This document shows, in pieces, positions 1 to 64,000 of a DNA stretch of 64,000 bases. This DNA is from a virus (taxonomy: Duplodnaviria; Caudoviricetes), in the IMG/VR virus record IMGVR_UViG_3300037455_001397, positions 34,542 to 98,541 of that record. One strand, 5' to 3'. Within the stretch, counting starts at the first letter, position 1. The number at the start of each line of letters is the position of its first letter. The notes under the pieces are model-generated. The model was not told the origin of the DNA. It did no database searches and saw only the letters and a list, made by a program, of their open reading frames with translations. A program made the translations under genes and the position numbers.

Positions 1-1
1 G

Positions 2-499
2 AGTGCCAGGGAAAACGCGAAGGCTCAGGCATCCGCACAAAGAAAGGCCGAGCTTGCGAGCATCAACGACGACTGGGACAGAGCGAATGCGAGCGCTGAC
101 GAAGCACAGACGCAGGAGATTCTGGAACACCAGAAGGCGTATCAGGACGCCCTGACCGGGGCTGCCGAGGAGATCGCCAGTGCTCGTGCCGCATGGCAGG
201 AAGCAATGGACGAGGTCAAACAGAAAGCTGCGGAGAAAGCTGATAGGGTCGAAGAAATCCGCGAACGGACAGAAACCGCCGCCGAGGAGACGGAACGCTC
301 CGAGGTTAAGATTCAGGAAATCTCCTCTGTCGGGGAGAAGTCGATGGGAGCATGGAGCTCGGAGGCCTTGGATGCTCTCCTCGGCGGCGGTGCGCAGGAA
401 CGGACAGCAAAGGCGACCGAGCAGATGGCCAAGAACACGCAGCAGACGAACAAGCTGCTGAAGAAAATCGGTCAGGATAAGGCTTTGACCTACGGATAA
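2..499 (+). CDS. Phage tail tape-measure protein, C-terminal part (5' truncated)
   Basis: Frame is open from base 2. Ala/Glu/Gln-rich helical sequence ending GGGAQERTAKATEQMAKNTQQTNKLL, directly upstream of tail genes. Confidence 0.65.
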   Translation, partial: SARENAKAQASAQRKAELASINDDWDRANASADEAQTQEILEHQKAYQDALTGAAEEIASARAAWQEAMDEVKQKAAEKADRVEEIRERTETAAEETERSEVKIQEISSVGEKSMGAWSSEALDALLGGGAQERTAKATEQMAKNTQQTNKLLKKIGQDKALTYG

Positions 500-578
500 C
501 TACACCCCCTCTGCCTCAGGCTTTGGGCACGGGGAGCCGCGAGGCTCCCCAGTTTTTTCAAACTTTACAGGAGATACT

Positions 579-1400
579 ATGGCGGCAAAAGTCGAACAGA
601 ATTACAAGGAGCACGCTACCAGCATTGACCGCTGGGGTCGGTATACGTCGGTCGAAGTCCCGTATATCGTTTTCGAGGCTGCGGACGAGGATGCGGCACT
701 GACCGCCGTCCTCAACACCGCGCCGAAGACGCTGCACAATCTCCCGCTGGATGCCATCGAGATCGACAGCCGCGAGGGCAACACCACATTCAAGGTGAAC
801 GCGACGTACAGAGCGGAGACCAGCACGGAATCTTATGGCGATGACGAGGAGGACGAGGAATCGACCATCAGTTTCGACTGCGGCGCCGGAACAAAGCATG
901 TGTCGTTTGCTATCGATCAGCGTATCGCATACGGTACGATTGATGCAGGCGGCGCAATCGGGTGGAATGGAAAGTACGGCACGGAGATGGAAATCGCCGG
1001 CGTTGATGTTCCGACTGCCGAGCTGAGGGAAACGCACACGAAAACCATGCGTGTTTCGAGGCTGACGAACTCCTTCATTCGGAAAGTCGCGGGGTTCGTC
1101 GGCAAGGTGAACTCGAAAAGCTTCAACGGCTGGCAGCCGGGAGAAGTGATGTTTCTCGGCATGGGCTACAGCCGGGCAAAAAGCGCGAAACACGTCTCGG
1201 TGACGTTCCACTTTTCGATTCAACTGAACGAAACAAACGCCAAGCTCTGCGGACATTCTCTGGGTTCAAAAAAAGGTTTTGAGTACATTTCGGCCATTCC
1301 GAAAACGAGCGTGGATGATGACGTTCCGAGCGTGGATATTGAAGCTGCACATATTTCACAGGTCGTCCAGTACGGCGACTTCGGAGAATTGGGGGTCTGA
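579..1400 (+). CDS. Putative phage tail hub/distal tail protein
   Basis: 273 aa, SD GGAG, immediately after the tape measure; beta-rich. Function is inferred from position. Confidence 0.5.
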   Translation: MAAKVEQNYKEHATSIDRWGRYTSVEVPYIVFEAADEDAALTAVLNTAPKTLHNLPLDAIEIDSREGNTTFKVNATYRAETSTESYGDDEEDEESTISFDCGAGTKHVSFAIDQRIAYGTIDAGGAIGWNGKYGTEMEIAGVDVPTAELRETHTKTMRVSRLTNSFIRKVAGFVGKVNSKSFNGWQPGEVMFLGMGYSRAKSAKHVSVTFHFSIQLNETNAKLCGHSLGSKKGFEYISAIPKTSVDDDVPSVDIEAAHISQVVQYGDFGELGV

Positions 1401-1401
1401 C

Positions 1402-2244
1402 ATGCCATTTTATCCTGACGTTTCACCGGGCGATCCATTCAAACCGAACGCCCGACTGAGCAATGATATCCGGCATCTCGTCAATGCCGCTCATGGCTTC
1501 CAGGACTGCCGGCAGAAAAGTGTTCCTTTGGGAGCCGTGCGAGTGAGCGTGTACAACGCTTCTACCACATTGATTCCGGCGAATACTGCTGTGGTGTTCA
1601 CCTCGGGCGTTACAAAAGGAAACACGCTTCCGGTGAAACAGGCTCCTGCAGGAACAGCTGAATTCGGCATCGTGACCCGTGCGCTTGCCCCGAAAGAATG
1701 CGGGAGCTGCATCATGATCGGAACGGCGACCGTGGATGTTGCCGAAGGATCGGGCAACTTCGTCAAACCGGGCAATACGCGGACATTTGTCCGGGGGAGC
1801 AGCGGAACCGCCAAAATTCTGCATGTTTCTGGGACAAAAGCGGTTATTCTGCTTGGGGGAAGCCAGCCGCAGACAACGCAGATCATTTCGGGTTATGCCG
1901 GAGCCTTCTATGTGAAGAATAATGGAAACGGAACCGTAACCATCTTCAATATCTCCAACCCGTCCGGGGAATACGCGGGACAGGTCATAGTTGGATCAAC
2001 CAGATATAACATGCCTGTCGGAACACTCTCGTTCTCGTCGAACGCTGAAACCGACATCTACCTGACCGTGTATTATGACACGACCACAAAGAAACTGGTT
2101 TACGAATTTGCCACGGAGTTGTCCGAAGAAGTCACCGGACCTCAGGGATGGTACAAAAAACTGGCACATGTGAATAGTTCCGGTCTTGTAACGCAGGTTC
2201 ATTTCTGCGGGGACATTGAAATCACTGGAAGGTGGTGGTACTAA
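1402..2244 (+). CDS. Putative phage tail/baseplate protein
   Basis: ATG 1 nt after the previous stop (MPFYPDVSPGDPFKP...); Gly/Thr/Ser-rich beta sequence. Confidence 0.5.
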   Translation: MPFYPDVSPGDPFKPNARLSNDIRHLVNAAHGFQDCRQKSVPLGAVRVSVYNASTTLIPANTAVVFTSGVTKGNTLPVKQAPAGTAEFGIVTRALAPKECGSCIMIGTATVDVAEGSGNFVKPGNTRTFVRGSSGTAKILHVSGTKAVILLGGSQPQTTQIISGYAGAFYVKNNGNGTVTIFNISNPSGEYAGQVIVGSTRYNMPVGTLSFSSNAETDIYLTVYYDTTTKKLVYEFATELSEEVTGPQGWYKKLAHVNSSGLVTQVHFCGDIEITGRWWY

Positions 2245-3320
2245 TGGATCTTGGCGAATGCTGCTGGGGCGACCCCTCGTTTCGCGCTCCATTTCCTGTA
2301 ATGCAAAGTCTGGTTTCTGCTGCTTGCGAACGCATGGATGCAATATCTTCCAACTTCCATGAAAGCTGCGTATCGTCCGGAATGCAGGCTCTTGTAGAAG
2401 AGAATCTGACGGAAATGCTTGCCTGCGACACCGTGGAAGAAATCCCGTTTAAGGAGATCAAGAAAGAATATACGTTCGATCCGGTTTATGGCGGATACAG
2501 AACGCTGTCATTCATGCACAGATTCGATGGTTTCCTTTGGCAACTGCTCGGCGGGTATGGGTGCGGTTACGATGTGCGATATTACACGGACAAAACGGGA
2601 GCCATTGAGTATAATACGCTGCCAGACCTTGCCAGTGCGCTTTCGGAACCGCTGATCGCTCCTGAATGGATTTACTGGAACGATGATTCTGTGATAAAAG
2701 CAGATGTGAATCTGCAGGTGCTTCTGAATGCGAAATGGGCGTCGCAAAGAATGCGAATGCTGAATCTTCTCCGGTATATAAGAGTCTATAACGGCGGCGT
2801 TATTTTGAGGTCTTCTTATCCGGAAAATGACGGCTGGGGAACCACCCCGCAAAACGCCTACGATTCGATTCAATCTCGGAATATGGTTGATTACACCTAT
2901 TTCGGATTTGAGGAAGATATCGGATGTCGCGTGTGGTACTGGGACACCCAGTTTTCAGATCCCGAAGAACAATGGGTCGTCGAGAACGAATGGTCGGGCG
3001 AAATAGCAGAAATACTGCCGGACTTTCATGGCTGCGCTCCTGCTGAACACGGTGAACTTACGTTTGATGCCGTTGCTCCTGTGGATGACTGGTATTGGGA
3101 TTTCGAAGCTAAGTTCGACCCACTCTGTACGAATATAACATCCGGGGCACAGACGCTGACTTTGAGCGGCGGAAGCTTTGCTTCATGGGGATATGGCTCT
3201 GCATCCACCATAGGCGGGGAGGATACTCCGTATGGGAAATACATCCGCGGATGGCAAGCACAAAACGTGAAGGTTATCTTCGACTATGAATCAACCTTTC
3301 AATTCAAACAGGAGGAATGA
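2244..3320 (+). CDS. Hypothetical phage tail-region protein
   Basis: TAATG stop/start overlap; acidic and aromatic, about 358 aa. Confidence 0.55.
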   Translation: MDLGECCWGDPSFRAPFPVMQSLVSAACERMDAISSNFHESCVSSGMQALVEENLTEMLACDTVEEIPFKEIKKEYTFDPVYGGYRTLSFMHRFDGFLWQLLGGYGCGYDVRYYTDKTGAIEYNTLPDLASALSEPLIAPEWIYWNDDSVIKADVNLQVLLNAKWASQRMRMLNLLRYIRVYNGGVILRSSYPENDGWGTTPQNAYDSIQSRNMVDYTYFGFEEDIGCRVWYWDTQFSDPEEQWVVENEWSGEIAEILPDFHGCAPAEHGELTFDAVAPVDDWYWDFEAKFDPLCTNITSGAQTLTLSGGSFASWGYGSASTIGGEDTPYGKYIRGWQAQNVKVIFDYESTFQFKQEE

Positions 3321-4114
3321 ACACACAAATGCAGGAGCACATTATTTATCTCGATGCGCATGAATCGGTCGCAGTCGTGCGCGATGAGAAGAACATGAGG
3401 ACACTGCCGCCGCCCACGCTCGTTCGCGGCACGGCATGCATCCTCAAACTGCGGCTGTTTGCCGAAAGGATCGGCACAACGCCATTTCCAATCGCAAATC
3501 TGTACGACGTTGTGAGCTGGCAATGGGCAATGGATTCGGACTTCTACGACCGCAGCCCGTACAAGCTCGTCGGAGACAATCCCAACATCGAACTCAATTC
3601 CGTGCAGGAATTCCGGGATGGTATCGGTCGGGTCTACACGCAAATCACGATTCCGATGCCCTCGATGGAAACGAACGAGCTTGCACGATGGCTTGGCTCC
3701 GAGCCTGTCCGAGCAGGACTGACCGGGGAGCTGACGGGCTTCGATGCCACTGGCTCTCCGATTTACATCCTGCAAATCGAGGGCTTCAAAATCCGAAATC
3801 GCATCGTGTCTTCTGCGGGGCCGACCACCTCGTCTTCGAGTGCGGTTGCCGGCATCACGATGGAACAGCTTCAGGAGATGATCAACCAGGCAATCGTCAA
3901 TGCAGGTGGGAACAGCTCCAGTGGAAACAACAGCTCCTCCGGCAGTGGCGGAAACAATTCGAGCTCCGGCTCCGAGGGCAACAATTCGAGCTCTGGCAGT
4001 GGAGGTAACAGCTCTTCCGGCAGCGGCGGGAACAATTCGAGCTCCGGCTCCGGCGCCTACGAAAACGAGACCGGGGGCGCGATCAGTGAAGATATCACCT
4101 ACGACATTCTGTAA
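3317..4114 (+). CDS. Putative baseplate/fibre adaptor with a G/N/S low-complexity linker
   Basis: ATGA overlap, SD GGAGG; (GGNNSSSGS)n linker; ends ITYDIL. Confidence 0.55.
   Translation: MNTQMQEHIIYLDAHESVAVVRDEKNMRTLPPPTLVRGTACILKLRLFAERIGTTPFPIANLYDVVSWQWAMDSDFYDRSPYKLVGDNPNIELNSVQEFRDGIGRVYTQITIPMPSMETNELARWLGSEPVRAGLTGELTGFDATGSPIYILQIEGFKIRNRIVSSAGPTTSSSSAVAGITMEQLQEMINQAIVNAGGNSSSGNNSSSGSGGNNSSSGSEGNNSSSGSGGNSSSGSGGNNSSSGSGAYENETGGAISEDITYDIL
3905..4053 (+). repeat. Coding tandem repeat (24-27 bp units) for the GGNNSSSGS linker
   Basis: Repeated AACAATTCGAGCTCCGGC / AACAGCTC units. Confidence 0.85.
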
Positions 4115-4156
4115 CCGCGCATTTAGCGCACAAACAATTTTACAAGGAGGCAACAC

Positions 4157-5056
4157 ATGGCCAACCAGAAAATTCAACTCAAGAGCGTGAACGGGAACAA
4201 ACTGTTCCCCCGGACGAGCATCAACAACATCGTTGGTGAAGACTTTACGACCGTCGTCAGCATCCCCGTCCTCGACGGTACCGGCAAAATCAAGGCGGAG
4301 AACCTGCCGAGCTTCGTGGATGACGTGATCGAACTCGTCGCGGTCAGCGAAACGGCTCCGGCATCCTGCTCTGTCGGGGACATGTACTTCAACTCCGGCT
4401 CCACGAACAAGAAAATCTACACCGCCACCGCGGCCAATACATGGGGAACCACCGGAGTCGAGCCCGAAAAGAGCAAGATTTACGTCAACACGACCGACAA
4501 CAAGACCTATCGCTGGTCTGGCACGGTCATGACGGAAATCGGCAAGATGCCCGCCGTTGCCACCACCATTCGCGTGTCCGGTACCGCCGACGACAACCAC
4601 GTCGCATCCGAGAAAGCCGTCCGCGACGCCCTCGTCGCTGCGGGAGCTTATACGCTTCCGGCCGCCACCGCATCCGAACTCGGCGGTGTCAAGGTCGCCG
4701 CAGTCGCCACGTCCGGCCTGAACAATGCATCCGGGAGCATCAGTCTTGCTACGGCGTCCGCTTCCCAGCTCGGCGGCGTGAAGATCGGTTCGAACATTTC
4801 CGTCAGCAACGGCGTCATCAGCGTGGCCGAAAGCACCAACTCCCAGAAGGGCGTCGTCCTCACGAAGAGCACCGTTGACGGCAACAACACCTCCCTGTCC
4901 GCAACCGACTCCGCAGTCGGCACTGTCCCGACCGTGTGGGCCGTTGAAACCGCCCTGAAGGCGAAGCAGGACAAGCTCACTGCCGGCACGGGCGTCTCCA
5001 TCACGGACGGCACGGTCAGCGTGGCCGATACCGTCATCTACGAGGTCGTGTCCTGA
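4157..5056 (+). CDS. Tail fibre-like protein 1
   Basis: Fibre-type repeats (LPAATASELGGVKV, ASASQLGGVKIG, KQDKLTAGTGVSI); N-terminal ~165 aa closely paralogous to the next gene. Confidence 0.7.
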   Translation: MANQKIQLKSVNGNKLFPRTSINNIVGEDFTTVVSIPVLDGTGKIKAENLPSFVDDVIELVAVSETAPASCSVGDMYFNSGSTNKKIYTATAANTWGTTGVEPEKSKIYVNTTDNKTYRWSGTVMTEIGKMPAVATTIRVSGTADDNHVASEKAVRDALVAAGAYTLPAATASELGGVKVAAVATSGLNNASGSISLATASASQLGGVKIGSNISVSNGVISVAESTNSQKGVVLTKSTVDGNNTSLSATDSAVGTVPTVWAVETALKAKQDKLTAGTGVSITDGTVSVADTVIYEVVS

Positions 5057-5086
5057 CACAACCTGACCCGAACTGAACACTCTTGA

Positions 5087-5120
5087 ATCCGTCCGGCATC
5101 CGGTCGGGCGGATTTTTTTA
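5087..5120 (+). terminator. Intrinsic terminator between fibre genes 1 and 2
   Basis: AATCCGTCCGGC...GTCGGGCGGATT stem followed by a T-run. Confidence 0.6.
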
Positions 5121-5145
5121 ACCTCAAATCCAGGAGAAATACTAC

Positions 5146-6393
5146 ATGGCAAATAAGAAAATCCTTCTGAAATCGACCGCTGGCGACGCACTGTTCCCGC
5201 GCACCTCCATCGACAACCTCGTGGATGCGGTCGGCAGCACCGTATCCGTCAGCATTCCTGTCCTTGACGCCAACGGCAAGCTCGATGCTTCCTACCTTCC
5301 GAGCTATGTGGATGACATCATCGACCTGAAAGCCATCACCGGCACCGCGCCGAGCTCCTGCGCGGTCGGCGACATGTATTTCAACAACGCGTCCGGCAAC
5401 CTCAAAATCTACACGGCGACCGCAGCCAATACCTGGGGAACGACCGGAGCAACGCCCGAAACGGGCAAGATCTACGTCAATCTCGCCGACTCCAAGATTT
5501 ACCGCTGGTCGGGAAGCGCAATGGTGGAGATCAGCAAGCAGGTGTCGACCGTCACGAGTGTTCGTGATACCTCCTCCGCGCTCGACACTGTCGTCCCGAC
5601 CGAGAAGGCCGTCGCCACCGCCCTTTCGGGTAAGGCGGCAAGCTCTCACAGCCACAGCATCGCCAACGTTTCCGGCCTCCAGTCTGCTCTTGACGGCAAG
5701 GCGGGGACCAGCCACAGCCATGAGATTTCGGATGTCTCCGGTCTCCAGACTGCCCTTGATGGAAAACAGGGCACTCTGACGGCAGGCACGAATATCTCCA
5801 TCTCAAACGGCACGATCAGCAACACCTATTCGTATTCTCTGCCCGCTGCGACCACCTCGGCACGAGGCGGTGTCGTGGTCAGCACGACCGCTTCGAACGG
5901 TGTGGCCCTTGCCATCAGTTCCGGCACGGTCAGCGTGGCGGCAACCGCAGCATCTACCACGGCAGTCGGTACCGTCCGCCTCGCCACCACCTCGGAAGCA
6001 ACCACAGGGACGAGCGAATCCGTCGCGGTTACCCCGAAAGGCCTGAAGACCGAGCTGGACAAGAAGGCGAACACCTCGCACACGCACAGCTATCAGGCCG
6101 TGCTGACAGCAGGCAACGGTATCGCGATTGCCAGCAACGTCATCTCCGCCGATATCTCCACCACTGCTTCGAACGGCGTCGCTCTCGCCTGGGACGGCAC
6201 GACCGAGAATTCGAAGAAAATCAAAGTCACGGCGACTGCCGCGACCGCATCGGCTCGCGGAACTGTCATTCTGGCTTCCACGACCGAGGCGTCTACCGGA
6301 ACGGATACGGCGAAAGCCGTCACCTGTGCTGGCGTCAAGGCCGCGCTCGACAACCGCCTTGCGTCCTACATCACCTACGAGGAACTGGCTTAA
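5146..6393 (+). CDS. Tail fibre-like protein 2
   Basis: Two SHSHxIxxVSGLQxALDGK phage tail repeats, plus ASTTAVGTVRLAT-type fibre repeats. Confidence 0.75.
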   Translation: MANKKILLKSTAGDALFPRTSIDNLVDAVGSTVSVSIPVLDANGKLDASYLPSYVDDIIDLKAITGTAPSSCAVGDMYFNNASGNLKIYTATAANTWGTTGATPETGKIYVNLADSKIYRWSGSAMVEISKQVSTVTSVRDTSSALDTVVPTEKAVATALSGKAASSHSHSIANVSGLQSALDGKAGTSHSHEISDVSGLQTALDGKQGTLTAGTNISISNGTISNTYSYSLPAATTSARGGVVVSTTASNGVALAISSGTVSVAATAASTTAVGTVRLATTSEATTGTSESVAVTPKGLKTELDKKANTSHTHSYQAVLTAGNGIAIASNVISADISTTASNGVALAWDGTTENSKKIKVTATAATASARGTVILASTTEASTGTDTAKAVTCAGVKAALDNRLASYITYEELA

Positions 6394-6461
6394 ATCCCGA
6401 ACCTCATTTGTGCCGGGGACTTGTTCCCCGGCATGTTTGACCTTAAATCGAAAGGTTTTCT

Positions 6462-7574
6462 ATGGCTGAGAATAAGAAAATCTTACTCAAGTCCTCGGCT
6501 GGAGATAACCTGTATCCACGGGCATCTCTCGACAACCTGGTGGATGTCGTCGGCGGCACGACAGCCGTGCGGGTTCCGACACTGGACAGCGATGGGCATA
6601 TCGAGAGCAGATTCCTGCCGACAGGGATGTCCTTGCTGGACAGCGACGGTCGCATCGACAGCCAATACCTTCCGCCGGATTTCTTTCCTCCGGCAGCTCG
6701 TGTCGCGCTGAGCGGAACGATTTACGTCTCATCTGGCGCTTTGCTCAGGGACGCGGAGGAAGCCTCCGGGTTCATCCGGGTTCTGAGCGGCGGCAGCGCA
6801 AAGCGCATCACGGTCACGTCCGGCAATTTCACGGTATCTTCCGGTGGAGCTGCCGCAGACCTGACCTGGAACAGTCCGGGCACAATGTACATCCCAGGCG
6901 GCCACGTTCAATATGTGGACTGTCGGAAAGGCAGCATCGAGGTCCAAAAAGGCGGGCTTCTGAAACATGTGACTGCAAGCACAGGATGCCTCCTGTTCGT
7001 GTCGTCAGGCGGAACGGCTACCAATATCGTCGAATACGGCGGATACGTTCGTGTTCCGACCGGAGCTGTCGGCCAGTTCGAACAGACCGTCATCCCGAAT
7101 CTCGCACTGTCGGCCTCTCAGTCGGCAACAATTCATGGCGGAAACCAGGTCAGCAACACTACTATTTCGAGCGGCGGTTCGCTTCACGTCTTCGAGGAAG
7201 GAACGCTGACCGGGCAATGCACTGTTCTGAACGGCGGAAGCCTGGTTCTGTACAATGGAGCCATTCTGGATTTCCGTCTTGCGGACATGGAGCCGGGAGA
7301 CGCTGCCAGAATCAATGACGTAACGAAAATATCGAGGAGCAACAATGCTGCCGTTTCGTTCACACTGACCGTGTCGGAAGACCAGCCGTCCGGGGTGTAC
7401 GCCATTGGCGGCAACTGCTCCTCCTGGAATACGGAACTGCAGGTGCGGACGGATGACGGTACAAGCCTCGGCTCCCTCGCATTGAACGGATCACTTACGG
7501 CTTATGGCGCGGTTTACACGCTGTCGATCATCGACAATGAGCTCTCCGTGACAGTCAGCCGCTCAAACCAATAA
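6462..7574 (+). CDS. Fibre/receptor-binding protein with AIDA-like beta-helix repeats
   Basis: Shared N-terminus MAENKKILLKSSAGDNLYPR; VSSGG/ISSGG repeats typical of AIDA-type passenger domains. Confidence 0.6.
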   Translation: MAENKKILLKSSAGDNLYPRASLDNLVDVVGGTTAVRVPTLDSDGHIESRFLPTGMSLLDSDGRIDSQYLPPDFFPPAARVALSGTIYVSSGALLRDAEEASGFIRVLSGGSAKRITVTSGNFTVSSGGAAADLTWNSPGTMYIPGGHVQYVDCRKGSIEVQKGGLLKHVTASTGCLLFVSSGGTATNIVEYGGYVRVPTGAVGQFEQTVIPNLALSASQSATIHGGNQVSNTTISSGGSLHVFEEGTLTGQCTVLNGGSLVLYNGAILDFRLADMEPGDAARINDVTKISRSNNAAVSFTLTVSEDQPSGVYAIGGNCSSWNTELQVRTDDGTSLGSLALNGSLTAYGAVYTLSIIDNELSVTVSRSNQ

Positions 7575-7590
7575 CAGAAGGATTTTTTAC

Positions 7591-10101
7591 ATGGCGGAAA
7601 ACAAGAAAGTCCAAATCAAAAATACAGGCGGCGACGCGCTGTATCCGCGGACTGCCGCGGAGAACATCGTGAACGTTCCAGGAGGAACAATGAACGTGTT
7701 CATGTACCTTCAGGGAATCGGAGACGCCAATCAGTTCCCCGATCCCGACAAAGGTGCCAGATACTTTGACCCTGCCGCGAATGGCGGCGGTGGTGCGGTT
7801 TACGAATGTGTCTCGTCTGGCACCTGGACCGGGAAGAAAGAGGTTACCTCGTGGGATTCGAATACGCTGTTCTTCTGGAACGGCGACGTCTACAAGTACG
7901 TGAACGGCGAGGACACGCTGATTCCCATCGTGTGTGCGGGGATTGACATGACGGATACTAACGGCGTCAGGCTTGACGGTGGTGGCGGCATGCCCCTCAA
8001 GGTTGTTGCCAGTTCGGCCACGACCACGACATTCGGTACCATCAAACCTCTCAACACGGTGACCAACGGAGCATCCCTTTCCACCACAAACGGTGAGGTC
8101 AAAGCCATCGTCTCCTCGGCCACGAATGCCCAGCTCGGCACAGTAAAAGTCACGACCACTGCGTCCAATGGTGTCGCTCTCGCTATTGCAAATGGTGCGG
8201 TCAGCGCCACCCAGACCTTCGCCACGAACGCGGAGGCGTCCGCGGGTTCCATCTCCAGCAAGGGCGTCACGCCTGCCGCAATGAAGTACGCCCGCACCTG
8301 GACCTCCATCACCGACAAAGGAACATCCGCGACCGTGACGATCTCGCCCGGAGGTGTCTACAAGGTGACCCCGGCTTCCGGTCTCACGCTGTCCACGACT
8401 GCTGTTTCGGCAAACATGTACGGTGCGGATGCCCGTCTTGCTCTCTACATGCCGAACGGCGGCTACATGACGGCTATCGCGCCTCTGGTGCTGGTCGACC
8501 CGGTGACACCCGGCGCCGGCAACTATTATGTCGCAAAGTACCGAGACGGCAACGCCTATCTGTACAAAGAGGGCATCGAGGGCGGATACTTCGTGAACAA
8601 CTACAGCAACAACAACGCGAATTCGCTCTATTACGCCATCAACACGCAGAAGAGCCCGTGGATTTATGTTCAGGGCACGGCGGGACATACGATGGATTTT
8701 GGCGGCACTCTGTCCAGCAACACCAACATCGTCGGCAACGGTTACGACTGCCTGCTTGCTGGTTCACTCAAGCTTGGAAACAAGACCCTGCGTATCACGA
8801 ATGCGGAACTGCACGGTCCTTTCTTCAGCAGCGGTACCGTTGTTCTGGCAGGACATGTATATTTCGACGGCACGACTACCCTCGGAACGGGAGGCGGACT
8901 GCAGGTGTCCCCCGGCTCTGTTCTTGAAGGTAAGCAGGGAGACGGCATTACGCGGGGCAAGATCGACTTCGCAGGAAGCACGACTCTTACCTTTGGAAAC
9001 GACACAGAAATCTCCCACCTTGATCTCTACAGGGCAAAAGGCGCGGACGACCTGCAGATGTTTGTCAGCAAGACAACTCTCACAGACGTCAAGTTCGATG
9101 ACTGCTTTATGGGGCAACACCAGATGGGGCTTATTGAGGCCAACCAGTCCCCCATTACGCTGAACGATTGCGTCATCACCGGTTGCACTGTCGCTGAGGC
9201 ATCGAATATAATCGGGAATGTGGATGACGATTTCTCCGAACTTACGATGTCTGGTTGCAGGTTTAAAAACAACATCGTGCAGCAAGGCGGCAATGGTGGC
9301 TTCCTTGGCGTACATGCCGGTCAGACACATGCTGTGAGGGCAAAGGACTGTGAGTTTCTGGGCAACAAGGTGTTCTCCGGCACAGCGCAGACGACAAGAG
9401 CCGGTCAAGGCGGAGCGCTCGTCCTCTATGATGCATATAGAAACGATGAACCTATCGGCCGCGGTACTGAAAATGCCCGGTTTGATAATTGCACATTCAG
9501 CGGAAACGCGGCATCCAGAGGCGGAGCAATCGCAGTACCGGAATGCAGCTACGCTGACGCATCGTTCCTGAATTGTTCCATTGTCGGAAACAGTGCGAAT
9601 GTCGGTGGTGCTTTTGACCTGGGGGGTGTACTCCCATCCACTGATGTGCTTTATTTCTCGAACTGCGTTATTTCCGGCAACTCTGATACCGCCGGATCGA
9701 CCGGTCTCGGTCACATCAAATCAGGGTGGGTGCATTTCGACACATGCCGTCTCGGCGGGTCGATTGCTGTTGAAAGCGGAGGAATCTTGCTTACGGGCTC
9801 CAACACGTTCGCCACGGGCAATCCAGATGAAGACGGCGGATACAGACCGCTGATCTCCGGGGGAACCGTATTCATCTCTGCCGGAGCCATCGTTGATGCT
9901 CAGGCACAGGGCGGCTATCTGATGGATTGCGCGTCCGTTCAGGTCGGATCCGGTCCGAATCCATTCGAATATCTGGACCCGGAATGGACGATTGGTGGGT
10001 CCGCAACGCTGATCACGAGCAACGGCGTGAAGAAGCTCATTGGTTCCGGCAACATCGTCGACGCCAATGCCGGAGGCTCGAATGCACTCATTTACGACTG
10101 A
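7591..10101 (+). CDS. Fibre/tailspike-like protein with a C-terminal parallel beta-helix
   Basis: Shared N-terminus, fibre repeats (TTASNGVALAI), then FxGN...GGAI motifs (FSGNAASRGGAI, GNSANVGGAF). Confidence 0.65.
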   Translation: MAENKKVQIKNTGGDALYPRTAAENIVNVPGGTMNVFMYLQGIGDANQFPDPDKGARYFDPAANGGGGAVYECVSSGTWTGKKEVTSWDSNTLFFWNGDVYKYVNGEDTLIPIVCAGIDMTDTNGVRLDGGGGMPLKVVASSATTTTFGTIKPLNTVTNGASLSTTNGEVKAIVSSATNAQLGTVKVTTTASNGVALAIANGAVSATQTFATNAEASAGSISSKGVTPAAMKYARTWTSITDKGTSATVTISPGGVYKVTPASGLTLSTTAVSANMYGADARLALYMPNGGYMTAIAPLVLVDPVTPGAGNYYVAKYRDGNAYLYKEGIEGGYFVNNYSNNNANSLYYAINTQKSPWIYVQGTAGHTMDFGGTLSSNTNIVGNGYDCLLAGSLKLGNKTLRITNAELHGPFFSSGTVVLAGHVYFDGTTTLGTGGGLQVSPGSVLEGKQGDGITRGKIDFAGSTTLTFGNDTEISHLDLYRAKGADDLQMFVSKTTLTDVKFDDCFMGQHQMGLIEANQSPITLNDCVITGCTVAEASNIIGNVDDDFSELTMSGCRFKNNIVQQGGNGGFLGVHAGQTHAVRAKDCEFLGNKVFSGTAQTTRAGQGGALVLYDAYRNDEPIGRGTENARFDNCTFSGNAASRGGAIAVPECSYADASFLNCSIVGNSANVGGAFDLGGVLPSTDVLYFSNCVISGNSDTAGSTGLGHIKSGWVHFDTCRLGGSIAVESGGILLTGSNTFATGNPDEDGGYRPLISGGTVFISAGAIVDAQAQGGYLMDCASVQVGSGPNPFEYLDPEWTIGGSATLITSNGVKKLIGSGNIVDANAGGSNALIYD

Positions 10102-10116
10102 GAGGAGATATAATCC

Positions 10117-10524
10117 ATGAAGCTTTACACCATCGACGGGCAGACCTTCAAAAGTCTGCCCGATCCGTATCAGAACATGAGCCCCATGACGGACGAACTG
10201 TTCGAGCAGCTTGGCGGCACCATCACGGATGACGGCACTCCGACTCCAGAAGAGGAGTTTGAGGCGGCCTGCGCTCAATTCCGAACCATCTGCACCGCCA
10301 TCGGGCAATTCATCGGAGCAGACAACTTCCACGGCGGCTTCGGGGAGATGGCGTCCTTCGCCAGCTCCGAAGCGTACCAGGCAAATCCGGTCATGGGGAA
10401 CAGCCTCGCCATCCAGTGGTCGGCCGCCAACGAGCAAGGCAAATACTTCGGTTCCAAAATCGGGTACGGTCAGCCTCAGTGGTGGTACCGATGCTGGCAG
10501 CTGGCCGGAATTGAAATCGACTGA
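10117..10524 (+). CDS. Hypothetical phage protein (possible fibre assembly factor)
   Basis: SD GAGGAG, 135 aa, follows the fibre genes. Confidence 0.6.
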   Translation: MKLYTIDGQTFKSLPDPYQNMSPMTDELFEQLGGTITDDGTPTPEEEFEAACAQFRTICTAIGQFIGADNFHGGFGEMASFASSEAYQANPVMGNSLAIQWSAANEQGKYFGSKIGYGQPQWWYRCWQLAGIEID

Positions 10525-10538
10525 CAGGAGGAAAAACA

Positions 10539-10988
10539 TTGACTTCCATCGAAACCATCATTGAGCTGTACTACCAGGCTCAGAAGTTCCATCTTGAGAA
10601 CACGGACATCCTCGAACGGTACTCGTTTGAGGACCTGGCAAAGATCTACAACGGCATCGGGCCCGATTCGTTCCCGGAATGGCTCCGCAAGGTCATTTCC
10701 TCCTTGCATCCCAGCCTCGCTCCTGCAGCCCTCATCCATGATGTGGAGTGGCACGAAAGCGACAAAACACGGGATTCCTTCTCCGAATCCAATGCCCGTT
10801 TCAAACGCAACGGCAAGGCCGTCGCCAAGTGTTCTTTCTCGTTCTTCAACCCGCGTCGCTACATCGTCTGGAATCAGGCGCGGCGCTTCGGGAACTACTG
10901 CGAACTCTTCGGCTGGTCCGCCTGGTGTTCTCCGTGCGAATGCCCGATCTGCACGAAGGCGCGTGAGCAGGCGAAGGCGAATGGATGA
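10539..10988 (+). CDS. Phage protein with NGIG...AALIHD motif (DUF1353/PLA2-like)
   Basis: SD AGGAGG before a TTG start; AALIHD and SNARF motifs. Confidence 0.55.
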   Translation: MTSIETIIELYYQAQKFHLENTDILERYSFEDLAKIYNGIGPDSFPEWLRKVISSLHPSLAPAALIHDVEWHESDKTRDSFSESNARFKRNGKAVAKCSFSFFNPRRYIVWNQARRFGNYCELFGWSAWCSPCECPICTKAREQAKANG

Positions 10989-11082
10989 GCTTGCCAGCCT
11001 CGCTGTTGTGCTTGTCTTCGGCTTCGTCCTGCTCGTGCTGTTCCTGCTTCTCCTGGCTGCGTTTTTCACCATCAACTATTGA
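10981..11082 (+). CDS. 33-aa single-TM peptide
   Basis: MDELASLAVVLVFGFVLLVLFLLLLAAFFTINY; overlaps the previous stop and fills the operon gap. Confidence 0.45.
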   Translation: MDELASLAVVLVFGFVLLVLFLLLLAAFFTINY

Positions 11083-11094
11083 AAGGCTAAAACC

Positions 11095-11460
11095 ATGAAG
11101 GAAATCTTTCTTACCCTCGCGATCCCCGCTCTGCTCGTTCTGAGCGGGTGCTCGCACAACGTCGTAACCTATGGTGACGGCATCGGCTTCGACATGGGCG
11201 TCGATCCCGAACATTTCTCGGCGTCGTTCACCCTGCGTTACGGCAAGACCCTTACCGCAATCACCCGAGATAACGTGGAGATCGAGCTTGCGGGGAAAGC
11301 CAATGCGGACGGAATCCCGGCTTCCGACGCCAGCACCAATGTCGGAACTGACGGCAACCTCCGCGTCAAGATCGGTCGGCAAATCAATGGGTATGCCGTC
11401 GACCTCGTGGAGGCCGGAGCCGATCCCGACAAGGTGGTCGATGCGCTAACCGACAAATGA
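11095..11460 (+). CDS. Phage lipoprotein
   Basis: Signal peptide with lipobox LSGC. Confidence 0.7.
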   Translation: MKEIFLTLAIPALLVLSGCSHNVVTYGDGIGFDMGVDPEHFSASFTLRYGKTLTAITRDNVEIELAGKANADGIPASDASTNVGTDGNLRVKIGRQINGYAVDLVEAGADPDKVVDALTDK

Positions 11461-11597
11461 AAACCGATCCCCGGCTGGAGTCCGACTTCAGTGTTCGGGC
11501 GTGATGCCGGGGACATTTCCACAGCATACCACCGCAAGCCTCTGTCCGGCTTCCCGGACATGCTCAATGTGCGGTGGGTTTTATTTTCTCCGCGAAC

Positions 11598-11626
11598 TTG
11601 ACAAATCCCGTTTCCCGTGTTATAGT
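11598..11626 (+). promoter_or_regulatory. Sigma70-type promoter
   Basis: TTGACA-17 bp-TATAGT with an extended -10 TG. Confidence 0.7.
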
Positions 11627-11683
11627 ATCAGGCTTTTTCGCAAAGAAGATACAGACCAAAAGAATCCAAGGGAGTGCCGCACT

Positions 11684-11992
11684 ATGCCCGCAAGAAAACC
11701 GTATCAGAAAAAACTGAAGCTTCCGAAGCATTGGAAGATTTCAAGAGTCGAGCATGCCGAAAACGGTTCGCGTGTTGATCTCTGGCTGAAACATGAGCCG
11801 CATGTCTTTCGTTGTTCCAAATGCCATGAGCCTGCCACGACCTATGCCCACATGGAGGAGCAGGTTCTCCTGCACCCCGACACGACTGAACGCAGGATAT
11901 TCCTGCATGTCCGCCGTCCTCTTGTGAGCTGTCATGAGCACGGAATCACTCCCGGAAAGTTCTTCGCGGAGGGATACGCGGAAAGCGACTGA
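11684..11992 (+). CDS. Stand-alone ISL3 transposase N-terminal zinc-finger-like domain
   Basis: LPKHWKISRV...CSKC...LHVRRPLVSCHEHG resembles the ISL3 transposase N-terminus; no DDE domain; has its own SD and stop. Confidence 0.6.
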   Translation: MPARKPYQKKLKLPKHWKISRVEHAENGSRVDLWLKHEPHVFRCSKCHEPATTYAHMEEQVLLHPDTTERRIFLHVRRPLVSCHEHGITPGKFFAEGYAESD

Positions 11993-12062
11993 CAAACAAT
12001 TCCCCGGCTAGGCCTCTGTCCGTTTTCGGGTAAGCCCAACCTTGCCGGGCTTTTTTTCTCGT

Positions 12063-12097
12063 CCAGGTCTGACCTCGGTTAGGCCTGGCATTTTTTT
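12063..12097 (+). terminator. Intrinsic terminator (second of a tandem pair)
   Basis: CCAGGTCTGACC-TC-GGTTAGGCCTGG followed by T7; another hairpin plus T-run lies at about 12003-12057. Confidence 0.65.
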
Positions 12098-12302
12098 GCC
12101 TTTGCGCTGGAAGACACAGCGGCTTTCGTGGCGATCTTTCGGCTATGTTTCGCGCAACGCATAAGGCCTTGGTTCAGGGGCATCCTGCCAAGGGGGCAAG
12201 ATCGCACAAATCGGCCTTTCTGGGCGTTTATTGGCATAAATCATAATGGACCTGCGCGAGCAAACGCCTCAAAACTTTCTGCGAAGAATTATAGAAAAAC
12301 CG

Positions 12303-12513
12303 CTTGACTTTTCTGTAAAAGCATAATCGGAGAATCTTCGATTTTTCTTTCGTTTTCGACTTGCTTTTTGGAAAAAGGGATAGTCGAAGAAAAACTGGTC
12401 TTTCTTCGGAAACCGACTTGATATTGAGGCAAACAATGCTCAAGAAGAAAGTTCAATTAAAAACGCTTATTTCTCTGTAAAAGACTGGCTATTAACGAAT
12501 AGTACGCTAAATT
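12303..12513 (+). promoter_or_regulatory. Promoter-unit array A ending in promoter CTGGCT-17-TAAATT
   Basis: CTTG/CTGG boxes at 12303, 12360, 12417 and 12485. Confidence 0.75.
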
Positions 12514-12566
12514 AACAACAGAACGGGAAGCATAGGGCGACCCACACGACAACAAGGAGATGCAAC

Positions 12567-12827
12567 ATGAAAAAGAGAATCGAATGCAAGATTCCCGAAT
12601 CCTTCTGGAACACCGAAGCCGGTCAGAAAATCGCCGGAGCAATGCACAGCGATGGCTGGGAAGCTTCGGACTGCCTCACGAGCGTGATAGACCTTCTCGA
12701 AGATGGCATCAGGAACTCGCAAGACATGGCAATCGTCGAGGAACTGAAGAAAGCACAGAAGCAGGTGGCCGCCGCCAAGAAAGCCCTCTGGAAAGCATCC
12801 GACATCCTCCGCGAAACAGGATTCTGA
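12567..12827 (+). CDS. Small hypothetical early protein
   Basis: SD AAGGAG, 86 aa, followed by a terminator hairpin at about 12845-12876. Confidence 0.7.
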   Translation: MKKRIECKIPESFWNTEAGQKIAGAMHSDGWEASDCLTSVIDLLEDGIRNSQDMAIVEELKKAQKQVAAAKKALWKASDILRETGF

Positions 12828-12879
12828 ACCGCAACACTCGAACACCCCGCTGCCCTGAGCGACGGGGCTCTCTTTTCGA

Positions 12880-13032
12880 CAATCCTTTTGAAAAAAAGAT
12901 TATCGAAGAAAGATCGGTTTTTCTTCGGAAACCGACTTGATATTGAGGCGAATCATGCTCACGAAGAAAGTTCTATTAAAAACGCTTATTTCTCTATAAA
13001 AGACTGGCTATTAACGAATAACGCGCTAAATT
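12880..13032 (+). promoter_or_regulatory. Promoter-unit array B (near-copy of 12360-12513)
   Basis: Boxes at 12880 (degenerate), 12936 and 13004; TAAATT at 13027-13032. Confidence 0.75.
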
Positions 13033-13102
13033 GTTAATGTCGAGCGGGCGAATGGAACACCTGCGAAAGAAACAAAAAACTGCCAACAGACGGAGGCACA
13101 AG

Positions 13103-13414
13103 ATGGACGAAGAAAAAATCCTCAGAGACACCGAAACCGGCGAAGAATTCACCTATGAGGAAATCGAAGCCGAGTACGAACGACTCAAACGCGATGGGGA
13201 AACCGAAGCGGAAACAATCGGGGACTACATCGAAAACATCACGGCCCCAAACGGAACATGCGAGTGGATCGACGAAACCTGGCACAAATGCGAATGGTGC
13301 GGTGAAATCTACCCCGAAAGCGACCTGAGAGAGGAGAAGGACCTCGGCTACCTCTGCGAACACTGCATCCTTGCCATCTCGAGCCGCGGCGAAGACCTCT
13401 ACCTGAAATACTGA
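13103..13414 (+). CDS. Acidic protein with a C-terminal CxxC..CxxC zinc ribbon
   Basis: SD GGAGG; CEWC...CEHC; Glu-rich. Confidence 0.7.
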   Translation: MDEEKILRDTETGEEFTYEEIEAEYERLKRDGETEAETIGDYIENITAPNGTCEWIDETWHKCEWCGEIYPESDLREEKDLGYLCEHCILAISSRGEDLYLKY

Positions 13415-13470
13415 AACCCAAACGGGAGCCCGCCGAACGGCGGGTTCCCAAACAACCTACGGAGGACAAA

Positions 13471-13905
13471 ATGGAACAGTCAATCATCGACAAACTGAAC
13501 GCCCCCATACAGAAGGACATGCTTCGAGTCGAGGGAATCATGAAAAAACTGGAGATGAATTTCGCGGAAGGCTACATGGACGAGGTCGCGGAAGCGATAT
13601 GCAGAATCCGTCCGCAAACACAGACAAAAGTACGCCCGATTGATTTGAAAGAAGCATGGGAGTTTTCCAATAGAGCAATAAGAGTTGCGACCGACCTTGC
13701 CCGGATAAAACTTGCCGAAAAAATCAAGGCTGAATACCTGAGTCGAGCAACTGCCGATGAAACCAAGTTGAAAGGCTGGTCAAATAAAGCCGCACTGTAC
13801 TTCATCTACGGAATGGATTACGAACGCCCCATCACTGAAAAGCTTGATAAGGCGGTCGAGGCAGAAGTCTACGATGCAATCAAAAAATACCTCGGATTCG
13901 AATAA
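13471..13905 (+). CDS. Hypothetical protein
   Basis: SD GGAGG, 144 aa, followed by a terminator hairpin at about 13918-13942. Confidence 0.7.
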   Translation: MEQSIIDKLNAPIQKDMLRVEGIMKKLEMNFAEGYMDEVAEAICRIRPQTQTKVRPIDLKEAWEFSNRAIRVATDLARIKLAEKIKAEYLSRATADETKLKGWSNKAALYFIYGMDYERPITEKLDKAVEAEVYDAIKKYLGFE

Positions 13906-14123
13906 TCCGAACCCAACGCCCGCGCGACAGCGGGCTTTATTCGTTTAGTTGGGGCTATGTGTCGCGTGACGTGCCGGATTGACCTATTACAAAATGCGAC
14001 CCCCTATGCTAACTCGGACAAAGAGCCGTTTCCGGCCGTTGTTTGCCAAAAATCATAATTGACCAGGCCGAGCAAACGTCCAAAATCTTTTCTCGATATT
14101 TCTCGGAAAAAGCCGGAATAAAA

Positions 14124-14387
14124 CTTGACTTTTCCGAAAAAGCATAATCGGAGAATCTTCGATATTTCTTCCGAAAAAGACTTGACTTTATCAAAAAGGG
14201 ATTATCGAAAGAATGTTCGATATTTCTTTCGTTTATGGCTGGACTTTTGTTTTATCCATGCTCCGGCGTTCTTCGCGTCTTGATAGACATTCTAAAACGA
14301 CCCCGTTCCGAGCTCGGAATAAAAGTCGAATAAAAGTCCTTATTTCTTCGATTAACGACTGGCTATTAACGAATTATGCGCTTAATT
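14124..14387 (+). promoter_or_regulatory. Promoter-unit array C
   Basis: Boxes at 14124, 14181, 14239 and 14359; TTAATT at 14382-14387. Confidence 0.75.
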
Positions 14388-14459
14388 AATTGATGTCGAG
14401 CGGGCGGCACGGGCCGCCTGCGAACCAAACGAAAAATGCCAACCCTGATGGAGGCAAAC

Positions 14460-14711
14460 ATGAGCAAGACGAACATCAAGCTCAACCTGGAAGGAGTGGA
14501 CGGGAATGCGTTCTGCATCCTGGGCCACGCGATGCGCGCACTGAGACAGAACCACAAGATGGAACTCTGGGACGAGTTCCACGCCGAAGCCACCTCCGGC
14601 GACTACAACAAACTCCTCTGCACGGTCTCCGACTGGTTCGACGTCTGCTTCGGCGACGAAGACGAAGATGAAGACGAGTACGACTTCGACTGCGAAGGCG
14701 ACGAAGACTGA
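14460..14711 (+). CDS. Small phage protein (DGNAF...SGDY family) with a very acidic tail
   Basis: SD GGAGG; LEGVDGNAFCILG...ATSGDYNKLL; tail DEDEDEDEYDFDCEGDED. Confidence 0.75.
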   Translation: MSKTNIKLNLEGVDGNAFCILGHAMRALRQNHKMELWDEFHAEATSGDYNKLLCTVSDWFDVCFGDEDEDEDEYDFDCEGDED

Positions 14712-14767
14712 ACCCCCAACAGCATGGCCCGCCGCCTGGCGGGTCATGCCCAACCGGAGAACAAAAC

Positions 14768-14998
14768 ATGAAAAGACTGCAAACCGAAAGCCTGATCGCC
14801 GCGATGAACAGCATCTGCTATGTGGCCACGGGCGAACCGAGCGGAATCTCCGAGGTCTGGAACGGAGACCTTGACGAGCTCGAAGAACACCTCGAAAAGA
14901 TTGAAATCTACGCCGAGGACGAAGGAATGACCGAAACCGCCAAGGAGCTGTTCGCGGCCGCCCACCACATCATCGAAGCCTTCCGAAAAGAAGAGTGA
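14768..14998 (+). CDS. Small acidic hypothetical protein
   Basis: SD GGAG, 76 aa, followed by a terminator at about 15010-15039. Confidence 0.65.
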   Translation: MKRLQTESLIAAMNSICYVATGEPSGISEVWNGDLDELEEHLEKIEIYAEDEGMTETAKELFAAAHHIIEAFRKEE

Positions 14999-15060
14999 AC
15001 ATCGAACACGCCCGGCCGGATGCCGGGCAACTCTTTTTTCGCTTTTTCTTCGCATTTCGA

Positions 15061-15214
15061 CTTGCTATTCAGAAATACCATGCTCCGAAAGAATCTTCGT
15101 TATTTCTTCGCTTTCACACTTGACATTCCGATAAGCTCGTTATGAGCAGAATAAAAAGAAAGATTCGTATTTCTTCGATAAAAGACTGGATTAAGTTTCT
15201 TTAAGCGCTTAATT
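15061..15214 (+). promoter_or_regulatory. Promoter-unit array D
   Basis: Boxes at 15061, 15119 and 15186; TTAATT at 15209-15214. Confidence 0.7.
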
Positions 15215-15282
15215 AATAGCAGAGCGAGGCTGAACGAGGTCGCGCGAACCAAACGAAAAACTCCAAACTGACGGAGGAAACG

Positions 15283-15549
15283 ATGATCGAAATCATCAAG
15301 CATGACGGAGCCTGGACAGTGGCCAAGGCAGTGTTCGAAGGCAAAAACTATCACATCGAAACCAAGCACTTCGAGCTGCCGAGCGAATTCGGAATCAACA
15401 ACGGGCGCATCAGCAAGCTGTTCATCAGCGAGGGGACGAGCTGGAACCCTGACAAATGCCGGTGCGCCTACGACCGCGGCTGGGATCGCAGACCGAGAAC
15501 GAAGGCGGCCAAGGCCATCTACAATGAAATCCTCGCGATGTACAACTGA
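15283..15549 (+). CDS. Conserved phage protein (PSEFGINNGRISKL...YDRGWD family)
   Basis: Motif recognised from small proteins that accompany phage amidoligase clusters. Confidence 0.75.
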   Translation: MIEIIKHDGAWTVAKAVFEGKNYHIETKHFELPSEFGINNGRISKLFISEGTSWNPDKCRCAYDRGWDRRPRTKAAKAIYNEILAMYN

Positions 15550-15561
15550 GGAGGAGCGACC

Positions 15562-16026
15562 ATGGCAAACAACTGCTTCATCGAAATCTCGCTCGAAACC
15601 GAAACCTCCGAACAGGCCAAGGGGCTCCGCAAGGAGCTCCGGGCCGCCTTCCGGCAGGCTGCTCGCGAAAACGTCGGAGCCTACTTCGGGAGCGACCGTT
15701 ACTTCTTCGACGGCAAAGTCGAACAGGACGGAACGGAGGTGTTCATCGGCGGCTGGGTCAAGTGGGGATACAGCGACGGCGAGTTCATCGACATGTTCAG
15801 CTGGCTCCGCCGCAAGACCGCAATCAAGAAGTTCCACATGCACTACGAGGAGCTCATGACCGACCAGTACGGCGAATACGAACTTCACGCGGACGGCACG
15901 GTCTGGAACAACTTCCTGCTCGAAAAAGATTTCCCGACCGAGACCGACGACTACGAAGCCTACTGCGAAAAGGTCGAGGAAGCCTTCCGCACAAAACCCG
16001 CCACAAGATTCATCGAGGTCGGCTGA
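15562..16026 (+). CDS. Hypothetical protein (MANNC N-terminus, acidic)
   Basis: SD GAGGAGG, 154 aa. Confidence 0.7.
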   Translation: MANNCFIEISLETETSEQAKGLRKELRAAFRQAARENVGAYFGSDRYFFDGKVEQDGTEVFIGGWVKWGYSDGEFIDMFSWLRRKTAIKKFHMHYEELMTDQYGEYELHADGTVWNNFLLEKDFPTETDDYEAYCEKVEEAFRTKPATRFIEVG

Positions 16027-16099
16027 ACAGAAACCACCAACGGTCCCGCCACCCTGGCGGGGCCGAAATATCCACACCCCAACATAAGGAACACTCACA

Positions 16100-16285
16100 A
16101 TGGAAACCAAAACCGTCGAACAGTCCATGAAGGAACTCGAAAACCGTGTGCATCTTCTGATGGAAGAACTCTCGGCCGCCGGGCAGGAAAACCTCGCCAA
16201 TCGCATCCAGGACATCTGGGATGAGACCAACTTCCTCCGCGACGAACACCCGGACTTCAATTTCGGGAAGTGGCGCGAAGCGTAA
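16100..16285 (+). CDS. Small acidic hypothetical protein
   Basis: SD AAGGA, 61 aa. Confidence 0.6.
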   Translation: METKTVEQSMKELENRVHLLMEELSAAGQENLANRIQDIWDETNFLRDEHPDFNFGKWREA

Positions 16286-16352
16286 CCGCCAGTATTCGGC
16301 AATAATGGCTTTCCCGTAAAGTCAAGCTCAAAATCGAAGAAAACCGAATCTT

Positions 16353-16414
16353 TCCGCAGATTCGTCGGACGACCTCTTCGCCTCCGTCAGGGCTTTCGTT
16401 CGCGAATCTGCGGA
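16353..16414 (+). ncRNA. Candidate structured RNA element, copy 1 (anti-RBS loop hairpin)
   Basis: Stem TCCGCAGATTCG/CGAATCTGCGGA; loop contains TCGCCTCCGTCAGGGCT. Confidence 0.55.
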
Positions 16415-16653
16415 TTTCTATGCACGGGTATCGCAATTATGCGAAACGTCGCTCGCTTATGCCGGAACGTGCGATCATGCGCCTGGGGTCGCATGTTTCA
16501 AATCGAACGCCGGGGATACGTCGGCCAAATACCGGCCTTTCTGGCGGGCGTTTGGCGTTTTGAATAGAGATCAGACGCGCAAAGCGGCCCGAAACCGGGC
16601 ATCGGATGTTGTCGGTACCGAAAATCTTTTTTCGATATTTCTTCGATCTTCGG

Positions 16654-16750
16654 CTGGATTTATCAACTTTCCATGCTCCCGAATAAAGTCCGAATTAAGT
16701 TCGAATAACCTCGGTTTCCGACTGGCTATTCACGAATAGAACGCTAAATT
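16654..16750 (+). promoter_or_regulatory. Promoter-unit array E
   Basis: Boxes at 16654 and 16722; TAAATT at 16745-16750. Confidence 0.7.
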
Positions 16751-16817
16751 TACAAACGAGCGCGGGAGATACGGAAAACCCGCGGAAACCGAAACCCAAA
16801 CGAAGGAGAACAGAAAA

Positions 16818-17051
16818 ATGCCAGACAGATTTCTGACGGCAACGAAATGTGCAAGATGCGGCGGGTCGCTTGATGGCGGCAGGATAATGAGCCGGTTCAA
16901 TGAGGATGTCCTCTGCCTCGACTGCGAACGCGAAGAGCGCCAGCATCCGGACTACCAGAAGGCTGCCGATGCGGAACTCGCCGCTGTTCGTCGTGGCGAC
17001 ATGAACTTCCCCGGCATCGGCTGGCCGGGAAAGAACGGTCGCGTGAAGTGA
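16818..17051 (+). CDS. Small zinc-finger phage protein (CxRCG...RIMSRFN...CxxC...NFPGIG)
   Basis: Four Cys; family recognised from amidoligase/GGCT neighbourhoods. Confidence 0.75.
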   Translation: MPDRFLTATKCARCGGSLDGGRIMSRFNEDVLCLDCEREERQHPDYQKAADAELAAVRRGDMNFPGIGWPGKNGRVK

Positions 17052-17122
17052 AACAAGAACAACAGGCCGTCGCCAGAAGGTGGCGGCCAGTAAATCTTTC
17101 TTCGATATTTCTTGATATTTCG

Positions 17123-17480
17123 CTTGCTTTTCCGAAAAGAGCATAATCAAAGAATCTTCGATATTTCTTCCGAAAAAGACTGGATTATATTGAAACCGCG
17201 TTACGGAAAGAAAGTTCGATAATTCTTCGCTTTTCCGCTTGACTTCCCCTTTTTCCATGCTCGAAAGAATAATCGATATTTCTTTCGTTTTCCACTTGCT
17301 ATTCTGCTTTTCCATGCTAGAAAAGAATAATAGATATTTCTTCGCTTTCTGACTTGATATTTCTCTTTTACCTCATTTCGAGCAGAAAGACGGCTTTATT
17401 AAAATAATCGGAAGAAAGTTCGATAAAAAGCGTTATTTCTTCGATAAACGACTGGCTATTAACGCTTTCCATGCTTAATT
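17123..17480 (+). promoter_or_regulatory. Promoter-unit array F (longest, 6 boxes)
   Basis: Boxes at 17123, 17180, 17238, 17295, 17353 and 17452; TTAATT at 17475-17480. Confidence 0.8.
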
Positions 17481-17551
17481 AACTAATGTCGAGCGGGATG
17501 CACGGGCAACCCGCGAACCAAACAAGAATGCCAACCAAGACGGAGGCAAAC

Positions 17552-18445
17552 ATGAGCGAGAACAACATCCTCGACACCGCGAAAACCCTGGGCTTCGGAA
17601 CGGAGCTCGAATACACTCACATCAGCCGCGAAGGAGCCGCGAGAGCAATCCAGAGCGTGGTCGGCGGCAACATCAGCCACACCGGCGGGAGCTACGACGC
17701 CTGGACGGTCACCGCCCCTGACGGACGGAAATGGAAGGCGGTCAGCGATGGCAGCCTCAGCGGAACCTCGGCAGAGGTGGTCACGCCCATCCTGCACTGG
17801 GAAGACTTCGATACCCTGCAGAAGGTGGTGCGCGCCCTGCGCCACGCCGGAGCCAAGACCCCGGCCTGCACGAGCCAGCACGTCCACGTCGGAGTCGAAG
17901 ACTTCACGGCGGCGCAAATCGCGAACTTCGCGAGAATCTGGTACAAGCAGGAAAAGCTCATCCTCAAGGCGGTCGGAACCCTGCCGAGCCGCCTCGCACA
18001 CTACACGAAGCCGACCGACCGCGAGTTCATCGACCGCCTCGAAAAGATGAAACCGCAGACCCGCCAACAGCTGAACATCGCCTGGTACGGGTACGCGAAC
18101 CCGCGTCCTGCCCACTACGACAGCACCCGCTACCGCGCCATCAACCTCAACAACGTGTGGACCACGGGGACGGTCGAGCTGAGGTGCTTCAATGGCTGTA
18201 ATCATGCGGGCAAGGTCAAAACAGCCGCGATTCTTGCCCTGATGATCGCCGCCAAGGCCAAGACCGCGAAGTGCGCGAGCACGAAGAAGCCGCGCGAGTA
18301 CAGCGAGGAGAGCGCCGCCTACGATATGCGGGTGTTCCTCCTCCACCTCAAGGCAATCGGGCCGGAGTTCAAAAACTTCCGCAAGCACCTCCTCGACAAC
18401 CTGCCGGGGAACAAGGCGTGGAAGCACGGCAGGCCGAACGCCTGA
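17552..18445 (+). CDS. Amidoligase (COOH-NH2 ligase, Amidoligase_2 family)
   Basis: FGTELE, DGSL, EVVTPIL, HVHV, RYRAIN and TVELR motifs. Confidence 0.9.
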   Translation: MSENNILDTAKTLGFGTELEYTHISREGAARAIQSVVGGNISHTGGSYDAWTVTAPDGRKWKAVSDGSLSGTSAEVVTPILHWEDFDTLQKVVRALRHAGAKTPACTSQHVHVGVEDFTAAQIANFARIWYKQEKLILKAVGTLPSRLAHYTKPTDREFIDRLEKMKPQTRQQLNIAWYGYANPRPAHYDSTRYRAINLNNVWTTGTVELRCFNGCNHAGKVKTAAILALMIAAKAKTAKCASTKKPREYSEESAAYDMRVFLLHLKAIGPEFKNFRKHLLDNLPGNKAWKHGRPNA

Positions 18446-18487
18446 CCGACCAGCCGGAGGGGGCCGGACAACCGGCCTCCTCACCTC

Positions 18488-18655
18488 AGCATGGCTTGCC
18501 GAAAAAGCAAGCGGTTCTTTGAAATAAAACGAAAGAAATTCGGATAATCCGGTTTTCGGAATAGCAAGTCCAAACCGAAAGAAAAACGCGACTTTCTGCC
18601 GATTATGCCTTTCCCGAAAAGTCAACCGGAAATCCGAAGAAAAACGAATCTTTTC
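18488..18655 (-). repeat. Inverted array of three promoter-like units (a single inverted unit lies at about 16300-16355)
   Basis: Minus-strand boxes at 18626, 18568 and 18511 (spacing 58, 57). The reverse complement of 18599-18625, TTGACTTTTCGGGAAAGGCATAATCGG, matches 14125-14151 with 3 mismatches. Confidence 0.7.
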
Positions 18656-18715
18656 CGCAGTTTTGCCGGGGACCTCACTCGCCTCCGTCAGGGCTGTTTC
18701 CGGCGAAACTGCGGA
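18654..18715 (+). ncRNA. Candidate structured RNA element, copy 2 (anti-RBS loop hairpin)
   Basis: 20-bp stem with 3 G-U pairs and a different inner stem sequence from copy 1; identical 17-nt loop segment. Confidence 0.55.
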
Positions 18716-18896
18716 TTTTAATTCGAGCATTCTAAATCGCTTCCCCTATGCCGATTATGCCAAACGTCGCTCGCTTTGGGCTCAACGTGCGATTCGGCAG
18801 CCGGGGAAGCACCCCCCAAATCCAACCGCATAAATCAACCCCCACAAACGGCCCCGGAACGGCCACAAAACCCGTAAAGAATAGGAGGTCAGACCT

Positions 18897-19175
18897 ATGA
18901 AAATCAGAATTCACGAAATGGACATCGACGGTACCCCTGTCGCCTATACCGGCGAATACTATGTTGGCGCGAACGCCACCGAGATTGTCGAAGCCATGAA
19001 AAAGAACCCGTTCCAAATCGACCTCACGGTCGAAGAATACATGCGGAAGATTCTCGATAAAATCGGCAAGGCGGACTATGTCCTCACCGAGGACGATGCC
19101 CCGCTGGAGTTCCTGAATCTGCTCGCCAAACTCAATTATGCTTCCTTCGAGGAGCAGGAGGTCAAGGTAAAATGA
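18897..19175 (+). CDS. Hypothetical protein
   Basis: SD AGGAGG, 92 aa. Confidence 0.7.
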   Translation: MKIRIHEMDIDGTPVAYTGEYYVGANATEIVEAMKKNPFQIDLTVEEYMRKILDKIGKADYVLTEDDAPLEFLNLLAKLNYASFEEQEVKVK

Positions 19176-19516
19176 ACGCTATCTTCATCGATGCCCAAAA
19201 CAAGACTGTCAGCCTGATCGAGATTGAAAACGATCTCCAGGCCATGTACGACAAAATCGGATGCCTGCTCGTGCAGACCGTTCCCTTTGCCGGGGAAAAC
19301 ATCGTCTGCGATGAGGAAGGACGCCTCAAGCGGTGGACTTCCGGATTCGAGCTCGGCGACTGGCGCATCGTCGGCAACGCCCTGATCGTCGGCGACACCG
19401 AGGACGGGGACTTCGCGGACACGAAACTGTTAGCAGAAGAGATCGCAAAGCAAATCCGGTTCTTCGGCGAAGACGAACCGCTGCCACCTCCGGAATTCCA
19501 TGTCATCGGGCTGTGA
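19172..19516 (+). CDS. DUF3846-like protein
   Basis: NDLQAMYDKIG...IVCDEEGRL...IVGNALIVG...GDF pattern. Confidence 0.7.
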   Translation: MNAIFIDAQNKTVSLIEIENDLQAMYDKIGCLLVQTVPFAGENIVCDEEGRLKRWTSGFELGDWRIVGNALIVGDTEDGDFADTKLLAEEIAKQIRFFGEDEPLPPPEFHVIGL

Positions 19517-19620
19517 AAACTTTATCGAAGAAACTTCATCTTATTCTCCGAAAGGCACTTGCGTTAATCAAAAGTCATGCTTTAAGTAATAACAGCCACA
19601 ACCATAAGGAGAAAGAATCC

Positions 19621-20082
19621 ATGAACACCCCGATCCTCTACTTCGCCTACGGGTCGAACCTCAACCCGAAACGCATCCACCACAGATGTCCGACAGCCGC
19701 TTCATTCAGAGCAGCCCAGCTCAAGAACTATCGTCTCGTCGAACGCCTTTACGCCGACATCGACTATGAAGAAGGCGCTGTGGTCCATGGCGTCCTCTAC
19801 TGCATCAGCGAACGAGAACTGAGCATCCTCGACACCTACGAGGGATGCCCGCACATCTACCGCAGAATCTGGATCGAGGCCGACTGCAACGGCGAGACCT
19901 TCGTGGCCGCGACCTACGAGATGACGCCCGAAACGAAAGTCCTTCGCGAAGGTCAGCCGTTCCCCGAAGATTACAGAAAGATCTGCTCTGTGGGTGCGGC
20001 CTTCCACCGCATCCCAAATGCATTCCGCAACAACAAAAACTTCTTCCATCAACTCAACCTCAAAAGGAGCACAAAAAAATGA
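19621..20082 (+). CDS. Gamma-glutamylcyclotransferase-like protein
   Basis: YFAYGSNL, VHGVLY and LDTYEG motifs; a single promoter-like unit at about 19525-19590. Confidence 0.85.
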   Translation: MNTPILYFAYGSNLNPKRIHHRCPTAASFRAAQLKNYRLVERLYADIDYEEGAVVHGVLYCISERELSILDTYEGCPHIYRRIWIEADCNGETFVAATYEMTPETKVLREGQPFPEDYRKICSVGAAFHRIPNAFRNNKNFFHQLNLKRSTKK

Positions 20083-20453
20083 AAACTGTCAAACTTGTCG
20101 TCTACGGAACACTCATGACCGGAGAGGGCAACCACCGCCTCTGCGCAAATGCCGTGAAAATCACGCCCTGCACAATCGTGGGGACGCTCTACGACACAGG
20201 CTGGGGCTTCCCCGCCTTCGAACAGACCGGAGACACGGTCGTCCATGCCAAACTCATCGAAATCCCGTTCGAGGACTGGCCGAACGTTGACAGGCTGGAA
20301 GGCTACCCCAGGCTCTACGACCGCAAGCTCATTCAGGCAACGCTCGCAGATGGAAGCACGGACACCGGCTGGGTGTACATCATGAACAGCCTTCCGGCCA
20401 CTGCCAAGGTCATCCAGTCCGGCGACTGGAAGAAGCGGAAGGAGGCCGAATGA
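20079..20453 (+). CDS. GGACT/AIG2-like gamma-glutamylcyclotransferase
   Basis: VYGTLMTGEGNH, GFPA, DRLEGYPRLYDR and SGDW motifs. Confidence 0.85.
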   Translation: MKTVKLVVYGTLMTGEGNHRLCANAVKITPCTIVGTLYDTGWGFPAFEQTGDTVVHAKLIEIPFEDWPNVDRLEGYPRLYDRKLIQATLADGSTDTGWVYIMNSLPATAKVIQSGDWKKRKEAE

Positions 20454-20929
20454 GCACGAACGCAGCAATCGGGATGACGATGCCCGACGGAACAATTCAT
20501 GCCGTCTATCTGCATTGGGACGGGTACATCACTGACGGTGGAGCCGGGGAAACTCTCGCCGAACACTATCAAGACCGGGCAAAGGTCGAGGAACTCATCG
20601 CCCTTGGCTTTCTGAGCTCGCTCGGAGCCGAGGTCGACCCGGACCCGGCAAACCCGCACTCCTGGTCGAATCCGCAGCCAGGCGTCACGGTGGCCTACCA
20701 CCGCGACCGCAAGGAGCCGCTTCAACCCGCAGTCGAGTTCAAGGACAGGGATTCGTTCGCGGAAGAGGCGAAGGGTAGCCTGTGGGCAGAGTATTCCTAT
20801 CTGTTCGAGGACGGTCGCTGGCTGGTGTGCGACCTCCACCTCAGCACGAAGCCGTGGAAGTGGAAGGTGCTGTCGGATGTTCTTGCTCAGACCGGATGGA
20901 AGCTGAACGGGAAGCCGGTCGATGTCTGA
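20450..20929 (+). CDS. Phage protein of the YxHWDGY family
   Basis: AVYLHWDGY...GETLAEHY...LGFLSSL...EYSYLF; GC hairpin at about 20970-21000 follows. Confidence 0.7.
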   Translation: MSTNAAIGMTMPDGTIHAVYLHWDGYITDGGAGETLAEHYQDRAKVEELIALGFLSSLGAEVDPDPANPHSWSNPQPGVTVAYHRDRKEPLQPAVEFKDRDSFAEEAKGSLWAEYSYLFEDGRWLVCDLHLSTKPWKWKVLSDVLAQTGWKLNGKPVDV

Positions 20930-21208
20930 GTTTCGCTCAGTCTTGCCTTTCTCGGAAACTCGTGCTGTACAGCGGCCCCGTTCAAACGGGGCCGCTGCAG
21001 AATCCGCGAAAAAATCATTCATTTTCCCGGTTATTTCGCCAAAAACTTCTTTCTACACTGGAAAAAGCGTTGATTGTATGCTAAAGTATGTTTCACACGG
21101 TTCTTTGGTATCCTTATTGGCTTAGATGTCCAAAGGTGCTTTTGAACCTGCTACGCGTTTTCATGTACAAAGAATAAAAACTTTTGAAATCACACCGAGA
21201 AGCCTTTT

Positions 21209-23296
21209 ATGTCTGCCATAAACGACCTTGTCCGACAGATCACAGACCCTGATCTGCGAGAAAAACTTCAAAAAGAAGTCAACAAGTTGGCCAAACAGAA
21301 AAAGTTCGGTTTGGTCTTTGAGGAGCATCTTCCAGAATGTACTCCGCTGTGGGATATGCCAGTACGTCGCGGAGCAAAGGTCGCACTCAGGTCCGGTCCC
21401 GTCAGTGATTTTTATCAAGTTGTTCAAATTAAAAAGGGAATGGCTCAATGTATCCGTCGAGGTGAGTCCGAGGCGGTTGAATTCTCGATTGGGGATCTTG
21501 TTCCCATCGCTGAGTTCGGAGAACCAATTTATCCATATTTGAAGCCGATAGATGCTGTGTGCAATGCGCCGGACAACGACCTATGGCATACATTGATTGA
21601 AGCAGACAACTATCATGCTTTGCAGCTTTTGGAGTATCTCTATGCAGGAAAGGTGGATTGTATCTATATTGATCCACCCTATAACACAGGTGCACGTGAT
21701 TGGAAATACAACAATGATTACGTGGACAGCACCGACCAATACCGACACAGCAAATGGCTTTCCATGATGCAGAAGCGGCTCCGTATTGCAAAGAAACTCC
21801 TCAATCCTAATGAATCAGTTTTGATTATTACTATTGACGAAAAAGAGTATTTACATCTTGGATGCCTGCTGGAAGAGATGTTTCCTGAAGCAACAACCCA
21901 AATGATTTCTTCCGTTATTAATCCAAGCGGCTCAAAAAGACTAAATGAGTTTTCGAGAAGTGACGAGTACATTTTCTTTGTGATGATTGGTGCGGCTGTA
22001 CCTTGTGGAATAAAAACTGAAGCAAGTTCTGAAAAGAACAGTATCAGTTGGGAAACATTTAGGCGACACGATCTGCAATCAAAACGTGGCACATCGAAAG
22101 GCGGGACGGCTCAATTTTACCCACTTTATGTTGATACAAAAACTGGAAAGATTGCAGAAATAGGTAATCCCATTCCTCCGAATATAGATATAAAAACTGT
22201 CCCCAATAGACCTGGATGCACAACCGTATTTCCGATTCGAGATAATGGAATTGAAATGAACTGGGGGGCAAGGCCTGAAACGGCAAGAGAACTGCTGAAA
22301 AATGGATATCTCAAAGCAGGAGAACGCAAGGAAAATACCCCCCAGAAATATGTGGTTAAATACCTGACCTCAGGGACAATCGAAGATATCAAGGATGGTA
22401 CAGCCATTGTGGATGGATATGATACTGATGGCTCAATTATAGCACATTATGAAAACGGAAAAGATGTTATGCCTAAAACGAACTGGAACGAAAAAAGTCA
22501 TAATGCAAATGCATATGGAAGCAAGATAATAAAGGATATAATAGGCAATAGGTTTAGTTTCCCGAAATCATTATATGCAGTACATGATTGCATTGATTTG
22601 TTCGTAAGAAATAAGCCTAATGCTATAGTCATTGATTTCTTTGCCGGTTCTGGAACAACACTTCACGCTGTCAATCTGTTGAACGCGGAAGATGGTGGTC
22701 ATCGTCGTTGTATTCTTGTCACTAATAACGAAGTTTCGGATGATGAGGCAAAAGAAATGTCCTCTCGAGGACTTAAGCCTGGCGATGAGGAATGGGAGAA
22801 ACTCGGCATAGCTCAGTACGTCACATGGCCACGCACAGTTTGCTCCATCGAAGGTCATGATGTAAAAGGCAATCCACTGAAGGGAACCTATCTCGGCAGT
22901 GATTTCCCAATGGCGGATGGTTTTAAGTCAAATGCGGCATATTTTAAGCTTGGATTCCTTGATAAAACCTCAGTAGCTCTCGGAATGCAATTCAAGGAAA
23001 TGCTGCCGACTCTATGGATGAAGGCAGGATCTCATGGACCATGTCCTTCACTGACTGATACTCCTGCAGACATGCTGATCCTGGCTGAAAACAGAATGGC
23101 CGTCTTGATGAACGAAAATGACTTTTCTTCATTCTCTGAGAAGGTTAATGCCATGCCCGAAATCAAAACAGTATTTATCATTACAGACTATGATATTAAT
23201 TATCGCAACATGGTAAGTGCTCTGAAAGGAAAGACTACCTTCCAGCTTTACAGGGACTATCTGGATAATTTCCGGATTAATTATGGGAGGAACTGA
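21209..23296 (+). CDS. mod: Type III-like DNA adenine/N4-cytosine methyltransferase (Mod, beta class)
   Basis: KFGLVFEEH N-terminus; YIDPPYNTG precedes DFFAGSGTT; FPKS. Confidence 0.9.
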   Translation: MSAINDLVRQITDPDLREKLQKEVNKLAKQKKFGLVFEEHLPECTPLWDMPVRRGAKVALRSGPVSDFYQVVQIKKGMAQCIRRGESEAVEFSIGDLVPIAEFGEPIYPYLKPIDAVCNAPDNDLWHTLIEADNYHALQLLEYLYAGKVDCIYIDPPYNTGARDWKYNNDYVDSTDQYRHSKWLSMMQKRLRIAKKLLNPNESVLIITIDEKEYLHLGCLLEEMFPEATTQMISSVINPSGSKRLNEFSRSDEYIFFVMIGAAVPCGIKTEASSEKNSISWETFRRHDLQSKRGTSKGGTAQFYPLYVDTKTGKIAEIGNPIPPNIDIKTVPNRPGCTTVFPIRDNGIEMNWGARPETARELLKNGYLKAGERKENTPQKYVVKYLTSGTIEDIKDGTAIVDGYDTDGSIIAHYENGKDVMPKTNWNEKSHNANAYGSKIIKDIIGNRFSFPKSLYAVHDCIDLFVRNKPNAIVIDFFAGSGTTLHAVNLLNAEDGGHRRCILVTNNEVSDDEAKEMSSRGLKPGDEEWEKLGIAQYVTWPRTVCSIEGHDVKGNPLKGTYLGSDFPMADGFKSNAAYFKLGFLDKTSVALGMQFKEMLPTLWMKAGSHGPCPSLTDTPADMLILAENRMAVLMNENDFSSFSEKVNAMPEIKTVFIITDYDINYRNMVSALKGKTTFQLYRDYLDNFRINYGRN

Positions 23297-23298
23297 CA

Positions 23299-26142
23299 AT
23301 GATCAACGATTTGTTCTCGTTTCAACAACAGGCCGTAAATGAGCTCAGAGTAAAAACCGCAATGGCCATGAACAATTATCGTGCTTGTCAGGTTCCTCAG
23401 GTTATTTCTCTTCAGGCACCGACCGGTTCGGGCAAAACCATTATCATGGCGGCTTTTGTGGAGGATGTGTACTTTGGTTCCGACCAATATACAGAACAGC
23501 CAGACGCTATCTTCGTGTGGCTATCCGATTCTCCTCAACTGAACGAGCAATCCAGGCAGAAATTTGAACAGAAAGCAGACAGGCTGAGGCTGACGCAATA
23601 TGTGACGATTACAGACGAAAGTTTTGATCAGGAAGTGCTGGATGATGGTCACATCTACTTTTTGAATACACAAAAGCTTGGAAGAGGCGGCAATCTGGGG
23701 AAGCATTCCGATACACGCCAATACACAATCTGGGAAACGATAGAGAACACAGCCAAGAATAAATCTGACCGGCTGTATTTCATTATTGATGAAGCACATC
23801 GAGGAATGATGGGTAACGCAGCTGGAACGGCCACTTCGATCATGCAGCGATTTATTAAGGGAAGCCCTGCACATCAGCTTTCTCCTGTCCCGGTGATTGT
23901 GGGCATGAGTGCAACCTCAGAACGTTTTGATAGTTTGATAGGCAAAGACACGACCTCAACACTTCAGAAAGTCATTGTCAGCCCTGCTCAGGTCCGTGCG
24001 TCTGGTCTCCTGAAGGACCGAATCGTTATTACTTATCCAGAGGATCCGACCAAACATAATGACATGGCCGTCCTTCAGGCTGCGACCGACGAATGGCGGG
24101 AAAAGTGCCAGCATTGGTATCAGTACACATATGAACAGCATTATACCAATGTCAACCCCGTGTTTGTGATTCAAGTAAAGGCGGGGAATGGAAGCAAAGT
24201 ATCCGATACAGACCTGAATGACGTTATTGCTAAAGTCGAAGAACGGCTGGGGAAGCAGTTCAAAGAAGGAGAAGTCGTTCACACTTTTGGCTCCACAGGC
24301 ACGATTACGATAAACGGACTGAACGTCCCTCATATTGAACCTTCGGACATCGCAGATAACAGGAAGGTCAAGATCGTATTATTCAAAGAAAACCTTTCAA
24401 CAGGATGGGACTGCCCACGAGCTGAAACAATGATGTCTTTCCGCGTGGCAGAGGATGCGACCTATATTGCACAGCTTCTTGGCCGGATGGTACGTACCCC
24501 TTTGCAGTGTCATGTCGTGGTTGACGATTCTCTGAATGAGGTCAGGCTTTTCCTGCCTTATTTCAACAAAGACAATGTGCAGAAAGTCATTGACGAATTG
24601 CAAAGCACAGAAGGTGGAGAAATCCCGACCGTTGTGGATGGGGAATCGCTTGAGGACCAGATATACGTTCCCTGGTCAGTTCATGTCTCTTCCGGCAGCA
24701 AATCCAGAAAAGGGACACAAGATCCAGATCAACCGGACTTATTCGGGGGAGAGGGAGAATCCCCGTATTCGGAAGAACAATCCCATCCTGCCGATGCCGG
24801 GCAAGCAAATGCAAGTGTTAAGTCAGATAATGGCCAGATGCTACCTTCACAGGATAACAATGCTGTATCCAGCGAAGCAAGTCAGGCCACCAAACCAGCA
24901 GGTCATGAAGGCGATGGAAATACTGCATCTGACAAGCCCGTTCTAAATGCTGCTACACCGATCCAGATGTCTCTTTTCCCTGAGATAGATCGAGAAGCTG
25001 TGATCCACTTTATCAATGAACAAGGCTTCCTCACGTATCAGATTCGTATTACGAAAGTTAACAGTTATCTGAAATCATTGCTGAGTCTTGCCGGAATCCT
25101 CACGCAGAATCTGATTTATCAGGGGGCAAATGACGAGGTCAAGGATGAAGTTACCGACCTGATGCAAGCATATATCCGGGACCTGAAAGACAGGGGGAAA
25201 TATGATGATCTTGCCAAGAAGGTCCTGGAATTTAAGCTTTCCATACAAATATTCGATCCGTTTGGAGAAAAAATCGAAAATTCAACTCATTACGACCTGT
25301 TTGAGGCTTCAGAAACGGATTTGGACAGGCAGCTTCGTGCAGCCGATGCTAAACTGGGGGGATATGGTTTCCCGTTTGTATATGGTCGCAGATTCATTGA
25401 TTTCGACAATCCAAATGCATTTAAGATCGACTGCATTCTTTTTGCTGCGGATGAGGAGTGTATTCGCAAACTGAACCAATATGCTGAAACAAAATTCCAC
25501 GCATTAAATGACAAATATCGCAAATATGTCATTTCAAAATCCGAAAAATGCAGAAAACAGTACAGCGATATTGTTGCAAACGGAGATGAGATCAGTAAAC
25601 ACAACTTTACGCTCCCGGAAATGATTAGCGCGAGGGTGGACAAAGGCGGCGATGTTTACAGAGATCATCTTTATGCTGACGCTCATGGAAATGCCCGCAT
25701 CAAATTGAACGATTGGGAAAAAAGCGTTCTTGAAGAAGAACAAAGACGTGAAGATTTCGTCTGCTGGCTTCGAAATTTTGACCGGCAATCCTGGTCATTA
25801 CGAATTCCCTATGAGATTGACAATACAGTGAAGGCTGCCTATCCAGATTTGATCATCATCCGCAGAGATCCTGACTTGGGGTATATTATGGACATCCTTG
25901 AACCACATAGCCCTGATTTTAAGGATAATCTTGGAAAAGCCAAAGGCTTTGCTGCTTATGCACGGGAAGAGATGAAGATAGGCAGGATTCAACTGATTCG
26001 CACAGCGAAAGATGCCGCCGGGAAAAACAGATTCAGAAGGCTGGATATGGGAAAAGGAATCGTCAGAGACAAGGTTACTGCTGCGATTAACAATGATGAG
26101 TTGGACCATATCTTTGATACGGACGGAGAATACGAAGACTGA
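23299..26142 (+). CDS. res: Type III-like restriction helicase-nuclease (Res)
   Basis: APTGSGKT, IDEAH, SAT, GWDCPRA, QLLGRMVR; C-terminal YPDLII...DILEPH nuclease-like motif. Confidence 0.85.
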   Translation: MINDLFSFQQQAVNELRVKTAMAMNNYRACQVPQVISLQAPTGSGKTIIMAAFVEDVYFGSDQYTEQPDAIFVWLSDSPQLNEQSRQKFEQKADRLRLTQYVTITDESFDQEVLDDGHIYFLNTQKLGRGGNLGKHSDTRQYTIWETIENTAKNKSDRLYFIIDEAHRGMMGNAAGTATSIMQRFIKGSPAHQLSPVPVIVGMSATSERFDSLIGKDTTSTLQKVIVSPAQVRASGLLKDRIVITYPEDPTKHNDMAVLQAATDEWREKCQHWYQYTYEQHYTNVNPVFVIQVKAGNGSKVSDTDLNDVIAKVEERLGKQFKEGEVVHTFGSTGTITINGLNVPHIEPSDIADNRKVKIVLFKENLSTGWDCPRAETMMSFRVAEDATYIAQLLGRMVRTPLQCHVVVDDSLNEVRLFLPYFNKDNVQKVIDELQSTEGGEIPTVVDGESLEDQIYVPWSVHVSSGSKSRKGTQDPDQPDLFGGEGESPYSEEQSHPADAGQANASVKSDNGQMLPSQDNNAVSSEASQATKPAGHEGDGNTASDKPVLNAATPIQMSLFPEIDREAVIHFINEQGFLTYQIRITKVNSYLKSLLSLAGILTQNLIYQGANDEVKDEVTDLMQAYIRDLKDRGKYDDLAKKVLEFKLSIQIFDPFGEKIENSTHYDLFEASETDLDRQLRAADAKLGGYGFPFVYGRRFIDFDNPNAFKIDCILFAADEECIRKLNQYAETKFHALNDKYRKYVISKSEKCRKQYSDIVANGDEISKHNFTLPEMISARVDKGGDVYRDHLYADAHGNARIKLNDWEKSVLEEEQRREDFVCWLRNFDRQSWSLRIPYEIDNTVKAAYPDLIIIRRDPDLGYIMDILEPHSPDFKDNLGKAKGFAAYAREEMKIGRIQLIRTAKDAAGKNRFRRLDMGKGIVRDKVTAAINNDELDHIFDTDGEYED

Positions 26143-26176
26143 CAAAAGGAAAAGAACCAGAGGAAACGAAGCCATC

Positions 26177-27445
26177 ATGCCGAAATACAATTTCATAGAT
26201 CTATTTGCCGGCGCGGGTGGCCTTTCTGAAGGTTTTATTCAGGCAGGCTTTGTGCCTTTGGCTCATGTTGAAATGAATCCCTTCGCGGCAAAGACCATAG
26301 AAACGCGAAGTGCCTACTATTATCTGAAAGGAAAAAAGAATCTGTCGCTTTACTACAAATATTTGAAAGGTGAAATGTCTCGTGATGAGTTTCTTTCGCA
26401 AATTCCTGAACAGTACAAAAAAAATGTTCTATGCGAAACCATGTCCAAAGAAACTCTTCCTGGCCTGTTCAAAACAATTGACGGTTTGATGGAAAAAAGG
26501 GGGCATGCAGCGGTGGATGTGATTATTGGAGGACCGCCATGCCAGGCGTATTCTCTTGTGGGGCGTGCTCAGAGCAGCCACATGGAAACGCCAATGGAAG
26601 AAGACCCTCGTAATGGGTTATATAAACTATATGCGAGTTTTCTAAAGAAGTATAATCCCCGGATGTTTGTCTTTGAAAATGTTATGGGGATTGAGTCAGC
26701 CAACAATGGGAAGACGTGGAAGAACATTCAGAAACGGCTGAAACAGGTAGGGTATGAAATTGAATGTCATGAGCAGAATTCAAAGGACTTTGGAGTTCTT
26801 CAGAATAGACGGCGCATGATAATTGTAGGATGGCGAAAGTACAGTAATCTGAGATACCCTGAGTTTAAGAAAGTCTCTTTTGATGCAGTTGTGTACGATT
26901 TGCTCGATGATCTTCCTAGGCTTACCCCAGGGGAAAGTGCAGATAACTATAGAACCGTGCAGATTGGATCCTACTTGGCGGAAACAGGAATCAGAGTTTC
27001 AGACGATGTGCTGACGCTGCATTCTGCGAGGCCAAACAAAGACAGAGACATCGAAATATACAAAAGAGCTATAGAAGAGTGGAACGGCGGCCACAAGCGT
27101 CTTAATTACAATGATCTGCCTGACGATTTAAAAACACACAAAAACAGGGATTCCTTCCTCGACAGATTCAAGGTGGTCGAGGGGCATGAGAGGTATTGTC
27201 ATACGATGCTGGCCCACATTTCCAAAGATGGGCACTACTTTATTCATCCTGATATTAATCAACATCGCTCCATTACAGTAAGAGAAGCAGCGAGGATACA
27301 GTCTTTTCCAGACAGCTATTTCTTTGAGGGCCCCCGGACATCTCAATTTGTTCAGATTGGGAATGCCGTACCCCCGCTCATGGCAAAAGCTATTGCCAAA
27401 GGAATAGCCAAAGTCCTAAATCAGGGAGGGGGAGATGGAAAGTAA
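26177..27445 (+). CDS. dcm: C5-cytosine DNA methyltransferase (DrmMII-like)
   Basis: DLFAGAGG, GGPPCQ, FENV, QNRRR, REAARIQSFPD and QIGNAVPP motifs. Confidence 0.92.
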   Translation: MPKYNFIDLFAGAGGLSEGFIQAGFVPLAHVEMNPFAAKTIETRSAYYYLKGKKNLSLYYKYLKGEMSRDEFLSQIPEQYKKNVLCETMSKETLPGLFKTIDGLMEKRGHAAVDVIIGGPPCQAYSLVGRAQSSHMETPMEEDPRNGLYKLYASFLKKYNPRMFVFENVMGIESANNGKTWKNIQKRLKQVGYEIECHEQNSKDFGVLQNRRRMIIVGWRKYSNLRYPEFKKVSFDAVVYDLLDDLPRLTPGESADNYRTVQIGSYLAETGIRVSDDVLTLHSARPNKDRDIEIYKRAIEEWNGGHKRLNYNDLPDDLKTHKNRDSFLDRFKVVEGHERYCHTMLAHISKDGHYFIHPDINQHRSITVREAARIQSFPDSYFFEGPRTSQFVQIGNAVPPLMAKAIAKGIAKVLNQGGGDGK

Positions 27446-30050
27446 TCTTCTGCTGGAACAATACAGCCGATATAAGAAGATATTTTTGGGGGAATCTCCG
27501 TATAAGTGTCTTCTGAATGCAGACATTGAATTGAATCCACACCAGATCAATGCATTTATTGCTGCCGTGCATGCACTGAAAACAGGCGGAATCGTTCTGG
27601 CAGATGAAGTTGGCCTTGGAAAAACCATAGAAGCCGGACTGGTGCTTAATTATGTTCTGGACTCTGGAGCTAAGAAGATTTTAATTGCCCTCCCGGCAAC
27701 ACTGCGCAAGCAATGGGAAGTGGAGCTTGAAGACAAGTTCGGCAAAAAAGCTGTTATTCTTGATCGTCAGACCGTTGAGAAAGATTATTACGGAATGAAG
27801 GACTGGATTGAAAAACCCGAAGTCCGAATTATCATCACCTCCTATGATTATGCATCCAAGCTGATGCGTCGTTTCCCTGCTGTGAAATGGGACTTTATCA
27901 TCATTGATGAAGCTCATAATCTGCGCAATGTCTTCCATGGAACAAAACGTGCCAAGAACCTTTATGAACTGTCCAAAGGTATTCCTAAAATTCTGCTGAC
28001 CGCAACCCCCTTGCAGAATTCCCTTTCTGATCTCCATGGGCTCATCTCTTTTATTGACCCTAAAATATTTGGTTCGGAGCAGGTCTTTAACCACCGATTC
28101 ATTGAAGGCCAAGACTACGAGACGCTCAAACAAGAATTACTGCCGGTTCTTTTCCGCACATTACGGAAAGATGTTGGTAAGTACATGGATTTCAAACGCA
28201 GGGAATGCATTACTGTCGATTTCCATCTAACTCAAGAGGAAAGCGATTTATACAATCTGGTTAACGCATTCCTGAAACGAGAAACTCTGCATTCGATTCC
28301 GACCAATAACAAAGGTCTGATTATTCTTGTAATTCGCAAACTGCTTGCCTCATCCAGCTTTGCCTTGGTTCAGACGTTTGAAATTCTCCGGAAAAGATTG
28401 GAGAAACTCTACCAAGGAACGAAATCAGCAAATGCCCAAGATGGCTTTAATCTTTTCTGGGACTTTGTGGAAGACGAAATGGATGAGTCTGATTTTGAAG
28501 AAAAGGAAGATTTGGATTCTGTCATTCAGAAGCAGGAAATCCAAGACGAACTCAACGCCGTTCAGGCAATTATTGATGTTGCCACTAAAATTTCTTCCAA
28601 TGCTAAAGTTGCAGCATTAAAAACTGCTTTGAGAACAGCTTTTGCTCAGCAGGAGCACGAAGGTGTTCCACAGAAAGCTGTTGTATTTACAGAATCCAAG
28701 CGGACACAGAAATACATAGCAGCTGAACTAAGAAAAGATGGTTATGCGGAGGAAGATATTCTTCTTTTTAATGGTGATTTTGATGATGCCATGTCCAAAG
28801 GGATCTTTCATGCCTGGCTGGTTAAGAACTTTAGAAAGACTAATTATGGCCGAAATGTGGAGTACAAGCATGCTATCGTGGATTATTTCAGTAACCATGC
28901 GAAAGTGCTGATTGTAACAGATGCGGGTTCCGAAGGATTGAACCTCCAGTTCTGCAACACTGTAATTAATTATGATTTGCCTTGGAATCCACAGAAGATT
29001 GAACAACGGATAGGACGTTGTCATCGTTATGGACAGACACATGATGTGGTAGCAATCAATTTGCTCAATACAGATAATGAGGCAGATAAAAGGGTATATG
29101 AGATTCTGTCCCGAAAATTTGAGCTGTTTGACGGTGTTTTTGGAGCTTCGGACGTGGCATTGGGAACCTTGGAATCAGGTACGGGGTTTGAAAAGACCAT
29201 TTTGGATATCTACCAGAAATGCAATTCTAATGCGGAGTTCATTCGGGCGTTTGAAACTTTGGACAAGCAACTGACATCAAAGATGAACAAGCAAGTAGTA
29301 CAGCTTCGATCTATCCTGCTTACGGAAAGCCCGGAAGCCAAGGGGGAAGCATTGGAGAATACGAGAGAAAATATTGAGAAATATCTGCACGATGTGGAAT
29401 ACTGGAATCAATTTGCAGAGCCAGAAATGGATGGCAATCTGTATTACTGGAAAATAGACAACTGGGGAGAAGCTAATTTCGGCTCTCACGGAACACTGTT
29501 CGTGGGTGCGTTCTGTAACAACAATCAGATCCTCTTTCCAGTATTATTGCTATGCGATGAAAACGGCGAATATATCGATTTTGAAGAACACGAGATTGTC
29601 AAAGCTTTAGAAAATGCTAACGATGATGATGTTCGCTACTTTGCTCCATCAAAAGAAGAGAAGGCATTTTATGAACGTGTTTATCGGCGGTTGACGGAGG
29701 AGATGCTGGAACGGTATCGGCGATCTACTGAGCCAATCAAAACGTATCATCGGAAGAAAATTGAGAATTGGATTGACATCCAGATTGAACAACTTTCCTT
29801 GCAAATCGGAGATATGAACCGTGATGTTGAAGACCTTCTAATGCAGGAAATTCAGGCACGAGATTCTCTCCAGAAAGCAGATATTTTGAAAAAAGTCGGA
29901 AAAATAAAAAAGCAACTGGACAAGGCTCGTAATGGACAGCAAAAAAGAGTTGCAAATATCAGAGAAGAAGCCGAGGAAGACATCGCTGCATTTGATAAGC
30001 AGTTTGATATTAATCCGATTCTACTTGTTAACATCGTTCTGAAGTTCTGA
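27435..30050 (+). CDS. drmD: SNF2-family helicase (DrmD-like)
   Basis: LADEVGLGKT, DEAH, TATPLQN, EGLNLQ and WNPQKIEQRIGR motifs; directly upstream of drmA. Confidence 0.8.
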   Translation: MESNLLLEQYSRYKKIFLGESPYKCLLNADIELNPHQINAFIAAVHALKTGGIVLADEVGLGKTIEAGLVLNYVLDSGAKKILIALPATLRKQWEVELEDKFGKKAVILDRQTVEKDYYGMKDWIEKPEVRIIITSYDYASKLMRRFPAVKWDFIIIDEAHNLRNVFHGTKRAKNLYELSKGIPKILLTATPLQNSLSDLHGLISFIDPKIFGSEQVFNHRFIEGQDYETLKQELLPVLFRTLRKDVGKYMDFKRRECITVDFHLTQEESDLYNLVNAFLKRETLHSIPTNNKGLIILVIRKLLASSSFALVQTFEILRKRLEKLYQGTKSANAQDGFNLFWDFVEDEMDESDFEEKEDLDSVIQKQEIQDELNAVQAIIDVATKISSNAKVAALKTALRTAFAQQEHEGVPQKAVVFTESKRTQKYIAAELRKDGYAEEDILLFNGDFDDAMSKGIFHAWLVKNFRKTNYGRNVEYKHAIVDYFSNHAKVLIVTDAGSEGLNLQFCNTVINYDLPWNPQKIEQRIGRCHRYGQTHDVVAINLLNTDNEADKRVYEILSRKFELFDGVFGASDVALGTLESGTGFEKTILDIYQKCNSNAEFIRAFETLDKQLTSKMNKQVVQLRSILLTESPEAKGEALENTRENIEKYLHDVEYWNQFAEPEMDGNLYYWKIDNWGEANFGSHGTLFVGAFCNNNQILFPVLLLCDENGEYIDFEEHEIVKALENANDDDVRYFAPSKEEKAFYERVYRRLTEEMLERYRRSTEPIKTYHRKKIENWIDIQIEQLSLQIGDMNRDVEDLLMQEIQARDSLQKADILKKVGKIKKQLDKARNGQQKRVANIREEAEEDIAAFDKQFDINPILLVNIVLKF

Positions 30051-30066
30051 AAACATGGAGGTTTCT

Positions 30067-33000
30067 ATGGCTGACAGATTAAAAAATGCACGAGCCAGGC
30101 AGATTATTATTGATGCACTGAAAAAGGACTTGATGGGGCCGGAAACACCGGAAGAAATCCTTTACGAGGATCCTTCCCACAATTACTATATCATTGGAAC
30201 ACTCTCCCCCAAGACAAATGCTGATCACAAAGGTGTTTTTATACAGGATCAGGAAGTTGAAGCTGATGTTGCCTATGGAGATGGCGATGATTTCACTGCC
30301 GGAGAAGACGATGACAATGAGCCGGTATCTGTAACACATTTTGCAAAGCCATCCTCAATTGGAATCAGTTTTTATGTGGATGAGGCTACTCCATCTGTTG
30401 AGATAGATGTGTTGTGGGGTGATTACTACAAAACAAAAGAAACTATCACTGATGATGCCGGGCATGAAAAAGAGTCCATCTGCTATAAGCGTATTCCTCA
30501 AAAAGAAACCGTTCATATTGTTTTTTCAGATGTCGGAAGATCAAAAGAGTATCAGCTCGTCACGGATTCCAGTGTTTGTCTTCACATATCAAGAATATCT
30601 TTGAAAACAGGGTACGCTCTTGTAACCGCCTATGTAATAAATAAGCGTTTCAATCCCGTGTCTGAACTGGAAGCAACAATGTTCCAAGTTGAATTGAATG
30701 CACATTCCCAAAATGGGGAGCGAATATTTGTTGCTGAGCATATTTGCAGAGGAAGAAAAGATTTGACAAAAGATGATTATTTCTTTGAACAACGGGCCAT
30801 CCTTGGACGAGGCCGTGGGTGTGCTGCAACTTGGGAACAGCCTGTAAAGGGGAAAACGAGTTTTGTCAGATCTGATTTTATCCCACAATATGAATTCCCC
30901 GGGGTGAGCGCGGTAATCAAGGGGTTTGATCCGCACTTCTTTTCGATGATTTCTCTGTCGCTTAAAAACAAGAAAGAAGATATTATCAGGCGTTTGAATG
31001 TCTTGGCAGATTCATATGAGAGATGGATCAAGAATAATCTTACAGATGATCCAAAGATGGCGGAAAAGGCATTCGCGGATGGAATCGGAAGAGATGTTAT
31101 TCGCGAGTGTAATACGGCACTATCCAGAATCAGGGAAGGTATCCGTCTTGTTTCAGACAATGAGGCCGTTTTTGATGCGTTCTGTTTCATGAACAGGGTT
31201 ATGTTCTACCAAAACAGCATCAAAAACTATTCAAAAAAACATGGAAAAGGAATTGAATGCAGTTTCAAGGATTTTTCTGATCCAAGGAAAACGGATCCAA
31301 ACGACCCGACCAAAAGGGTCAATGACTTTGCGTGGCGACCGTTCCAGATTGCTTTTATACTGATGAACTTGGCTGGAATGGTTGATCCTGAACACATAGA
31401 TAGAGAGATTGTTGATTTGTTATACTTCCCAACCGGTGGCGGCAAAACAGAAGCCTATCTTGGCCTGATGGCGTTTGTTATCGCTTTCAGAAGGCTTCGG
31501 GCAGGTATGGAGAGCGAGTTTAACCTTGATGGTGGAGTAACGGCAATTCTTCGCTACACCTTGAGGCTTCTTACCACACAACAGCGTGACAGAATCACAA
31601 AGATGGTTGTGGCTGCGGAACAGGTAAGACGAATGGAATACCCAAAGTATGGGAAAGAGCCCATTAGCATCGGTTTTTGGGTTGGTAGCGGAGTAACTCC
31701 CAACTCATTCAGTGAGCTTGATGACCCGGATAATCCTGAGGAAGCGAAACGCAAGCAGCGGCTTATCCATAAACAGCTCTTGACTTGCCCATTCTGCGGA
31801 TCACCGCTGAAAGAAGAAAACTTTTATATCGATATAGAAAGAAAAGCAGTTGATATCTACTGTTCAGATGAGCATTGCATCTTTTATAGGTACAAACTTG
31901 AAAACAAGCAGAAGATACCCGTCTTCTTGGTAGATGAGGAAATCTATTCCCGCTGTCCAACAATCATTTTGTCAACTGTAGATAAATTCGCAAGGTTGCC
32001 GTGGGACGTCAAAACCAATGCTCTTTTTGGCAGGATTGATCGAGTTTGCAGCCGTGATGGATATGTGGTTATAGGCGATGTTCATAAGAAACACAATAAG
32101 ACCCCGAACAATCCAACTTCTACTCTTACACAAATAAAGCCTTTCCTTCCTCCTGAGCTGATTATCCAAGATGAGCTCCATTTAATTACAGGACCTCTCG
32201 GAACGATATATGGAGCATACGAAACCATTATTGAGGATATGTGCTCTTACAAGCTCAATGGCAAGTTGATTAAGCCGAAATATGTGGTTTCGACTGCAAC
32301 AATCAAAAACGCTTCAGAACAGACAAAGTGTCTGTATGCCAGGGAAAGAACATCTCAGTTCCCGCCCAACGGATTTGAAATCGGGGATAGCTTCTTTATT
32401 CGGGAGATTCCGGTTCCAATGTCATATCAGGAAGCCAGTCCGGATGTCGATCCGTTCCGAAAGTATGTCGGCATATCAGCTCCTGGCCAGTCTGTAAAGA
32501 CCACGTTGCTGAGAGTATATGCTTCGGTTTTGCAGACGGTCTACAATCTTTCTCTCCAAGATGAATGGAAAGATGTTATCGACCCCTACTACACGCTAAT
32601 TGGATACTACAACAGTATTCGTGAGCTGGGGGGCGCCGTTCGATTGTTGCAGGACGACATTCCCAAGAGGATTAAGTATCTCAAGAAAAGGCATAACATG
32701 GACAAAATTCGTTATCTGAACAGATCGACAAACGTTGAAATAACATCACGAATGTCCTCTTATCAGATCCCGGAACAGCTCAAAAAACTTGAGACGCCTT
32801 TTTCAGAGAGGAACTGCTTGGATACAGCCATAGCAACAAACATGATTGCTGTTGGTATGGATGTAGACAGGCTGGGGCTGATGGTTGTAACAGGTCAGCC
32901 GAAACAGAATTCCGAATACATTCAGGCAACAAGCCGAATTGGAAGATCTTTGCCCGGGCTGGTGGTAACTTTGTACAACCCTTATCGACCGAGAGACTTG

Positions 33001-33486
33001 TCCCATTATGAAAACTTTACCGGATACCACTCTCAGTTATATCGGTTTGTTGAAGGTACTACTGCCACACCATTCTCAGCCAGGGCACGGGATCGGGTCA
33101 TGCATGCATTGGTAATCTCCGCTATTCGGTTAAAGTATCCTGGTTTTGCGGCTAATGCCGGCGCATCGGATATATCCCACTTAACCGACAAGCAACTCGA
33201 TGAAGTGAAAGCATTAATACTGGATCGACTTAATATAATTAAGCCAAATGCAAGAGCAGATGCCGAAGCAGAATTCGATCAGTTTATTGATTGGTGGAAG
33301 GTTCTCGCGGCAAAGCCCAAACGACTTCTGTTTAAAGGCCCGTTAATCAGATCGAAAGACGAAAAAGACAACTATCTGATGAGCTATTATGGGCAGCAAG
33401 GAGCTAGAGACACTGAGAAACCGACTTTAAGTTCCATGCGTGAAGTCGAAAGCGCTTCCAATATGTTCTATTATGTGGAGGAATGA
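30067..33486 (+). CDS. drmA: DISARM helicase DrmA
   Basis: WRPFQ, FPTGGGKTEAY, RYTLRLLT, QDELHLI and YIQATSRIGR motifs. Confidence 0.9.
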   Translation: MADRLKNARARQIIIDALKKDLMGPETPEEILYEDPSHNYYIIGTLSPKTNADHKGVFIQDQEVEADVAYGDGDDFTAGEDDDNEPVSVTHFAKPSSIGISFYVDEATPSVEIDVLWGDYYKTKETITDDAGHEKESICYKRIPQKETVHIVFSDVGRSKEYQLVTDSSVCLHISRISLKTGYALVTAYVINKRFNPVSELEATMFQVELNAHSQNGERIFVAEHICRGRKDLTKDDYFFEQRAILGRGRGCAATWEQPVKGKTSFVRSDFIPQYEFPGVSAVIKGFDPHFFSMISLSLKNKKEDIIRRLNVLADSYERWIKNNLTDDPKMAEKAFADGIGRDVIRECNTALSRIREGIRLVSDNEAVFDAFCFMNRVMFYQNSIKNYSKKHGKGIECSFKDFSDPRKTDPNDPTKRVNDFAWRPFQIAFILMNLAGMVDPEHIDREIVDLLYFPTGGGKTEAYLGLMAFVIAFRRLRAGMESEFNLDGGVTAILRYTLRLLTTQQRDRITKMVVAAEQVRRMEYPKYGKEPISIGFWVGSGVTPNSFSELDDPDNPEEAKRKQRLIHKQLLTCPFCGSPLKEENFYIDIERKAVDIYCSDEHCIFYRYKLENKQKIPVFLVDEEIYSRCPTIILSTVDKFARLPWDVKTNALFGRIDRVCSRDGYVVIGDVHKKHNKTPNNPTSTLTQIKPFLPPELIIQDELHLITGPLGTIYGAYETIIEDMCSYKLNGKLIKPKYVVSTATIKNASEQTKCLYARERTSQFPPNGFEIGDSFFIREIPVPMSYQEASPDVDPFRKYVGISAPGQSVKTTLLRVYASVLQTVYNLSLQDEWKDVIDPYYTLIGYYNSIRELGGAVRLLQDDIPKRIKYLKKRHNMDKIRYLNRSTNVEITSRMSSYQIPEQLKKLETPFSERNCLDTAIATNMIAVGMDVDRLGLMVVTGQPKQNSEYIQATSRIGRSLPGLVVTLYNPYRPRDLSHYENFTGYHSQLYRFVEGTTATPFSARARDRVMHALVISAIRLKYPGFAANAGASDISHLTDKQLDEVKALILDRLNIIKPNARADAEAEFDQFIDWWKVLAAKPKRLLFKGPLIRSKDEKDNYLMSYYGQQGARDTEKPTLSSMREVESASNMFYYVEE

Positions 33487-35240
33487 CCATGAGATTTGAC
33501 AACAATAAACTTGGAGAACTTCGACCCAATCAAATCATTACGACTTTTGGCCCTGGTTCGATTGTGGATGCCGTGAAGGATTCTGTAACTGTCTTGGACA
33601 CCACATACTGGAAGGATAAAGGGACAAGGATCATTGACGGCAGACTCGCATCTTATCTTGGTGTAGACTGCTTTTATATGCCCAGAACATCCTCTGTTGG
33701 GGATATCCCGGTTGTTTCATTTCCTTATGTCCACGTGTGCTCCAAATGTGGTAGATTATTTGACGTTAGAGACAACTTTGACCTGGATCTTTATCTTCAG
33801 AAAGGTGTTAATTGTCCCGAATGTGGTTGGCAAGCATATCCTTCGCGTTTTATCACGGTTTGCGAAGACGGCCACATGGATGATTTTCCTTGGAGGTGGT
33901 GGGTACACAAGGGCAACACGAGTTGCAAAGGTCATATAAAAACATATTCCATTGGCAACACTTCCACGCTTGCAGATATGTGGGTGGAATGCACTTGCGG
34001 CGCCAAACGCAGCCTGAGCGGGGCAATGCAGAAAGAGAATCTTGAAGGTTGTGGCTGCACAGGCCGACACCCGTTCCGTCCACAGACGAAAAAGACCAAA
34101 TGCAACAAGCCTGTTATTCCTTCGCAGAGAGGCGCTTCCAATGTCTATTTCTCTGTGAGCCGAAGTGCAATTTCAATTCCGCCTTGGATTAATCCTTTGT
34201 ATAACCTTCTTGATGAACATCTTCGGCAGATTATTGATTACAAGGAAGATTGGGGCGAAGAAGGCGTCGCAAAGGTTTACAATAAATATTTCGCAGATAG
34301 ATATTCCAGGGCGGAGTTTGATGCTGCTTTGGAAAAGCGGTTAAGTAACATAAAAGAGTTCACAGAGATCAAACAGATGGAATATGATGCCATCACGCAC
34401 CATGCTGATCCAGCATATCAGTCAAACAAAAAACATTTTAAGGCCGAGGAAGATCCATTGCCAGCTCCACTTCAAAAGTATTTCAAGCGTGTTGTTAGAG
34501 TAACACGCTTGCGTGAAGTCAAGGTTCTGATTGGTTTTACCAGAGTGGATGCCTCTGATCCTGATGCCGACGCAGATAATCAGCCTAATATTGTTGCTAT
34601 TAGCAAAGGCAGGGAAGAAAAATGGCTTCCTGCTGCCGAGGTAAATGGAGAAGGTGTTTTTATTGAATTCAACAAAGACACGCTTAAGCAATGGTTGCAG
34701 ACCAAAGGCGTTAAGGAAATCTCTAAGTTATATGAAAATAGCTACAAAGAATTCTGCAAACAGAAAAATTGGACCGTTACCTTTTTGAGAAATGCTGTTT
34801 ATACCATGATGCATACTTTCTCGCATTTGCTGATAAAGCAAATGGCTATGTCCTCAGGATATTCCTCGGCCGCTATTCGTGAACGAATCTATTTTAGTGA
34901 TACCATGTCTGGAATCCTGCTTTATACTGGAAGCGCAGATAAAGAAGGATCTCTCGGCGGTCTTGTGGAGCTTGGAAACATTGACAAACTGGAGTGGCTA
35001 ATGAGGGACGCGTTCCAGGAAGCGTTGCTTTGTACAAATGATCCGGAATGCATGAATAGCCTTCCTGCAGGCGATAATTCAAATGGTGCGGCGTGTCATT
35101 CGTGCTGTATGATTTCAGAAACTGCTTGTGAAAACGGAAACCGTATGCTTGACCGTGGACTGGTAGTTCCTATTGCGGGTCGAGAAGATCAATCATACTT
35201 TAAGGACTTGGTGGCTGATTTATGTCTACTGGAAATCTGA
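33483..35240 (+). CDS. drmB: DISARM DrmB (DUF1998)
   Basis: QIITTFGPGS, GHMDDFPW, HTFSHLL, EGSLGGL, C-NDPEC...ACHSC...SETACE...LDR. Confidence 0.9.
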   Translation: MTMRFDNNKLGELRPNQIITTFGPGSIVDAVKDSVTVLDTTYWKDKGTRIIDGRLASYLGVDCFYMPRTSSVGDIPVVSFPYVHVCSKCGRLFDVRDNFDLDLYLQKGVNCPECGWQAYPSRFITVCEDGHMDDFPWRWWVHKGNTSCKGHIKTYSIGNTSTLADMWVECTCGAKRSLSGAMQKENLEGCGCTGRHPFRPQTKKTKCNKPVIPSQRGASNVYFSVSRSAISIPPWINPLYNLLDEHLRQIIDYKEDWGEEGVAKVYNKYFADRYSRAEFDAALEKRLSNIKEFTEIKQMEYDAITHHADPAYQSNKKHFKAEEDPLPAPLQKYFKRVVRVTRLREVKVLIGFTRVDASDPDADADNQPNIVAISKGREEKWLPAAEVNGEGVFIEFNKDTLKQWLQTKGVKEISKLYENSYKEFCKQKNWTVTFLRNAVYTMMHTFSHLLIKQMAMSSGYSSAAIRERIYFSDTMSGILLYTGSADKEGSLGGLVELGNIDKLEWLMRDAFQEALLCTNDPECMNSLPAGDNSNGAACHSCCMISETACENGNRMLDRGLVVPIAGREDQSYFKDLVADLCLLEI

Positions 35241-35881
35241 ATTTAGATCTTCTTCTGGGGGAAATTGCCGAAGATGCTGTTAGTGGCAGAAGGTCTTCTG
35301 TTTCATCTTTGAAACGGCAGTTTCCGTCATTATCAGATAAGGAGATTAATAATCTTCTCAGCATGTTTTTGGAGGCATTCTCTGCTGATAACAAGGAGCA
35401 GGTATCGCTTGTCGCAACGACCCCGCCTTCTTTCAGAATCAAAGCGAAGTCTACTATGAATACCGTTAGAGAGATGCTGGAGCACGCCGACAAAAGCATT
35501 CTGATAACAGGCTATTCTCTGTCAGATTATTTCAACGATATGGTTGATTGTATCATCCAGAAGAGCCGAACCGGTGTGTTCGTTAAGTTCTTTGTGAATC
35601 AAATTGGCAGTCAAAGCAGTTTTGAAAAGCTGTGTATGTACAAAGGTAAATTCCTGAAGATATATAATTTCCCTCCTTCTGAAGATAAAATGGCGGCGTT
35701 ACACGCAAAAGTGATATGTGTTGATCAGCAGAAAACACTTATAACATCTGCAAATCTTTCGTATCATGGCCAGGAAGGCAATATCGAATTAGGTACGCTA
35801 ATTGAATCTAAACAGGTAGCTAAGCAGATCGAGGATATTTTTACAAGATTGACTTTCTCGAAAGTCTTTATGGAGGTTTAA
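35222..35881 (+). CDS. drmC: DISARM DrmC phospholipase D-like nuclease
   Basis: HAKVICVD (HKD motif), TSANLS, NIELG. Confidence 0.85.
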   Translation: MSTGNLNLDLLLGEIAEDAVSGRRSSVSSLKRQFPSLSDKEINNLLSMFLEAFSADNKEQVSLVATTPPSFRIKAKSTMNTVREMLEHADKSILITGYSLSDYFNDMVDCIIQKSRTGVFVKFFVNQIGSQSSFEKLCMYKGKFLKIYNFPPSEDKMAALHAKVICVDQQKTLITSANLSYHGQEGNIELGTLIESKQVAKQIEDIFTRLTFSKVFMEV

Positions 35882-35916
35882 TTAATTGTGATGAACAAAA
35901 AGTAATGGTGATTATG

Positions 35917-36342
35917 ATGGCTGATAGTTTGTCTCCAGAGAAACGAAGTTGGAACATGTCCCGCATAAAAGGGAAAGATACATCAATAGAGGTCCAGGTC
36001 AGGAAGTACCTATTCGGTCATGGATTCCGGTACAGAAAAAATGTCAGCACCTTGCCTGGAAAGCCGGATATAGTCCTGAAAAAACATCGTGCAGTTATTT
36101 TTGTAAATGGATGTTTTTGGCACAGACACACAGGATGCAAAGAAGCGTATATGCCAAAGAGCCGTGTGGAATTCTGGAGACAAAAATTTGAACGGAATGT
36201 TCAGAATGACGCTTTGTACAGGGAAAAACTGATTAATACAGGTTGGCGTGTTTTTGTTGTGTGGGAGTGTGAGGTCAAAAGACACTATGAAGAAACCATG
36301 AACCGTTTAGTGGAAGAAATAAGAAGCATCGAACTGCGATAA
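35917..36342 (+). CDS. vsr: Very short patch repair endonuclease
   Basis: RSWNMSRIKGKDT, LPGKPD, GCFWHRH and VWEC motifs. Confidence 0.92.
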   Translation: MADSLSPEKRSWNMSRIKGKDTSIEVQVRKYLFGHGFRYRKNVSTLPGKPDIVLKKHRAVIFVNGCFWHRHTGCKEAYMPKSRVEFWRQKFERNVQNDALYREKLINTGWRVFVVWECEVKRHYEETMNRLVEEIRSIELR

Positions 36343-36357
36343 TCCATTTTGCTTATA

Positions 36358-36768
36358 TTACTTCTTCGTCCCTACTATTTTCCCCGTCGCATCCCGGTAG
36401 GTTGTTTTGTCCCCCGATTCCGTGGCCGTACCTGCAACCTTTCCATGAGCATCGCGGTATGTAGTCCTGTTTCCAGCCTCGCTGGCGGTGCCTACGGTCT
36501 TCCCGTGGTCATCACGGTAGGTGGTCCGATTCCCAGCCTCTGTGGCCGTTCCTACGGCCTTTCCCGTGGCATCCCGGTAGGTGGTCTTGTTCCCATTCGT
36601 GGTGGCGGTACCGGTGACTTTGCCATGAGCATCCCTGTAGACGGTCTTGTTGCCGTCTGTCGTGGCTGTCCCGACGACTTTGCCATGGGCATCACGGATG
36701 GTCTCCCGCTCGCTACAGACCGCGACGATACTCAGAAGAAGAATGATCGAAATCAAGATGCGTTTCAT
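36358..36768 (-). CDS. Secreted protein made of 19-aa repeats (TTYRDAxGKxVGTATExGN)
   Basis: Signal peptide MKRILISIILLLSIVAVCS, then about six 57-bp coding repeats. Confidence 0.8.
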   Translation of the reverse strand: MKRILISIILLLSIVAVCSERETIRDAHGKVVGTATTDGNKTVYRDAHGKVTGTATTNGNKTTYRDATGKAVGTATEAGNRTTYRDDHGKTVGTASEAGNRTTYRDAHGKVAGTATESGDKTTYRDATGKIVGTKK

Positions 36769-36788
36769 ATTGTGTTCCTTCAAAAACA

Positions 36789-37178
36789 TCAAGGGATGGT
36801 GACCATGACCGAGAAAAGGGCGGTCAACTGACGGAGCGTGGTTCCATACGGAGATTCGAAAGCGTCCCAATTCGTGAAATACTCAGCGACCTTGTAATCG
36901 TCGAACTTTTCTCGGGCTTTGACAATTTCCTTTACGCTTTTTCTGAACACAGCCCATCCGTTCGGCTCATCAGGCTCTTCATCTTCCAACCGGAAGAAAT
37001 ACAGAGTTTCTGAAGAGTCGTCATCGTAATAGACTTCTCCTTCTGCTTCAAAGTCCCATAATTCGGTATCATCGGGAGGAATTGTGCATGGAGGATGCGC
37101 AGGTATCCGTCCTGCAGTAATATTGCGGATTTCGATGTGACAAACCTTCTTTTGTCCGGATTTCTTTTTTGTCGCCAT
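36789..37178 (-). CDS. Hypothetical protein
   Basis: SD GAGGAG; upstream TTGATT-17-TATATT on the minus strand (about 37207-37236). Confidence 0.65.
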   Translation of the reverse strand: MATKKKSGQKKVCHIEIRNITAGRIPAHPPCTIPPDDTELWDFEAEGEVYYDDDSSETLYFFRLEDEEPDEPNGWAVFRKSVKEIVKAREKFDDYKVAEYFTNWDAFESPYGTTLRQLTALFSVMVTIP

Positions 37179-37283
37179 GTTGGTTCTCCTCATGTTTGAT
37201 TGTGTAATATATCACGCAAGTTTTGATTAATCAAGTACAAAACGTCATCCCAATGGGGTGGATGGCTTTAATCAAATATTTTT

Positions 37284-37697
37284 TTACTGTTTGCTCCTCA
37301 GCAGCACAAGTTCTTTTTCGATTTCTTCCAGGCGATCCTGGATTTGGAGTCCATAGATTGTTTCGCCAACGAGGCAATCCTCCTCGTCCATTGTGATGCG
37401 GTCGTACCCGATGTCATCTCGAAGGCTGTCAAGCTCGGCGTCCAGAACTTCATACTCTTCTTCGAGCCTGTCGATTTGCCTTTGCCGCCATATCCGGTTT
37501 GCCCTTTGGCTGATGGTTTCTTCGGCGCGATCATCAAGGTCATCTTCAAAGACCTCCGAATCTCCGTCAGCATCGGGGGGTGCGGGAGCGGAAAGTTCGC
37601 GGAAGCAGTTTCCGCAAACATACTCGTCCACCTCAGGAACATACTTGAAAGCATTCATGAAATCGAAGCCTCCACATCTTCCGCATTTCATTCTCAT
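37284..37697 (-). CDS. Acidic protein with an N-terminal CxxC..CxxC zinc ribbon
   Basis: SD GGAGG; CGRC...CGNC. Confidence 0.65.
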   Translation of the reverse strand: MRMKCGRCGGFDFMNAFKYVPEVDEYVCGNCFRELSAPAPPDADGDSEVFEDDLDDRAEETISQRANRIWRQRQIDRLEEEYEVLDAELDSLRDDIGYDRITMDEEDCLVGETIYGLQIQDRLEEIEKELVLLRSKQ

Positions 37698-37755
37698 CAG
37701 AACCTCCGTTCTGGAGTTAATATACCACGATTTTTTCTGTTTTTCAACCAAAGTT

Positions 37756-38316
37756 TCACACCATTCTCAGCATCCTGATAAGTTTGCGGTAAACGTGGGC
37801 GGAATCTTTGGCGTCCTCAAGGGCGTGGTGCTGAACCTCGCCCTCGACATCCAGCGCCAGTTTGAGTGATTTGAGCGAAACGCTGGAGAATCTTACCTCG
37901 CCTTCTTGCATCCGGGCAAGGTCGTTGAGTGTGATTGCCAGACGCATGCTGTCGCGTCCGTGGCCGGAAACAATCCGCGAGAATGCGGGGAATGACACTT
38001 TCAGGAACGACAGGTCGAACGTGAGGTTGTGGGCAAGCGGGACGATGCCCATAATCCCGTTCTCTTCGATCCACAGGGCGAGGTCTGCACGGACTTCCTC
38101 CAGGGGCTTTCCCTCTGCAGGATCAAGATGATTGACCTCAATAGCCTTCTGTTCGATCAATTCGGGATGCTTTGCTTTGATGCGGGCAGTGAATTCAGGA
38201 ATGACCGAAGAAACTGTGAAGTCTTCGTTGAGCGGGACAATGGCGATTTCAAGGACTTCGCAGTGAGCGGGATCAAGCCCGGTGGTTTCGAGGTCAATGG
38301 CAGCGAAAATGTTCAT
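37756..38316 (-). CDS. DEDDh 3'-5' exonuclease (DnaQ/oligoribonuclease-like)
   Basis: DLETTG, AHNLTFD and HHALEDA motifs. Confidence 0.85.
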   Translation of the reverse strand: MNIFAAIDLETTGLDPAHCEVLEIAIVPLNEDFTVSSVIPEFTARIKAKHPELIEQKAIEVNHLDPAEGKPLEEVRADLALWIEENGIMGIVPLAHNLTFDLSFLKVSFPAFSRIVSGHGRDSMRLAITLNDLARMQEGEVRFSSVSLKSLKLALDVEGEVQHHALEDAKDSAHVYRKLIRMLRMV

Positions 38317-38585
38317 GATGCTTTTCTCCTTTGTCACGTGTCATGTCGTTTCGGATCGGAATCTCCGTGATTCCGTTGCATCCGTTTTTCTTTTGTGAGG
38401 TTAATATAGTATAGCATATTGCCATCTAATGTCAGTTTAAATCATTTTTCCGAAAAAAATCGAAAAAAGTTTGTCTTCACGGGAAAGTGAGCAATCTCTC
38501 TTGATTTCGCGCGCATACGGGTGTATATTCATTTCCTGTATTTCCCCCGTCTTCCATCTTTAATGCTACCACAAGGAAACAAATA

Positions 38586-40394
38586 ATGGACGAAAACAAA
38601 ACCAAAGAGGCATTTGCTGACATCTGTGAACGCGTTTGGCACATAGCCCTTGAGAATATCGGATTCAACAAAAAGATGGCTCCGAAGACGCGGCAAATGG
38701 TCGCCCAGCTTGTTACGGTTGCGTGGAACGCGACCATCGCGAGTGACAACATTAAGGACGCCGAGGAATCTGTTCGTATTTTTAATTCAAAGCAGCTTGG
38801 CGGTCAGAAACCCATCTACGACTATCTGCTTGAAGCCGTCAAAATCAAATGGCGCGAATACCGTGGCCTCAAATCGAAAATTGCCGGTGCCATGATTGAG
38901 AATGTCGACGGGAAACCGAAGGCAATTGCGATTCTGGAAGGCGAAATACCAGAAGAAGACACGGATTTTCAAGGATGGACACACACAATGCCCCAGGATG
39001 GAACGAAGGAGCATTTTGCCGGTCTGTGCGATATCCTTTGGGAACGGGCTCTGGGGGAACTTGATTTGGATGACAAAACAACAGCCGATGCCCGTCGCAT
39101 GATCGCTCAGTTGATCATGGTCGCATGGAACACCTGCAACGCCAGCAAGAACAGAGACGAATCATTCAAACGGGTCAAGGATTTCGCCGATGGCCTTTCT
39201 GCGGACAATGAAGGTGCGTTTGCCCTCATGTGTGATGCTGTCGACTTCAAATGGGACGATTACAAGGATGACAAAGCGCACATCTCGACCGTGAAAATTG
39301 AAAACATCGACGGGAAACCCAAAGCAGTTGCCTACCTCAAAGGCGAGCTGCCGGAGGCGGAGGCGGCAACTGCCGCGTTCCACAAATTCATGGAATCGCC
39401 GGAAGTTCAGGCAAGACTGAAGAATGTTCCGCCGGAACGCCTGAAAGAGGAGATAGGGAAGATCATCGAAGAATACAACGTCAGCATCCAGCCTGTATCT
39501 GAAAGAAACGACAATCATATCCCGTCCAAACGCAGCAAGAGTCCGAAAAACTTCGACAAGGCGAAAAAACATTTCGCGAAGTATTGTGAGGTTTTCTGGG
39601 AAGCGGCTCTTGAAGGCATGAAGTTTAGCGCTGAAGCCGAGGCTGACGTGCGTGAATTGGTCATGCAGCTCGTCGCATCCGCATGGAACGCGCTGATTGT
39701 TACGGGAAATGTCGCGAAAGCCACCAAGGTCGTCAAGGAATACAATCGCGATTCTTTCAATGGCGATAAAACCTTCTTAAAAGTCATGAATGAAGCCATA
39801 GTTTACAAAGACCTGCATTTTGCCAACGATAAAGACATTGTTGAGGATACGGCCATTGAGTTTGTTGATGGGAAACCAACTCCTGTTGCCTATTTCAAAG
39901 GCGAAAAAGACGAGTCCGTCGAGAACAGAGCCCCTGAAGAATACGACTTCGACAAGGATAATCTTCGGATTTTCCAGCTCCGCGTTGAACTTCTCGGATA
40001 TGATGTCGTCGCAGATGTTCAGGTTCCCGAAGACATGACGTTCGAAGATCTGCACGATTTCCTGAACAATCTGTTTGAGAGAGACGACAGCCATCTTTTC
40101 CGGTTTGAATGCGATGACGGGCTGACAACAGTCCGTATTGAGGAGGAGCTTGAGGACGAAGAAGATGAAGATGCCCGGCTTTCTGAGGACTGTTTCATCG
40201 GACACCACCTGTCCCTCAAAAACGGGGCATACTATCTCTTCGATTACGGTGACGAATGGGAGCATGACATCAAGGTTAAGAAAATCCTGAAAGCTGATCC
40301 CAAGGAGGTCTATCCGAAGGTCATCAAGATCAAAGGCGACATTCCCGAACAGTATCCGGACTACGACGGCGAGGATGACGATGATAGGTCTTGA
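38586..40394 (+). CDS. Protein with three ~105-aa repeats and a C-terminal pRiA4b ORF-3-like domain
   Basis: Repeats FAxxCxxxWxxAL...QLxxxAWN...DGKPxxxAxxxGE; C-terminal TFEDLH...SHLFRF...YLFDYGDEWEH. Confidence 0.75.
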   Translation: MDENKTKEAFADICERVWHIALENIGFNKKMAPKTRQMVAQLVTVAWNATIASDNIKDAEESVRIFNSKQLGGQKPIYDYLLEAVKIKWREYRGLKSKIAGAMIENVDGKPKAIAILEGEIPEEDTDFQGWTHTMPQDGTKEHFAGLCDILWERALGELDLDDKTTADARRMIAQLIMVAWNTCNASKNRDESFKRVKDFADGLSADNEGAFALMCDAVDFKWDDYKDDKAHISTVKIENIDGKPKAVAYLKGELPEAEAATAAFHKFMESPEVQARLKNVPPERLKEEIGKIIEEYNVSIQPVSERNDNHIPSKRSKSPKNFDKAKKHFAKYCEVFWEAALEGMKFSAEAEADVRELVMQLVASAWNALIVTGNVAKATKVVKEYNRDSFNGDKTFLKVMNEAIVYKDLHFANDKDIVEDTAIEFVDGKPTPVAYFKGEKDESVENRAPEEYDFDKDNLRIFQLRVELLGYDVVADVQVPEDMTFEDLHDFLNNLFERDDSHLFRFECDDGLTTVRIEEELEDEEDEDARLSEDCFIGHHLSLKNGAYYLFDYGDEWEHDIKVKKILKADPKEVYPKVIKIKGDIPEQYPDYDGEDDDDRS

Positions 40395-40584
40395 ACTCAA
40401 ACTATCCCCGACGACCGACTGGTCGCACATGACACATGACGAACAGAAGCGCGCCCTGTTTCAAAAACAGAAAGACCTGCTCGACGCATTTCTGTCCCGT
40501 GGAGCCATCGATCATCGTCAGTACGAGAAGAGCCTGACTTGCATGGCAGAGAAGATGGGGATTGAATTGAATAAGGTGAACTAA
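40381..40584 (+). CDS. Small hypothetical protein (SHOCT-like helix pair)
   Basis: LLDAFLSRGAIDHRQYEKSL. Confidence 0.55.
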   Translation: MIGLELKLSPTTDWSHMTHDEQKRALFQKQKDLLDAFLSRGAIDHRQYEKSLTCMAEKMGIELNKVN

Positions 40585-40714
40585 CCGTGTTCGAGGACGC
40601 TCATTCCAATATCACCGACACGACGCACTACTTCTCAAAAGGGCATTCCTTCTACGAAAGGAGGGGAATCACAGGTATATTATCTCAAAAATCTTTGTTT
40701 TTTCGGAATCCGAC

Positions 40715-40742
40715 TTGACATCCAGTCAATGCCTGCTATAGT
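40715..40742 (+). promoter_or_regulatory. Sigma70 promoter of the vWA-kinase-CoCoNuT operon
   Basis: TTGACA-16-TATAGT with an extended -10 TG. Confidence 0.6.
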
Positions 40743-40847
40743 ATGCATAAGCATTTACGCTTGTCGCGTCAACAAAACAGGCCAACCCCAAAATATAGGG
40801 TTATTTATTTCGTTCAAGCAATAAGGCGTAGTAGCAAGGAGTAAAAC

Positions 40848-41603
40848 ATGTCTTCACAATATTGTTTCAAAAGATCTTTGCCCCTTGTTCTAATTGCAGA
40901 TACTAGTGGGAGTATGAGGGAACATGGCAAAATTGATGCACTCAATTCCGCTATATATGAAATGATTGAAAGTCTCCAAGGTATACAACAAGTCGAAGAT
41001 GTTAGCTTCCTATTAACAATTGTCGGATTTGAAAAGGGAACTATAAAAGAGTTTTATCATGGGGTTAATGTAAAAGAAATCAAATGGGAGAACCTTCCCG
41101 CTAAAGGAGTAACTCCTTTGGGGGATGCTTTTTTGAAAGTTGCCACATTGGTTGAGTGTGAAAGTGTCGTTCCACACAATTCCTACGCCCCAATTATTGT
41201 TCTTGTTTCCGATGGACAGCCAACAGATGATGAAGGACATTTGTCTGATAATTGGGAAAAACCTTTGACTCAGATGAAAGATGCTCCTCGGGTCAATAAA
41301 GGTATGTGTTTTTCTATGGCGATAGGGCCAGACGCAAACGAGGATATGTTGCTTGCGTTTTCGAGCAATGGCAGGGTCTTTCATGCCGAAGACGGGAATA
41401 AGATAAGACAGTTTTTTCAGTTAGTAACAATGGCAACAACGATGTCGATTGGATTACCCGTTTCGTGTCCAAATGAGATAAAAGAAAATGCAACGGAGTT
41501 CTTATCCCCACCTGAAGACGGGAAGACAGAGCCTTTGAAAACACAAAATGAGGATGATGAGAATTCGGTTACTATTGTTTTTGAAAATGAGCAGATTCTT
41601 TGA
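40848..41603 (+). CDS. terY: TerY-like vWA domain protein
   Basis: RSLPLVLIADTSGSM (MIDAS), GVTPLG, SDGQPTD. Confidence 0.8.
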   Translation: MSSQYCFKRSLPLVLIADTSGSMREHGKIDALNSAIYEMIESLQGIQQVEDVSFLLTIVGFEKGTIKEFYHGVNVKEIKWENLPAKGVTPLGDAFLKVATLVECESVVPHNSYAPIIVLVSDGQPTDDEGHLSDNWEKPLTQMKDAPRVNKGMCFSMAIGPDANEDMLLAFSSNGRVFHAEDGNKIRQFFQLVTMATTMSIGLPVSCPNEIKENATEFLSPPEDGKTEPLKTQNEDDENSVTIVFENEQIL

Positions 41604-41614
41604 GGAGGAAGCAA

Positions 41615-43030
41615 ATGGAAACAATTGTTACTGACACCAATGGAATAAGTTACAAACTGGGAGAAGAAATTAGCAGCGGTGGTCAAGGATGTGTTTTCCG
41701 CTGTGCCAATGACGCAAGGCGCGCAATAAAACTATATAAGGATAATAATTCCAAATTTGAGCTTGTCAGGCGTTTGAACCTGGACAAAAAGGTTTTTATA
41801 GTGCCAGAGGTGTTCCTGAGGGACAACAACGGGTACGTTATGGAATTATTGGAAGATGGAATGCAATCATTAAATTCCATCTTCTGTGAACCACTTAAAG
41901 AATCTGGTTTTTCTCCTAATTGGTATTCAAAAACAGGTGGTCTTCAAAAACGCTATGCTGTTCTCGCCGAAATATCAAAAGCATTACATTATCTTCATTC
42001 AAACGGGATGATCTATAGAGATATTTCCCTTAATAATATTTTTGTTTCTGCTGACCCGACAAAGACCTCTGTATGTTTTATTGACTGCGATAATATTACT
42101 TACGCTTCACAATGCTCCAATCAAATAGGGACCCCAGGGTTTATTCCTCCTGAGTTCTTCAATGGGAAAAGTTACGGGAGTCTATCTGAAGTCTTTTCTT
42201 TTGCAGTTTTAGCTTTTGCCATTTTAAGAACACAACACCCATTCAAGGGGTCTTTCTTTCAAAACAATCCGCCAGAAATTGTGCAGGAAAAATACAAGAA
42301 CTATCTTCTGCCATACATTGATGCAACAGACCCAAGCAATCATCTTCCATATTTATTCGAAGAAAAGAATGTTTTCCCTGAAATATTACAAGTGATGTTT
42401 CATGAAATTTTTGAAAGCAAATTAAGCATTCCAATGGAACGAAAAAGCATTTCAAAATGGCATGAGATATTTCAAAATCTTCAAACACGTCTATTAGTTT
42501 GCGAATCTTGTGGAAATCAGTATTTGCTATCCATGAAAGAATGTCCGTGGTGTAAACGCCCCAGTCATTCAAAGTACTTGATGATGGATATCGTCATCAA
42601 TGATGGATGGGCGAACAAATATATTTCTGATTTCCTTGATCATATTGGAAGATCATATGCTTCTAAAGAAGAAAAGAAAGAGGAAAAAGACGAAATCAAT
42701 GAACACTTACGAAAATGGCGATATAAAAACAGACAAAGTTCTATTCCTTTCTCCATTGGACAGACCAAATGTTTTGGTTCATGGGAACTTGTTGGTTTGG
42801 AAGAAGATCAAAATATAGAAATAAAGTATTCCGGGAAAGTTTTAACATTATACAACAATACTCCTTATTCTCTTAAGGAACACGGGGCGACGCATGTAAT
42901 TGGTCCAGGACAAAAAAGGAATATAGAACTATCTGGAACAAAACCAACACAATTAAAAATTGTATTGCCGCAAGATCGGAATATCTCTATAGTTTTTACC
43001 GAGCGAAGCAGCGAGGTTAACCATGTCTGA
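41615..43030 (+). CDS. Ser/Thr protein kinase with a zinc ribbon (TerY-associated type)
   Basis: SGGQGCVF, AIKLY, YRDISLNN, IDCDN, GTPGFIPPE; CESC...CPWC. Confidence 0.85.
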   Translation: METIVTDTNGISYKLGEEISSGGQGCVFRCANDARRAIKLYKDNNSKFELVRRLNLDKKVFIVPEVFLRDNNGYVMELLEDGMQSLNSIFCEPLKESGFSPNWYSKTGGLQKRYAVLAEISKALHYLHSNGMIYRDISLNNIFVSADPTKTSVCFIDCDNITYASQCSNQIGTPGFIPPEFFNGKSYGSLSEVFSFAVLAFAILRTQHPFKGSFFQNNPPEIVQEKYKNYLLPYIDATDPSNHLPYLFEEKNVFPEILQVMFHEIFESKLSIPMERKSISKWHEIFQNLQTRLLVCESCGNQYLLSMKECPWCKRPSHSKYLMMDIVINDGWANKYISDFLDHIGRSYASKEEKKEEKDEINEHLRKWRYKNRQSSIPFSIGQTKCFGSWELVGLEEDQNIEIKYSGKVLTLYNNTPYSLKEHGATHVIGPGQKRNIELSGTKPTQLKIVLPQDRNISIVFTERSSEVNHV

Positions 43031-46000
43031 CATTCTTCTGTCATATTTAGAGCTTCATGCTCCGCTGAAAAAAATGCTGCGGTTTAACGTCGTCGATGAA
43101 AATGACTTTGCTATGCTTCTGCAAGCACATAAAGATAAAGTCGAATTTTACTGTAGGAAGTTAGAAACATTGTCTTTTGATGGACACTTCGAATATCGTT
43201 TCCAATCTTTGGCCGGGTCAAATCAGTTCTGCGTTTTTGTTGAAGATGAGACAGATTGTCAAGAGCTTGAAGATATTAGTCCAGAATATGCAAATCCCAT
43301 TTGTTATATTGAACAAATCAACAAGAACGAAAAAACTGTTTTGATTGTCTTTTTTATTTTTAACATAAAAACAATCAGCCGAAATCTTTCGATTATCTAT
43401 GATCAGACAACAAAATCCTGTGATGAGCTCAATGGGTTTCTTTTTCCAATTACAGAAGACTTGCAGATTGCAATCGTTTCCCAAACACTAGATGGCAATT
43501 TCCGTCTGTGTAAAGACAAACACTATTTGCAAGTTAATAAAATGATCCGAGGAGAAGACGGTGTAAAATACTTTTTTCAAGGAATAAAGCCAGACAAAGA
43601 CATTCCCTATTCTTTGCTACAAGTTCTTATAGGTAAAATTAAATTTGTAGACAAGAATGAAATTACAGATGAAATGAGGCAGGAACAAGAAGAAATTGTT
43701 CAATTCCGCGCCAATGCTGAACGTTATAATCAAATCTGGCAGAAATATGAGGAGGAAGAGCAACTTGAATTACAACAAAGAGCAACTATTATCGGCACAA
43801 TTCATTACGATGCGTGTGAACCCACGAACAGGGGAGAATGGAAGTTTTATTTAAGCCGAGAAGAGGATTATCGTAAGCTTGATGACGAACGAAAAAACGG
43901 TTCAATTGAACTTACGCAAGCGAATACACGAAGCCATTCTTGGCATGGAAACGTTGATGAAATGTATATGTCCGGAGATGATTATTGTTTAGTTGTGTCT
44001 TCGCTTGATTCGGAAGATTCTCCAATTGCTTCTGATGGTGATCTTTGTCTTGATATGTACGCTCAAGATGTTCGGGCCAAACGACGCAGAAATGCAAGAG
44101 AAACATTGAGTGGAATGTTCGCCGAAAAAAGGAGGATTGTTCATGGCCTCCGTCAAATCCTTACGGAAAAAGATTGGAAGGCAAAAAACACTTCCAAACA
44201 GGAGAATATTCCTGACCAAATCTTGAATATGTTCCCTGCCGGGTTAAATGATTCACAGAAAGAAGCATTAAAAATAGCTTATAACACTCCTGACTTTGCG
44301 GTGATTCAAGGCCCGCCGGGCACGGGCAAAACGCATGTCATTTCCGCCTTGAGCCAATGGTTAGGCAAGGATTTGTCACAGACGCACAAAACGCTTCTTT
44401 CGAGTTTTCAGCATGAGGCCGTAGACAACCTTGCAATGAGATGTCGGATTTTTGATATTCCGGTTCAACGGTATTCAACTTCAAAATCTCAAGTTGCTGA
44501 AGATATTTTTTCGATTTGGTGTGATGAATTGAAGACTCGATTATCTCAAAAAGAGGATGAATACAAATGCAATCCTGTTTTTTCTGCGATGCAGGAAGCC
44601 GAAAAATGGTTTCAATATTTAGATGTTCGTCATCCTTCTCTTACAAACAGAATTATTGTGTTAAAGCAGATACTATCCTTAATACGGGATCATGTTCCCT
44701 CCTCCATAATTGAGGAAGGCTCCCTCTTGCTCGAAAAATGGCAGAGAATAACAGCAAAGAGCGATTATCCAAAGCGATTTTTCCGTTATTTGTATGGACT
44801 CAAGTGTACAGAAGAATCTTTTGAAGATGGAGGTGTTGATTCTCTCCGTCAATTCATGGATTTGTTGCGCGACATGAAAGATAATCCCGTTCCACAAAGT
44901 CTGATGGATAGCATGACTCAGATTTTGCAGAAAGGAGTCAATGTCGAAAAACAGGATCTTGTTAATTTGGCAGCAATCAGGAATAATCTTTTGGATCAAT
45001 GTATCAATCACGAGGTCCTTTCTAAAGAACAACATGTTGATTCTGCAAAGATGAATCTCTTTATCCAACACGCGCGTTCTGAACTCAATGAAAGATGCAG
45101 AAATCAAGCTAATCAAATAGATAGCATTTTCTTCCAATATGCACATGAAGTGAACAATGATCCTCTGAGGTTCAGGTATGCGTGTGAAAAGTACTCCAAT
45201 GCCATTGCTGCGACGACAGGACAAAGCACCGGGCAGGGAATACAAAGGATGTTGGAAAACACCTGCTTTGAAAATGTAATCATTGATGAAGCTGCAAGAG
45301 CGACGCCAATGGACTTACTGATTCCAATGACACAAGCGACAAAAAAAATCGTGCTTGTTGGTGATGGAAAGCAATTACCTCATCTCGTTGAAGAAAGCAA
45401 AATACGCAATGTTGTTGCGAAGTTAAAAGCAAATCAAGAAGAAACACAAATTACATCTGCGCTCAAAGAAACGCTATTTGTTAGATTTCAAAATGCGGTT
45501 CAACAGCAATTTCTTCGCGATAATTGTCCGCGATATATTATGCTTGATACGCAATATCGAATGCGTCCTGCACTTGGCAGTCTTCTCTCAGAAGCCTTTT
45601 ACGATGGCAAATTAAAAAATGGAAAAGATGATTCTCAATTTCCAGATATTTTTCCCTATGGAGCTAAGCCTGCAATTTGGTATGATATCCCTGTTGAAAA
45701 AGGAGAGGCGGAGCAAGATCGTGTAACAAAGAGCTGGTGTCGACAGTGTGAGGCTGATGCGATTTCATCTGAGGCAAAAAAAATATTAGACCTAAATCCC
45801 AATGTTTCACTTGGCATTATCACTTTTTATAACGCACAAGTAAATAGTATTTGTGCTGCATTAAGACAAAGGAATATATTCGAAGATGATGCTTGTACGA
45901 TCCTTTCTTCTAAGTACGAGAAAAGGATTGTAAAAATCGGTTCTGTCGATGCTTTTCAGGGAAAAGAATTTGATGTCGTTTTGCTGTCCGTTGTTCGAGC

Positions 46001-46226
46001 GACGTCAAAAGCAGAACCCAAAGAAAAGACATATTCTTCATATCGCGGCCGATTTGGGCATTTATTATCTCCCGGACGAGTGTGTGTCGCGTTAAGCAGA
46101 CAAAAGAGTTTGTTGGTTGTTTTCGGCGCTGCTTCAATGTTTTCATACAGCATTCCGGAAACAGGGCTGATTGGTTTTGAAAAACTCAAGGAACTATGCA
46201 GGAGTTACAATGGCTTTATTCAGTAA
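43023..46226 (+). CDS. SF1 UPF1/DNA2-like helicase (CnuH-like)
   Basis: QGPPGTGKT, IDEAAR, LVGDGKQLP, QYRM, SVDAFQGKE and VALSRQ motifs. Confidence 0.85.
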   Translation: MSDILLSYLELHAPLKKMLRFNVVDENDFAMLLQAHKDKVEFYCRKLETLSFDGHFEYRFQSLAGSNQFCVFVEDETDCQELEDISPEYANPICYIEQINKNEKTVLIVFFIFNIKTISRNLSIIYDQTTKSCDELNGFLFPITEDLQIAIVSQTLDGNFRLCKDKHYLQVNKMIRGEDGVKYFFQGIKPDKDIPYSLLQVLIGKIKFVDKNEITDEMRQEQEEIVQFRANAERYNQIWQKYEEEEQLELQQRATIIGTIHYDACEPTNRGEWKFYLSREEDYRKLDDERKNGSIELTQANTRSHSWHGNVDEMYMSGDDYCLVVSSLDSEDSPIASDGDLCLDMYAQDVRAKRRRNARETLSGMFAEKRRIVHGLRQILTEKDWKAKNTSKQENIPDQILNMFPAGLNDSQKEALKIAYNTPDFAVIQGPPGTGKTHVISALSQWLGKDLSQTHKTLLSSFQHEAVDNLAMRCRIFDIPVQRYSTSKSQVAEDIFSIWCDELKTRLSQKEDEYKCNPVFSAMQEAEKWFQYLDVRHPSLTNRIIVLKQILSLIRDHVPSSIIEEGSLLLEKWQRITAKSDYPKRFFRYLYGLKCTEESFEDGGVDSLRQFMDLLRDMKDNPVPQSLMDSMTQILQKGVNVEKQDLVNLAAIRNNLLDQCINHEVLSKEQHVDSAKMNLFIQHARSELNERCRNQANQIDSIFFQYAHEVNNDPLRFRYACEKYSNAIAATTGQSTGQGIQRMLENTCFENVIIDEAARATPMDLLIPMTQATKKIVLVGDGKQLPHLVEESKIRNVVAKLKANQEETQITSALKETLFVRFQNAVQQQFLRDNCPRYIMLDTQYRMRPALGSLLSEAFYDGKLKNGKDDSQFPDIFPYGAKPAIWYDIPVEKGEAEQDRVTKSWCRQCEADAISSEAKKILDLNPNVSLGIITFYNAQVNSICAALRQRNIFEDDACTILSSKYEKRIVKIGSVDAFQGKEFDVVLLSVVRATSKAEPKEKTYSSYRGRFGHLLSPGRVCVALSRQKSLLVVFGAASMFSYSIPETGLIGFEKLKELCRSYNGFIQ

Positions 46227-47685
46227 AAAAGTATTTGATTTGTGCAACAATTTCATGGATTGCATAAAACCAGAAAACCGTGAAGATGTCATTTGTTTGC
46301 TTCTACCGACTTGGAAATATCATGTACGCATATCGGAAGCAAAAGTGTTGGATGTTTTTGCAGAATATATCCTTAAACTCTTAGCTGCAGGTTTGACGGA
46401 TACGCGGAGAATTGCAGACACTTTGGGTCTCAACATTGAACTGGTGAAACATATTCGAGAAAAGATTCTTTTACCATACTTTTGCAGCAATGAATTGACC
46501 CAGGAAGGGAAGTATTATTTACAAAACAATTATTCTCTCAGCAACAATAGCGTCATATATGATTATCTCGTTTTTACTGATGTAAGAAATGGGAATGTAC
46601 TTGCCTTCCAGGAAGAATCTGACTATCTTATTCAAAAACAGATAAAAAAAGATTGTATTACTTTGGGAATTGGACCAAGGAGGAATTCGTTTTCTATTAC
46701 TCCATTAGCTGTTGAATGGCAGAAAAAAACAATCTGCAACAAAGAAAGTATCAACGATTATCTTTTGCATCATTCGTTGACATGTTCATCCGAGAACGAT
46801 AGAGAATTAGTAAATCCGCATATTGTCAGTTGCAGCGATTTTTCTGAGCCTGTTTACTTGTTAACTGCGTTAACGCGTCCGGTCGTTGTTACCGATCAAT
46901 ACTCATGGATTGCCCATAATGTCGAAAGTGGAATTCCTGATGCTGCTACAACTCTTTTGGTTCGAGACTTGGAGAAGAATGATGCGAACCTAGCAGAAAG
47001 AATACAGAGTGTGTTCCTTTCTAATAATTCCAAGCTATCAGTCTCAGAGGAAAAAAGACAAGCAATTTCCCTCATAAATAAAAAGATTCCATTCCTTGAC
47101 TTGCTACCAACGGAGATACAGGAACTGTTGTGGGAATATCAAGATGCAATCAACAATGCCGAGATGGCACAAAAGGAACATATTCCATATCGATTGAAAT
47201 TACAAACGGCCAACACCCACATTCGAAAATTCCTTGAAGCCACGATGTTTGCATTGAATAAAAAATATGAGCCAGTAATTAAGCGCAAGGTTTTTGGAGA
47301 TCTTCTGTATTGGGACAAACAGAGAATCCTACCGGATAGAATTGAAGATTTGTTCACAAATCAGCTGAAACAAGACTTATCTCAACTGTCAACACTATCG
47401 ATCAATCTAAGGTCAGATTTTAAAGATTGTCTTCCCGTGGATTATAAAATACAAACAAATATACTTTGTGCAGCGATAGTCTCTACATATCGACACGCTC
47501 ACCCGTTCATGTCAGCGGCCTTAAAATCTGAACTATTTTTGTCAAATCTTTTGAAACTCGTATATAAACTCAATGAATCTGCCCACGCAGGTTATAAAGA
47601 GATTTCCTTTAACGAAATCAAGAATATGGAGAATTTTTTATTCTCTGATTGTTCGGAAACAATTAAACACGCATACGGAATTTAA
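46210..47685 (+). CDS. Putative CoCoNuT effector (wHTH N-terminus, HEPN-like C-terminus)
   Basis: ILKLLAAGLTDTRRIADTLGLNIELV (wHTH-like); C-terminal KLNESAH resembles the HEPN RNxxAH motif; lies between the helicase and McrB. Confidence 0.5.
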   Translation: MALFSKKVFDLCNNFMDCIKPENREDVICLLLPTWKYHVRISEAKVLDVFAEYILKLLAAGLTDTRRIADTLGLNIELVKHIREKILLPYFCSNELTQEGKYYLQNNYSLSNNSVIYDYLVFTDVRNGNVLAFQEESDYLIQKQIKKDCITLGIGPRRNSFSITPLAVEWQKKTICNKESINDYLLHHSLTCSSENDRELVNPHIVSCSDFSEPVYLLTALTRPVVVTDQYSWIAHNVESGIPDAATTLLVRDLEKNDANLAERIQSVFLSNNSKLSVSEEKRQAISLINKKIPFLDLLPTEIQELLWEYQDAINNAEMAQKEHIPYRLKLQTANTHIRKFLEATMFALNKKYEPVIKRKVFGDLLYWDKQRILPDRIEDLFTNQLKQDLSQLSTLSINLRSDFKDCLPVDYKIQTNILCAAIVSTYRHAHPFMSAALKSELFLSNLLKLVYKLNESAHAGYKEISFNEIKNMENFLFSDCSETIKHAYGI

Positions 47686-47699
47686 CGAGGAGACTAAAA

Positions 47700-49883
47700 A
47701 TGAGCAAAAAGAATAAATACAAACAGATCCAACAGGCGCAAAAGCCCCAACAAGCGCAAATAGACGCAGGAAAGAAACAACAACCAGATTCAATAGAGGC
47801 GTTGATTGATAAGGCATATCAGATAAATGAAGAAATACCTGTTGGAGAAAAAGAGGATATTCCTGCTGAATCTTTGCCTCAAACTGTTTCCGAACAGGAT
47901 CTACACGACGCGCTTCTTCTTGCTGAAGAAGCAAAGATTTCATTCCAAAAACTGGTAAAAAAGAATGAAGAAGAAAAAGCAATCATTGAAAGCTCAAAAA
48001 ACGATTTAAATGCGGAAAAGGAAAAATGGCGTGCCGAACGAGAAGAAATATCTGTTTTGAAAAAAGAAAAAGAACAGGGTTTCCGGCAGGATAGGGAACG
48101 AATTCTTGCTGATGCTGAAAAGTATAAAAAAGATGTTTCAGAACAGTTCAAACAGCTTAATGCCCAAAAACAGGAATTCGAAGAACAAAAGCAAAAACAA
48201 GACGAAGCAATGGAAGCATTCGAAAGAGATCGTCGCCTGTTTGAACAGAAGCTCCGTATGGCTGTCGCTGACAAGGAAGAAGAATTCCGACTTGAAAAGC
48301 TGACTTATGAAAAAATGCGTATTGCGATGGAGGGGCATGTAAAAAAATTGGCCGAAACGGAAAAGGCATTAATGGAAGCTGAAGATAAATTGCGACGTTC
48401 CGGACAGGAGGATATTGATACACTTGAATCAAGAATCTCTTCCCTTATTGAAGAGAACAATCAGTTGCGAGCAGCAATCAAAAAATGTCCATCGGCAGAT
48501 TTGGAACCCCAGGTAAACGAACTTCGCTCACAAAATCAGAGGTTCCAAGCTGAAATTGCGAAACTCAATCAGACTAATGCAATTTTGAAAGCGCAGAATG
48601 AAAGAATGCGTAACGATGCTTTATCTATTGAAAATCTGCGCGAAGAGAATGAATTACTGGAAGCGAAATGCCAAATTCATCAGCAAGCTGTAGCTGAGAT
48701 CAAAAAGGATTTGGAAAACTACTTAAACAGAGAACAGGGGGCACTTGTTTTTCCCAGTTGTAAGGAAATGGATGAAGATCCTGAATTGCAGCAGGAGCCG
48801 TATGTTTCAGATGAAACTATAGATTTGAAATCTTTCTGCAATGATCTTCGCAATTGCTTTGCAGGTGATTATGAGCGGTATTACACAATAGAGGATATCC
48901 GATGCTTTGTAGCCGGAATGGCAGCATCAAGATTAATTATCCTGCAAGGTCTAAGTGGCACAGGAAAAACAACGCTTCCAAGTGTTTTTTCTAAGGTTAT
49001 TGGGGCAGACTCAGAAAATATGTGTATTATCCCGATTCAGGCTGGATGGCGAGATCGCTCAGATCTAATTGGGCACTACAATTCCTTTGACAAGAAGTAT
49101 TATGAAACAAAGTTTCTCAAAGCACTTTATCGAGCACAAACTCCGCGTTTTTTCCAAAAGCCATATCTTATTGTTTTGGATGAAATGAACCTTTCTTATG
49201 CCGAACAATACTTTGCTGATTTTATTTCATTAATGGAACAGAATATTGATGAAGATAAAAAGGAATTAGAATTAATAACCCATGCCCCGAAAGCAGTTCA
49301 AGACGTTCTTCCTGAACAATTGATTAGCAAGGAAGGTATTTCAATTAGACTTCCAAAAAATGTTTGGTTTATTGGAACCGCCAATCATGACGAAACAACT
49401 ATGGATTTTGCGGAAAAGACGTATGACCGTGCCCATGTTATGGAATTGCCTAATACCGCTGTTCCATTCAAAAGTAAGAGTACAACATTGCTTAATGAGG
49501 TATCCTATATTGGCATCCAAAACGCATTTGAGAAAGCACAAAAAGATTATGCCACGGAAGCTGAATTAGCATTAAACAAACTTGAGCGACATTTCCGGAA
49601 GAGAATTAATGATAAATTCAGGATTAACTGGGGGAATCGATTGGTAAAACAAACGAAAGCTTTTCTTCCTGTTTTGCTGGCGTGTGGTGGAAGCGAAGCA
49701 GAAGCCATGGATCATATTTTTTGCACAAAGATAATAAGAAAGCTTAAGACGAAACATGATATCGCGGAGAAAGACCTGCTTGAACTTGGTGAATTTATTG
49801 ATATAAAACAGCCTTTCGGCGGGGAAATGAAAAAAACTCTTGCAGCTATTAACTTGCTAAAAAGCAATTCGATAACTGTATAA
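47700..49883 (+). CDS. Coiled-coil plus McrB-like AAA+ NTPase (CnuB-like)
   Basis: About 270-aa heptad region; GLSGTGKT, VLDEMNLS, GTANHDET and KTYDRA motifs. Confidence 0.85.
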   Translation: MSKKNKYKQIQQAQKPQQAQIDAGKKQQPDSIEALIDKAYQINEEIPVGEKEDIPAESLPQTVSEQDLHDALLLAEEAKISFQKLVKKNEEEKAIIESSKNDLNAEKEKWRAEREEISVLKKEKEQGFRQDRERILADAEKYKKDVSEQFKQLNAQKQEFEEQKQKQDEAMEAFERDRRLFEQKLRMAVADKEEEFRLEKLTYEKMRIAMEGHVKKLAETEKALMEAEDKLRRSGQEDIDTLESRISSLIEENNQLRAAIKKCPSADLEPQVNELRSQNQRFQAEIAKLNQTNAILKAQNERMRNDALSIENLREENELLEAKCQIHQQAVAEIKKDLENYLNREQGALVFPSCKEMDEDPELQQEPYVSDETIDLKSFCNDLRNCFAGDYERYYTIEDIRCFVAGMAASRLIILQGLSGTGKTTLPSVFSKVIGADSENMCIIPIQAGWRDRSDLIGHYNSFDKKYYETKFLKALYRAQTPRFFQKPYLIVLDEMNLSYAEQYFADFISLMEQNIDEDKKELELITHAPKAVQDVLPEQLISKEGISIRLPKNVWFIGTANHDETTMDFAEKTYDRAHVMELPNTAVPFKSKSTTLLNEVSYIGIQNAFEKAQKDYATEAELALNKLERHFRKRINDKFRINWGNRLVKQTKAFLPVLLACGGSEAEAMDHIFCTKIIRKLKTKHDIAEKDLLELGEFIDIKQPFGGEMKKTLAAINLLKSNSITV

Positions 49884-49897
49884 AAATGGTGGAATAA

Positions 49898-51829
49898 ATG
49901 CATGATAGAATATTAAATACATCTTTTTTTGAGAGAAACACTTTTTTCCCAGGGGCATATATCGCTGATGATGGAGATTTTTTGGTTGCCACAAAAACTG
50001 GAACCCTTTCTCTCAATGATAAAAACAGTATGTTTTCCGAGGAAAGGCTTAAACTAACAGAACAAAAAGCAATCGAAACAATAAGTGCCTCTGCGCGTGC
50101 TGCGGGGCGAGATTATTTTTCTGTTCCAACTTTTGATTCTGCCAACAGTGATAGTGCAAAGAGTGACGAGAACTTTATCCGAAAGGTTTCCTCTTTGATA
50201 CCATATTTGAAAAATATATTCCGTAGCCCCATTTCAAGACTGCATACAGAAGAAAATTCCTTGCCGTTAGGACGTGTGATTAAAATATCCTCCAAAGCAG
50301 ATATATATTTGGCCAATCATCCAGAAGACTGGCAGGCAAAAAGTATTTTTGGGCACATTATTCCGGAAAAAATACTTTCAGAAGAGAGATTTGAGAATTA
50401 CGATATTTATGAAAATCGTCTCGCATTGTTTTTGTTGGTGCAACTTATAAAAAAAGTAAAGAGAATTCGTGACACATTTTACAAGAGAATGATTCGAGAT
50501 GAGCAAATGGAGCTTTTTAGTAGTCAACTTCTCTCTGCCGGTTTTTATGCTGCACGACGAGTTTGTAAATTGTGGCAGGTGAATATTGATGGTCTTGATA
50601 GTTTAAAAACATCTGAAATGTACGACATTTCTTCTCAGCTTTTATCTGAACTTTCTAGGTTTCATGAATTTCGCTTATCGAGAAAGCTTCACCTTTCAGA
50701 AAGAAGAAATATTAAGCTAAAGGTCACTAATATTCTTTCCAGTGATGCCAACTATCGATACCTTGTCGATTTGTGGGGGCTTTGGAGAACACAAGATCCA
50801 GAATATTTCTGGACAGATGAACAATTCTTAAAAAACGAGAAAAAACTCCATAAAGACTTTTATAGCGTCAGTCTTTTGTATATAGGTCGCGCGTTATCAA
50901 ACTTGCAGTGGAGATTAAAAAAGAATGATAATTTAAACATAAAGCCTGAGGCGGTTTTATGTTTTCTTAAAAAAGTCTTGCTTAACGGCATCGACGTGAC
51001 GCTTAACCTGATGTTGCAAGTAAAGATTAACAGGGACTTTACTTTTACCCTGTCTCTTGGGAAAACAGAGATATTGCATATTGTCCCCATCTATTATGAT
51101 TTTTCAGAGGAGGAAATTGAGAGACTTCAATCTCTACAACCTGAACAGCAGACTTTGATTGTCTATCCCCATTTTCAGAAAGATTTGACTAGCATTGCTA
51201 ATCGATCACACAAAATTTCTTTTGTTGCACTTTCAGTAATGAATATTCTTTCTGTTGAATGCCTTGCGCGCGAAATTCGGTGGGCCATATACCAAACTTA
51301 TTTGAATCGTCCAAGAAAACTTGATGAAAAAGTTTTTAAGCCCATTTTCCCTCTCTTCTCATTTGATGAATATGGTTTCTTTTCCGATTTAAGTAGTTTG
51401 AGAATCTTCTATGAGAAGATTAAAACAAACGAGAATTTCAATGATTATTATAACGATATGCGACAAAACAAACAAAGGGGAAACCTGGCTGGAGCATTAA
51501 AAAATGCTCGCGATCAACATAAACTTGTAGATGCAATAAGTTCGCTATTAAATACATATTTGTTTCTCATGAGGTGCCCCGTTTGCGGTGAAATCAATAC
51601 AAGATCTGTTCGCGGTTGGCAACCGCTTCGAGCAAAATGCGACAATTGCAAGACGGAATGGGGCGAATATCAATGTGGAACATGTAAAAAGACATATCCT
51701 TACATTAAGCTCTCGTTTAAGTGGGACCCGGGAAAAACGAATTTCTTATCTGTTGCAGGCCGGGATATGCTTTGTGAGTATATCTGCGATGAAGCCGGTA
51801 TAGCCCGTCCAACATGTCCATTCTGTTAA
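49898..51829 (+). CDS. McrC-like (DUF2357-type) protein with C-terminal zinc ribbons (CnuC-like)
   Basis: YDIYENR and TNILSSDANYR motifs; CPVC, CDNC, CGTC and CPFC at the C-terminus. Confidence 0.75.
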   Translation: MHDRILNTSFFERNTFFPGAYIADDGDFLVATKTGTLSLNDKNSMFSEERLKLTEQKAIETISASARAAGRDYFSVPTFDSANSDSAKSDENFIRKVSSLIPYLKNIFRSPISRLHTEENSLPLGRVIKISSKADIYLANHPEDWQAKSIFGHIIPEKILSEERFENYDIYENRLALFLLVQLIKKVKRIRDTFYKRMIRDEQMELFSSQLLSAGFYAARRVCKLWQVNIDGLDSLKTSEMYDISSQLLSELSRFHEFRLSRKLHLSERRNIKLKVTNILSSDANYRYLVDLWGLWRTQDPEYFWTDEQFLKNEKKLHKDFYSVSLLYIGRALSNLQWRLKKNDNLNIKPEAVLCFLKKVLLNGIDVTLNLMLQVKINRDFTFTLSLGKTEILHIVPIYYDFSEEEIERLQSLQPEQQTLIVYPHFQKDLTSIANRSHKISFVALSVMNILSVECLAREIRWAIYQTYLNRPRKLDEKVFKPIFPLFSFDEYGFFSDLSSLRIFYEKIKTNENFNDYYNDMRQNKQRGNLAGALKNARDQHKLVDAISSLLNTYLFLMRCPVCGEINTRSVRGWQPLRAKCDNCKTEWGEYQCGTCKKTYPYIKLSFKWDPGKTNFLSVAGRDMLCEYICDEAGIARPTCPFC

Positions 51830-52767
51830 TGAAAAGCGCAAACAAACCCAAATATGGAGGTTGTGGCCAAGAAAAGAACTTTGGAGAAAGATCTGGATGT
51901 TTTCGATGATTCGCTCGTAAATCGATAAATAAAAACCACGTCCTCACTACGTTTATGCTCAAAAAACGCAGTTTTATTCTCCGTTTATGCTGATAAAGTT
52001 TGAGTGGACAATGTTTTGTATCGCAAAAAATAACGGAGAAAAATGAACGGTGGACGGTTTCTCCCCTCAAAAAGAGTCGCGCTGATTCGGTCCTGCCCGG
52101 TCGACCAATTTGATCATGTTTTCGCATTGTCGACCAAGCGACAATGCGTTTTTTTATTTCTCGCTAAACTCCTTGAAATCCGAGCTTAACGCACGATTAT
52201 TATCTTTCTCTTTTTCTCCATGGAGAATTCTAATTCGCGCTTTCTCGGAGCCTTCCCGGATCCGCCTTCGCGGGAATTCTACGTTTTTGAGTGGACGCGA
52301 CCACTAACAAATTTGAACTCAAACGGAGAATCCGCGCTGATTCTATGAGAACAACCATGTATCGAAAATACAGCGCGTTTCTAAAAGTTGCATTTCTGCC
52401 GGGCCCAACAATCCGCTTTAACCTCAAAAGTGAGAGTGGGAACACGTGCAGATTTGTATAAAAACGGCCACAAACGGTTTCGAAACGTGTTCCTAACCTC
52501 GGATTTTGAACATGGTGCGGATTTGGACAAAACACGAAAGGTGTCCTCTCGTTTTCTCCCGCTTTCGGCAAAATTCTTCGCTTAAAAACGGAGAATGGCT
52601 TTTTCGGGCATTTATGCGGCAAAAACGAGGTAGAAACAGAATCGGGAAATCTTTCTTCGGAGTTTCTTGGCATAAACAGGAAAACAGGAGAAAAAGTGGT
52701 AATGTACACAGGGGACAAGACAAGCTGCCTGATTGAACTCAGAAAAAGACAATGATAGCCGCGTCTT

Positions 52768-52799
52768 GGTCATCACTTCAAGTCCGATATGCTCCACCA
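52768..52799 (+). other. Putative attR: duplicated 3' end of tRNA-Ala
   Basis: GGTCATCacTTCAAGTCCGATATGCTCCACCA reads as T-loop, T-stem 3' side, acceptor 3' strand with the U70 alanine identity base, and ACCA. No 5' half is present. Confidence 0.75.
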
Positions 52800-53123
52800 T
52801 TTTGTTTTAAACGCCTGTGAAGTCCAACGATTTCGCAGGCTTTCTTGTTTCGGCACAAGAGACTCAATGTGCGGAGGTTGCGCGGGGTTTCTGCCGTCCC
52901 TTGCGTCGAGCACAGATAACCCGTGGAGCGCTGTTTCTGCGTTGGAAATCGGGGATATCCCGGCGGTTCTCTCCGTTTCTTAAGGCCGAGGTCCAGCGTT
53001 TTGTATCGCAAAATGCCTGGGCATATCGAAACAGAAAAAACCATCTCTTCCCGGTCCCACAAAACGTCGCGAGACACCCACGATTCATCTGTTTGACCTC
53101 AAAATACCCCAAAACATAAGGCC

Positions 53124-53146
53124 GTTGGAGTCCGATATGCCTACCA
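53124..53146 (+). other. Second, degenerate att copy
   Basis: GTTGGAGTCCGATATGCCTACCA. Confidence 0.55.
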
Positions 53147-53308
53147 CTTTTTTCCTGGAACCCCGGCCTTACGTTTTTTTCGTGGAGAAGCGGTTTGGAC
53201 GAAAGCAGAGAATTAACAGAGCACCGGAAAATGAGGCTTCCCCTGACGCTTTCCCGCGACAGTAGTCGATGCAGTCAATGATTCCTTTGCATTTCCGGCA
53301 TTTCCCGC

Positions 53309-53371
53309 TTGTTTTTTCGTCTGGGGCGTGGTATAATAAAGTTGTGATTCCTCAAACCATCCATCAGCAAC
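53309..53371 (+). promoter_or_regulatory. Repeated cassette promoter/leader, copy 1
   Basis: TTGTTT-17-TATAAT (extended -10) followed by AAAGTTGTGATTCCTCAAACCATCCATCAGCAAC. Confidence 0.8.
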
Positions 53372-53436
53372 AACGTGAAAGTAACCGATCTGCTACCGAA
53401 CCGGAATCAGCACACCAATTTCATAGGAGAAATAAC

Positions 53437-55761
53437 ATGAAACACCGAGTATTTCTGATCGCCGCCGCGCTTTGCGCCGCTGTCCTGGCTCTGAATATTG
53501 CAAGTTGCGGAGAAGACGACGCATCCCCGAACCAGGCGAATACCGTCAAGACGTCGGAACGTATGCCGCAGACTTATTTTGAGGGGGCGGAAATCCTGGA
53601 ACAGGAGATCGATAGCCTGTATCGGCTTCTGGCGCGTTCCGAACAAGGCGCGAACGATACCGACCTGTCGCATGAACACCTTTTGAGCATGGCGCTTACA
53701 AGCCGTGCCGTAGTGAAGGCGATGATCGGCGTACACGAACGCACGGGAGACGTCCCGAAGGAATCGCTTGAAAAAGTCCGCCGACGCCTCGCCGATCTCG
53801 ACGGCGCGATCGATCTCCTGAAAGACCGTATGGCAAAAGAAAAAGAAGCCGCCCGCGCCGCGCAGGATGCGAACGGAGCAAAGGCCACCTCCGCACAGGA
53901 GGAAGCCCCGGAAGTCATCCTCACCCTGGAAGGGACCTGCAGCGGTCAGGTCACGTTCGTTTTCTCCGGCGACACGATCCGGTACAAACCAAATGAAATG
54001 TACCCGGCTCCGACCGGCGTCACCGTCGACGGCAAGCCGTGGACGGATCCGGATCAGCCGTTCGAACTCGGTCTCACCCCGGATCTCGAGGATATCACCA
54101 ACAAGGGAAAAGTGGACGGATTCAAAGTTACATGGGGGATGATGGGCCGCCGGGATCGGGTCGAACTCACGCTTCGTGCCCCCGAGGTATCTAAGCGATA
54201 TCAGTGGAGACGCCTTATCGATCCCGACATGCTTGCCGACTGCACGTCGCGCTTTTCGGTGCGGGTGATCGTCAAAAACATCCATAACAGTTCCCGCCCG
54301 GTTTTTACTTTCATGGGGCAGTACCAGTCGCGATTGAGGATGGAGCGTGAAAGACGCGGCGAGCTGGAAATGGAGCTCAGGATCCTTGAGCAGGCCCCGG
54401 ACATCCCGGAGACTGCCCGGTCCCGGAAGGAGGCGATCGACCTGATACGTCGGGAGATTGATGATTGCGACCTTCAAATCGAGCGCCTAGAGGAACTTGC
54501 CCGAATAGAAGCCGCTCAGGACGCGCAGGGCGCGAACGGATCGGAGGACGACGGGATTTGGCAGGATGCGCTTGACTATCGCAGAAAGATGGAAACGGAA
54601 CTCCGGGCGATTGAACAGGACCCCGCGGCCGACCGGAAGCAGATCGACCGGATGCTTCAGAATCTTGATTTTTTCGACCAGATGCTCAAAGATGCGAAAA
54701 CTCAGCTCATGAACAGGACAATGTCCTTATCGCTGGGACCGGGGGTAATCAGACCCGGCTTGCAGATCAGTCAGATGCTCGAAGATGTGCAAACTCAGCT
54801 TGCGAACAGGACAATGCCCTTATCGTCGGGACCGGTAAACGTAAACAGCCCCGGCGTGCAGATCAGTCCGCGGCAGACGTCCACGAGACCGGGCGACGCG
54901 ACCCGGACGGCAGAAGCCGGCGGCGAGCGGAACAATCAGGACATCTACGCGGGTGTGCCGCTCTGGGATCCGAAGCGGGACGGACAGGCCGAACTCCGGA
55001 TCCGCGAACTCGTCGAAGATGCCGCAAAGCGTGCGGATGTCGATCTGCGTTCGTTCGACTCCGTCAGGGTGAGGGTGACTTCGATCGACGCGGAGCATTC
55101 CACCGCCGACATTGATTATATTGCCGTTGTCGACGAATACAGCAAACTCGTCCGCTTCATCGACGAGATCGAAAAGACCACGCCGCGTCTTTCCTGGCGC
55201 CGCGTCGAAATCCGTGTCGAGACTGCCGCCCGTACCGGCGCTCCTGCCGAAGGAAGACCGAAAGCCGATGCGCCCCCGGCGGACAATGTCAGGAAGTTCC
55301 GCCTGATGGGGCAGATCCGCGTCGTCGTGAAGAAAGATGCTTCGGACAAGAAGAAAGATCCGGTTTCCGCCGTCGGGAAGGAAAAAACGGCGACAGTGCC
55401 GGGTTCCTTCGGCGACCCGGACTTCCTCGCCAAGCTTCACGATCTGTCCCTCGCGCTCCCCGAGGATGTGCTTGTGACGAATTTCCGGTTCAACAACGGC
55501 AACTGCGACTTTACGATCCAGATGCAGGGACGTACCGATCCCGTCCAATACATGGTCTTTCCCTACTGGCAGATCGCGGGATTGGAGGCGAGGTATATTG
55601 TCGGCGATGTTTACTCGTACTTCATATCCCTTGTCAGGAAGGACGATCCTGCTCAGCCGCGAAAGAACAGCGCGACCGCGGGAAACGAGGTCGAGACCAT
55701 CGTGACGCGGAACATCTTCGACCCGGACCGTACTCACAAAAAAGACATCCGAAAGAGGTAA
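53437..55761 (+). CDS. Large mosaic lipoprotein; C-terminus probably frameshifted
   Basis: Lipobox NIASC, helical repeats, internal ~31-aa duplication, PilN/PilO-like segments; homologous tail continues in the +1 frame to 55993. Confidence 0.65.
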   Translation: MKHRVFLIAAALCAAVLALNIASCGEDDASPNQANTVKTSERMPQTYFEGAEILEQEIDSLYRLLARSEQGANDTDLSHEHLLSMALTSRAVVKAMIGVHERTGDVPKESLEKVRRRLADLDGAIDLLKDRMAKEKEAARAAQDANGAKATSAQEEAPEVILTLEGTCSGQVTFVFSGDTIRYKPNEMYPAPTGVTVDGKPWTDPDQPFELGLTPDLEDITNKGKVDGFKVTWGMMGRRDRVELTLRAPEVSKRYQWRRLIDPDMLADCTSRFSVRVIVKNIHNSSRPVFTFMGQYQSRLRMERERRGELEMELRILEQAPDIPETARSRKEAIDLIRREIDDCDLQIERLEELARIEAAQDAQGANGSEDDGIWQDALDYRRKMETELRAIEQDPAADRKQIDRMLQNLDFFDQMLKDAKTQLMNRTMSLSLGPGVIRPGLQISQMLEDVQTQLANRTMPLSSGPVNVNSPGVQISPRQTSTRPGDATRTAEAGGERNNQDIYAGVPLWDPKRDGQAELRIRELVEDAAKRADVDLRSFDSVRVRVTSIDAEHSTADIDYIAVVDEYSKLVRFIDEIEKTTPRLSWRRVEIRVETAARTGAPAEGRPKADAPPADNVRKFRLMGQIRVVVKKDASDKKKDPVSAVGKEKTATVPGSFGDPDFLAKLHDLSLALPEDVLVTNFRFNNGNCDFTIQMQGRTDPVQYMVFPYWQIAGLEARYIVGDVYSYFISLVRKDDPAQPRKNSATAGNEVETIVTRNIFDPDRTHKKDIRKR

Positions 55762-55940
55762 GCCCGCCGTCACGCTCCGCTCGGACGGCGCGCGCCCGGA
55801 CACTCCGGCAGATCCAGCGGCGGATTTGGAACGGTAGCTGGATGAAGCGCTGAAGTTTGAAATCCAGCTTCAGAATCTGAAGCATACGCCCGGTGCCACA
55901 AAAGAGCAGATCGATCTGGTTGAGCAGCGTCTGGAACGCA

Positions 55941-56198
55941 CCGAACAGAAGATTGAGGCGCTTCGGGAACAGCAGAAGAAGCTTCGCCGCTGATGTTGGC
56001 TTCCGAGGAAAAAAACGTCCGCTCAATCCAAGGAGAAATAATCCATCCACTCAACCGTAGCTCGTCCCCGCCGTCCTGTCACGGGCGGCAGGGAGCGGAG
56101 CCAACCGGGCTTGCCAGTTATCACGCCTCAACTCGGAACTCCTGCAACTGGTCGTTCCGAAGACTCATCCCGGCAGGCTCCGGGCAGGAAGTCGGCGG
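55941..56198 (+). repeat. About 260-bp direct repeat, copy 1
   Basis: Near-identical to 61246-61506. Confidence 0.9.
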
Positions 56199-56242
56199 TT
56201 GAGCCGGAAGGACGATTCACGGCATTTTCATCCATGTTGCCC

Positions 56243-56305
56243 TTGCTTTTTTTCATGGGGCGTGGTATAATAAAGTTGTGATTCCTCGAACCACCCATCA
56301 GCAAC
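56243..56305 (+). promoter_or_regulatory. Repeated cassette promoter/leader, copy 2
   Basis: TTGCTT-17-TATAAT plus the conserved leader. Confidence 0.8.
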
Positions 56306-56325
56306 AGCATGAAAGGGATGAAAGT

Positions 56326-57726
56326 ATGTCGTCACGAATCATCAGCAGAATGTTCGTTTCCCTCGCCGCCGTGATCCCGACGTTTCCGCTCGTTCTGCTG
56401 ATGCTCTTTGCGTCTTCGTGTTATTATTCCAGGTCCATGTCCGGCGAAGGCTACGAGGGTGGCCATGTTTATCTGGTGAAGGAATTAGGCGAAGCCTCTC
56501 CTTATTCCTCGTGCCCGGCAGAACAGGACCCCATGGAGTATCTGAAGAAAATTGACGACACATTTTATTTTTCGGAGGTGACAAGATCGCGGGAGTATTA
56601 TGAACGCTTGTTTGCGGATGGATATTACGTCGAAGATGTTTACAAGTTCAACCATGACAAGACCGAAAATATCCTCACTTTGTCCGAAGGACGCAAAAGT
56701 GTCCATTACGCTCTCTATCCGGGGACGCTCTTCCGGATCAAATATTTCTTCTGGGATTTCGAGAACGGGACAATAGTTTATGCTACGGTCCTGAACGGAT
56801 TCCTGGCCGGAAAAGAATTGTTAGTTGATTTCGGAAGAGGTCTCTGGAATCATATCGCGCGGTTTGAGTATCCCGCCGGAGGGACGTATCCGTGCTGGGA
56901 GGAATCCGGGCGATACAGATATGAAATGATGTTGGACCCGGATTTAGTGGAAGATCTGGGTGAGATTTCGGATGATGAACTGAAATCGAAAGGACTTTGG
57001 ATGGAACCGGGCTCAAATGAGGCAATGAGAGCAGTCATGAAACCGCTTCCGGAAGGAATTGATCTGAAACAGTTAGAGCAGGCCGCATTGAAAAACGATG
57101 TTGAGGCTCAGATCCGGTTGAGCAAAATGTATTACGAAGGAACCGGAGTCCATAAAAATGAAGAGAAAGCTATTGTCTTGCTTGAGGATGGCATCAGTCA
57201 AGGGAACCGTGATGCCGAATTCCGGCTGGCTCTCATGGATGCGGATAACTGGGGCAAGAGAGGCTGGCGTTTCGAAAGAGCGGAGGAAATCTTCCGGAAA
57301 TACGCAGACCAGGGAGATGTGAATGCGCAGTTCTGTCTTGGTTTATTGCTGGAATGCGGAAATGAAAGGGTGAAACACTCTCTTTCGCCAGACAAGGAAA
57401 TGCTTGAAAAGTGGAAAGAGTCGGTCGTCTGGTATCAAAAGGCAGCGGATCAGGGGGATGCGCGCGCGATGCGGTCGCTCGGCATGGCGTATTATGAAGG
57501 TGAACGCGTTGAACAGGATTTCAGAAAGGCTGCGGATTGGTTCCGGAAAGCGGCGGAGCTCGGCGATTTCGCCGCCCAGCGCAACTTGGGTTATCTGTAC
57601 CTCAAAGGAAAAGGCGTGGAGAAAGACATGACCGAATCGCGGAAGTGGCTGGAAAAGGCTGCCGCCCAAGGCGATTCCTATGCACAAGAACTTCTTGCCG
57701 ATTTTTTCCCGGATTCCGAAAAATAA
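56326..57726 (+). CDS. Sel1-repeat lipoprotein
   Basis: Lipobox FASSC; WYQKAADQGDARA and WFRKAAELGDFAAQRNLG repeats. Confidence 0.85.
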   Translation: MSSRIISRMFVSLAAVIPTFPLVLLMLFASSCYYSRSMSGEGYEGGHVYLVKELGEASPYSSCPAEQDPMEYLKKIDDTFYFSEVTRSREYYERLFADGYYVEDVYKFNHDKTENILTLSEGRKSVHYALYPGTLFRIKYFFWDFENGTIVYATVLNGFLAGKELLVDFGRGLWNHIARFEYPAGGTYPCWEESGRYRYEMMLDPDLVEDLGEISDDELKSKGLWMEPGSNEAMRAVMKPLPEGIDLKQLEQAALKNDVEAQIRLSKMYYEGTGVHKNEEKAIVLLEDGISQGNRDAEFRLALMDADNWGKRGWRFERAEEIFRKYADQGDVNAQFCLGLLLECGNERVKHSLSPDKEMLEKWKESVVWYQKAADQGDARAMRSLGMAYYEGERVEQDFRKAADWFRKAAELGDFAAQRNLGYLYLKGKGVEKDMTESRKWLEKAAAQGDSYAQELLADFFPDSEK

Positions 57727-57908
57727 GCATTCCAACCTCTGAAAACTTTTCCGTCTGCGCTTGCAATGTCGCCGAGAAGCGATTTGGACGAAAGCAGAGA
57801 TTTTATGTTGAGCGCCGAGAAGCAACCTCATCCTTCCGCCCCTGTCCGGCAGGCTCCGGGCAGGAAGTTGGCCGATGAGCATAAAAGACGATTCCCGGCA
57901 TTTCCCGC

Positions 57909-57971
57909 TTGTTTTTTCTCAAAAGATGTGGTATAATAAAGTTATGATTCCTCAAACCATCCATCAGCAAC
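57909..57971 (+). promoter_or_regulatory. Repeated cassette promoter/leader, copy 3
   Basis: TTGTTT-17-TATAAT plus the conserved leader. Confidence 0.8.
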
Positions 57972-58053
57972 ACCGTGAAAGGGCTGAAAGTATGTCGAAC
58001 ACGAAAATGAGACGAAACGTCTTCCTCGCGGTCGTCGAACCGAATGCGGAGCC

Positions 58054-58734
58054 ATGACGATGGAAACGGACGCGACCAATATGGCGAGTCATATCCTGAA
58101 AATCGGGTGTTTCACACTCCTGATCATCATTGCTTCGTTCATCGGGTGCTGTACGTTCATTGATTCCAGGTATCATCATGATGCCGACAGGGCCTGGGCG
58201 AACGCGCTGGACTGTGCGGGTCAGCTCCACAAAATCGGTGAAGGGCTCTATTACCTGACGCAGCCCGACAAGATGCCGGAATCCCTGCGTAGCAAAGTGG
58301 AGACGGGACTGAAAGTCACACCGGACATGACGGTCGCCGATCTGATCCGGGAGGGGGTGCAGCGGGGCTTTCTGAATGACAGTCTGGACGGGAAGTATCT
58401 CCGATGTGCGCGGACCGGGGAACCGTATCTGGTGCTTCCCGTTCCCGCGTCCGTTTTGTTCCTGGATTGCGATCCGCAGAACCGGATCCCTATCGTCATG
58501 GACCCGCCGCATGCCCATGACGAAAGCAAATCGCTCACGTTTGTCTGCCGGCTGTTTTTCGGTCACAGTTCGAAATTCATTTCCACAGCCCGTGTGCTGT
58601 ACGCGGATGGCGGCGTCGTGACGATCAGCCGGGAAGAGGCGGAAAAACTCGTCGCCGAACAGTCCCCCGTCCCGCTCGAGATCGTTTTTGAAACCGGGCT
58701 TGCCGGACCCGATAAAAAGGACGACAGGAAATGA
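58054..58734 (+). CDS. Membrane-anchored protein, paralogue 1 (H-X9-DG-like tail)
   Basis: N-terminal TM; TPDMTVADLIRE, PYLVxPVPASVL, RIPIVMD and ARVLYADGGV motifs. Confidence 0.7.
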   Translation: MTMETDATNMASHILKIGCFTLLIIIASFIGCCTFIDSRYHHDADRAWANALDCAGQLHKIGEGLYYLTQPDKMPESLRSKVETGLKVTPDMTVADLIREGVQRGFLNDSLDGKYLRCARTGEPYLVLPVPASVLFLDCDPQNRIPIVMDPPHAHDESKSLTFVCRLFFGHSSKFISTARVLYADGGVVTISREEAEKLVAEQSPVPLEIVFETGLAGPDKKDDRK

Positions 58735-59390
58735 AAAACGTTTTACTCATCTTGCTGGTAATCCTGCTCGGATTCGTCGGGGGCTACATTTTCATCGAGC
58801 CGTATCAGCATCACGCGTTCCATGCGCACCTCTACGCCACGAGATGCACGGCGACCCTCGGCGGCCACATCGGCGAGATCCTGCACTGCATGGCACGGCC
58901 CGACGAGGAACCGGAAATCTGGCAGGAAGTAAATGAGACTCCGCCCGAGATCACGCCGGATATGACGGTCGCCGATCTGATCCGGGAGGCCCTGCGCCGG
59001 GAGTTCTTAATCGAAAAAGATCTTTGCTGTCCGTACAGCAAGCGCCCCTATCTGGTGTTCCCCGTGCCCGCTTCGGTCCTGCTTCAGCCCGAGGATCCGC
59101 AGCACCGGATCCCGATCGTCATGGACAGTCCGGATTTCCACATGGAGACCGATTTCAGGGTGAAGCTCTTCATGGCGCGGGATTCGTACACCGGGAAGAA
59201 ATACCACCTCACGGCGCGCGTGCTGTACGCGGACGGCGGTGTCGGAACGATCAGTATGGAGGAAGCCGAAAAACTCGTCGCGGAACAGCATCCCGTGCCG
59301 TTTGAGCTCAAAAGAACCGAGGATGAACGGGAATCGGAACCGGGCGATATCGAATCTGAAACTGCCCTCAAACGCCTCGGTGTGGAATGA
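58731..59390 (+). CDS. Membrane-anchored protein, paralogue 2
   Basis: Same motifs as paralogue 1; ATGA overlap. Confidence 0.7.
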   Translation: MKNVLLILLVILLGFVGGYIFIEPYQHHAFHAHLYATRCTATLGGHIGEILHCMARPDEEPEIWQEVNETPPEITPDMTVADLIREALRREFLIEKDLCCPYSKRPYLVFPVPASVLLQPEDPQHRIPIVMDSPDFHMETDFRVKLFMARDSYTGKKYHLTARVLYADGGVGTISMEEAEKLVAEQHPVPFELKRTEDERESEPGDIESETALKRLGVE

Positions 59391-59493
59391 TCCCGGTCTG
59401 CATCAATTAGTCCTCTCCCCTGTCCGGCAGGCTCCGGGCAGGAAGTCGGCGGATGTTCGGTAAATGATTCTCGACATTTTCGGTATTTTCCGC

Positions 59494-59556
59494 TTGATTA
59501 TTTGCTTGGGGCGTGGTATAATAAAGTTGTGATTCCTCAAACCCTCCATCAGCAAC
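59494..59556 (+). promoter_or_regulatory. Repeated cassette promoter/leader, copy 4
   Basis: TTGATT-17-TATAAT plus the conserved leader. Confidence 0.8.
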
Positions 59557-59612
59557 ACAGCGAAAGAAACTGAACCGGAATCAGCAACACCAATTCCATA
59601 GGAGAAAATAAC

Positions 59613-59909
59613 ATGAAACATAAAACAGGCATCATCATCACCGCGATCCTCTGCGGACTTTGCCTTCTCGCCTTTGTTCTTGTGCTGGCGTTCACGCATT
59701 GGAACACAGATGGGAAAAAGGAACGGAGAACGGTGCCGCAATACTCGCTGGAGGAGCTGGAGAATGCGGAAATGACGGTGACCGAGGCAACGAACGCCGA
59801 CAGCAATAGATCGGCGGGCACTTCGCTGAACAATGACCAATGGGAAGAACTGGCCGAATCCCTCACCAACATCAAATTAGGAGACAACTATGCAAACTAT
59901 TTGTCTTAA
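59613..59909 (+). CDS. Short membrane-anchored protein or truncated gene
   Basis: Same RBS and MKH start as 53437; TM segment; ends at a GC-content break. Confidence 0.5.
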   Translation: MKHKTGIIITAILCGLCLLAFVLVLAFTHWNTDGKKERRTVPQYSLEELENAEMTVTEATNADSNRSAGTSLNNDQWEELAESLTNIKLGDNYANYLS

Positions 59910-61017
59910 ATGTATTCTGTTTGCTTTTTGTGTTACATGTTGTTTTTTTGCATATTCCTCTGAATATAATAAAAATACGTCAATTGACAAAATACAGATT
60001 GAATCATTAAAAAAAGATATTGATGTGATCTGTAGATATCTTCAAAAAAAGGAGAAGATATTTGATGATTATATAAATAAAATAGAAAGAAAAACTTTTT
60101 ATGAAAGAGAAATGATTCAACGATATCAAAAATACTATACAATGCTTCACACAAAAGAAATAACCGTTTCTCAGATTGAAATGTTGTTGTTAATTGTCGT
60201 TCGCATTCAATATTCGTACACAAGAACATCTGATGACGATTTCTGTCGTGTCGTTTTACAAATGCTTAATTCAAATTTCTTTTTTGAATCCTGTTTTGTT
60301 ATTTTTATGGATTATGTTTCAGCCGATTTTGTGGATAATAATATTGAAAGTATTATTTACTCAATTAAAAATAATCCTCAAATTAATCGAGACCTTATTC
60401 GTCGTATTCCATTCTCTGCTCTTGCAAAACAAAACAATCGGGATTTTTTTAACGAGTTAGTAAAAGAATCAAAAGAGAAAATAAAACAATTAGAAGAAAA
60501 AAACGATAGAAAAAGCATTTCTGATAGAAATAAAGAGCTTCTTTTTTGTGCATTGTTTGGTGACAATGAATCTTTTGCGTTATTGCTGGATTTCTTTTAT
60601 AATTCAAAAGGAACCGATTTCTATGAATACGCAAATATTCTTTCTATTTTAGATACGAGAGAGTCTCTTTCTGCAATTGTATCAAGATTCCCAGAAAATA
60701 CTGGAGAGCCAACATTCTATACAGATTCATCCCCTCGATTCAAAATCTTGCGCATTCTTTTTTATAAGTTCCATGAAGATCCTTTCTTTCTTCCTTATCG
60801 GACGTACTTGGAAGAGCCTACTGTCTTTTCTTCACCTCCAAATTATCCAGATTCTTTTATCGGTGGGGAAGAAGGTGTAAAAAAATTATTTTCTGATCTT
60901 CAAAAATGGACACAGGAGCGTTTAGGGATTGAGTTGCATTTTGAAAAGAGTATTCCTAAAATCAATTCTGGACCACAATACGAAAGGTCTTTTTTATATT
61001 CTCCTAATCAAGAATAA
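59890..61017 (+). CDS. AT-rich exported hypothetical protein
   Basis: SD AGGAG, signal-like N-terminus, 375 aa, much lower GC than its neighbours. Confidence 0.7.
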   Translation: MQTICLKCILFAFCVTCCFFAYSSEYNKNTSIDKIQIESLKKDIDVICRYLQKKEKIFDDYINKIERKTFYEREMIQRYQKYYTMLHTKEITVSQIEMLLLIVVRIQYSYTRTSDDDFCRVVLQMLNSNFFFESCFVIFMDYVSADFVDNNIESIIYSIKNNPQINRDLIRRIPFSALAKQNNRDFFNELVKESKEKIKQLEEKNDRKSISDRNKELLFCALFGDNESFALLLDFFYNSKGTDFYEYANILSILDTRESLSAIVSRFPENTGEPTFYTDSSPRFKILRILFYKFHEDPFFLPYRTYLEEPTVFSSPPNYPDSFIGGEEGVKKLFSDLQKWTQERLGIELHFEKSIPKINSGPQYERSFLYSPNQE

Positions 61018-61024
61018 TACCTTA

Positions 61025-61298
61025 ATGAAAAATACTATAGCCCCCCCCAATGTTCCATGCCCCGCCAGTTCTTTCATCTCCTTTTCCTCTGCCTCGTGCT
61101 GTTGCTCTCGCTTCTTCCTCTGCGCGTTCAAGCGGCATTGCCGAAGGAGCTTCCGGCATCGCCGACGAAGTTCCTGACGGGAGCCTGCCTGACGCGTTCG
61201 GGAGACCTGTGGATCACGGCGGAGGCGGGCGACATCGGGAACGTGCCGAACAGAAGATTGAGGCGCTTCAGGAACTGCAGAAGAAGCTTCGCCGCTGA
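61025..61298 (+). pseudogene. 5' fragment of a secreted beta-propeller-like gene fused to the repeat
   Basis: Signal peptide and GDLWITAE motif, interrupted at 61246 by the direct repeat; C8 tract at 61041-61048. Confidence 0.5.
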
Positions 61299-61506
61299 TA
61301 TTGGCTTCCGAGGGAAAACGTCCGCTCAAACCACGGAGCAATAATCCATCCACTCAACCGTAGCTCGTCCCCCGCCGTCCTGTCACGGGCGGCAGGGAGC
61401 GGAGCCAACCGGGCATCTCTGCCAGTTGTCACGCCTCAACTCGGAACTCCTGTAACTGGTCGTCACGAAGACTCATCCCGGCAGGCTCCGGGAAGGAAGT
61501 CAGCGG
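61246..61506 (+). repeat. About 260-bp direct repeat, copy 2
   Basis: Near-identical to 55941-56198. Confidence 0.9.
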
Positions 61507-61573
61507 GTGAGCAGGAGAAGTTTGGTGGTGTCGGGGTTAGTCGGCTGGGGGTGGCGAGGGCGGTTCGGGATCG

Positions 61574-64000
61574 TCAGCGGAAGTCAAAGAAGCTTTTTCC
61601 TGACCGGAGGACCTCCAAAGCCCTGGAATTGTTCTTGAATATTTCTTCCAATCCGACATCGATCAGTACAGGGTCCTTTTGTTTCGAGTCACGGGATCTC
61701 CTTTGCACCGTAACATCCGTACGGGCGCCGTATTTCAGCAGGACTTTCGCCGACTCATATTCTCCGCAGGACAAAGCCATATACAGGGCAGACGATTTGT
61801 CCGCATTTTTCGTATCTCCGGGGGATTCGGGGAAATCCGGCACAAAACCGTGCTGCAATAGAAGTTCCGTCATTTTTGCATGATCGCGGAGTGTCGCCGA
61901 GGTTCGCAGAGGATAGCTCTTTCCTTCGCGCCGATAATAGTCCGGCGAAACGCTTGCTCCATGTTCAATCAGCAGTTCCGCCATTTCCAGATGATTTTCA
62001 AACACGGCAAGCGAAATCGGCTTGCCATTGGCAGCATCGTCATCCGCATTGACGTCAACTCCGGAGGCAAGATACTCTTTCACCAGATCAAGATCGTTGC
62101 TTCTGACCGCAACCCCGAATGAGATTTTGAAGCCGCGCGCAGCCAGAAGATCGACCATTTCCTTCGTGCCGGCTCGGTATGCGCTCGTCAAGGGACTGCG
62201 GCCAGAGCTCAGTTTCTTCTCCGGGTCAAGCCCTTGTTCCAGGAAAAACCGAAAGGCACCGGAGTTTTTATATGAAACAGCCTGGTCAAAACACTGGTTC
62301 CAGTCATCCTCGGACAGGCGATCGTGGAACTCCCACATAACAGGAAGGAGATCGTTCTTTTGATTCAAAATGATGTTTCCGATCAAGCCTGCTCTAAATT
62401 CAGCGCCGGCGGCAAGCAATGTCCTGACGATTTCCGGATTTGAATTCTGATCCGGTTCCAGTTTTATCGCATGTTCCAACAATGTCTTTCCGTCGCTTTC
62501 CGGCTTATTGATATTTGCAAGATTATCTTTGTCTTCCAGGGCTTTTTTCAGACCGGCGACATCGTCGTTTTTAACCATTGAGAACAAAGATGGCTGGGTC
62601 CCGGCAATAATCTTATTCATGATTTCAGGATCAATGGTACGATTATATTGAAGAATGTGATCTAAAAGAGTTTTTCCTTCTGGGTCTTTCTGATTAAGAT
62701 CATAACCATTTTCAAGAAGAAGATCGAATACTTCCTTGTTGTTATGGTATGCCGCTTCACGTGCACAACTCCACCCCCACTCTGTATGGAGCACAGCTGC
62801 CCCTCCATTTTTTAACAAGAATTTAGAAATTATGTTCAACCTTTTAACAAGATCTTCATCGAATCTGTCTCTGTCTGCAGCAGCTATCGCGGGATAGAGC
62901 AATGGATATTTCATCCCACTTCGCGGATTAATTGCAATCTTATTGAAATCAAGATTCTTTCCCTCGCACAGTTCAATCAGTTCATCATATCTCGCGCTTC
63001 CGATCAGATCGTACACCAGATTGATTTCCTCCTGCGTATTCGGGAACGTTTCGCCGGCGGATTGCTGTTTCACGTCCTCGATCCTCTTGTCCAGCGCATC
63101 CTGTCTGGCCTGTTCTTCCGCTTGTTTTCGCTCGGCTTCCTTCCTGTCCGATTCCTGAATCATCTGACGCATCGTCATATCGGCGTTCATTTTCTTTTTC
63201 TGAAGCGTCCGGTATTCGCGGATCGCGTTCGCCTGTTCCTTCGAAATGCCGCCGCGCGGGATTTCCAGATATGTAGTCTTCCCTCGGGGCGAAATATCGA
63301 GCCCGACGATCAGGAAGAGCTTTTTCGCGGATGTTTCCAGCAGGACCATCGGCTGTTCGGCGGCGGTGATGTCCATCGGGACGCCGCAGTAGTCGCCCAC
63401 GAGTTTCGCGGGGTCCTTGCACAGGGATTCGATCTTGTCGTCGGGGATCGCCGCGCAGCGCTTGTTGAGGCTCAGCAGCAGGTAGTCGCCTTCGCCGGGA
63501 TACGCGTCCACGCCGTCGAAATAGTCGCACCCGGCCTGAAGCATTTCCTTTTTGAAAGATCTTCCATTGGGCTGTACCGGAGACTTTCCCTGGGAGAAGA
63601 AAGTGAAGTCTCCGGCCTTCGCAGCGGCGGGGTAGTACGCTTTCAGGTCATTCTGGGCTGCTGCGACTTCCTTCATCTTTCCTTCCGCGAGGTTCGGAAC
63701 GCCCGAACCCGATATGGTGATGGATTTCAGGCCGTCGATCGCCGGCGGCATGTTCAGCAGCGCGGTCAGATCGGGATTCTTTTTCCACGACGTTCCGTCC
63801 GGGATGCGGACGTATGCGAGCTGCTGCCAAATGTATCCGGGAGAATGGTCCCTCAGCTTGAAAACATAAGTCGACTGGTCCGTTTCATCTTTCATGAGAT
63901 ACCAGGACTCCGTTTTCATGCCCTGCAGTTTTGTCGTCGGTTTCTTTTCCGGGAGAACGCCCGTCGAAAGGATCGATTTGATCTCGTCTTCCGACAGGAT
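61574..64000 (-). CDS. Ankyrin-repeat protein (5' end outside the window)
   Basis: Frame is open to base 64000; GKTLLDHIL, GKPISLAV...LLIEHGA and LLKYGA ankyrin-like repeats. Confidence 0.8.
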   Translation of the reverse strand: MLSEDEIKSILSTGVLPEKKPTTKLQGMKTESWYLMKDETDQSTYVFKLRDHSPGYIWQQLAYVRIPDGTSWKKNPDLTALLNMPPAIDGLKSITISGSGVPNLAEGKMKEVAAAQNDLKAYYPAAAKAGDFTFFSQGKSPVQPNGRSFKKEMLQAGCDYFDGVDAYPGEGDYLLLSLNKRCAAIPDDKIESLCKDPAKLVGDYCGVPMDITAAEQPMVLLETSAKKLFLIVGLDISPRGKTTYLEIPRGGISKEQANAIREYRTLQKKKMNADMTMRQMIQESDRKEAERKQAEEQARQDALDKRIEDVKQQSAGETFPNTQEEINLVYDLIGSARYDELIELCEGKNLDFNKIAINPRSGMKYPLLYPAIAAADRDRFDEDLVKRLNIISKFLLKNGGAAVLHTEWGWSCAREAAYHNNKEVFDLLLENGYDLNQKDPEGKTLLDHILQYNRTIDPEIMNKIIAGTQPSLFSMVKNDDVAGLKKALEDKDNLANINKPESDGKTLLEHAIKLEPDQNSNPEIVRTLLAAGAEFRAGLIGNIILNQKNDLLPVMWEFHDRLSEDDWNQCFDQAVSYKNSGAFRFFLEQGLDPEKKLSSGRSPLTSAYRAGTKEMVDLLAARGFKISFGVAVRSNDLDLVKEYLASGVDVNADDDAANGKPISLAVFENHLEMAELLIEHGASVSPDYYRREGKSYPLRTSATLRDHAKMTELLLQHGFVPDFPESPGDTKNADKSSALYMALSCGEYESAKVLLKYGARTDVTVQRRSRDSKQKDPVLIDVGLEEIFKNNSRALEVLRSGKSFFDFR

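Follow-up and report, generated by a model that had tools for sequence, protein, structure and literature searches.

The 64,000-nucleotide stretch of DNA analyzed here (the window) belongs to a temperate rumen phage that encodes a CI-like repressor. Between 12.3 and 18.4 kb, it holds six accessory-gene cassettes (A to F), each preceded on the same strand by an array of 57/58-bp units. The cassettes lie downstream of the tail and lysis genes, and each has its own promoter and terminator, i.e., a moron-like position, which lends no support to the initial annotation's view of them as early operons giving an immediate burst on DNA entry; the silence in the lysogen proposed there is likewise unsupported. 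Every cassette carries a conserved leader of ~65-100 nt that holds a hairpin at its 5' end and a GGAGG ribosome-binding site, and the arrays begin directly behind terminator-like hairpins. When we searched for the box pattern CT[TG]G[ACG][CT], the boxes were found at exactly the positions, and with the box-to-box spacings, first described. The features are listed below.

12567 to 18445, plus strand: cassette region served by the arrays
12567-12827, plus strand: cassette A
13103-13414 and 13471-13905, plus strand: cassette B
14460-14711 and 14768-14998, plus strand: cassette C
15283-15549 (DUF7678), 15562-16026 and 16100-16285, plus strand: cassette D
16818-17051, plus strand: cassette E
17552-18445 (Amidoligase_2), plus strand: cassette F
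12852 to 12868, plus strand: intrinsic-terminator-like hairpin closing cassette A
13918-13935 and 15010-15028: further terminator-like hairpins
12100 to 12295, plus strand: "head," a conserved element of ~200 nt that opens array A
13930-14117 (plus), 16440-16620 (plus), 16286-16480 (minus) and 18590-18840 (minus): homologous copies of the head, which is also present in L016
12282 to 12513, plus strand: array A, internal boxes 12303, 12360 and 12417, spacings 57, 57, 68; terminal unit with box 12485-12490 (CTGGCT) and -10-like TAAATT at 12508-12513
12870 to 13032, plus strand: array B, degenerate unit CAATCC at 12880 and internal box 12936, spacings (56), 68; terminal unit with box 13004-13009 and TAAATT at 13027-13032
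14085 to 14387, plus strand: array C, boxes 14124, 14181 and 14239, spacings 57, 58, 120; degenerate unit of box-like GATAGACA (14282-14289) and CCCCGTTCCGAGC (14301-14313), then two 11-bp GAATAAAAGTC repeats; terminal unit with box 14359-14364 and TTAATT at 14382-14387
15030 to 15214, plus strand: array D, boxes 15061 and 15119 (the latter a variant followed by CGTTATGAGCAG), spacings 58, 67; terminal unit with box 15186-15191 (CTGGAT) and TTAATT at 15209-15214
16620 to 16750, plus strand: array E, box 16654, then three 11-bp GAATWAAGTYC-like repeats, spacing 68; terminal unit with box 16722-16727 and TAAATT at 16745-16750
17090 to 17480, plus strand: array F, boxes 17123, 17180, 17238, 17295 and 17353 (the last followed by CCTCATTTCGAGCAG), spacings 57, 58, 57, 58, 99; terminal unit with box 17452-17457 and TTAATT at 17475-17480
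16290 to 16345, minus strand: single inverted unit, box 16326, facing the 3' end of cassette D
18490 to 18650, minus strand: inverted three-unit array, boxes 18626, 18568 and 18511, spacings 58, 57

Each array consists of one to five internal repeats, which look like a host promoter reduced to its front half, the part for starting transcription being absent, and a terminal unit. In the internal unit, a conserved, T-rich, asymmetric block, TTCGATATTTCTTCG, lies 7 nt upstream of the box. The core TCGATATTTCTTCG (up to two mismatches) occurs 17 times in the window against 1.0 expected, a number reached in 0 of 100 shuffles; 16 of these matches fall within 12282-17443, and over the whole 98.5-kb contig the clustering is restricted to this region. 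The GAA..TCGA dyad described earlier is weak, with a poorly conserved left arm: the mean longest inverted repeat in units measured 5.16 bp, compared to 4.94 in shuffled partners and 4.29 in shuffled letters, and there were 181 occurrences of TTTCTTC compared to 36 of its complement. The conserved element is the asymmetric block. Likewise, a spacer ending in CATAATC or CATGCT, at +18/19, holds for about half of the internal units and not for the rest, among which a third class carries CCTCA-N3-TGAGC instead. The CTTGAT at 14279, previously set aside as not fitting, is part of the degenerate unit of array C, and relatives keep TTGACA/TTAGAT at +43/44. Among paralogous units that are otherwise only ~45% identical, the motif positions are kept, which argues for long-term selection on them.

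The inverted boxes at 18511, 18568 and 18626 (minus strand) lie outside the coordinates of the initial annotation. Directed at the 3' end of the amidoligase gene and its terminator, their array has no terminal promoter and is kept in L050 and L066; anti-Shine-Dalgarno hairpins adjoin the inverted arrays.

The promoter-like character of the units is supported by comparison with the host. In host metagenome-assembled genomes (MAGs), CTTGAY-N17-19-TATAAT was found 26 times versus 2 in controls, often as CTTGAYTTTT, so that box and flank of the unit (CTTGAY TTTT) match the -35 of canonical host promoters. Upstream of host promoters, A/T content peaks about every 10 bp, most strongly at the offset that ATATTTCTT has in the unit, and the TTCGATATTTCTTCG block occupies the position of the strongest (UP-like) A/T block. 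Outside prophage contigs, some host sites of the form ATTTCTT-N10-CTKGAY are canonical promoters in which TATAAT follows at the proper distance; L087/L109 are examples, and L090/L091 weaker ones. The arrays themselves are phage-specific, and the motif with its spacing is not a property of ordinary host promoters. Three promoters of the phage itself (CI, PR-like and 40714) have canonical form and 16-17-bp spacers; two of them share the upstream half of T-rich block and CTTGAY. A search for canonical promoters within internal units detected none, and TAnnnT at +20 to +32 occurs in 0.9% of internal units versus 13% in shuffles of the same 12-mers.

That only the last unit has a -10 at 17 bp, with a box that is always CTGG(C/A)T, was borne out: all six terminal units in the window read CTGG[CA]T-N17-T[AT]AATT, and in relatives the terminal box is CTGG[CA]T in 82 of 85 cases, with T[AT]AATT in 96%. 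The terminal promoter combines a -35 weakened to CTGGCT with a -10-like hexamer, while its spacer ATTAACGAAT and the palindromic TTAATTAA are conserved above what is normal for a spacer or a -10. Conserved CG/YG steps recur ~10-11 bp apart, at -21, -10 and +1, with further ones at +11 and +20 in terminal units. The CG at -21 and -10 and the CATGCTC/RAAGAAT blocks are not features that alpha-CTD or sigma region 4 require, which points to an additional or different sequence-specific ligand.

The layout is real and conserved in ~50 related phages from rumen metagenomes and MAGs (one titled Lentisphaeria). In each of the long relatives examined (L046, L050, L076, L041 and L066), one to five internal units, a terminal promoter, a leader and one to three small genes recur 6 to 9 times; every cassette in every relative is preceded by at least one internal unit, and all five internal units of array F are retained in every orthologue examined. 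Nonidentical internal neighbors in relatives were spaced 57 bp (n = 80), 58 bp (n = 54), 56 bp (n = 3) or 59 bp (n = 1), i.e., 138 of 138 within 56-59 bp. Neighboring units are 5.5 helical turns apart and so face opposite sides of the DNA, and the two-unit distance was 115 bp (11 turns) in 54 of 75 cases compared to 45% expected. Longer gaps measured 67-69, 77-79, 87-90, 99-100, 115-120 and 130-131 bp; the final ones lie on a ~10.3-bp lattice that shares its phase with 57.5 bp. With each sequence cluster and length represented by a single value, the best-fit period was 10.2-10.4 bp (R 0.63), with 0 of 2000 random sets as good, and R rose to 0.75 once the 57/58 values were added, showing that these share the phase of the longer gaps. 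The half-turn phasing first proposed thus holds as 57.5 bp plus whole turns but is not universal, since last gaps of the C type spread across 115-120 bp.

Whether drifting sequence with kept phase implies selection on geometry, as had been argued, is only partly safe. The last gap of array F is 99-100 bp long in all of three unrelated-looking sequence variants. Several of the 10-11-bp length steps are visible tandem copies of 10-11-bp sub-repeats, so that slippage can create at least part of the lattice, and a gap-opening test gave no clear length constraint. Arrays also evolve about as fast as third codon positions: for orthologous arrays, the figures were 0.84 at motif positions, 0.80 at other positions and 0.81 at third codon positions. 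Among orthologous F arrays, haplotypes are mosaic, and contigs of other samples contain array-to-array joints that skip whole cassettes (12352>14154, 14150>17264 and 14188>17150).

From these sequence data, we tentatively favor the idea, which we hold at somewhat below even chances, that the arrays act in cis, on double-stranded DNA, as docking platforms assembled from tandem copies of the upstream half of a promoter. The host RNA polymerase holoenzyme, through sigma region 4 and the alpha C-terminal domains, would bind each internal unit but, lacking a -10, could not open the DNA; a further factor may read the TCGA and CATGCTC parts. Consistent with a host enzyme, a scan of ORFs in the left arm and the control block turned up no gene for a phage RNA polymerase. 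Since the units would bind without opening, the array would keep polymerase or factor next to the intrinsically weak terminal promoter. A protein-docking scaffold, whether polymerase array or regulator lattice, is also our best reading of the nucleoprotein scaffold first envisaged, although protein binding, polymerase as the ligand and an effect on expression are all what we infer. Counting against polymerase docking, ~18% of internal boxes read CTGG.., a poor -35, and the promoter-less inverted arrays (16326 and 18511-18626) are not explained by it. To our knowledge, it is not established that -10-less sites can act as a "polymerase reservoir."

The main rival, which we regard as possible, is that a dedicated phage or host regulator binds a TTCG-N7-TTCG or TCGA-centered block, perhaps with box and CATGCTC, in every unit, oligomerizes and represses or activates the terminal promoter, with polymerase absent from internal units; the 10-11-bp sub-repeats that precede the terminal box (GAATAAAAGTC and TTCGATAAA) would then add further sites for this regulator. 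The regular CG/YG steps, TCTTCG-N5-TCTTCG direct repeats in the core, a length lattice made by variable sub-repeat counts, conserved CATGCTC and RAAGAAT that have no role in polymerase recognition, inverted units away from promoters and the unusual conservation of ATTAACGAAT and TTAATTAA all suit such a regulator. The phage also encodes several candidate DNA binders, namely CI, three ParB_N-domain proteins and a sigma-like protein of 198 aa in the PR-like operon (Sigma70_r2 8.7e-6; phrog_351). None of these could be tied to the motif, however; the dimeric-operator dyad is weak, no 16-bp parS-like palindrome is present and the palindromes of the CI-PR intergenic region differ from the array motifs. 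Nor would a regulator give reason why each unit has a gene-oriented host consensus -35 with its TTTT flank and is purged of -10-like hexamers. If the sigma-like protein, a host ECF sigma or a MotA/AsiA-type remodeled polymerase instead formed a nonstandard holoenzyme, each unit might be a genuine promoter, reading the box together with CATGCT/CATAAT 12 nt downstream or with TCGRA at +23 to +25, and outputs would add. The sigma-like gene lies in the PR-like operon, RNA-library contigs cover the arrays and the 12-nt box-to-CATRMT distance is similar to the distance from MotA box to -10 in T4 middle promoters. We nevertheless consider this very doubtful: we know of no sigma-70-family holoenzyme that fits a 12-13-nt spacer, CATRMT is present in only about half of units and TCGRR at +23 to +25 in 68 of 235, and the assembled RNA-library contigs, covering arrays and genes alike, carry no 5'-end information and cannot show starts. 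Moreover, the sigma-like gene is only 26% identical in G002:C12, a relative with conserved array motifs, and is absent from the 73%-complete L016 record.

That the units have no regulatory role, being decayed tandem duplicates of a promoter region that are homogenized by recombination or gene conversion and serve only as linkers for cassette shuffling, with phasing from unit length and slippage, appears unlikely. The array joints, mosaic F haplotypes, near-third-codon substitution rate and sub-repeat-built length steps are consistent with it, and PeSL-mediated shuffling provides a precedent (PMC2839356). Concerted evolution, though, would homogenize whole units, whereas paralogues keep only the motif positions; equally, the invariant 56-59-bp internal spacing despite heavy substitution, the excess of 115-bp pairs, the equal length of sequence-unrelated last-gap variants, the depletion of -10-like hexamers and the internal unit at every cassette of every relative all speak against neutrality. 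Least probable, and by our estimate highly improbable, is an element acting as RNA, in which arrays transcribed in long leaders, by read-through or from a start in the head, would supply modules for protein binding, processing or antitermination. In two RNA libraries, contigs do span head and array (12176-12371 and 13976-14254), and anti-Shine-Dalgarno hairpins neighbor the inverted arrays; but RNA libraries may contain DNA and contigs end at repeats, an Rfam search with the element gave no match, hairpin complementarity within units barely exceeds the control, arrays begin behind terminators and quantization by helical turns is a property of double-stranded DNA.

Several known systems share parts of this layout. 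Like the tandem early promoters of lytic phages (T7 A1-A2-A3 and the T5 and SPO1 early promoter clusters), the arrays place several same-orientation promoter-like units before one transcription unit, but those promoters are complete, active and -10-bearing, and lie >100 bp apart without a strict lattice. The UP element and FIS sites of rrnB P1 and class I CRP sites at -61.5/-71.5/-82.5/-92.5 resemble the arrays in the A/T-rich block directly upstream of the -35 and in distances that change only in one-turn steps; they occupy the same face as the promoter and contain no -35 copies, in contrast to units with their own consensus -35 at half-integer turns. In the regulator repeat arrays formed by omega heptads of pSM19035, ParR-parC of R1, the 43-bp SopB-sopC repeats and KorB operators of RK2, a single mobile element likewise has multiple arrays before several of its promoters, which are coordinately controlled through cooperative binding, yet these repeats are 7-20 bp or clearly palindromic and lie beside partition genes, whereas the present unit contains a host -35; no comparable protein-site pair was identified in this phage. 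"Promoter islands" of horizontally acquired Escherichia coli DNA, to which RNA polymerase reportedly binds although productive transcription is scarce (PMC3661553, PMC7054387), are also clusters of promoter-like sequence in foreign A/T-rich DNA, but are irregular, dense, overlapping and on both strands rather than a discrete, co-oriented, phased and conserved family. The promoter-early stem-loop (PeSL) cassettes of the T4-type phages phi1 and RB49 precede functionally uncharacterized small genes in a plastic region, and cassettes are gained and lost by crossover at them (Arbiol et al. 2010, PMC2839356), which the array-to-array joints parallel. A PeSL, however, is one complete, strong sigma-70-type promoter per gene and has no sequence homology to the arrays, in which one to five extra -10-less copies at a 57/58-bp pitch on a helical lattice accompany a nonconsensus real promoter in a temperate, siphovirus-like element whose host is an uncultured rumen bacterium. 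In the literature that could be searched, we found no description of this layout.

Together, these findings suggest that, as docking platforms for host polymerase, perhaps with a cofactor, the arrays may set the strength or timing of cassette expression. As the observed joints suggest, their units would also be crossover points for the exchange, gain and loss of cassettes between related phages, for which the repeats would provide the homology, perhaps as a by-product.

The initial annotation described arrays of promoter-like units before six operons, and the boxes (-35-like hexamers) and spacings that it gave for these arrays (A–F, which with their cassettes span 12.3–18.4 kb) were all found in place. 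With up to two mismatches, the 14-mer TCGATATTTCTTCG occurred 17 times in the window, compared to 1.0 expected, and 16 of the 17 copies lay within 12282–17443. The window covers the rightmost 64 kb of one 98.5-kb contig deposited as a virus record. Across this contig, a weight matrix derived from the units detected no second cluster, and its matches outside the arrays were inverted units at 16326 and 18511/18568/18626, plus single promoter-like sites. An exact pattern from the terminal promoter retrieved one contig of the viral collection (L016), 47 loci in metagenomes, and 5 in MAGs. These relatives derive from the rumen of cattle, sheep, and yak, and one of the MAGs bears the title Lentisphaeria bacterium UBA1732. 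A 15-mer pattern run against viral contigs gave 22 chance matches and one true relative, L016. In the relatives, the matrix found 394 units, 320 of them unique: 235 internal (repeats lacking a -10) and 85 terminal (the last of an array, with T[AT]AATT). Long loci repeat one grammar, i.e., one to five internal units, a terminal promoter, and genes, six to nine times in a row, and every orthologue of the array before the amidoligase gene (F) retains five internal units.

Tail-type genes, including a phage tail repeat, lie upstream of the arrays, while the left arm of the contig encodes a lambda-family portal, a C5 methylase, primase/helicase, AAA_24, and ParB_N proteins, and a CI-like S24 repressor. 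The promoter of the repressor gene is canonical (TTGACT-17-TATAGT), and a PR-like promoter diverges from that gene (TTGATT-17-TATATT). No phage RNA polymerase gene was found among the ORFs scanned. Given these findings, the element is a temperate tailed phage transcribed by host polymerase. Each cassette runs in the order terminator, array, terminal promoter, conserved leader (5' hairpin and GGAGG ribosome-binding site), and one to three small genes. The small cassette proteins have no assigned function: one matches DUF7678, and PHROG families without a known function are the only matches of others. An Amidoligase_2 enzyme is also encoded. The label "early" that had been given to these operons was not borne out: each has a promoter and a terminator of its own and lies beyond the lysis genes, a position typical of morons. 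No DNA relatives were found in the phage database, where amidoligase matches reached at most 39% identity, and distant protein relatives of an 83-aa cassette protein (L024–L026) are without arrays. Further genes were observed on the contig, of which L079 and L080 denote stretches:

Contig 19483–20079 (L080 1483–2079), minus strand: 198-aa sigma-like protein (Sigma70_r2, phrog_351), encoded within the PR-like operon; the related prophage contig G002:C12 has a homologue with 26% identity
L079 3781–7198, left arm: AbiEii-type toxin gene, SAM synthetase, ParB_N-methylase fusion
Window 21209–52000, after the cassettes: low-GC (36–45%) island with N6/N4 methylase, ResIII and SNF2 helicases, and further large ORFs; a candidate defence or counter-defence island

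We then analyzed box-to-box spacing, a result that is not circular because the matrix uses no spacing. All internal spacings (138 of 138) were of 56–59 bp.

Box-to-box spacings, in numbers of non-identical neighbor pairs
56 bp: 3; 57 bp: 80; 58 bp: 54; 59 bp: 1
67–69 bp: 26; 77–79 bp: 6; 87–90 bp: 10; 99–100 bp: 16
109 bp: 1; 115–120 bp: 26; 130–131 bp: 3; 134 bp: 1

Values above 60 bp (n = 37, one per sequence cluster and length) had a period of 10.2–10.4 bp with a resultant of 0.63, equaled by 0 of 2,000 random sets; adding the 57/58 values raised the resultant to 0.75, so these have the same phase. At 10.45 bp per turn, the classes correspond to 5.5, 6.5, 7.5, 8.5, 9.5, 11.5, and 12.5 turns. 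Spacings of 57 and 58 bp alternate. The two-unit distance was 115 bp (11.0 turns) in 54 of the 75 cases, where 45% would be expected, although these counts are not phylogenetically independent. Several length steps are visible extra 10–11-bp sub-repeats (GAAAGATTCA GAAAGAATCA; GAATAAAAGTC two or three times), and the lattice can therefore arise by slippage. The last gap of C-type arrays is smeared over 115–120 bp and, measured from a hidden degenerate unit, spreads over 54–58 bp. The last F gap was 99–100 bp in three variants of unrelated-looking sequence, which we count in favor of selection. An independent A-tract sub-periodicity was rejected, the Fourier peaks at 9.5, 11.5, and 14.5 bp being harmonics of 57.5 bp.

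Logos of the internal unit revealed conserved (C)CATGCTC or CATAATC, an A-rich RAAGAAT, TTCGATATTTCTTCG, an N7 ending in GA, and CTTGAC then TT, after which come ~12 variable nt. Approximately 70% of internal boxes (n = 235) were CTTGAC, CTTGAT, CTTGCT, or TTTGAC, i.e., -35-like and close to TTGACA. In two host MAGs, CTTGAY-N17-19-TATAAT occurred 26 times compared to 2 in the control, frequently as CTTGAYTTTT, with which the TT flank of the box agrees. Judged by sequence, the unit box is a host -35. Host promoters also showed upstream A/T peaks about every 10 bp, strongest where the unit has ATATTTCTT (-19 to -11 from the box). An UP element is an A/T-rich block at about -40 to -60 that binds alpha-CTD; ATATTTCTT may be one, but it also has conserved C/G positions. 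The same upstream half is present in the phage's PR-like promoter and in a canonical promoter at 40714. By consensus scan, no -10 was found in internal units, and TAnnnT at +20 to +32 was present in 0.9% of them compared to 13% of composition-matched shuffles. CATAAT/CATGCT stands only 12–13 nt past the hexamer, to our knowledge too short a spacer for any sigma-70-family holoenzyme. Other candidates were rejected: an ECF-type -10 (TCGRR at +23 to +25), present in only 68 of 235 units; promoters with a 20–23-nt spacer (AAGAAT at +27 to +30) and an overlapping nnGACT -35, both too weak and too inconsistently placed; and a Spo0A 0A-box-like TATCGAA on the minus strand of the core, which matched at 6/7 in a host that is no sporeformer by MAG title.

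The box alone is an ordinary host -35. In four host MAGs, the composite ATTTCTT-N10-CTKGAY clustered on prophage contigs only and was found elsewhere as singletons, two or three of which were canonical host promoters, their TATAAT correctly spaced. Motif and spacing together were not seen at ordinary host promoters in these four MAGs, in keeping with phage-specific arrays. A 16S search aimed at rRNA promoters found no 16S gene in the four MAGs. Identical ATTTCTT-N10-CTTGACA-17-TATTTT sequences point out of two contig ends of one host MAG (L090 and L091; G002:C10:48-70 and G002:C17:48-70) and might be promoters driving a repeat that was not assembled, e.g., an rRNA operon.

Terminal boxes were CTGG[CA]T in 82 of 85 units and were followed by T[AT]AATT in 96%, with an unusually conserved spacer ATTAACGAAT and palindromic core TTAATTAA. 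Against the host pattern CTTGAY...TATAAT, CTGGCT (3/6)-17-TAAATT or TTAATT (3–4/6) has the right spacing and a weak match. A sigma-54 promoter (TGGCAC-N5-TTGC) was rejected, as CTGGCTATTAACGAAT lacks GC at -12 and the D-type promoter keeps CTGG alone. In relatives, all 10 matches to CYTAATTARG lay at offset +22 of the terminal box. The following sites were also observed:

Contig 22645 (L080 4645–4654): palindrome CCTAATTAGG, adjoining the -35 of the PR-like promoter beside the CI gene
Window 14382, 15209, and 17475, and in relatives: related CTTAATTAAG/C core, forming the -10 region of cassette promoters at +22
Contig 2170–3008 (L079): cassette-type promoter CTGGAC-17-TTTAAG, lacking internal units and standing between 11-bp TTAAGTTCGAT-like repeats and a 248-aa gene
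Window 19558: second cassette-type promoter without internal units, CTTGCG-17-TTTAAG

The palindrome may be an operator common to the PR-like and cassette promoters, which would tie the cassettes to the lysis–lysogeny switch. A candidate head promoter, CTGGGC-16-CATAAT at 12234–12261, was rejected because it is not kept in L016.

Three arrays open with a conserved ~200-nt head, which contains a terminator-like hairpin (CGGCC-tttct-GGCCG, then a T-rich run) and a GTTTGC...GCAAAC stem. Since copies occur in both orientations, the cassette region is bracketed by inverted heads:

12100–12295, plus strand: head of array A
13930–14117, plus strand: head of array C
16440–16620, plus strand: head of array E
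16286–16480, minus strand: inverted head, with a ~60-nt hairpin insertion at 16353–16414
18590–18840, minus strand: inverted head, with a ~60-nt hairpin insertion at 18654–18715
L016 8530–8765 and 10150–10385: further copies of the head

The insertions sit after cassettes D and F and have U-rich tracts behind them. Their loop, GCCTCCGTCAGGG on the plus strand, shows complementarity to CCCTGA(C/T)GGAGGC, the ribosome-binding region in cassette leaders. Possible roles for the insertions are as 3'-end sRNAs or as terminators, pairing with cassette ribosome-binding sites.

Constraint was assessed as pairwise identity among nine orthologous F arrays and their neighborhood.

Pairwise identities in and around nine orthologous F arrays
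Motif positions: 0.84
Other array positions: 0.80
Amidoligase gene third codon positions: 0.81
Leader: 0.93
Last gap: 0.68

Array identities are near the third-codon level, and short-term sequence constraint is therefore weak; the case for function stands on motif retention among old paralogues, spacing, and -10 depletion. Gap openings per 100 substitutions, which are alignment-dependent, were 8.7 in arrays, 20.2 in leaders, 4.4 in heads, and 3.3 in terminal promoters. Orthologous arrays are mosaics of few haplotypes, and cassette sets vary between the window, L016, and two long relatives (L046 and L050). In contigs from other samples, array A→C and C→F joints fall at homologous unit positions, with whole cassettes skipped. 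For PeSL elements in T4-type phages, a role in cassette shuffling has been shown experimentally (PMC2839356); the joints and varying cassette sets agree with such a recombination role, by analogy.

In our literature search, the nearest described systems were PeSLs and promoter islands, neither with -10-less copies on a helical lattice. As with PeSLs, each of the six terminal promoters here has a conserved 5' hairpin leader, terminators stand behind the cassettes, and recombination at repeated motifs alters cassette content. However, a PeSL is a single complete strong sigma-70 promoter, whereas here each cassette has one to five extra -10-less units and a non-consensus terminal promoter. Promoter islands are dense, irregular, and overlapping on both strands, in contrast to these discrete, co-oriented, regularly spaced units. 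The parC, sopC, and omega-heptad arrays are short repeats or palindromes by partition or replication genes, whereas the unit here is 57/58 bp with a weak dyad; its neighbors are small cassettes rather than par or rep genes, with ParB_N genes ~30 kb off. A CRISPR array was rejected on anatomy, the repeats being degenerate (~45% identity at lag 57/58) with no identical ones, as was an integron attC, since the repeats are multiple and 5' of cassettes rather than a single imperfect palindrome 3' of them.

We tentatively read the internal units, from their sequence, as -10-less promoter halves at which host polymerase, perhaps together with a co-factor, could dock in phased fashion next to a weak real promoter, and we hold this with somewhat less than even confidence. 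A more specific form of this reading, a "polymerase parking lot", is more doubtful: an evolved row of -10-stripped consensus UP/-35 modules would keep several host holoenzymes in closed complexes on alternating helix faces, 5.5 turns apart and 11 per pair, and would feed or gate the weak promoter. The main rival, a lattice of a dedicated regulator, is likewise rather doubtful; it draws on conserved CG steps at -21, -10, +1, +11, and +20, on the conserved CATGCTC/RAAGAAT blocks, and on the existence of inverted arrays.

That internal units are inert relics serving only as recombination linkers seems improbable to us, and tandem promoters for an alternative holoenzyme somewhat more so, given that a relative whose arrays are conserved has a sigma-like gene of just 26% identity. 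Least probable is an RNA-level role of the arrays. The dyad described in the initial annotation is present but weak: the longest inverted repeat per unit was 5.16 bp compared to 4.94 bp with shuffled partners, an excess in hairpin/dyad covariation of only 0.2 bp. The core is strongly one-stranded (181 copies vs. 36 of its complement), the left arm of the dyad is wholly replaced in some orthologues, and an Rfam scan of 11.9–19.0 kb found no family, only IS128 at E 0.31. Assembled contigs from two RNA libraries and two doubtful ones extend over genes as well as arrays and heads, end at repeats, and may reflect DNA contamination.

If the units are inert duplicates, what is left of the finding is cassette shuffling of PeSL type in a new group of phages. 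If polymerase parking is true, it would be a cis-regulatory principle undescribed for any phage or bacterium. Should binding of polymerase or a regulator to the units depend on phase, they would provide a clean natural case of helical geometry, beyond sequence, being kept in a bacterial multi-site control region, with ~50 natural variants as a ready spacing series (57/58, 68, 78, 89, 99, 120, and 130 bp). The arrays would then be a portable control module for the interchangeable accessory-gene cassettes of a temperate phage, doubling as a cassette-swap recombination site. The cassette products include an amidoligase as well as small proteins, acidic or with zinc ribbons, of types often tied to counter-defence. 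For phages of the rumen microbiome, this would bear on the control and shuffling of moron and anti-defence gene sets.

Follow-up and report, generated by a model that had tools for sequence, protein, structure and literature searches.

Functional pairing between the two UTRs of a single bacterial mRNA rests on very few studied cases, among them icaR of Staphylococcus aureus and hbs of Bacillus subtilis. In the icaR mRNA, an anti-SD motif in the 3'UTR pairs with the SD region of the same mRNA, and both inhibition of ribosome loading and RNase III-dependent decay have been reported, with cis versus trans action left open (PMC3868564). In the hbs mRNA, a long-range pairing between the two UTRs affects the fate of the transcript through ribonuclease access and stability, and SD occlusion by a terminator loop is not described in the abstract of that study (PMC5737220). 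A similar logic is found in the hok mRNA of plasmid R1 (PMC9841398), in which the 3' end of the full-length mRNA (fbi) pairs with its 5' region (tac) and keeps the completed transcript translationally inert. Terminator-containing 3'UTR-derived small RNAs such as CpxQ and DapZ, and C-rich anti-SD hairpin loops such as RNAIII hairpins 13 and 14, are established classes in which a terminator-proximal hairpin RNA with an accessible C-rich seed binds SD regions. We know of no 5'-3' UTR pairing of this kind in a phage, and of none in which the anti-SD lies in the terminator loop.

Here we investigated two long terminator-like hairpins in the early region of a 98-kb phage (IMG/VR record IMGVR_UViG_3300037455_001397; host probably Lentisphaerota), using a stretch of 64,000 nucleotides of that record (positions 34,542 to 98,541), hereafter the window. 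The initial annotation had proposed that the two hairpins share a 17-mer loop that is antisense to the ribosome-binding sites (RBSs) of four lead genes, that they follow operons lacking a U-tailed terminator, and that they act as a 3'UTR sRNA or a fold-back inhibitor, comparable to the hok fbi element, that shuts off translation of toxic early proteins as a pulse timer. We confirmed the observation itself. The interpretation is supported only in part: comparative data favor the pairing of loop and RBS, whereas translational shut-off, a pulse timer, and toxic products are not supported by our data.

Like the icaR motif, the anti-SD sequence lies in the 3'UTR of the same transcription unit as its target, covers the SD, and is maintained in evolution. 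It differs in that it sits in the apical or internal loop of the terminator-like hairpin itself rather than 260 nt downstream of the stop codon, in that the complementarity extends 4-5 nt beyond the SD and so gives gene-specific "addresses" that co-evolve, and in that it concerns a phage early gene in a probable PVC-group host and rests on comparative evidence only. The hok comparison is only an analogy. The fbi element pairs with the 5'-terminal tac element rather than the SD, and activation of hok needs 3' trimming, whereas the target here is the SD region, 50-60 nt inside the 5'UTR. The one named product is an amidoligase and the others are DUFs or unknown, and we found no hok-like ORF, no mok reading frame, and no Sok antisense RNA. 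A search against Rfam 15 returned a single chance-level hit in 11-22 kb (IS128, 22 bits against a gathering score of 80, E 0.48), which lies elsewhere. With respect to 3'UTR-derived small RNAs, there is no evidence here for a released, stable species or a chaperone, and in several relatives the target is just the gene immediately upstream.

Two terminator-like hairpins with an identical loop sequence

To determine whether the two hairpins are genuine RNA structures, we folded both strands of each. As + strand RNA, they fold at -35.0 and -42.7 kcal/mol (z -4.8 and -6.6, 0 of 200 shuffles as good), whereas the - strand folds worse, at -31.4 and -35.2. The inner stems differ, and both pair. Across eight copies in close relatives, five stem pairs show changes on both sides, four pairs use G-U (which would be A-C on the other strand), and the 16-nt loop core never varies. 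The features of the locus are as follows, all on the + strand.

16353-16414: hairpin 1, 12 bp, a 1-nt bulge, then 7 bp, with a 23-nt apical loop; likely terminator of the operon 15283-16285
16380-16389: anti-RBS core of loop 1 (10 nt), inside the invariant 16-mer 16378-16393
16415-16422: short U-rich tail after hairpin 1
18654-18715: hairpin 2, a 20-bp stem including G-U pairs and a 22-nt loop; likely terminator of the monocistronic amidoligase unit
18681-18690: anti-RBS core of loop 2, aligning column for column with the unpaired heptamer region of the hairpins in distant relatives
18716-18723: U-rich tail after hairpin 2
17539-17547: SD region of the amidoligase gene (start codon 17552), 9 nt Watson-Crick complementary to the loop; inferred cognate target of hairpin 2
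15268-15277: SD region of the DUF7678 gene (start codon 15283), lead gene of the operon that ends at hairpin 1, 10 nt complementary
14443-14455: SD region of the lead gene 14460-14711, 13 nt complementary including one G-U; its own operon ends in a plain terminator, so it could only be a target in trans
13089-13097: SD region of the lead gene 13103-13414, 9 nt complementary; possible target in trans
17552-18445: amidoligase gene (PF12224, E 4e-49), the gene that the hairpin accompanies in the phage family
15283-16285: three-gene operon (DUF7678 and two unknowns) upstream of hairpin 1
16284-16508: duplicated module, copy 1, comprising a reversed promoter-like repeat, the hairpin, and a conserved downstream block
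18584-18826: duplicated module, copy 2

The 17-mer is exact at 16378-16394 and 18679-18695, both on the + strand. The only other matches in the window at up to three mismatches are the RBS region at 14441-14457 (- strand) and one more site, against 0.12 expected by chance. The four RBS matches are present as claimed, although the coordinates given for them in the initial annotation are those of the start codons. The evidence from the window alone is nevertheless weak. The two hairpins are paralogous parts of the duplicated ~225-bp module, whose copies are 71-83% identical, and by our own rough estimate, an identical 17-nt run between just these two copies has a chance of about 0.4. The four lead-gene 5'UTRs are also paralogues and do not represent four independent matches. 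With G-U allowed, runs of 9 nt or more complementary to the 17-mer number 98 in the genome against about 66 in shuffles, so that within this genome, the complementarity is not significant.

Because the hairpins were said to follow operons without a U-tailed terminator, we examined how the neighboring operons end. The other operons in 12-17 kb end in ordinary GC hairpin plus U-run terminators at 12852, 13918, 15010, and 17065, and the long hairpins occupy that slot. They carry short U tails (TTTCTATG and TTTTAATT) of 3-4 U, compared with 4-7 U in relatives, and are themselves the likely terminators, so the claim is only half right. A stable stem directly followed by a U-rich tract just downstream of the last gene is what is expected of an intrinsic terminator, though the tails in the window are weak. 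The stems of 19-20 bp and the loops, which are 22-23 nt here and 47-52 nt with internal structure in relatives, depart from the usual short loop, and a generic terminator scan allowing loops of 3-8 nt did not report them. The hairpins lie 68 nt and 209 nt after the stop codon of the last gene, with no intervening terminator for the first operon and only a weak terminator-like site at 18494-18512 for the second.

These observations leave room for a simpler view, in which the hairpins are ordinary, unusually long intrinsic terminators or 3' stabilizers, and the complementarity is a functionless by-product of CCUCC content and shared ancestry. The terminator position, the U tail, the fact that any loop containing CCUCC fits any SD, the lack of a significant within-genome excess, and the unsurprising identity between two paralogues all fit this view, but we regard it as unlikely in light of the data from relatives described below. 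We also considered and rejected other readings of the loop. A small ORF on the - strand using the SD-like loop complement lacks a start codon at usable spacing in copy 1, and the short frame seen in some relatives is not conserved. For a mimic of the 16S rRNA 3' end, similarity is limited to CCUCC, and the covarying positions lie outside it. Pairing of the loop with the RBS of the downstream gene, or with the GC hairpin right after the amidoligase stop, shows no complementarity beyond GGAGG and no covariation.

Covariation between the loop and the RBS in related phages

To understand whether the complementarity is maintained in evolution, a point that the initial annotation had set as a test, we searched for relatives. 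A homologous terminator-like hairpin follows the amidoligase gene in about 20 related phages and prophages, and its unpaired apical stretch is complementary to that phage's own amidoligase RBS, with the exceptions noted below. A search of phage GenBank with 12.1-20 kb found only a 55-nt chance-like hit in Erwinia jumbo phages. An exact 17-mer scan of IMG/VR gave one true relative and three chance hits in coding DNA, and the 16-mer of the downstream block gave the same relative plus chance hits. A metagenome scan with a loop-blind pattern gave seven true and seven chance loci, an apical-motif scan of IMG/VR added nothing new, and inspection of two last contigs added only a known version and a hairpin-less lineage. 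Numbers beginning with L below denote individual relatives.

MAFFT aligned the loop core of the window column for column with the unpaired stretch of the hairpins in distant relatives. In their consensus fold, which is supported by eight compensatory pairs in 15 distant copies, that stretch is a 7-nt single-stranded internal loop. The four bases 5' of the GG of the SD occur in four versions, and the loop matches each one. In an alignment of 18 sequences, 10 RBS-loop pairs form a standard pair in 88.3% of cells, against 26-57% when the partners are slid. Three of the four pairs 5' of the GG have changes on both sides (CG13/UA2, GC12/AU5, and UA11/CG7; 14 cells), and 0 of 500 shuffles reach the observed values. 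On the amidoligase tree, the four flank versions need at least four double changes. Cognate RBS-loop pairs have 3.9 of 4 Watson-Crick flank pairs against 2.5 for non-cognate pairs (permutation p = 3e-4). The sequences are related, however, and the shuffle control ignores phylogeny; there are only four flank versions, and L098 and L099 may share the change seen in L036. In addition, with wobble pairs allowed, some non-cognate combinations would also pair.

The predicted duplex varies in length and continuity. In L025 and L041, close relatives, the complementarity is 11-12 nt. In the commonest version, the A of GGAGG faces a G or an A, so the duplex is 6 + 3 bp rather than continuous, and in the window and L018, the outermost flank pair is A-A. 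L043 and L044 keep the hairpin although the amidoligase 5'UTR has been replaced by one that does not match, which fits the view of a functionless loop. Many relatives with the same amidoligase have no such hairpin (L015, L038, L039, L046-L051, and L178), so it is dispensable for the gene. What a functionless loop does not explain is why the non-SD flank positions of RBS and loop, 1.1 kb apart, changed in a complementary way at least four times.

We next asked whether the match is specific to the gene upstream. In L035, L040, and L045, the other lead genes carry one flank while the amidoligase carries another, and its hairpin follows the amidoligase. In L035, a search with a model of the hairpin found a diverged second hairpin (10286-10375, E 2e-4) after a monocistronic gene, and its unpaired stretch matches the RBS flank of that gene and not that of the amidoligase. 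Two different hairpins in one genome thus each match the site of their own upstream gene, which a by-product of shared CCUCC content also does not explain.

The same alignment bears on whether the shared 10-bp motif acts as DNA, with a phage or host DNA-binding protein recognizing the same site in opposite orientation in the 5'UTR and in the terminator. An inverted repeat of a short motif at both ends of a gene is what a looping regulator would use, and promoter-like repeats also occur in reversed orientation next to the hairpins. In most lineages, however, the two DNA copies are not identical and differ exactly where RNA would form G-U; pair 31-1238 of the alignment is GU in 11 sequences, GC in 4, and AU in 3, which is acceptable as + strand RNA but is not an identical DNA motif. 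Moreover, the covarying bases lie in the predicted single-stranded part of a covariation-supported RNA fold, and the protein would have to change specificity four times. We consider this reading very unlikely.

A putative anti-RBS loop in a probable intrinsic terminator

Together, these data lead us to suggest, as more likely than not, that each hairpin is the intrinsic terminator of an early + strand transcription unit and that its apical loop carries an anti-RBS sequence. In this view, once the 3' end of the mRNA has been made, the loop can pair with about 9-12 nt at the first cistron of the same transcript, namely the SD sequence plus the 4-5 bases 5' of it, in a loop-to-single-strand "kissing" contact between the 3' and 5' UTRs. 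Such a contact is pseudoknotted with respect to the hairpin stem and cannot be shown by nested folding. The most likely consequence would be occlusion of the SD, so that completed transcripts are translated less and perhaps decay faster, a negative, self-limiting control of the amidoligase and of the DUF7678 operon. The icaR mRNA provides a precedent, in that pairing of its 3'UTR anti-SD with its own SD blocks ribosome loading (PMC3868564). Our analysis establishes the structures, the strand, the terminator-like position, the complementarity, and its co-evolution, whereas termination at the hairpins, pairing in vivo, repression, its timing, the proposed toxicity of the early proteins, and the choice between cis and trans action are inferred from sequence alone.

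The data fit a fold-back pairing within one transcript at least as well as a free sRNA. The hairpins might instead work mainly in trans, with the stable terminator hairpin persisting as a 3'-derived small RNA after decay of the mRNA body and its loop binding the SD regions of a regulon of paralogous lead genes (13103, 14460, 15283, and 17552), collectively shutting down early translation. Consistent with this possibility, four lead genes in the window share the complementary RBS flank, two of them (13103 and 14460) have no hairpin of their own, the two identical loops each fit all four, and in L035, the unpaired stretch of the second hairpin fits eight lead-gene RBSs that share one flank. However, in L035, L040, and L045, the amidoligase hairpin matches only the amidoligase RBS, a one-gene "regulon" that is most simply explained in cis. 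The shared flank can be explained by duplication of the 5'UTR cassettes, and there is no evidence that a stable fragment accumulates. Although we consider a mainly trans-acting role unlikely, released hairpin RNA could also act in trans on the four lead genes under the cis model.

The long stems might alternatively be processing or decay sites of the RNase III type, as between T7 early genes or at lambda sib, with RBS pairing serving to build a double-stranded substrate for decay rather than to block ribosomes. Hairpin 2 has 20 contiguous pairs, about two helical turns, whereas hairpin 1 has 12 + 7 bp and relatives have basal stems of only 12-17 bp plus upper stems. In icaR, the same pairing also creates an RNase III substrate (PMC3868564). 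This reading, which we regard as improbable as the main role, is compatible with SD occlusion rather than exclusive of it.

A broader possibility, which we put forward tentatively and rate as slightly less likely than not, is that this phage family uses a modular "addressed terminator" logic. Each early transcription unit would end in a terminator whose loop carries a short address complementary to the SD plus flank of that unit's first gene, so that every completed mRNA closes on itself and limits its own translation. Duplicating the terminator, or unifying the RBS flanks, would turn private feedback loops into a shared early-gene shut-off, a protein-free, co-evolving 5'-3' mRNA circuit in a virus.

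Natural variation here supplies what amounts to a compensatory-mutation series, with four RBS flank versions, each matched by its loop, plus two differently addressed hairpins in one genome, which makes the idea directly testable with simple reporters. If confirmed, it would add a compact regulatory part, a terminator that also sets the translation of its own gene, as well as a mechanism for self-limiting early gene expression without a repressor protein. It would also provide a first look at gene regulation in phages of Lentisphaerota, a host group that is hardly studied.

Genomic context and structure of the two hairpins

To place the hairpins in context, we first examined gene content and repeats across the window. 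The 98,541-bp IMG/VR virus record, of which these are positions 34542-98541, is rated complete. Genes upstream of 11 kb look like tail and fibre genes, and from 12 to 21 kb there is a run of short + strand operons, followed by methylases and helicases. A block at 22000-52000 has a much lower G+C content (36-45% against 50-60% elsewhere) and holds N6/N4 and C5 DNA methylases, SNF2/ResIII helicases and large proteins of unknown function; it looks like a mosaic or acquired region. The gene preceding the second hairpin is an amidoligase (PF12224, E 4e-49), with DUF3846 and two GGACT (gamma-glutamyl cyclotransferase-like) genes downstream. A conserved cassette of amidoligase, small ORF or DUF3846, and two GGACT genes (17552-20453) appears in many phages and prophages of Lentisphaerota, including the relatives L015-L017 and L034-L040, and may be a peptide-ligation or tag-removal system of unknown target. 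Named homologues of the amidoligase come mostly from Lentisphaerota (Victivallaceae, Oligosphaera ethanolica and Lentisphaeria MAGs), several of them on contigs of about 100 kb, and we therefore infer that the host is probably a member of that phylum.

Each early operon is preceded by a paralogous 5'UTR and an array of 2-7 tandem promoter-like direct repeats of 48-57 nt (12300-12525, 12886-13044, 14124-14400, 15038-15210, 16631-16762 and 17101-17492). Each repeat has an AT-rich block, then a TTGACT-like hexamer and, only about 12 nt later, a CATAAT- or CATGCT-like hexamer. This spacing is too short for a standard sigma-70 promoter, and the generic scan does not call the repeats; the last repeat of each array (family D5) has a different geometry of 16-17 nt. 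Most of the operons end in an ordinary GC hairpin plus U run, at 12852, 13918, 15010 and 17065. Two very long open frames of 400 and 415 aa, at 15100-16302 (-) and 17483-18730 (-), run antisense to the DUF7678 operon and to the amidoligase gene, one of them starting beyond hairpin 2; these are probably shadow frames.

The initial annotation had placed two hairpins sharing an identical loop 17-mer at 16353-16414 (hairpin 1) and 18654-18715 (hairpin 2), and this observation is confirmed. Both fold far better than shuffled sequence on the + strand and less well on the - strand, and the 17-mer is exact in both. They belong to a duplicated module of about 225 bp with 71-83% identity between copies, and the features in and around the modules are as follows.

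16284-16508: duplicated module, copy 1, containing hairpin 1
18584-18826: duplicated module, copy 2, containing hairpin 2
16294-16327, 18543-18586 and 18599-18629: copies of the promoter-like repeat in reversed orientation just upstream of both hairpins, pointing back into the 3' ends of the + strand genes; possible antisense promoters
18455-18486: GC-rich hairpin with a GNRA-like loop and no U tail, directly after the amidoligase stop codon
18494-18512: second small hairpin, followed by a conserved GGTTCTTTGAAA

Each of the two long hairpins is followed by a U run, albeit a short one in this phage, and stands where the other operons have their terminators. The GC-rich hairpin after the amidoligase stop lies at the same position in the relatives L016, L018, L035-L037, L039 and L040, and is kept with compensatory changes even in relatives that lack the long hairpin.

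In an alignment of eight copies from close relatives (A4), the 16-nt loop core never varies, whereas five stem pairs change on both sides and four pairs use G-U, which would be A-C mismatches on the other strand. The + strand RNA is therefore the folding molecule, as the initial annotation had argued. Taken alone, the window does not prove more than this. The two copies are paralogues, as are the four matching 5'UTRs, and complementary runs of 9 nt or more, with G-U allowed, are only modestly more frequent than in shuffles (98 against about 66). A 10-nt Watson-Crick match to the loop also lies inside the amidoligase coding region at 17716-17725, at the Pro-Asp-Gly codons. It is present only in the window clade, which uses a different Pro codon from the other relatives, and may be chance.

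Homologous hairpins and complementarity to the ribosome-binding site in relatives

To determine whether the complementarity is maintained in evolution, we next collected related loci. IMG/VR holds one close relative, 86% identical over 17.1-20.4 kb, which has a single module, the orthologue of copy 2, with an identical loop and a compensated inner stem. A metagenome scan with a pattern that does not include the loop found more close copies, among them a contig with both hairpins (L025) and one copy 1 that lacks the reversed promoter-like repeat. This copy 1 is that of L025, so the reversed repeat is not an obligatory part of the hairpin module.

More distant relatives came from amidoligase homologues at 62-77% amino-acid identity. 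Many of these have a homologous hairpin 90-200 nt after the amidoligase stop, comprising a basal stem of 12-17 bp that differs by compensatory changes, upper stems, a small inner hairpin and 4-7 U directly after the stem. Many other amidoligase-bearing relatives lack the element altogether. At two chromosomal places in one Lentisphaeria genome (L116 and L117, CP091727.1), the amidoligase homologue stops matching at residue 213 and the typical lead RBS is still present, but there is no hairpin downstream; these may be interrupted prophage copies. RNAalifold on 15 of the distant hairpins keeps a 7-nt unpaired stretch between the inner hairpin and the upper stem and finds 8 pairs with compensatory changes. 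MAFFT aligns that stretch, without gaps, to the core of the window's loop. The window lineage has lost the inner hairpin, so its 22-nt loop is open. Rfam has no such family.

In every lineage that has the hairpin and a homologous 5'UTR, the unpaired stretch is complementary to that phage's own amidoligase SD region. The bases 5' of the GG of the SD come in four versions (written 5'-3'), (U/A)GAC in the window clade, CGAU, CAAC and CAAU, and the loops read GUCA, AUCG, GUUG and AUUG, respectively. There are only these four flank versions, among related sequences, and the commonest has an internal mismatch at the A of GGAGG. In addition, two relatives, L043 and L044, retain the hairpin after their 5'UTR was swapped for a non-matching one.

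To quantify the covariation, we counted pairs on an alignment of 18 sequences (A2) extending from 30 nt before the start codon to the hairpin end. The ten RBS-loop pairs are standard pairs in 88.3% of cells, against 26-57% when the 3' partners are slid by 1-3 columns, and three of the four flank pairs have changes on both sides (CG13/UA2, GC12/AU5 and UA11/CG7). None of 500 shuffles, which ignore relatedness, reaches the observed paired fraction, the number of doubly changed cells or the covariation score. On a tree of the coding region, the CGAU/AUCG version is widespread and the other three are derived, which needs at least four double changes. Over nine distinct RBS/loop combinations, cognate pairs have 3.9 of 4 Watson-Crick flank pairs against 2.5 for non-cognate pairs (permutation p = 3e-4). 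One SD position is G-U in 11 sequences, G-C in 4 and A-U in 3, which fits RNA pairing and does not fit a DNA motif repeated in inverse orientation.

Gene specificity and a proposed anti-RBS role

We also compared the flanks within single relatives. In the relatives L035, L040 and L045, the other lead genes share the CAAC flank, whereas the amidoligase has CGAU and its hairpin reads AUCG. Up to eight lead genes in one relative share nearly the same 5'UTR end with one common RBS flank (L035, 365-10562; also seen in L036, L040 and L045), suggesting either repeated duplication of a regulatory cassette or a common trans-acting partner. A covariance model built from the distant hairpins recovered all known copies and found one diverged paralogue in L035 at 10286-10375 (29.9 bits, E 2e-4). 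This paralogue follows a monocistronic gene with its own promoter-like element and a preceding canonical terminator, and its stretch reads GUUG and so matches that gene's CAAC flank. Two hairpins in one genome thus carry two different addresses, each fitting the gene immediately upstream. In the window, hairpin 1 follows the operon whose lead RBS gives a 10-nt match (15268-15277), and hairpin 2 follows the amidoligase, with a 9-nt match (17539-17547). In L025 and a further relative, L041, the matches are 11-12 nt.

The simplest reading of these data is an intrinsic terminator that doubles as an anti-RBS, such that when the 3' end is made, its loop can pair with the SD and flank of the first cistron. 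Because the loop lies inside the hairpin, the contact would be of a kissing or pseudoknot type, which nested folding cannot model; duplex energies for the isolated partners are predicted at -12 to -28 kcal/mol. In icaR, a UCCCCUG motif in the 3'UTR pairs with the SD, blocks ribosome loading and creates an RNase III substrate, and by analogy, we infer repression of completed transcripts. The pairing may act within one molecule, between molecules or through a stable released hairpin. The private address of the amidoligase favours cis action, whereas the four lead genes sharing one flank in this window leave trans action open.

Together, the interpretation offered in the initial annotation is borne out in part. 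Its central element, loop-RBS pairing of a 3' hairpin on the + strand, is supported by comparative evidence, whereas its suggestions of a pulse timer and of toxic early proteins have no support either way. The hairpins, their strand and their covariation with the RBS rest on the sequences themselves, and the functional outcome, including termination and repression in the infected cell, is inferred. The nearest known mechanism is the 5'-3' UTR anti-SD pairing of icaR, from which the element described here differs in its placement in the terminator loop, its co-evolving gene-specific flank and its phage setting.
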